Source: Promethearchaeota archaeon (GTDB lineage: Archaea; Asgardarchaeota; Lokiarchaeia; Sigyniarchaeales; SOKP01). From it: a stretch of 22,183 nt of DNA. The notes under the pieces are model-generated. The model was given only the letters and a program-made list of their open reading frames with translations. It was not told the DNA's origin and ran no database searches. Location of the stretch: the NCBI GenBank assembly GCA_048938895.1, contig JBHLLU010000004.1, positions 65,939 through 88,121 on the forward strand, read 5' to 3'. The translations under genes and the position numbers were made by a program. Shown here piece after piece: positions 1 through 22,183 of the stretch. Position 1 is the stretch's first letter, and every line of letters starts with the position of its first letter.

Positions 1-1
1 A

Positions 2-187
2 CATTATTTTTCTGATGCATCGAACATGACAACAGAGGATCGAATAAAAAAAATTGGATTTTTCATTGTAGAGAGATTAGGTTTTTATCTCAAAAGGCTT
101 GTAATGACTGAAGAGGAAAAACAAAACATTGATACTGCTTTGAAAGATGGTCTAGAATATTATAAAAACCATTTTTCTAAAAGGTAA
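2..187 (+). CDS. 3' end of a hypothetical protein, truncated by the window edge
   Basis: Frame 2 is open from the window start: HYFSDASNMTTEDRIKKIGFFIVERLGFYLKRLVMTEEEKQNIDTALKDGLEYYKNHFSKR, TAA at 185-187, followed by a T8 tract at 206-213. Not in the ORF track. Confidence 0.7.
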   Translation, partial: HYFSDASNMTTEDRIKKIGFFIVERLGFYLKRLVMTEEEKQNIDTALKDGLEYYKNHFSKR

Positions 188-328
188 AACATCTAGTAAT
201 AAACCTTTTTTTTACATTTTCAAAAGGTATCCTGGTTAGATCATAGTAATATGATACAAGAAGTTGTTTTAAAAGAGTTGTTTGGGGACGAATTTTCATA
301 GTTAAAATTTAAGCTTTATTCAATTAGA

Positions 329-871
329 TTATCTATTTCCATTTAACCAGTCTTCATACAGAATGCTCATTAAAAATATATCGTGATATTTTCCATTCTT
401 GAACTGTGCCTGTCTCAGCCTTCCTTCTTTGATGAATCCAACTTTTATATATGAATTGATAGCTCTTTCATTAAAATCAAACACACGTAAATAAATACGA
501 TTTAGGTTCACTTCTTCGAATCCATATTTAACTAATTGCACCATAGCTTCAGTACCATAACCCTTTCCATGGTATTCCTTTTCCCCAATCATTATTCCAA
601 CTTCACAACTTCGATTTTTCCAATCGATATCATGCAACCCACAATTTCCAATATGTTTTTCTTTCCCATTCTCATCGAAAATAGAGATCGCAAACAAGAT
701 TGTATCATCTCGATTCTTTAGGTTTTCAATCCAATCTTCTTCCTTCATACGAGTAAGTGGGATATATCTGGATATATAATGCATAATCTCTGGATCATTT
801 AACCACTTGAGAAAAGAATCAATATACTCTCGTTTGATTGGACCAAGTATTATTCTTTCGCCTTTTAACAT
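329..871 (-). CDS. GNAT family N-acetyltransferase (RimJ/RimL/SpeG-like)
   Basis: Acetyl-CoA motif YHGKGYGTEA, IGNCGLHDIDWKNRSCEVGIMIG, LNRIYLRVFDFNERAI..Y.KVGF..EGRLR and GKYHD, all typical of the Acetyltransf_3 group. Confidence 0.93.
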   Translation of the reverse strand: MLKGERIILGPIKREYIDSFLKWLNDPEIMHYISRYIPLTRMKEEDWIENLKNRDDTILFAISIFDENGKEKHIGNCGLHDIDWKNRSCEVGIMIGEKEYHGKGYGTEAMVQLVKYGFEEVNLNRIYLRVFDFNERAINSYIKVGFIKEGRLRQAQFKNGKYHDIFLMSILYEDWLNGNR

Positions 872-948
872 AAATGAAAAAATCGGTGTTTCTATAAAAA
901 ATTATTTAGGAAAAATCAAAAAATAAAAAGAAATAAAAAAATGATGTT

Positions 949-3846
949 TCAGAATGTAATTCCATAACTACGAGCAAAGTATTTTACGATTTCAAATGAA
1001 AAGATACAAATCAAGGAAATCATGAAGCATATTAACCAATCTAAACCTGTTAAATACATAAACATAAAATTAATTCCTGCTTCTGCCAGAGCAACTTGAA
1101 CTCCAGGAATATACATCAACATAATAAAGAGTGCAAATAAGAGTCCGATTATAAGATACATTCTTTTATTACTATCTTCTATTAGACTTCTCACTAATGA
1201 TTTATTTGGACGTCTTATCTGGAAAATTAAGAATGATTCGCAAAAAAATAATGTAACCATTAGCATAGTCAACGTTTTTGCTTCAGTTAGTCCTATTCCA
1301 AATGGATTTAAATTTGGATCGGAAAATGTATCTGATGTGTATAGATAGGAATTATTCCAACTCCCAAACTCTAAATTTTCTGTAAAAATAGGGTAAATAC
1401 CACTATAAGTCAACCAATATACTAAAATCATACTTATTGCGAGTAATAATCCAAAGATGAAGAGCAGAATAATGATATTTTTTGATAGAATTTCCTCAGA
1501 ATCTCTAGGCTTCTCCTTCATCACATCCTCTGATGTTGAGTCAAAGGTAAGGATTAAACCTGGAAACATATGTAATGTTATCGAAAGGAAAACCCATTGA
1601 TAATAAAATGCTTCTCCTAAGAAATATGGTAAATCTAATATAATTGCTAATAAAAATTGAATAATTCCTTCAAATACATTAATACAGATATAGAAGAAGA
1701 CCACTGCGCGTATCCGTGCAAATATACCTCGTCCATGATGAATCCCAGTTACAATTGAATTAAATGAATCATCTGAAATTACCATATCTGAAGCCTCTTT
1801 TGCCACATCTGTTCCAGTGATCCCCATTGCTATCCCCGCATCGGCCATATTTAGCGCTAATGCATCATTTACCCCGTCTCCGGTCATGGCAACCACTTTT
1901 TTCTGTTCTTGGTATTTTTCAACAATAGTCTCCTTATGTTCAGGAGACACTCGAGCAAATACTTTTATATTCGAAAAATCTTCATAAGTTTCTATGTTAG
2001 TAACATCCTTCCCTTCCGCTACAATATCACTATCTTTAGTCACAATGGATATTTGTGAAGCAATTGCTCTTGCAGTAGCGGGAGAATCTCCTGTAATCAT
2101 AACTACATCTACTCCTGCTTCATGGCATTGCTCCACTGAATTCTTCACACCGTCTCGAGGAGGATCCAATATTGTAACAAAACCAATAAATACTAAATCT
2201 GATTCACTAATACTTCTTCCTTCCTCGCCTTCAGGAGGGATATCGTTCATTTCTTTATAACATAAACTTAATATTCGATATCCTTGCTTTGCATAAAGGT
2301 TTACTATTTCCATTACTTTATCCTTAATTTCAGGATTTAGCTCAATTTCTTTATCTTGATATATGATCTTTTTACATAAAGGTAATAATACCTCACTTGC
2401 ACCCTTAGTAAAAGATAAATACACATGATCTCGCTTGTAGAGTTTTGTCATTCTTTTTACAGATGAATCAAAAGGATATTCCGTTATAGATTCATACTCA
2501 TCAAGAAGATAATCACCCATTCCCTTTTGAAACAGTACCATCAATGCACCCTCTGTAGGTGATCCAATAACGTCCCAATTATAGTGTGTTTTTCCACTAA
2601 TCTGAAGTTCATTTTTAACAAGAGCAGAATTATTATTTAGAAATCCAGAAGTCAATAATAATTTAAGGTAAGGATACTCATCAATATGTTTCACATAGGT
2701 TGGATTCTTAGGATCATCCATTAAAACGATGTCTCCTTCAGGAGAATAACCACTTCCAGTAATTCTAAAAATAGATCCATTTGTCCATACATGCTGGACT
2801 GACATTTGGTTTTTAGTTAATGTTCCTGTTTTATCAGAGCAAACAACACTTACTCGACCTAAACTGTCTACCGAAGCAAGATTTCTTATAATCACCCCAT
2901 GATGAGCCATAGCGAGAACTCCGGTAATTAAAACAATAGTCACAAGTAATGGAATATTAATTGGCATTAAATCCAATGCAGAATTTAAACTGGCAACAAT
3001 TTCAAGCCTTCTAAACCCACTCGCTATCCAAATTATCATTAAGGTAATAAACCAGAAGATAAACACGGCTAAGCCCAACCATTTACCAAAATTATTCATT
3101 TTTTTCCTGATTGGGATTTCGCTTGTTCCAGCTTCTTCCAAACCATGGGAAATTTTACCGATTTCAGTACCTCCTCCAGTTTTGACAACAATTGATTTTC
3201 CAGTACCCGTTGTAACATAAGTTCCATAGAATACCATATTAGTGCGTTCACCTATAGAAATATTTTTATTCTTTAATGCAATCCCTTTCTCTGCTTTTCT
3301 AACTGGTTCAGATTCTCCCGTCAAAGAAGCCTCATTAACCACAAGGTTAAAAGACTCAATTATTCTAGCATCTGCTGGAACCTTGTCCCCTTGTTCAAGA
3401 ATTAATAAATCTCCATTCACAATTTCTTTTGTAGGAACTTCAGTCTTTTGTCCCTCTCTAATAATAGTCGAAGTTGGGGCAGTGAGTTCACGTAAAGCCT
3501 TTAGTTTTTTAGTAGCACGATATTGTTGAATAATTGCTACTAAGCAATTTATAAAAACAATTCCGAGTGTCAATGATATAAAAGTTAGATTGCCCTCACC
3601 ACCAAAAAGCCAGGCTAAAAATAATATCATAGCACCAATAAGGTATATAACGATTAACCAATTAAACAATGGTGCTAGATATATTTTAATAAATCCTTTT
3701 GATACTTTAGGAATTTCATTTAAACCAAATTCCATCAAACGATTAGAAGCTTCCTTTTGACTTAAACCATTAACAGGATCAGTTTGAAGTTTCTTATAGA
3801 TATGGTCTAATTCAAGGTTATAAAAATTTTCTTCTGTAGATTCCAT
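949..3846 (-). CDS. P-type ATPase, type II (P2A-like) scaffold with atypical transport site, copy 1
   Basis: LTGES (A domain), CSDKTGTLT (phosphorylation site), KGA (N domain), DPPR, MITGD, FARVSP, MTGDGVND and about 10 hydrophobic segments. M4 reads PINIP rather than PEGLP. Confidence 0.96.
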   Translation of the reverse strand: MESTEENFYNLELDHIYKKLQTDPVNGLSQKEASNRLMEFGLNEIPKVSKGFIKIYLAPLFNWLIVIYLIGAMILFLAWLFGGEGNLTFISLTLGIVFINCLVAIIQQYRATKKLKALRELTAPTSTIIREGQKTEVPTKEIVNGDLLILEQGDKVPADARIIESFNLVVNEASLTGESEPVRKAEKGIALKNKNISIGERTNMVFYGTYVTTGTGKSIVVKTGGGTEIGKISHGLEEAGTSEIPIRKKMNNFGKWLGLAVFIFWFITLMIIWIASGFRRLEIVASLNSALDLMPINIPLLVTIVLITGVLAMAHHGVIIRNLASVDSLGRVSVVCSDKTGTLTKNQMSVQHVWTNGSIFRITGSGYSPEGDIVLMDDPKNPTYVKHIDEYPYLKLLLTSGFLNNNSALVKNELQISGKTHYNWDVIGSPTEGALMVLFQKGMGDYLLDEYESITEYPFDSSVKRMTKLYKRDHVYLSFTKGASEVLLPLCKKIIYQDKEIELNPEIKDKVMEIVNLYAKQGYRILSLCYKEMNDIPPEGEEGRSISESDLVFIGFVTILDPPRDGVKNSVEQCHEAGVDVVMITGDSPATARAIASQISIVTKDSDIVAEGKDVTNIETYEDFSNIKVFARVSPEHKETIVEKYQEQKKVVAMTGDGVNDALALNMADAGIAMGITGTDVAKEASDMVISDDSFNSIVTGIHHGRGIFARIRAVVFFYICINVFEGIIQFLLAIILDLPYFLGEAFYYQWVFLSITLHMFPGLILTFDSTSEDVMKEKPRDSEEILSKNIIILLFIFGLLLAISMILVYWLTYSGIYPIFTENLEFGSWNNSYLYTSDTFSDPNLNPFGIGLTEAKTLTMLMVTLFFCESFLIFQIRRPNKSLVRSLIEDSNKRMYLIIGLLFALFIMLMYIPGVQVALAEAGINFMFMYLTGLDWLICFMISLICIFSFEIVKYFARSYGITF

Positions 3847-3968
3847 AACGAGTCTACCAATGTTAATATTATATTTTAGAGATAATTAAATTCAAAATAC
3901 ATTCAATATAATAAATATCGTATAATAATCATGCCTTTTAATATTACTTTTTTTTGAAAAATAACCAT

Positions 3969-4181
3969 TTATTCCCAATTTTGCTTAAGTTCTTTTTTGA
4001 TAATTTTGGATACGTTATCAACTGAGAATAGGATGAAATTGCAGCATTTGGTTTCCAAAGCTTTTGTTTTAACATATTGCTTTAAATCAATATTTAAGTC
4101 GAACCCGTAGAGTTCATCACATATTACTGAACCTAATTTTTCTTCAAATTTTTTAGCGGTAATGATTGTAATTTTAGAATA
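3969..4181 (-). pseudogene. Start-less 70-codon fragment resembling the C-terminal half of a C_GCAxxG_C_C family redox-active protein
   Basis: Manual translation: YSKITIITAKKFEEKLGSVICDELYGFDLNIDLKQYVKTKALETKCCNFILFSVDNVSKIIKKELKQNWE*. The pattern F.E..GS..C.EL.G.DL...C matches my recollection of that family's C-terminus. No ATG in frame. Confidence 0.6.
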
Positions 4182-7049
4182 TTAAAAGAAAATATTCTTT
4201 TTCCGGGCTATGCTTTTATAAATTTCAATCCCAAATATACCAGGTAGGGCAAAGAATATACAGATTAACCAGTCTGTTCCGCTTAGAAAGATAAAATTTA
4301 TTTGTAAATCCAAACCAAAAACATCATTTATATAATAATTCACAGAATAAGAAAAACAGATATAGAGGATATGCAAGCATAATGTAAACAGACAAATTAC
4401 TAATAAAGTGATATTTAATTCTTCTTTCAAACTTTTATAAAGCGATGAATTTGGTCTTCTAAAGGTCCAAATAAAATTAGTTTCCATAATGTATAGGGTT
4501 GTTATGAACATTGTTCGTGCTTTTTGAGCAACCAATTCAGAATTGGAAGAGAGAGGATTTATATAGCTGATGTGTGGGTTAAAATTCCATTCATTCAACG
4601 GAGCTAAACCTCCTAATGTCAATTGCAAAACTAATACAAGTCCTAAACCCATAAGAAACGCTTGAATTAATAGCATTATCCACATATTTTTGTTTAATAT
4701 TTGTTCTTCATCTCTAGGTGCTTCAAGCATAATATTTTTTGGATGGGAATCGATTACTAGTGCTAATGAGGGAAATGAGTGTACAATGCCAAAAACATAG
4801 ATATGCTGCCATTCAGAGCTAACTAGATCAAATGCAGGTATAAATTCATAAGCGAAAAAAATTGTTGCTTCCATAATATTTAAACATATGAAGAAATAAA
4901 TAATTGTTCTAATTTTGGCAAAAAGACCTCGACCAATACGCACTCCTCTCTCTATTGATGTAAAATTGTCATCTGAAATAACCATATCCGCTGTTTCTTT
5001 CGCTACATCTGTTCCTGTTATCCCCATAGCTATACCTGCATTGGCTAATTTGAGGGCAAGCGAATCATTAATCCCATCCCCGGTCATAGCAACAATGCGA
5101 TCTTCTTGCTGGTAATTTCTAACAATTATCTCTTTATCAGATGGTTCTACTCGTGCAAATACAGATGCTTTTTTGAATTCTTCTTCATCAGTATCTTTTA
5201 TTTCTTTGCCGTTGATAATGCTATCTCCTTCATTATAAATACCCATTTGAGAAGCAATGGTTTTTGCCGTAGCGGGATGGTCCCCAGTTATCATTATAAC
5301 TTTTATACCACCTAATTGACATTCTTCTATTGCTTGCTTCACCCCGATCCGGGGAGGGTCCATGATTGATACAAAACCTAAAAATATCAAATTATTTTCA
5401 ACTTCCTCTCGATTTAAATCGTCAATTTTGGAAAATTTTTTATATGCAATAGCTAACATCCTGTATCCTTGCCCTGCTTGCTCATTTACTTTTTCCATCA
5501 AATAGTTTTTAAGGTTGTCATCAAATTCCTTAACATTTCCATTGCTTTCAAGCATGATGGAAATATCCATTATTCTTTCAGGAGCACCTTTAGAAAAAAT
5601 AAAGGCATTCTTATTCTCATTATTTTGCAGATAAACTGAGCTCATGCGCTTCAATTCAGAACTAAATGAATATTCTTTAACTAATTGGTATCCTCTCCGT
5701 ACATCATAAGGAAGATATCCTGCTTTTTCAGATAATACTAATAATGCTGCTTCTGTGGGTGAGCCCAATGCTCGTCTTACTGCCATCTCTTTTTTTTGTC
5801 CTACTCTTACTTTAACATCTTCAAAGATTAACCGAGAGTTATTATTTAAAACCATTGATTCAATAAACATTCCAAAAGTTTCATTATCCTTCAGATCTAC
5901 TAGTTTTCCATTCTTAGAGATCTTTCCTTCAGAATCATAACCAGAACCAGAAACATCAAACTCCTCATTATTGATCCAGAATTTTTCAACGGTCATTTCG
6001 TTTTTAGTAATTGTACCTGTTTTATCCGAACAAATTATAGAAACTCGTCCTAAAGATTCAATTGCAGATAAATTCTTTATAATTACTCCACTTTGGGCCA
6101 TATTTAACACACCTGTGATTAAAACTAAGGTTGTTAACAGGGGTAAATTTATAGGTAGGATATTTGTAGCCCTTAAAATCGACCTTACTAAGGCACTACT
6201 TACCTCTGATGAAACAAAATTCCCCTCAGAAGCAAGAGTTACTAATTTATAGAAAATAAGCATGTATAAGTTGATAAGAACAATTGTCCCAAGTATATAT
6301 CCTAACCGGTTAAGCTTTCGAGTTAAAGGTATATCTTCAATACTTCCCATCTCGTTTAACGTAGTGGATATCTCACCTATTTTAGTATCTATACCTGTTC
6401 CTGTTATTAAAACTTTAGATCTTCCTGTATTAACATATGTTCCCATAAAGACCATATTTGACTGTTTTTGAATAGGTACATCAAGTTCTTCTAATGTCTC
6501 ATTTCTTTTTTCAACAGGTTCACTTTCTCCTGTTAAAGGTGCCTCGTCTACGGTAAAATTAATATCATTGATGATTCGACCATCAGCAGGGATTTTATCT
6601 CCTTGCTCTAATAAGATTATATCCCCTGGTACTAATTCTCGGTTTGGAATTTCCATTTGATTTCCATCTCTTACAACAGTAGCCTTTAAAGCCGAAATTT
6701 TCTTTAAAGATTCTAAAGCTTTTTGAGCTCTAAATTGTTGAATAATAACAGTCGCTGAATTTATTCCAAATACTGTGAAAGTAATGACTACTTCTCCAGG
6801 AGAGCCTAAAATAACAACTGCAATTCCGGTAATAAGAAGAATAACTATTAGAAAGTTAAAAACTGGAGCAAGATATATTTTCCAAATTGATTTTTTAATT
6901 TTCGGTAGTTCATTATAACCTGAAATTTGATATCTTTTTTCTAAATCGGATGATTTTATCCCTCGGTCTGGATCACTGTTAAATTGTCGTATTATATCGC
7001 TGATTGACTTGTTATAATAGATTTCACTTGAGTTTTTCTGGATTGACAT
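4182..7049 (-). CDS. P-type ATPase, type II (P2A-like) scaffold with atypical transport site, copy 2
   Basis: LTGES, CSDKTGTIT, KGAPE, DPPR, MITGDH, FARVEP, MTGDGIND. M4 reads PINLP. Collinear paralog of 949..3846. Confidence 0.96.
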   Translation of the reverse strand: MSIQKNSSEIYYNKSISDIIRQFNSDPDRGIKSSDLEKRYQISGYNELPKIKKSIWKIYLAPVFNFLIVILLITGIAVVILGSPGEVVITFTVFGINSATVIIQQFRAQKALESLKKISALKATVVRDGNQMEIPNRELVPGDIILLEQGDKIPADGRIINDINFTVDEAPLTGESEPVEKRNETLEELDVPIQKQSNMVFMGTYVNTGRSKVLITGTGIDTKIGEISTTLNEMGSIEDIPLTRKLNRLGYILGTIVLINLYMLIFYKLVTLASEGNFVSSEVSSALVRSILRATNILPINLPLLTTLVLITGVLNMAQSGVIIKNLSAIESLGRVSIICSDKTGTITKNEMTVEKFWINNEEFDVSGSGYDSEGKISKNGKLVDLKDNETFGMFIESMVLNNNSRLIFEDVKVRVGQKKEMAVRRALGSPTEAALLVLSEKAGYLPYDVRRGYQLVKEYSFSSELKRMSSVYLQNNENKNAFIFSKGAPERIMDISIMLESNGNVKEFDDNLKNYLMEKVNEQAGQGYRMLAIAYKKFSKIDDLNREEVENNLIFLGFVSIMDPPRIGVKQAIEECQLGGIKVIMITGDHPATAKTIASQMGIYNEGDSIINGKEIKDTDEEEFKKASVFARVEPSDKEIIVRNYQQEDRIVAMTGDGINDSLALKLANAGIAMGITGTDVAKETADMVISDDNFTSIERGVRIGRGLFAKIRTIIYFFICLNIMEATIFFAYEFIPAFDLVSSEWQHIYVFGIVHSFPSLALVIDSHPKNIMLEAPRDEEQILNKNMWIMLLIQAFLMGLGLVLVLQLTLGGLAPLNEWNFNPHISYINPLSSNSELVAQKARTMFITTLYIMETNFIWTFRRPNSSLYKSLKEELNITLLVICLFTLCLHILYICFSYSVNYYINDVFGLDLQINFIFLSGTDWLICIFFALPGIFGIEIYKSIARKKNIFF

Positions 7050-7075
7050 ATTAAATATGATAGGTTTGGCATTGA

Positions 7076-7084
7076 TATTTTAAA
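7076..7084 (-). promoter_or_regulatory. Candidate TATA box for ATPase copy 2 (short or no leader)
   Basis: Minus strand TTTAAAATA about 27-35 nt upstream of the ATG at 7049. The AT-rich background lowers specificity. Confidence 0.4.
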
Positions 7085-7157
7085 TAATAAATATAATAGA
7101 ATCTGAAGTTTTTAATGGTTTATGTTTTCAGAGATGTTATTAACAATATTGAAAGAA

Positions 7158-8099
7158 TTATAGTTTTAATTCTTGAGGATTTCCCAAGATATCTTTAAGT
7201 ACATGATATTTCTTTCTAATAGTAGTACTTGAAAATTTACTATATTTTTCAATAAGATTTTGGGTAAAAATCTTTCTATTCTCCAAAGATTGTCCTATGT
7301 AATATATTAATCCCGCAGTAAAGGCCTTATAATTTAAATTTTGAATTTGAGAATAGGGTACTATTTGGAGAATTTTATCAGCTAATAGCTGCATCTCAAT
7401 TTTAGTTTTTTCAAATTCTGATTTATTTGAAAAAAACTCTCTGATCTCTTCGAAGGGAATACTATTTATATCTTTTTGAAACACTATTTTAACTCTATTT
7501 TTGATATCTTTTTCTATGGCTGCAGCGTCTTTCCTTTTATCTAACATTTTTTCTGTTTTTTTAACTTTAACCATAGCGTTGGATAACATTTTTTTATTGA
7601 TCTTATGACCTAATTCCTTAGAAACATCAATGAATTCTTCAATTCGTACATTTGTTGTATCTTTTATTTCTAACCAAATGATTGCAAGAAAAATTATTAC
7701 CATATTTTGATAATTATGTCTATGGTATTTATTATAACGTAAATATCGGTTTTTAATTTCGCGATTTTTGACATTATCAATATTTAAACCAATACCATGT
7801 CCCTTTAGTAATTCTATCGTTTTCTTTTGTTCCGAAAAATCAGACTGGTAATCTCGAAACCATTTCTCAAGCGTTTGAATTCTCTCATATTTCTCACGAA
7901 TAATAGGATCTTGCAAAGCTTTTGAATCACTAACACGAATGCGTCGTTCATAGTCTCTTTGCGAGTCTGAATAAAATTCACCATATGATTCTATATCATT
8001 AGAAGCTAATTTTTCTTCTAAGATTAAACCACAATCTTGACAAATTAATTCGCCCCCTTCTTTTTTTACATTTAAATGAGGACACGATGAGCTTTCCAT
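7158..8099 (-). CDS. Divergent TFB/TFIIB-like protein (Zn ribbon plus cyclin-like repeats)
   Basis: N-terminal CPH-x11-CQDCG. C-terminal KAFTAGLIYYIG...TQNLIEKYSKFSSTTIRKKY aligns by eye with KGLAAACIYIAA...TQSKVADIAKITEVTLRSRA of the neighbouring TFB. ATG at 8099 preferred over the TTG at 8123. Confidence 0.75.
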   Translation of the reverse strand: MESSSCPHLNVKKEGGELICQDCGLILEEKLASNDIESYGEFYSDSQRDYERRIRVSDSKALQDPIIREKYERIQTLEKWFRDYQSDFSEQKKTIELLKGHGIGLNIDNVKNREIKNRYLRYNKYHRHNYQNMVIIFLAIIWLEIKDTTNVRIEEFIDVSKELGHKINKKMLSNAMVKVKKTEKMLDKRKDAAAIEKDIKNRVKIVFQKDINSIPFEEIREFFSNKSEFEKTKIEMQLLADKILQIVPYSQIQNLNYKAFTAGLIYYIGQSLENRKIFTQNLIEKYSKFSSTTIRKKYHVLKDILGNPQELKL

Positions 8100-8240
8100 A
8101 TTTTGATCTTTATTACTTCTCAAAAAAATATTATTTAATATCTAGTATTTATAGCAAATTTTTATAAATTTCAAAAACAATAATAAGTAAAAATATAATT
8201 GCATAAAAAATTTGTTCTTACATTTATAGTAAAAACTGAG

Positions 8241-8813
8241 ATGGTACATATGGAGCATAAAAAAGTTCTCGCATTTCTTAAAATTATTAGCTACATTATC
8301 ATAATTATCTCATACCTCGAAATTTGTTTTTTCTTTGCATTTCATTTTATAGAGTTTAAATATTTAGAGATAAATCCAATTCTTTTATCAGATTTTATGT
8401 ATGATTCCCCTTACATATCATTAACGGGAACAGTATTATGGATCTATTTAATAATTTCTATGCTTTGTTTTCTAGTATTGGGGTTTTTTATCTTTAAAAC
8501 GGTTAGATCCAATAAAATAGGAAGCAAATCACTAGCAAAACTAATGGTTGTAATAGGAATGGTTGTTTTAATCGGAGCACTTGTGAAAATGAATTTCTTA
8601 GTGCTTCTTGGTAAAACAAAGATTTCTACTCTTTATGGTTCAATACCATTTCAGACATCTTTATATAATTTTGATATTACTGCTTTCACACCAGCAGTAT
8701 TTTGGATTTATTTTATATCAGTTAATTGTGCTTTAATGATCTCAGGATTGGTGGTAACTGGTATAGGAATTAAGTTCTCACTGTTATTAGAAAATCCTGA
8801 ACCAGAAAAATAA
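8241..8813 (+). CDS. Hypothetical membrane protein, about 4 TM helices
   Basis: Four long hydrophobic segments with basic loops. ATG at 8241 or 8250 is more likely than the TTG at 8199. Confidence 0.8.
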   Translation: MVHMEHKKVLAFLKIISYIIIIISYLEICFFFAFHFIEFKYLEINPILLSDFMYDSPYISLTGTVLWIYLIISMLCFLVLGFFIFKTVRSNKIGSKSLAKLMVVIGMVVLIGALVKMNFLVLLGKTKISTLYGSIPFQTSLYNFDITAFTPAVFWIYFISVNCALMISGLVVTGIGIKFSLLLENPEPEK

Positions 8814-8830
8814 GAAAAATAAGAAAAAAA
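8804..8830 (-). terminator. T-rich tract downstream of tfb (AGAAAAATA x~3 on the + strand)
   Basis: Reads as repeated oligo-T runs on the minus strand just after the tfb stop. Archaeal intrinsic terminators are oligo-U tracts. Confidence 0.45.
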
Positions 8831-8839
8831 TGTTATAAA

Positions 8840-9766
8840 TCAAGTAAGCTTGCTTTTAATTTGTTTGGCTCGGCTCCTTAAAGTAACTTCGGTTATTTTG
8901 GCAATATCTGCCACTTTTGATTGTGTTTTCCGAATAGAACCATTTTTTGCGGCTATATAGATACACGCAGCAGCTAAGCCCTTTGGATCCTTTCCTGTTC
9001 TTTTTAATCCGTTTCTAGAAGCATCTTTAAGCATATTAATCGCTTCTTTCTGAATTTGAATTGGTAAGTCTAATTCATTTCCAAACCGGAATACAAGTGA
9101 TTCAGCGGTAATTGGCTGGTATCTAAGGTTAAGTTCAGGTAAAACTTCCCTAATTATCATAGCAAGACTTCTATGGACTGTTCTTCTTGGAGTTAATGAA
9201 GCTTCGCAAACCTCATCAAGGAGGCGGGGAAAATCATGAACTCGTATTGCAGCATATAATGAACCTGCAATAAATCCATTAATGGATCTTCCCATGGTTA
9301 ACTTTTTCTTAGCGACTATACTATATACTTTCCATGCAGTTTCAGCGATATATTCAGGAATATTTAGTTTAGATGTAAGCATTTTTAGTTTGGGTTTTGC
9401 TTCCCAAAAATTCCTTTCAATACTAGAAATAAGAGAGTTTTGAATTTTTGAGAGACGAGAAAAAAGAGCTTGTTCTTTCGCACCTATACTTTTACCCTTA
9501 GAATCAGTTTTTGTGTTTGGAAGCATAGTGCGGGGACCAAAATCCCTCCAACGTGGTTCTGTTCGACGACGATTCTGAATTTCTTCGACTGTATATGCCC
9601 TTCTTTCATTTCCAACAAATGTTCTTTCAAAAATTAACCCGCAATTTAAACACACTTTATTACCATCCCGAGCCTCAACAAATGGGTTATCACAACAATA
9701 TGTATGAACTGGTACGTTTTCATCGACTTTATCATCAAAATAACGGTTACGATATTGTTCGTTCAT
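8840..9766 (-). CDS. tfb: Transcription initiation factor IIB (archaeal TFB paralog)
   Basis: Zn ribbon ...VCLNCGLI, B-reader-like ERRAYTVEE, ERN linker, cyclin repeat 1 with GRS...AGSLYAA.R....PR.L.E, cyclin repeat 2 with GKDPKGLAAACIY, and HTH TQSKVADIAKITEVTLRSR. Confidence 0.95.
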   Translation of the reverse strand: MNEQYRNRYFDDKVDENVPVHTYCCDNPFVEARDGNKVCLNCGLIFERTFVGNERRAYTVEEIQNRRRTEPRWRDFGPRTMLPNTKTDSKGKSIGAKEQALFSRLSKIQNSLISSIERNFWEAKPKLKMLTSKLNIPEYIAETAWKVYSIVAKKKLTMGRSINGFIAGSLYAAIRVHDFPRLLDEVCEASLTPRRTVHRSLAMIIREVLPELNLRYQPITAESLVFRFGNELDLPIQIQKEAINMLKDASRNGLKRTGKDPKGLAAACIYIAAKNGSIRKTQSKVADIAKITEVTLRSRAKQIKSKLT

Positions 9767-9812
9767 ATTATACTCACAAAATATTGAATTGAAAAAGAAT
9801 ACGGTAAATCTA

Positions 9813-9852
9813 ATATCACCAGAGTGATATAATAAGGTGATAATAATGTGAT
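9813..9852. promoter_or_regulatory. Palindrome ATATCAC-N4-GTGATAT plus two more GTGAT half-sites, candidate operator
   Basis: Perfect 7-bp inverted repeat at 9813-9830. GTGAT occurs at 9824, 9837 and 9848, in the divergent tfb/aor intergenic region. Confidence 0.5.
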
Positions 9853-9876
9853 GTAATATTCATACATCTAGTTGTA

Positions 9877-9884
9877 TATTTAAA
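9877..9884 (-). promoter_or_regulatory. Candidate TATA box for tfb
   Basis: Minus strand TTTAAATA matches the archaeal TTTAWATA consensus, about 110 nt upstream of the tfb ATG. Confidence 0.45.
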
Positions 9885-10091
9885 TCTATGTCTATGTTGA
9901 AATTTTTTTTAACGATTTCATGAAAATTTCAAGGTTTTTTTGTTTATATTATAAGGATCTTTCTCATTTTTCTAATTATCTTACTATAAAATCCATTTTT
10001 TGTAAAATAATTTCAATTTTGAGATATGAAAGATTTAGGATTAAGACAATTTAAGATAATAATAATATAATTTCAATTATTATTGATTATA

Positions 10092-11807
10092 ATGAAAATC
10101 GTAAGAATTAATGTTAACTCCGAAAAATTAATTTATGAAGATATTGCGAGAGATTCAAAATATTTCTTATTAGGTGGCCGCGGATTAAGCTCTTTTTTAA
10201 TTAATGAAGAAGTTCCACCTTTGAGCGATCCTTTAGGTGAGGAGAATAAACTAATTTTAGCTAATGGCTTATTAACTGGCAGTCCATTTCCATGTTCTGC
10301 TCGTACTTCTGTTGGTGCTAAGAGTCCTTTAACTAATGGGATAAAAGAAGCAAATGTAGGAGGTCGCCCTTCTATAATGTTAGCTTTTCACGGGATTAGG
10401 GCAATAGTTTTAGAAAGAATATCATCAGAATTAAAGTTCATCATTTTTGATAGGGAAGGGATAAAATTCGAAAGAGCTGAGGTCTATAAAGGATTTGGTA
10501 ATTACGATCTTCATAAACATTTATATCAAAAGTATGGTGATAAAATAGGCATATATTCTATTGGTCCTGCTGGAGAATATTTAATGAAATCAGCAACTGT
10601 AGCGACTAATGATTTAGAAGGATATCCAAGTCGTCATGCAGCAAGAGGTGGTTTGGGTGCTGTTATGGGGTCAAAAAGAATTAAAGCAATCATAATACTT
10701 CCATTAAAAAGTTCACAAGTTAAAGTATTTGATATTAAAGCCTTTCGTGAAGTATCAAAACCGTTTGCTAAAACTTTGGCTGAAACGAAAAAGAATTTCT
10801 CTATTTATGGAACCCCGAACATGGTTCAAGCTATGAGTGCATATGGTGGTTTACCTACGAAAAGTTTTAGGAGAGGTTCATATGAAAAAGCTGAAGACAT
10901 TTCAGGAGAAAGACTTCATGAACTTGTTATAACTAGAAATGGAAGAAAACGTGTACCTTGTAGCCCTACATGTGTTATTAAATGTTCTAATATAGTTGTT
11001 GATGAGAAAGGTGAGCATATAACATCAAGTTTAGAATATGAAACCATCTTCGCAAATGGTTCAAATCTATTAATTAATAATCTTGATGATGTAGCGAGAA
11101 TAGATCATCTCTGTGATGATACAGGAATTGACACAATTGAATTTGGAGTCACAATCGGTGTTGCAATGGATGCAGGAAAAGTTCAATGGGGTGATTCGAA
11201 TAAAGTTTTTGAGATCATAGCAGAAATAAAATGTGGTTCCTCTATTGGTAAGCTTTATGGTAATGGTGCTTGCCATTTTGGAAAAGAAACTGGATTTGAA
11301 AGAGTTCCACACGTTAAAGGGCAAGGTATTTCAGGTTATGACCCACGAGTTTTTAAAGCTATGAGTATAACTTACGCAACCAGTCCTATGGGTGCGGATC
11401 ATACTGCTGGTGCTGCTATTGCTGGAAGAACCGCAAATCAAGAAAAAGATTATGGAGAACTTACTGAGAATGAAGGAAAACTTGATTTATCATATGAACT
11501 GCAACTTTACACAGCAATCTTAGATTCATTAGGATGTTGTTATTTTATAGGTCCAAGTTATGAGAATATGGAAATAGTAAAAGGAGCATTAAATGCGATG
11601 TACAACTTAGAATTAACTCGAACTGATGTAATTAATATTGGTAAACAAATTTTAAAATCTGAAATAAAATTTAATGAAAAAGCGGGAATTCACCAAGATC
11701 TAAATAAATTACCTGAATTTTTTAAAACTGAAGCTTCTGAACCTTCTGGTCTAAAATTTACTTTCACACAAGAAGAATTAAAGAATTTCTGGAAAATATT
11801 AAGATAA
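10092..11807 (+). CDS. aor: Aldehyde:ferredoxin oxidoreductase family protein (W/Mo-pterin, 4Fe-4S)
   Basis: LGGRGL, AKSPLT.GIKEAN.GG, SIGPAGE, AARGGLGAVMGSK, YGT, C..TC.IKC cluster motif, EYET, CDD.GIDTIE, DSLG.C. ATG at 10092. Confidence 0.95.
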   Translation: MKIVRINVNSEKLIYEDIARDSKYFLLGGRGLSSFLINEEVPPLSDPLGEENKLILANGLLTGSPFPCSARTSVGAKSPLTNGIKEANVGGRPSIMLAFHGIRAIVLERISSELKFIIFDREGIKFERAEVYKGFGNYDLHKHLYQKYGDKIGIYSIGPAGEYLMKSATVATNDLEGYPSRHAARGGLGAVMGSKRIKAIIILPLKSSQVKVFDIKAFREVSKPFAKTLAETKKNFSIYGTPNMVQAMSAYGGLPTKSFRRGSYEKAEDISGERLHELVITRNGRKRVPCSPTCVIKCSNIVVDEKGEHITSSLEYETIFANGSNLLINNLDDVARIDHLCDDTGIDTIEFGVTIGVAMDAGKVQWGDSNKVFEIIAEIKCGSSIGKLYGNGACHFGKETGFERVPHVKGQGISGYDPRVFKAMSITYATSPMGADHTAGAAIAGRTANQEKDYGELTENEGKLDLSYELQLYTAILDSLGCCYFIGPSYENMEIVKGALNAMYNLELTRTDVINIGKQILKSEIKFNEKAGIHQDLNKLPEFFKTEASEPSGLKFTFTQEELKNFWKILR

Positions 11808-11890
11808 TAATGAAGTTTATTTTCCTTTCAATTTTATTAGATTTCAAGTCTAGATATTGATTTAAAAAAACCACAATAAGGAGAACTGAA

Positions 11891-12760
11891 GTGAGAATTG
11901 GGGCTCATATGAGTGTATCTGAAGGTAAAGATAAAGCTCTTGAAATAGGGAAAGAGTTAGGCTGTGAATCTATCCAAGTTTTTATTAGAAATGTTCGCAG
12001 TTGGTCTTCTAAACCATTGGAACAACAGGATATTAATGATTTTTTAAGGAAGAAAGAAGATTTGAAAGAGCATATATGGCCAATTATATCTCATAACAGC
12101 TATTTAGTAAATCTCGCAACTTTGGATAAAGAGAAATTAGAAAAATCTTATGATGCCATGTTAGATGAACTTACTAAAGCTGAACAATTATCGATCGAAT
12201 ATGAAAATATGCATCCCGGAGTCATTCCTACAAGTGATAAAAAAGATATTACAAAAAATGAAGCCTTAACTCAAATAGCTGCCCAATTAAATAAACTGAT
12301 GGAAGTTACCGCCCCATCAGGTGTTATAATATTACTTGAAACTACTGCGGGACAAGGTAAAGGCTTAGGGAATAAATTTCATCACTTTAAAACTATAATA
12401 GGTAAAATTCAAAATAAAAACCGGATTGGAATTTGTTTTGATACCGCCCATTCTTTTGCAGCAGGATATGATTTTACCTCAAAACAAGGATATGAGGAGA
12501 TGTGGAATGAATTTGATGATATTATCGGAATAAAGTATCTTTTTGCTTTCCATTTGAATGATACAGATAAGGATTGCGGTTCAAGAGTCGATAGACATAC
12601 TCATATTGGACAAGGAAAAATCGGAAAAGAAACTTTTGGGTTCTTTATAAATGATGACCGTTTTAAGGATATGCCAGGAATATTAGAAACTCCAAAGGGG
12701 AAAGATATGAAAGAGGATATAATGAATTTAAAAATACTTAAATCATTGAGGAAAAAGTGA
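11891..12760 (+). CDS. nfo: Endonuclease IV (AP endonuclease family 2)
   Basis: IGAHMS, SHNSYLVNLA, HPG, LLETTAGQG, CFDTAH, HLND, DRH.HIGQG.IG and ILETP supply the tri-metal ligands. GTG start preceded by AAGGAG. Confidence 0.97.
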   Translation: MRIGAHMSVSEGKDKALEIGKELGCESIQVFIRNVRSWSSKPLEQQDINDFLRKKEDLKEHIWPIISHNSYLVNLATLDKEKLEKSYDAMLDELTKAEQLSIEYENMHPGVIPTSDKKDITKNEALTQIAAQLNKLMEVTAPSGVIILLETTAGQGKGLGNKFHHFKTIIGKIQNKNRIGICFDTAHSFAAGYDFTSKQGYEEMWNEFDDIIGIKYLFAFHLNDTDKDCGSRVDRHTHIGQGKIGKETFGFFINDDRFKDMPGILETPKGKDMKEDIMNLKILKSLRKK

Positions 12761-12761
12761 A

Positions 12762-13157
12762 TTATTCAACTTTAAACCCTACTGGAGATTTATCGAATGG
12801 GTCTCCGTTATAATTAACAGTAATTTCCTCTCCTTTAGATATATTTCGTATTGCTGTGTATTTAATTGATTTATTTTTATAATTATAACTATATTCAACA
12901 TTGGGTGTATAAGAATGATTTATGAACTGATTGACGCTTAGTGAAATTGCTGATTCATAATGACCTTTATATTTCGGATCATCCCATTCAAAGATATAGC
13001 GTGATAAAATAGTATCCTTGATTAAATCCCATTCCTTATTAGAAATAAGAATTATATGTGCTATCTCCACTGTTTTACCTTTTTCTATATCTTTTTTGGC
13101 AAAAACACCTTTTCCTTTTGTGTAGGAAATAAATTTTACTTCCGTTAGTTTATTCAT
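12762..13157 (-). CDS. Stand-alone SET-domain protein (putative protein-lysine methyltransferase), copy 2
   Basis: KGKGVFA...I.KG, FINHSYTPN, A.RNI.KGEEITVNY. ATG at 13157, or TTG at 13169. Confidence 0.93.
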   Translation of the reverse strand: MNKLTEVKFISYTKGKGVFAKKDIEKGKTVEIAHIILISNKEWDLIKDTILSRYIFEWDDPKYKGHYESAISLSVNQFINHSYTPNVEYSYNYKNKSIKYTAIRNISKGEEITVNYNGDPFDKSPVGFKVE

Positions 13158-13203
13158 TTCATATCTCAATATTTAAATTTAATATTTATTCAAAATACGG
13201 ATA

Positions 13204-13608
13204 TTATTCTACTTCAAACCACATTGGACTTTTGTCATCAACGAAACCATTATAATTCACTGTTAGTTCTTCTCCCTGAGATATATCTTTTATTGCAGAA
13301 AATTCTATAACATTATTGTCATAATCGTAAAGATATTTTAAATTAGGATCATAGGAATGGTTGATGAATTGACTTATACTCAGAGTGATAGCATTTTTAA
13401 ATTCTGGCATATGCTTTGGGTCTTCCCAAATGTAACAGTAGTTATAAAGTATTGTTTTGCTAATCTTCTTGAATTCCTTATTAGGGATAGGAATTACATA
13501 TGCAATGTCTATAATAGTTCCTTTTGTAATTGGTTTTTTTGCAAATGCTCCTTTCCCTTTCTTTTCAGAAGCTTTCTTAACTTTAATAAAGTCGTGTAAT
13601 ATTATCAC
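13204..13608 (-). CDS. Stand-alone SET-domain protein, copy 1
   Basis: KGKGAFA, FINHSYDPN, A.KDI.QGEELTVNY. GTG start. Clear paralog of the adjacent gene. Confidence 0.93.
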   Translation of the reverse strand: MIILHDFIKVKKASEKKGKGAFAKKPITKGTIIDIAYVIPIPNKEFKKISKTILYNYCYIWEDPKHMPEFKNAITLSISQFINHSYDPNLKYLYDYDNNVIEFSAIKDISQGEELTVNYNGFVDDKSPMWFEVE

Positions 13609-13634
13609 CTTAAGATGGTTAATCCGTATTGAAT

Positions 13635-14225
13635 CTATTCTACCGAGGCATGCCTTTTATCAATATCCTCTTCAGTCACTCCCAATTCATTCATTAAAAC
13701 TCCACCCATTGAATCTAAAACTGCTAGGGCTGAGATATCAAATAAACTGGTATAGGGAGCTAAAGTTTTTAGAGAAAGCGCAAGGTCTTTACTTTTACCT
13801 TTTATGGTGATTATATAGTCAGATATCTTTCCAATCGAGCTATTTGGGTTATTACTTAATAAGATAATTTTTCCTCCAATTTGTTTTGCTTTTTTGCCTA
13901 GTGCAACAGTGGATGTAGTTTCACCACTTCCACTAATTAGAATTAATAGATCATTTTCTTTATATTGGTAAGTTACCGCATCTGAGATAAAACAAGATTT
14001 AATTCCTAAATGCATTAATCTTTGAGCAAAACACCTCCCAATAAATCCAGATCTACCCGCTCCATAGATAAAAATGATCCCATTGTTTTCATGAATTTGT
14101 TTTATTAATTTTATGGTATTTGCAACATCATTAAAATTTATATTGGCTGAATTTTTCTTTATTTGATTAGCAATCTCGAGCAATGTATCATTAAATCGTG
14201 TAGAGGCCTTATTATTTGTTTTCAT
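13635..14225 (-). CDS. hxlB: 6-phospho-3-hexuloisomerase-like SIS-domain protein
   Basis: IFIYGAGRSG, FAQRLMHLG, LILISGSGET and C-terminal RHASVE (family consensus RHANLE). Confidence 0.88.
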   Translation of the reverse strand: MKTNNKASTRFNDTLLEIANQIKKNSANINFNDVANTIKLIKQIHENNGIIFIYGAGRSGFIGRCFAQRLMHLGIKSCFISDAVTYQYKENDLLILISGSGETTSTVALGKKAKQIGGKIILLSNNPNSSIGKISDYIITIKGKSKDLALSLKTLAPYTSLFDISALAVLDSMGGVLMNELGVTEEDIDKRHASVE

Positions 14226-14256
14226 CTTTTCACCAAAATTGTTTTCATTTTTTCAG

Positions 14257-15528
14257 TTACTCTCTATACTTTTCAGGGTTAACACACTTTCGCCATTCTA
14301 AAACTGTTTCTTTTGGACCTAAACCTATAAGGCGATCACCTTCTTGAAAAATAAAATCTGGAGCGAAGCGATAAATCCATTTGTTTTCTCTCTTTAAGGC
14401 AATAATATGAAAACCACGTTTATATCTTCTATCTTGCAGTTCGCTATATGATTTTTCCTTGAAAAATGAGTCTTCAGATAATGTTTCTCTTACTACGATT
14501 TCTGAAGTCTCTCTAATAGCTTGCTGGAGAATAGGGTGAGGTTCAAATCCTTTAATTATATTTTCTGCAATATGTGTTGCTGCATCTGCAATAAGTTCAC
14601 ATGAAAAGATAATTCGCATAATTCCTGTTAGATCTCGTGGTGTTTCTACGAGTTTGACAAAGTCGAGGAGGTCTTTTTCAAATGCTAAATTAAGCCCATC
14701 CATTAATTCTTCCATTTCTAAGATATCTTCGGCAAGTTCATCATTATTAAGGAAAATAGCAGCCAAAGCTAATTCAATCATAGTTTCTGAGATATCTGTA
14801 ATTAAGACATAATTTTTTTGAAGTTCTTCAATTTTTTCACAAATATCGGAATTTTCAAAATCAAGCAATAGATCTGTCTTTTGCTCCCCAATTTCAAATG
14901 AAAAGGGTTCAAGATCATTACATTGGGCTTTTAGTTCTATTATCGGTTGTATTTCCCCCTTTACAATTAAGATATCCTTTAATAGAATTTTTTCAGTTTT
15001 TTCAAAAAGCCATTCATCGCCTCTCCGGATTGCGATTAAGTCAACACCATGTTTAGATCTAAAGTGAATATCAGCTCTAACCTGTCCAATAAAATTACAG
15101 TCTTTATTTACTATAATTTTTACAATGGGCTCAGGAACAAAACTTATATCACTAAATAATTGGATAAAGTATTGGATGTCATTATTGATATACACAACTC
15201 GAGCTATATCACTCAGAGCATCGGAAATTTTATCAATTGAATAGCCCATAACCACAATAGGTTCTAACTTTTTGGCACCCTCTTGACCTTGTGGGTGAGC
15301 TTGTATTATTTGAAAATTTAGTAAAAAGGTAAGTTCATGAATTCTTTGCTCAATTTTATAAACTTCGTCAGCTAATTCTTTGCTACCAAATTTTATAGCA
15401 CTATAAGCCAAATCAATCATTAAATCTATATTCTGTTTCATCTCTCTTATGATTTCTTTAAGGGAGAGTGGCTTATATTTAAACTTTTTACTACGTTTGG
15501 GCATATTGTTGTATTCCTCATTGTTCAT
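14257..15528 (-). CDS. Soluble regulator with tandem-duplicated PhoU plus TrkA-C (RCK_C) modules
   Basis: Two repeats: LMIDLAYSA....ELADEV..IE / DKISDA / GVDLIAIRRGDEW, and TMIELALAA....ELAEDI..ME / ELIADAA / GFHIIALKRENKW...GDRLIGLG. Confidence 0.88.
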   Translation of the reverse strand: MNNEEYNNMPKRSKKFKYKPLSLKEIIREMKQNIDLMIDLAYSAIKFGSKELADEVYKIEQRIHELTFLLNFQIIQAHPQGQEGAKKLEPIVVMGYSIDKISDALSDIARVVYINNDIQYFIQLFSDISFVPEPIVKIIVNKDCNFIGQVRADIHFRSKHGVDLIAIRRGDEWLFEKTEKILLKDILIVKGEIQPIIELKAQCNDLEPFSFEIGEQKTDLLLDFENSDICEKIEELQKNYVLITDISETMIELALAAIFLNNDELAEDILEMEELMDGLNLAFEKDLLDFVKLVETPRDLTGIMRIIFSCELIADAATHIAENIIKGFEPHPILQQAIRETSEIVVRETLSEDSFFKEKSYSELQDRRYKRGFHIIALKRENKWIYRFAPDFIFQEGDRLIGLGPKETVLEWRKCVNPEKYRE

Positions 15529-15540
15529 ATTAATTTGATT

Positions 15541-16092
15541 TTATATAAATGTTTTTATAAAGATTATAATGAATAAAGGGGTAAGAAAATCTGACAATGA
15601 TGTTATAAAGGGAATAAGAAAATTATTTGGATCAGTACCACGTTTAAAAAGGTAGATTGCACTTAAAAATAATGAAATGAACATGATAAAAAAGAGTATT
15701 AAGATTGTTAGAAGCATAATTAAAATCATTGCAATTGGATTTACCAATTCGACCCCAGTTATAATTCCAACAAAAATTGCGGTGATTATTAAAAAACCAA
15801 GACTTATTAAGAGGGTTAAAAGAAGTCCATAGAAATCGTCTTTAATTCTTTTAGATTTCCTGATTTTAGGTAAGATGGTCCCTATATACAGATGGGTAGT
15901 TAGTCTTGATACTAAAACTGTCGAGATATCCCCAATTAAAGAGTTTAATGCTGGTAATATTAAAAGGAAAATAGGGATAGAATAGAGAATTTCATCATTA
16001 AATGATAATAATGTTCCAGAAAATAAACCAAAAACAGAAGATAAGATTACAATAATAATCGATTCTTTGAAGATTTTTAAAAAGTAATTCAT
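15541..16092 (-). CDS. MgtE/SLC41-type membrane domain, C-terminal-repeat-like half
   Basis: PALNSLIGD, SRLTT.LY.G, DPNNFLIPFITSLSD and 5 TM segments. The ATG at 16092 overlaps the upstream stop as TAATG. Confidence 0.88.
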   Translation of the reverse strand: MNYFLKIFKESIIIVILSSVFGLFSGTLLSFNDEILYSIPIFLLILPALNSLIGDISTVLVSRLTTHLYIGTILPKIRKSKRIKDDFYGLLLTLLISLGFLIITAIFVGIITGVELVNPIAMILIMLLTILILFFIMFISLFLSAIYLFKRGTDPNNFLIPFITSLSDFLTPLFIIIFIKTFI

Positions 16093-16646
16093 TAAGGCAC
16101 CCCCAAGAGTATTAGTGTTAAGAAGAAGCAAAAAACCGTGAAAAAATCATCAACAGCAGTCATAACAGGATTTACAATATTATTGGGGTTCAATCCTTTT
16201 TTAAAAGCAATATAATTTAATCCCGTTGAGCAGGGAATTGAAATAGAAAGAGTGAGGATTATTGATATTAAAGGAATAGTAAAATATTCTGAAATTGTAA
16301 GAGCAATTAAATGTAAAATTACTATATTTAAAAAAAGTGAAAACAACCCAATAATAATTGCGGTTATAATTGCTAAAAGATATGTAGCAAAAATATTTTC
16401 TAGCCAAGACCTTTTAGAAAAAGTACCAATAATCAGATCACGAGAAGTTCTTGCAATAAAGGGACCACTTAGATTTCCTCTCAATGAAAGGAGTGCAGGA
16501 ATAATTAAAATCAGGGCAATAAAGCTATCAAATGGTACAATTAAAAGAGATAAAATTATACCAGCTAAAATATCTCCAATAATAGAGACTGATTCTGATG
16601 GAAAGGTTTCCTTAATAATTTTACTCTTAGTATCTTGAATCTCCAT
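16092..16646 (-). CDS. MgtE/SLC41-type membrane domain, N-terminal-repeat-like half
   Basis: PALLSLRGN (PX6GN), GLNPNNIVNPVMTAVDD and 5 TM segments. SD-like GAGGAAGG upstream of the ATG. Confidence 0.88.
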   Translation of the reverse strand: MEIQDTKSKIIKETFPSESVSIIGDILAGIILSLLIVPFDSFIALILIIPALLSLRGNLSGPFIARTSRDLIIGTFSKRSWLENIFATYLLAIITAIIIGLFSLFLNIVILHLIALTISEYFTIPLISIILTLSISIPCSTGLNYIAFKKGLNPNNIVNPVMTAVDDFFTVFCFFLTLILLGVP

Positions 16647-16998
16647 ATGCCTTCCTCATCAGAATTTTTTATTTCAAGAATTTGATTTACTATCATATGT
16701 TTTTAATATTTTTAGGGGATATTTCAATTTAAAACTTAGTTAATTATATTATTCATCTAAAATTTTTAAATATTTAGGTACCCCTAAATTTATCATAATA
16801 ATCTTATAAGATTGGGATATAAATCATGCAAATTCTTATAATATTAACTTATTAAAGCATATTTAAATTTTATTTTATTAAGTTTTGATTTTTTGTTAAC
16901 TAGATTTAGTTAAAAGCTAAAATAATAGCAAAATATTTCTATTGTATGATCTTATAAACAACTTTATTTAAAAAAAACTATTCCTTATCATTGTTTAC

Positions 16999-18651
16999 AT
17001 GAGTTTATGGAAAATCATTGCGAAGAATGAAATACGATTAAAAACATTTCGAGTTAGGAGAAATCGTAAATTATTCTTCATAATAATTTATACATTATTT
17101 CTCGTATGGGCTGCATATTTAGGTCCAGTTTTATTCGATGAGATCCTACCAGAACTTTTAAAATATTATTCAGAACAATTCGAAGTTCTGATTAGCTTAA
17201 TCATAGAATATTCGTTTATGACGTTATTTATGATGTATATGATATATCCCTTATTTATTCTCAATAGAAGATCTGAAATTGGGATAAAGGACTCAATCAT
17301 TGCTTCACCGATTAAATCAGGAGACATTTTTATTGGAGAATTCGTCGGACAATTACCCTTCTATTTTTTATTCATATTGGGAATAGGACCATTAGGCACA
17401 AGTCTTTTAAGACAAGTGAATTCTGAGATGACAATCATTCATTATTTGGTTTTTTATTTAGTTTTATTTATATTGTCTATTTTTGCGTTAATAATTGGAA
17501 TGATATTTTCCAACTGGTTTGAGAATAAAATTTTTAAGAATAAAAAAGTAAGAGAACTGGATAATTGGATTTTAATTTTGCTGTCATTTCTTATTATCTC
17601 TATTTTTTATGCCTTCCATATTATTTTTGAGATTGTAACTATTTTTCCTAATCTTAAAATTTGGATGTTATTTTTTCCTTCTTTTTGGTATTCTAATATA
17701 GTGTTATATAGTATCAAACCTTCATTGGTTTCCTCCTATATTTTAAATTTAGGATTTAATATAGGTTTAGCTATTTTAATCCCTTTATTTCTTCTCATTA
17801 TTTCTTATAAAAAAGCAGGAAAATTTTATACATTAGAAAGAACGATTAATAAGAGGTCGAAAAGAATCCATCAAGATCGAATTTTTTATCGGTTAATAGG
17901 GAAAATTTCTCCTCCTAAATGGAAAGGACTAATCATCACTCACTTTAAAGAATTTTTAAGAAAAAGAGAAAATTATGCAAAATTAATCTATAGCACTGTT
18001 TTTATTGGTTTTATTGGTTTCTTCTTATCTTTATCATTACAAGATTCAACACTTCTCTTAGAAGATAATCCATTAGGTATAACTTTACTATTAGAAATAT
18101 TCCATCATCGTCTTTTACTAGTATTAATTATTGGATGGATTGGTAGCTTAATTTTTAGTATCTTAATTGGTATTTCTGTGCTTATAAGATCAAAAGAACT
18201 GTTATTTTTATATAAAAAATCTCCAAGGGGTTTAAATTCTCTGCTATTTTCTTATTTATACGTTATTTCCTATACTCTTATCTTTTTAGACATAATACTG
18301 ACATCCTATTTTACTATTCTTTTTCAATTAAATATTTTACAGATAGTTATATTTTTTGCTATTTTTATGCTAAATAGTTTAATAATTCTCTTAGAAGCAT
18401 TAGCAATTCAATGTGTTAAGCCTTTATTTGAAGAAAGAGGCAAAGATGTTTTTTTTAACATCTATCTTCTTATTATTTTCCAAATTACATCTTTATTAAT
18501 TACATTATTTCTTGTTATGCCATTTTTTTCTCCTTTACTCAATGTTTCCATCGGAATTATTGTAATTTTGTTAGTTAACCTTATTGTATCTGGAGTAATT
18601 TCTGTTTTAGCTTTTTATCTTGGTATACTTAAAATAAACAAGATTGAATAA
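16999..18651 (+). CDS. Polytopic membrane protein, probable ABC-2-type exporter permease with two internal repeats
   Basis: Two halves that each begin with an amphipathic helix (LWKIIAKNEIRLK; WKGLIITHFKEFLRKR) and contain an SP coupling-helix-like motif (IIASPIKSGDIFIGE; LYKKSPRG). Also FFPSFW and 12 or more TMs. Confidence 0.75.
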   Translation: MSLWKIIAKNEIRLKTFRVRRNRKLFFIIIYTLFLVWAAYLGPVLFDEILPELLKYYSEQFEVLISLIIEYSFMTLFMMYMIYPLFILNRRSEIGIKDSIIASPIKSGDIFIGEFVGQLPFYFLFILGIGPLGTSLLRQVNSEMTIIHYLVFYLVLFILSIFALIIGMIFSNWFENKIFKNKKVRELDNWILILLSFLIISIFYAFHIIFEIVTIFPNLKIWMLFFPSFWYSNIVLYSIKPSLVSSYILNLGFNIGLAILIPLFLLIISYKKAGKFYTLERTINKRSKRIHQDRIFYRLIGKISPPKWKGLIITHFKEFLRKRENYAKLIYSTVFIGFIGFFLSLSLQDSTLLLEDNPLGITLLLEIFHHRLLLVLIIGWIGSLIFSILIGISVLIRSKELLFLYKKSPRGLNSLLFSYLYVISYTLIFLDIILTSYFTILFQLNILQIVIFFAIFMLNSLIILLEALAIQCVKPLFEERGKDVFFNIYLLIIFQITSLLITLFLVMPFFSPLLNVSIGIIVILLVNLIVSGVISVLAFYLGILKINKIE

Positions 18652-18927
18652 TTAATTCAAATTTTTATTGGAATACGAAGATCTTTTAATTAGTTTTATC
18701 AAAAGATACAAAAAAAGAGGTGCGAAAATTAATAATAACCCTAAAGGATTTAACAAGATAAATTCAAGCGTTGAAATGGTAATTTTTAGAGGATCCTCTG
18801 CAAATAATAAAATTAAAAAATATAAAAATGCGGTGATTCCAAAGATAAGGAAAAAAAAATCCGCCTTAATGACCCATAGTAATATTAAAATAAAGAAAAT
18901 GAAAAATACTGAATCATAGAATTCCAT
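18652..18927 (-). CDS. Small hypothetical membrane protein (about 3 TM)
   Basis: ATG start, highly hydrophobic, basic C-tail. Fills the gap and abuts the convergent permease stop. Confidence 0.6.
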   Translation of the reverse strand: MEFYDSVFFIFFILILLWVIKADFFFLIFGITAFLYFLILLFAEDPLKITISTLEFILLNPLGLLLIFAPLFLYLLIKLIKRSSYSNKNLN

Positions 18928-18979
18928 TTTAAATTTCGATTTGTTTTAGTAAAATAAAAAAAAAAGGGGTATAAAAAGA

Positions 18980-19798
18980 TTATTTTTTCTTTTTAATATA
19001 GTAAATTATTCCAGCAGTACTTAAACCGACCACTCCAATAAGAGTTATAACATCAAATCCTGGAATTTCTTCACTTGAGGCTGCGTTCACAGTCATTACA
19101 TTAGTACCTCCATACTTCAAACCACCTTGATCAAATACACCCTTACTATTCCAATGAGCCGTAAATAGCATTTGGTCCATAAGGGTCCCATTGATCATTT
19201 GCGAAGGTATTGTTATTTTGAATCCAGTTCCATCCTGTTCAATAGTTTCTCCTGTAGTTCCTCCTGTGAAGAAATCTATAAGACTACCAAGTCCATTTAC
19301 AGCTGCTGCCCAATCCAAAGTTTGTGGTACAATCATGAAGGGTATGGCAAACCCGTAAGGTGGTGTCTCTGTCTCCATAGCATTCATAGTATCATTAAAA
19401 TAATTAGATGTTTCGTTGTTCAAAACAATAACAGGTAAATATACTCCAGGGGGCATAGGTGATTGCCATCCATATCCAGGTACATTCATTAAGATTGACA
19501 TATTGATTATTGTATAATCATAAACGATACCAGTGATTTCATCGCTAATATATTCTACTACACCCTTCATGCTAATTGAAGGCATTGTTTCAAACATTGA
19601 GATGTCTGGGGGTACAGTTTGTCCCATATCTGTTATCATAGCAGAATAACCATCAACATTAACTCTTAATGTCCATTTGTATTCTTCACCTACTTGAACA
19701 CCAATATAAGCTGGTGGAGCTGCAGTGGAATAATTACTTAGGGGTATAAATAAAAACATCCCTAAAACTGAAATTAATAAGATTCTACTTTTCTTCAT
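18980..19798 (-). CDS. Secreted/surface protein with C-terminal sorting signal (PGF-CTERM/Loki-CTERM type)
   Basis: Signal peptide MKKSRILLISVLGMFLFIPLSNYSTAA. C-terminus is IPGF (19055-19066), a TM helix and KKKK. Several N-x-S/T sequons (NMS, NET, NDT, NGT). Confidence 0.88.
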   Translation of the reverse strand: MKKSRILLISVLGMFLFIPLSNYSTAAPPAYIGVQVGEEYKWTLRVNVDGYSAMITDMGQTVPPDISMFETMPSISMKGVVEYISDEITGIVYDYTIINMSILMNVPGYGWQSPMPPGVYLPVIVLNNETSNYFNDTMNAMETETPPYGFAIPFMIVPQTLDWAAAVNGLGSLIDFFTGGTTGETIEQDGTGFKITIPSQMINGTLMDQMLFTAHWNSKGVFDQGGLKYGGTNVMTVNAASSEEIPGFDVITLIGVVGLSTAGIIYYIKKKK

Positions 19799-20004
19799 AT
19801 ATTCTTCTCAACCGTTTTTTTAGGTTAAAATTTTAATATAATAACCATATTTCAAGTATTTAAATATATCATTCATAAAAGTAGATTTATAAACTTATCA
19901 CAACTTATTATTGAATATGTTCAATGACAACAAATACCAGTCTTATATATAAAATAAGGAGGCCTAAATAAGTATTATAACTATACTTCTCTTAACTATT
20001 ATTT

Positions 20005-20712
20005 ATGAATCCAATTAAATATGAATCCAGGTTTTTAGCAGGCGAAATGCTCACTAAATTTATAAAAGCTAAAAATGAGAAATTATATCATAAAATCGAG
20101 CAAAATTATAAAGATTTCTTTTGTTATGCAATCCCTAACGGAGGGGTACCAGTGGTGGAGGGATTTTGTTCTCAATTAAAAGTACAATATGATCTTTTAA
20201 TAGTGAGAAAATTAAAAATTCCATATAACACAGAGGCGGGTTTCGGAGCAGTCACCACTGATGGTACAGTTTTTTTTAATCAGGTGTTGTTAAATCAGTT
20301 AAATCTGACCGAAGAACAAATTAATCAATCTGTTTCTATAACTAAAGATGAAATAAGGCAAAGAGTTGAAGTCTATAGAAAAAATTCAAAAAATTCCAAA
20401 ATACAAGATGAGACCATTCGAAATAAGAATATATTCATGATTGACGATGGTTTGGCCTCAGGATTTACAATGTTAGCAGGGGTAAAGATGATAAGAAAAT
20501 ATAACCCAAAGAGTATCAATATTGCTGTACCTACTGCCCCTTTAAGAACCATAAAATCAATTGAAAAAGAAGTTAAAAATATTTTCTGTCCTAATATAAG
20601 AAATGTGAGGTGGTTTGCGGTCGCAGATTCATATAAGCATTGGTATGACGTACCAGACAGAGAAGTATTAGATATAATAAAAAATTCAAAGTGTTACAAA
20701 TTAAATCAATAA
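20005..20712 (+). CDS. Type I phosphoribosyltransferase family protein
   Basis: PRPP-binding loop MIDDGLASGFTM, plus AIPNGGVPV, VRKL.IP.N.E.GFGAV, IAVPTAP and AV...Y. Confidence 0.92.
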   Translation: MNPIKYESRFLAGEMLTKFIKAKNEKLYHKIEQNYKDFFCYAIPNGGVPVVEGFCSQLKVQYDLLIVRKLKIPYNTEAGFGAVTTDGTVFFNQVLLNQLNLTEEQINQSVSITKDEIRQRVEVYRKNSKNSKIQDETIRNKNIFMIDDGLASGFTMLAGVKMIRKYNPKSINIAVPTAPLRTIKSIEKEVKNIFCPNIRNVRWFAVADSYKHWYDVPDREVLDIIKNSKCYKLNQ

Positions 20713-20722
20713 AAAAATTTGA

Positions 20723-22075
20723 ATGAAAACAATGATACAATTTAGCAAAGTCAATAAAAGACTTCTCATTGCATATTCAGCTGCGTTATCTCTTCAAATC
20801 CTATTCATTTTAGGATTTATTATTTTTAATTGGTCTTCTCAAATATCTCAAAATTCCTTACTATATAAATTTTTTAGAGATTCATTAGAACCATACCAGG
20901 ATTACCAAATTTGGTATAAATCATTTGTTGATAATTTTGCCAATAAAGATTGGGTTCCATATTCATATTCCTTTCCTGATATTGAATTCTACACAGATTG
21001 GTTTTCTTACTTATTTGATCTATTTGTCGGTGTTCAACAGTATTATTACATTTATCCCCCCTTATTTCTTTATATCTTAAGCGTATTTGGCATATTTAAT
21101 ATAAATCTTATTTTTATTCCGTTATTAATCGCAACGAATTTATTACCAATTGTAATATACAAATTCCTATCACAATCCTTTAATAAAAAAGTAGCAGAAT
21201 GGGGATTTCTGGCAACTCTATTTTGTCCATTGCTCATCTTTTATAACGGAGGTTTACTTCTAAATACTTCGTTGGTTTCCCTCTTTTTTACTCTAACCCT
21301 TTATTTAATTTCGACTAATAAATTTAAATCTGCTTGTGTATTTTTAGCAATTTCTTTTCTAATTAAACAAATTATCCTGTTTTTTATTTTGCCTGTACTT
21401 ATCTATATCGTTCTTGAATCTTGCAGAAAAGACAAAGTTAAATTACCTTTAAATTATTTTAAGAGGTTATTATTATACTCTTCAATAATCCTTGGAATTT
21501 TATTTGTGGCGTCATTACCATGGATTATCATTAATCCATCTAGATACTTGAATTCAATATTACTTCCACAAAATATGAGAATCAATCCTGATTTTATAAC
21601 ACCACACCATAACTATCCTGTTCATTGGTTTAGTTTTCTTATAGATTTAGAATTTCCTTACTGGTTTCTATATATAATTGGTTTTTTAAACTTTACGGGT
21701 ATTGGTGTTTTGTTAACAGAAATTTTCATAGTGGTATTGATGTTTTATTGGCATTCTCACAATAAATTAAATTGGGTCAAATTTGTGGATGTAATCGTTT
21801 ATACTGCTTTTTTATCGCATCTCTTTTTTCCCAGAGGTGTTTATAAATATTATTTTACCTTTCATGTACCTCTCATTGTTCTATGGATAGCTTGTCATTA
21901 TTATGAAGTTTTAACCGATGATAAGAATAAAAATATGAGATTATTAGCGTATTTTATATCATTGTCTTTGTGTGTGATTTTAATCCCAAGATTTTATTAT
22001 TTATTATTAATTTGGGCAATTTTGATAATAATTATTAGAAAATCATCAAAACTTTCAATAAACTTAGAAATTTGA
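20723..22075 (+). CDS. GT-C fold integral membrane glycosyltransferase (GT87/mannosyltransferase-like)
   Basis: TM1, a large external loop with DY and YIYPPLFLY, then multiple TMs with CPL, LIKQ, LPW and KYY motifs. Confidence 0.75.
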   Translation: MKTMIQFSKVNKRLLIAYSAALSLQILFILGFIIFNWSSQISQNSLLYKFFRDSLEPYQDYQIWYKSFVDNFANKDWVPYSYSFPDIEFYTDWFSYLFDLFVGVQQYYYIYPPLFLYILSVFGIFNINLIFIPLLIATNLLPIVIYKFLSQSFNKKVAEWGFLATLFCPLLIFYNGGLLLNTSLVSLFFTLTLYLISTNKFKSACVFLAISFLIKQIILFFILPVLIYIVLESCRKDKVKLPLNYFKRLLLYSSIILGILFVASLPWIIINPSRYLNSILLPQNMRINPDFITPHHNYPVHWFSFLIDLEFPYWFLYIIGFLNFTGIGVLLTEIFIVVLMFYWHSHNKLNWVKFVDVIVYTAFLSHLFFPRGVYKYYFTFHVPLIVLWIACHYYEVLTDDKNKNMRLLAYFISLSLCVILIPRFYYLLLIWAILIIIIRKSSKLSINLEI

Positions 22076-22076
22076 A

Positions 22077-22121
22077 ATTAAAGAAAAGTAAAAAAAAATA
22101 ATTCCGCAGCGTTATGCGCTG
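22077..22121 (-). terminator. Small GC hairpin followed by oligo-T on the minus strand
   Basis: CAGCG-TTATG-CGCTG at 22107-22121. The A-tracts at 22081-22098 read as T-runs on the minus strand. Confidence 0.4.
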
Positions 22122-22183
22122 ATAAGTCTAAAAAGTATACTTGCGTGAGGAATATAGAACTCATCCTTACGTTTTATAACAAC
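22112..22183 (-). CDS. Possible 3' end of a convergent gene truncated by the window edge
   Basis: Minus frame open from the edge: VVIKRKDEFYIPHASILFRLISA, TAA at 22112-22114. Only 23 codons, so weak. Confidence 0.4.
   Translation of the reverse strand, partial: VVIKRKDEFYIPHASILFRLISA

Follow-up and report, generated by a model that had tools for sequence, protein, structure and literature searches.

P-type ATPases are divided into subfamilies that are defined by the signatures of their transport sites and, to our knowledge, every new signature of this kind has to date meant a new cargo. In the Ca2+ pumps of subfamily P2A (SERCA, SPCA/PMR1 and LMCA1), the membrane helix M4 carries a PEGLP motif with a gating Glu and M6 carries an Asp that is common to both Ca2+ sites of SERCA and essential. 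The residues E309, N768, E771, N796, D800 and E908, which we take to be the relevant SERCA numbers, are used here as reference positions. The P1B-4 metal pumps have a different helix count and their own motifs, SPC and HEGxT. The Asgard archaea, in which the pumps described below are found, form the phylum to which the ancestry of eukaryotes is generally traced.

Internal counter-ions are described, in the accessible part of a published account (PMC10654040), as a His in a P1B-4 metal pump and as an Arg or Lys in P3A pumps and KdpB. Similarly, the accessible part of another source (PMC11460456) gives the Asp of the A-domain DGET motif as unique to P4 ATPases and mentions a P4-specific insert in the linker between M4 and the P domain. 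Asgard orthologs are termed putative Ca2+-ATPases in a transportome paper, whose accessible part could mean either the clade described here or the canonical pump (PMC7997004).

Two tandem pump genes with a remodelled transport site

The window, i.e. the whole stretch of 22,183 nucleotides that was analysed, carries two P-type ATPase genes in tandem on the reverse strand. The upstream member, P0002 (PINLP/His type, 955 aa), lies at 4182..7049 and the downstream member, P0001 (PINIP/His type, 965 aa), at 949..3846, with a spacer of 335 bp (3847..4181) between the two ORFs; the two proteins are 41% identical. The motifs and coordinates given by an earlier, sequence-only reading of this DNA were all re-derived from the ORFs and their translations. 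Both proteins carry TGES in the A domain (3310..3321 in P0001, 6522-6533 in P0002), a DKTGT motif with the phosphorylated residue (Asp338, 2833..2835, and D342, 6024-6026, respectively), DPPR and GDGxND. Judging from these motifs, they are full-length P-type ATPases whose phosphorylation and dephosphorylation machinery looks intact, as that reading had proposed. Five Pfam domains (E1-E2_ATPase, Cation_ATPase_N, Cation_ATPase_C, Hydrolase and Cation_ATPase) are above cut-off in both, and the P-type superfamily profile TIGR01494 (HAD-IC) is passed with 291 and 275 bits for a cut-off of 62.3.

The departures from P2A pumps concern M4 and M6. PEGLP and its gating Glu are replaced by P295-I-N297-I-P299 in P0001 (2950..2964) and by P299-I-N-L-P303 in P0002 (6141..6155), whereas the M6 Asp of the Ca2+ site is replaced by His759 in the unwound part of M6 (1570..1572) and by His757 (4779..4781), respectively; in the clade to which both pumps belong, the M6 Asn is replaced by Ser, Phe or other residues. 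By contrast, the P2A site-I residues are present in both pumps: the M5 pair N723-V-F-E726 (1669..1680; N723 at 1678-1680, E726 at 1669-1671) and the M8 Glu870 (1237..1239) in P0001, and N724-I-M-E727 (4869..4880; N724 at 4878-4880, E727 at 4869-4871) and Glu856 (4482..4484) in P0002. The earlier statement that the site-II ligands are lost while the M5 N..E pair and the M8 Glu persist is therefore upheld.

P0001 and P0002 have the 10-helix fold of P2 pumps. In an HMMER alignment with the closest solved structure, human SPCA1 (8iww), PINIP falls opposite PEGLP and His759 opposite the Asp of NIIMDGPP. In an AF2 model of P0001 (pLDDT 83.6, pTM 0.79), M4 is broken at 294-296 and M6 at 757-760, and the substituted residues I296/N297 and His759 fall in these two helix breaks. 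The distance between the M4 Pro and the phosphorylated Asp is 43 residues in both pumps, equal to that of the aligned canonical P2A relatives.

A monophyletic and mainly Asgard family

The M4 and M6 changes mark a whole monophyletic family and are not peculiar to these two genes. The clade forms a single branch in a FastTree phylogeny (32 of 132 rows, SH-like support 100) as well as in an IQ-TREE phylogeny (35 of 62 rows, SH-aLRT 100), and its stem branch is long (0.35 with FastTree); both trees were built without eukaryotic P2B/C/D, P4 or P5 references, in place of which profile scores and a fold search served. P0001 and P0002 fall into different subclades in both trees and are old paralogs within a separate, Asgard-centred P2-type subfamily, here named PxNxP/His. 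The sequence-only reading had stressed the same substitutions in two paralogs; by the trees, these go back to one remodelled ancestor and not to two independent events. Its proposal that the substitutions are under selection is supported, because the change of transport site is conserved across members that are only 34-59% identical to P0001.

P295, E726 and H759 (P0001 numbering) are invariant in 33 clade representatives with 34-56% identity to P0001, and N297, P762, E870 and Q750 are conserved in at least 90% of them. The clade substitutions are coupled, the M4 Glu giving way to Ile, Leu, Val, Phe or Trp, the M4 Gly to Asn and the M6 Asp to His. A Glu occupies the E309 position in all 93 canonical representatives and in none of the 31 clade representatives. 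Among 361 aligned relatives with both positions resolved, a sample gathered by similarity to the clade and not at random, the M4/M6 combination is non-Glu/His in 243, Glu/Asp in 105, Glu/Glu in 7 and Glu/Ser in 2, and Glu/Asn, Glu/Ala, non-Glu/Gln and non-Glu/Asp occur once each; the M6 His accompanies a non-Glu M4 in 243 of the 245 non-Glu sequences.

Beyond the M4 and M6 changes, the clade differs from canonical P2A relatives at about 17 clade-specific positions. Clade-specific changes also remove polar or acidic side chains that canonical relatives conserve (Gln59Pro, Glu108Gln and Thr244Ile, at positions presumably located in M1, M2 and pre-M3 by SERCA topology). Within the clade, an aromatic residue is conserved after the M6 His (H-x-F-P), and the E309 position is taken by Phe or Trp in some subclades (PFNFP and PWNFP). 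Some members of the PFNFP subclade have Leu or Ala instead of N723, and in one nested variant (P0145 type) Gln replaces the M6 His.

The clade profile separates 236 members, which score at least 1035 bits, from 106 canonical pumps, which score at most 936 bits. Once calibrated, it gives a clade-level match in 282 of 400 genomes in the phylum of the window's genome, against 2 of 401 and 0 of 351 genomes in two further archaeal phyla; the branch is mostly Asgard-archaeal. The named clade members are all Asgard and include the cultured species Lokiarchaeum ossiferum, which makes the clade open to experiment. The best 120 relatives of P0001 are each at least 71% identical to it. Among 80 related loci listed from genome contigs, one (L008) is close to P0001 (71% identical); for the remaining 79, which come from a range of bacteria and archaea, identity is 28-37%.

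Comparison with characterised subfamilies

The clade shares with P2A pumps the fold, domain order, length, the TGES, DKTGT, DPPR and GDGxND motifs, the M4 Pro-Asp spacing of 43 residues and the SERCA-like M5 N..E pair and M8 Glu. Furthermore, the best full-length PDB matches of P0001 are SPCA1 (4.9e-119) and LMCA1 (1.4e-115). However, P0001 and P0002 do not reach the cut-off of the PMR1-type profile TIGR01522 (491 and 441 bits for 798.3) or that of the SERCA-type profile TIGR01116 (428 and 430 bits for 703.4), and four other clade members, with 421-521 bits on these two models, are also below the cut-offs. The best matches of the C-terminal 266 aa of P0001 (M5-M10) are the alpha subunits of Na,K- and non-gastric H,K-ATPases (1.4e-8). 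The earlier description of a P2A scaffold is therefore correct as far as the best full-length profiles are concerned, but not in respect of the cut-offs or of the M5-M10 half.

In the alignment of the P0001 M5-M10 segment with Na,K-ATPase, the M5 N..E pair is matched by N723/E726 and the second M6 Asp by His759. The clade has the M5 pair in common with P2C pumps, together with a basic RRxN-S-like stretch that follows M8, whereas the M4 Glu and the M6 Asp pair of P2C pumps are lacking in the clade, and the P2C profile TIGR01106 gives 408 and 352 bits for a cut-off of 946.1. P3A pumps, like the clade, are hydrophobic at the E309 position but retain the M6 Asp where the clade has His; the P3A profile TIGR01647 yields 345 bits for P0001 and 329 for P0002, under its cut-off of 615.5. 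The likeness to P3A pumps extends, as a concept, to a built-in positive residue that substitutes for a counter-ion, and that to P1B-4 is a functional analogy alone, a membrane His acting as internal counter-ion in a metal pump (both from the accessible part of PMC10654040). P1B-4 is a separate subfamily in which no membership is claimed for the clade, and heavy-metal profiles give 233-237 bits for a cut-off of 346. The P5 profile TIGR01657 is missed as well (230 and 246 bits for 618), M4 being PINxP and not PPxLP. Globally, P0001 and P0002 stay below the cut-off of every curated subfamily profile.

Other pumps of the genome and gene neighbourhood

The genome from which the window derives also encodes a canonical pump with PEGLI, NFDE and NIATDGIP motifs (623 and 590 bits on the P2A models); Ca2+ export is therefore already covered. 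It encodes in addition a P3A H+-ATPase (G000:C96; TIGR01647, 974 bits for a cut-off of 615.5) that reads PVALP in M4, i.e. is hydrophobic at the E309 position, and LNDLP in M6, with the Asp kept, as well as three P1B pumps with CPC, CPC and CPH motifs. SPC in M4 is absent from all seven P-type pumps found in this genome.

Neighbourhoods were compared in 21 loci, 20 of them from 20 genomes and the last one being the window. The order P0002-type then P0001-type gene is found in all seven loci of the family of the window's genome. Genes for PanB, a subtilase, an MFS transporter, a DUF1858 protein, a metallo-beta-lactamase-fold protein and glutamine synthetase are kept near the pumps within one family (f31), but across families no neighbour is conserved besides the pump itself, and the gene context is therefore silent on function. 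No metal regulator or chaperone was found near the pumps in the 21 loci, no conserved accessory-subunit gene beside them across these loci, and neither polyamine genes nor a beta-subunit-like gene was seen in the neighbourhoods.

Transport mechanism and cargo

The transport-site residues suggest that PxNxP/His pumps probably carry something other than Ca2+, and the clade very probably constitutes a separate subfamily without canonical Ca2+ specificity. The favoured reading, on which our confidence is evenly balanced, is that of a one-site exporter of a non-calcium cation with the His as internal counter-charge, a viable role for this residue. The membrane core is left with four polar residues that are invariant or nearly so, E726 (M5), H759 (M6), N297 (M4) and E870 (M8). 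These four residues would form a single site-I-like binding site, whereas the hydrophobic M4 residue would fill the former site II. One cation would be taken from the cytosol in E1 and released outside in E2P; after its release, the His759 imidazole would pair with both glutamates and so serve as an internal counter-charge, a pairing that may lead to dephosphorylation without a counter-ion. Because two carboxylates, a soft N-ligand and an amide suit borderline Mn2+, Fe2+, Zn2+, Co2+ or Ni2+ better than Ca2+, a transition-metal cation is our first choice of cargo, albeit a tentative one.

Some observations run against parts of this scheme. The prevalence of the clade (282/400) and its strong conservation suit Na+ or H+ housekeeping at least as well as metal detoxification. 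The loss of N723 in part of the PFNFP subclade and the Gln of the P0145 type also weigh against it. As for a metal cargo, the M5-M10 half is most like monovalent-cation pumps and the neighbourhoods yield no metal regulator or chaperone.

A rather doubtful alternative is that the clade pumps protons or a monovalent cation (H+, Na+ or K+) and perhaps uses ATP in this way to energise the membrane or to extrude Na+; E726 and E870 would carry the ion or proton and a protonated His759 would provide the counter-charge, like the P3A Arg and the H,K-ATPase Lys. It would agree with the housekeeping-like prevalence and conservation, with a site in which just two carboxylates are left, with the disappearance of the polar or acidic residues at 59, 108 and 244, and with the resemblance of M5-M10 to Na,K- and non-gastric H,K-ATPase alpha, RRxN-S-like stretch included. 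However, His is not a usual ligand of Na+ or K+, the Na,K-ATPase ligands are missing at the M4 Glu and at both M6 Asp positions, the P2C and P3A scores are far under their cut-offs, and the genome already holds a genuine P3A H+-ATPase. The built-in positive residues reported for P3A pumps and KdpB, in the accessible part of PMC10654040, are a further point in its favour. A divergent P2A pump moving one Ca2+ (or Mg2+) per cycle on the site-I-like residues alone is improbable: the best full-length profile and PDB matches are indeed Ca2+ pumps (PMR1-type, 491 bits; SPCA1; LMCA1), the M5 N..E pair and the M8 Glu are kept, and source annotations read 'Ca2+-transporting ATPase', in line with the wording, which could refer to the clade or the canonical pump, in the accessible part of PMC7997004. 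Yet the M6 Asp position is invariantly His in the 33 representatives, the M4 Glu is lost, the clade has a long branch to itself and a canonical PEGL/Asp pump is present in the same genome.

A polyamine, a quaternary amine or another organic cation, lodged between the glutamates and M4/M6 residues of aromatic or hydrophobic character, would make use of the two buried glutamates and of the aromatic residues of PFNFP, PWNFP and H-x-F-P; it is nevertheless very improbable, as the P5 polyamine-pump profile displays no special affinity for the clade (205-265 bits, compared with 221-259 for canonical pumps and a cut-off of 618), M4 is not PPxLP and polyamine genes were not seen nearby. The sequence-only reading had seen a flippase-like signature in these pumps. 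A transporter of lipids or head-groups, or a prokaryotic forerunner of P4 ATPases, has in its favour the Ile that immediately follows the M4 Pro in P0001 and P0002 as in the PISL motif of P4 pumps, and the Asgard host lineage, but such an identity is extremely improbable. TGES stands where P4 pumps have DGET, M4 reads PIN(I/L)P and not PISL, the clade Asn is placed differently from the P4 M4 Asn quoted by that reading, and the P4 insert is missing, the stretch between M4 and the phosphorylated Asp not being lengthened. The P4 profile TIGR01652 (cut-off 431) gives 94-106 bits for P0001/P0002 and 86-147 for six clade members, not above ordinary Ca2+ pumps (79-103 for three canonical pumps), and every one of the 50 Foldseek matches listed is a P2 pump. 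Moreover, a hydrophobic E309 position does not mark a flippase, since the proton pump of the same genome reads PVALP, and no neighbour that could encode an accessory subunit, such as the CDC50 type of P4 flippases, is conserved across the 21 loci. Flippase kinship of P0001 and P0002 was thus rejected for want of DGET, of the insert and of a raised P4 score, and the present evidence gives the clade no bearing on the origin of lipid flippases, contrary to what had been suggested.

Significance

No description of the PxNxP/His signature was found in a full-text literature search, and the paper titles listed for the words PINLP, PINIP or PINxP include none on ATPases. We would propose, with a confidence slightly short of even, that PxNxP/His is a sixth, unnamed functional subfamily of P2-type pumps, of Asgard origin, with a cargo foreign to the characterised P2 pumps: either a transition metal, bound by His and two Glu, or Na+/H+ in a counter-ion-free pump that would energise the membrane of fermentative archaea. 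If this is true, the tandem pair conserved in the family of the window's genome would represent two specificities. The clade is conserved in most of the sampled genomes of its phylum and yet is annotated as a generic or calcium pump; knowledge of its cargo would correct a widespread annotation and inform the ion or metal homeostasis of Asgard archaea.

The two pump genes and their motifs

The two tandem pump genes are carried by the reverse strand of the window at positions 949–3846 (P0001, an ORF of 965 aa) and 4182–7049 (P0002, 955 aa). Their products, which are 41% identical, both display the full Pfam domain set of type-II P-type ATPases and the TGES, DKTGT, DPPR and GDGxND motifs. All motifs and codon coordinates that a sequence-only reading had given for these pumps were reproduced when re-derived from the sequence. 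HMMER alignment to solved structures places PINIP of P0001 (whose residue numbers are used throughout) on PEGLP of SPCA1, His759 on the M6 Asp, and N723/E726 on the M5 N..E pair of the Na,K-ATPase. For the SERCA numbers of the transport-site positions, we take the M4 residue to be the equivalent of E309.

In P0001-type orthologs (LDLMP, MDLLP), the residue three positions ahead of the M4 Pro is an Asp (D292 of P0001, window 2971–2973). At this position the other subclades vary between Ser, Thr, Asn, Lys and Gln, except that the PFNFP types show Ala, like canonical pumps. D292 may be an extra ligand distinguishing the two tandem paralogs.

A single clade of PxNxP/His pumps

The 50%-identity representatives, searched exhaustively, provided 150 best matches, 130 of them full-length: 31 combine a non-Glu M4 residue with the M6 His, 93 pair the canonical M4 Glu with an M6 Asp or Glu, and six show other combinations. 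In a FastTree phylogeny of these 130 sequences and two pumps from the genome that contains the window, the rows with the signature group on a single branch (32 rows, branch length 0.35, support 100), and they do so again with IQ-TREE (LG+G4, quick search, 62 rows; 35 rows, SH-aLRT 100), with the small circularity that the group labels come from M4 columns kept in the alignment. P0001 and P0002 belong to separate subclades and are therefore old paralogs. The sequence-only reading had stressed that both carry the same substitutions; these are indeed shared, but by one inheritance and not by convergence, since the two pumps are nested in one clade.

The residue equivalent to E309 varies with the subclade (PINIP, PINLP, PIN[IL][VI], P[FV]NFP, PW[NS]FP). 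P295, E726 and H759 do not vary among 33 representatives with 34–56% identity to P0001, and N297, P762, E870 and Q750 are each shared by at least 90% of them. In a sample collected by similarity, and hence not random, 361 aligned sequences have both the M4 and M6 positions resolved: 243 are non-Glu/His and 105 Glu/Asp, the sole discordant non-Glu cases being the relatives P0145 (Val/Gln) and P0171 (Ser/Asp).

P0001 shares 71–98% identity with its best 120 database relatives, and, save one labelled '[bacterium]', those named bear metagenome or Asgard labels (Lokiarchaeota, Promethearchaeota, Thor-, Heimdall-, Hod-, Odin- and Hermodarchaeota); they are annotated just as 'cation-translocating P-type ATPase' or 'Ca2+-transporting ATPase'. 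The basal PW[NS]FP subclade has relatives labelled Promethearchaeota and Helarchaeota at 59% identity. A protein labelled Candidatus Lokiarchaeum ossiferum is a clade member (PINFP and His), and the one retrieved from Promethearchaeum syntrophicum (P0363) is a canonical PEGLP/Asp pump. Six relatives of 1400–1700 aa (P0169, P0240, P0253, P0261, P0263 and P0271) have the ATPase confined to their C-terminal half; P0169, in which PEGLS is combined with the M6 Asp, additionally contains PF19991.

Distribution across genomes

A clade profile built from the 33 representatives gives at least 1035 bits to 236 members versus at most 936 bits to 106 canonical pumps, P0145 scoring 997. E <= 1e-300 is therefore usable as a clade-level threshold. 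Searches that scored just the two best candidates per genome found such a match in 282 of 400 genomes of the window's phylum, in 69 of its 90 high-quality genomes and in 63 of its 85 genera; any P2-like match (E <= 1e-150) was found in 378 of 400. Clade-level matches were lacking in several families of this phylum, such as f18 (0/12), f24 (0/7) and f21 (0/6). At E <= 1e-290, none of 351 genomes from one other archaeal phylum (that of G401) and two of 401 from another (that of G400, with the Bathyarchaeota-titled locus L029) had a match. One of these two is a genuine PINIP/His member and the other a P0145-type variant. The latter (locus L141, G400:C12:277766–280681, reverse strand), nested in the clade and 75% identical to P0145, has PVSIP in M4 and Gln instead of His in M6, which may reflect a further specificity change after transfer out of Asgard.

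Relationships with known subfamilies

P0001 and P0002 belong to none of the curated subfamilies, as they score below the cut-off of all seven NCBIfam profiles: PMR1-type TIGR01522 (491 and 441 bits, respectively; cut-off 798.3), SERCA-type TIGR01116 (428 and 430; 703.4), IID TIGR01523 (421 and 387; 645), IIC TIGR01106 (408 and 352; 946.1), IIIA TIGR01647 (345 and 329; 615.5), V TIGR01657 (230 and 246; 618) and IV flippase TIGR01652 (106 and 94; 431).

The sequence-only reading had also seen a flippase-like signature in these pumps, and this part found no support. According to the accessible part of PMC11460456, P4 flippases carry in the A domain a DGET whose Asp is unique to them, whereas both pumps have TGES. 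The same part describes a P4-specific insert in the linker after M4; the spacing from the M4 Pro to the phospho-Asp is 43 in both pumps, as in canonical relatives, and therefore leaves no room for it. Six clade members score 86–147 bits with the P4 profile, overlapping three canonical Ca-type pumps (79–103), and 205–265 bits with the P5 profile, similar to canonical pumps (221–259). All 50 PDB matches listed by Foldseek for an AlphaFold2 model of P0001 are SERCA, SPCA, Na,K- or H,K-ATPases. Furthermore, in the bona fide plasma-membrane-type P3A H+-ATPase of the same genome (G000:C96, locus L119, 1497–3986, forward strand; 829 aa; 974 bits with TIGR01647, above the cut-off of 615.5) the M4 Pro is likewise followed by a hydrophobic residue (PVALP), so that this trait is not flippase-specific. 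Neither kinship with flippases nor resemblance to them is supported.

Genomic environment

In the window's genome, which is 98.7% complete and comprises 174 contigs, there are seven P-type ATPases: the window's two His-type pumps, a single canonical P2A-like pump (PEGLI, NFDE, NIATDGIP), the P3A pump and three P1B pumps (CPC, CPC and CPH). As it holds the canonical P2A-like and P3A pumps, Ca2+ and H+ export are already provided for.

The window was compared with loci of 20 genomes (21 loci in all), whose 28 full-length pump ORFs have P[IL]N[IL]P and the His without exception. The tandem pair, with the P0002-type gene upstream of the P0001-type on the same strand, occurs at all seven loci that belong to the window's family and at none of the 14 others; otherwise, no neighbour is conserved from one family to another in the 21 loci. 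PanB, a subtilase, an MFS transporter and DUF1858 recur inside family f31.

In the window, the pumps are flanked by GNAT acetyltransferase and TFIIB-like genes. Directly upstream of the pair, a 321-aa protein with a weak TFIIB zinc-ribbon match (7158–8123) lies near a TFIIB-repeat protein (8840–9766); its gene and a 204-aa ORF (8199–8813) recur beside the pair at five further loci of the window's genome family. Farther away, the reverse strand encodes a tandem of two small SET-domain proteins (135 and 134 aa; 12762–13608) and, at 14257–16646, two overlapping short ORFs (15541–16131 and 16092–16646) with one MgtE divalent-cation-transporter domain each, adjoining a 423-aa PhoU and TrkA_C protein (14257–15528). 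This arrangement resembles an MgtE-like channel split over two ORFs and accompanied by a cytosolic regulator.

Transport site and putative cargo

The AlphaFold2 model of P0001 (mean pLDDT 83.6, pTM 0.79) shows helix breaks at 294–296 in M4 and 757–760 in M6, which locates I296, N297 and H759 where P2 pumps coordinate ions. The conserved polar core of the clade consists of two Glu (M5 and M8), one His (M6) and one Asn (M4). Polar or acidic residues conserved in canonical relatives are replaced at positions 59 (Gln to Pro), 108 (Glu to Gln) and 244 (Thr to Ile), presumably in M1, M2 and before M3 by SERCA topology, and the P-domain hinge is also altered (Pro to Leu at 663). Sequence and model together suggest that site II would be lost and that site I would have become the sole site, its negative charge halved and one nitrogen among its ligands. 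Built-in counter-charges are described in the accessible part of PMC10654040 (His in P1B-4, Arg in P3A, Lys in KdpB); by analogy, the His could be one, stabilising the empty site and triggering dephosphorylation without counter-transport.

One divalent borderline metal is the leading, though tentative, candidate for the cargo of such a site. Against it stand the housekeeping-like prevalence and conservation of the clade, the lack of any metal-related neighbour in the window and the 20 loci, the variation of N723 in one subclade, the P0145-type variant with Gln in place of His, and an M5–M10 half that best matches monovalent-cation pumps. A monovalent cation or a proton is only slightly less likely than the metal. 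Ca2+ or Mg2+ would be an improbable cargo, an organic cation marginally more so, and a lipid or P4-like substrate most improbable of all, the remaining probability falling to other cargoes.

Searches of the openly available full-text literature provided no description of the PxNxP/His signature, and the accessible parts of PMC7016017 and PMC10456885 held nothing bearing on the clade. Asgard proteomes contain orthologs of a putative Ca2+-ATPase, TC 3.A.3.2.21, according to the accessible part of PMC7997004. In the sequences compared here, the signature is a family trait and not a quirk of two genes. Of the earlier interpretation, the link to flippases is not supported, whereas altered specificity in a conserved, uncharacterised clade of pumps is.
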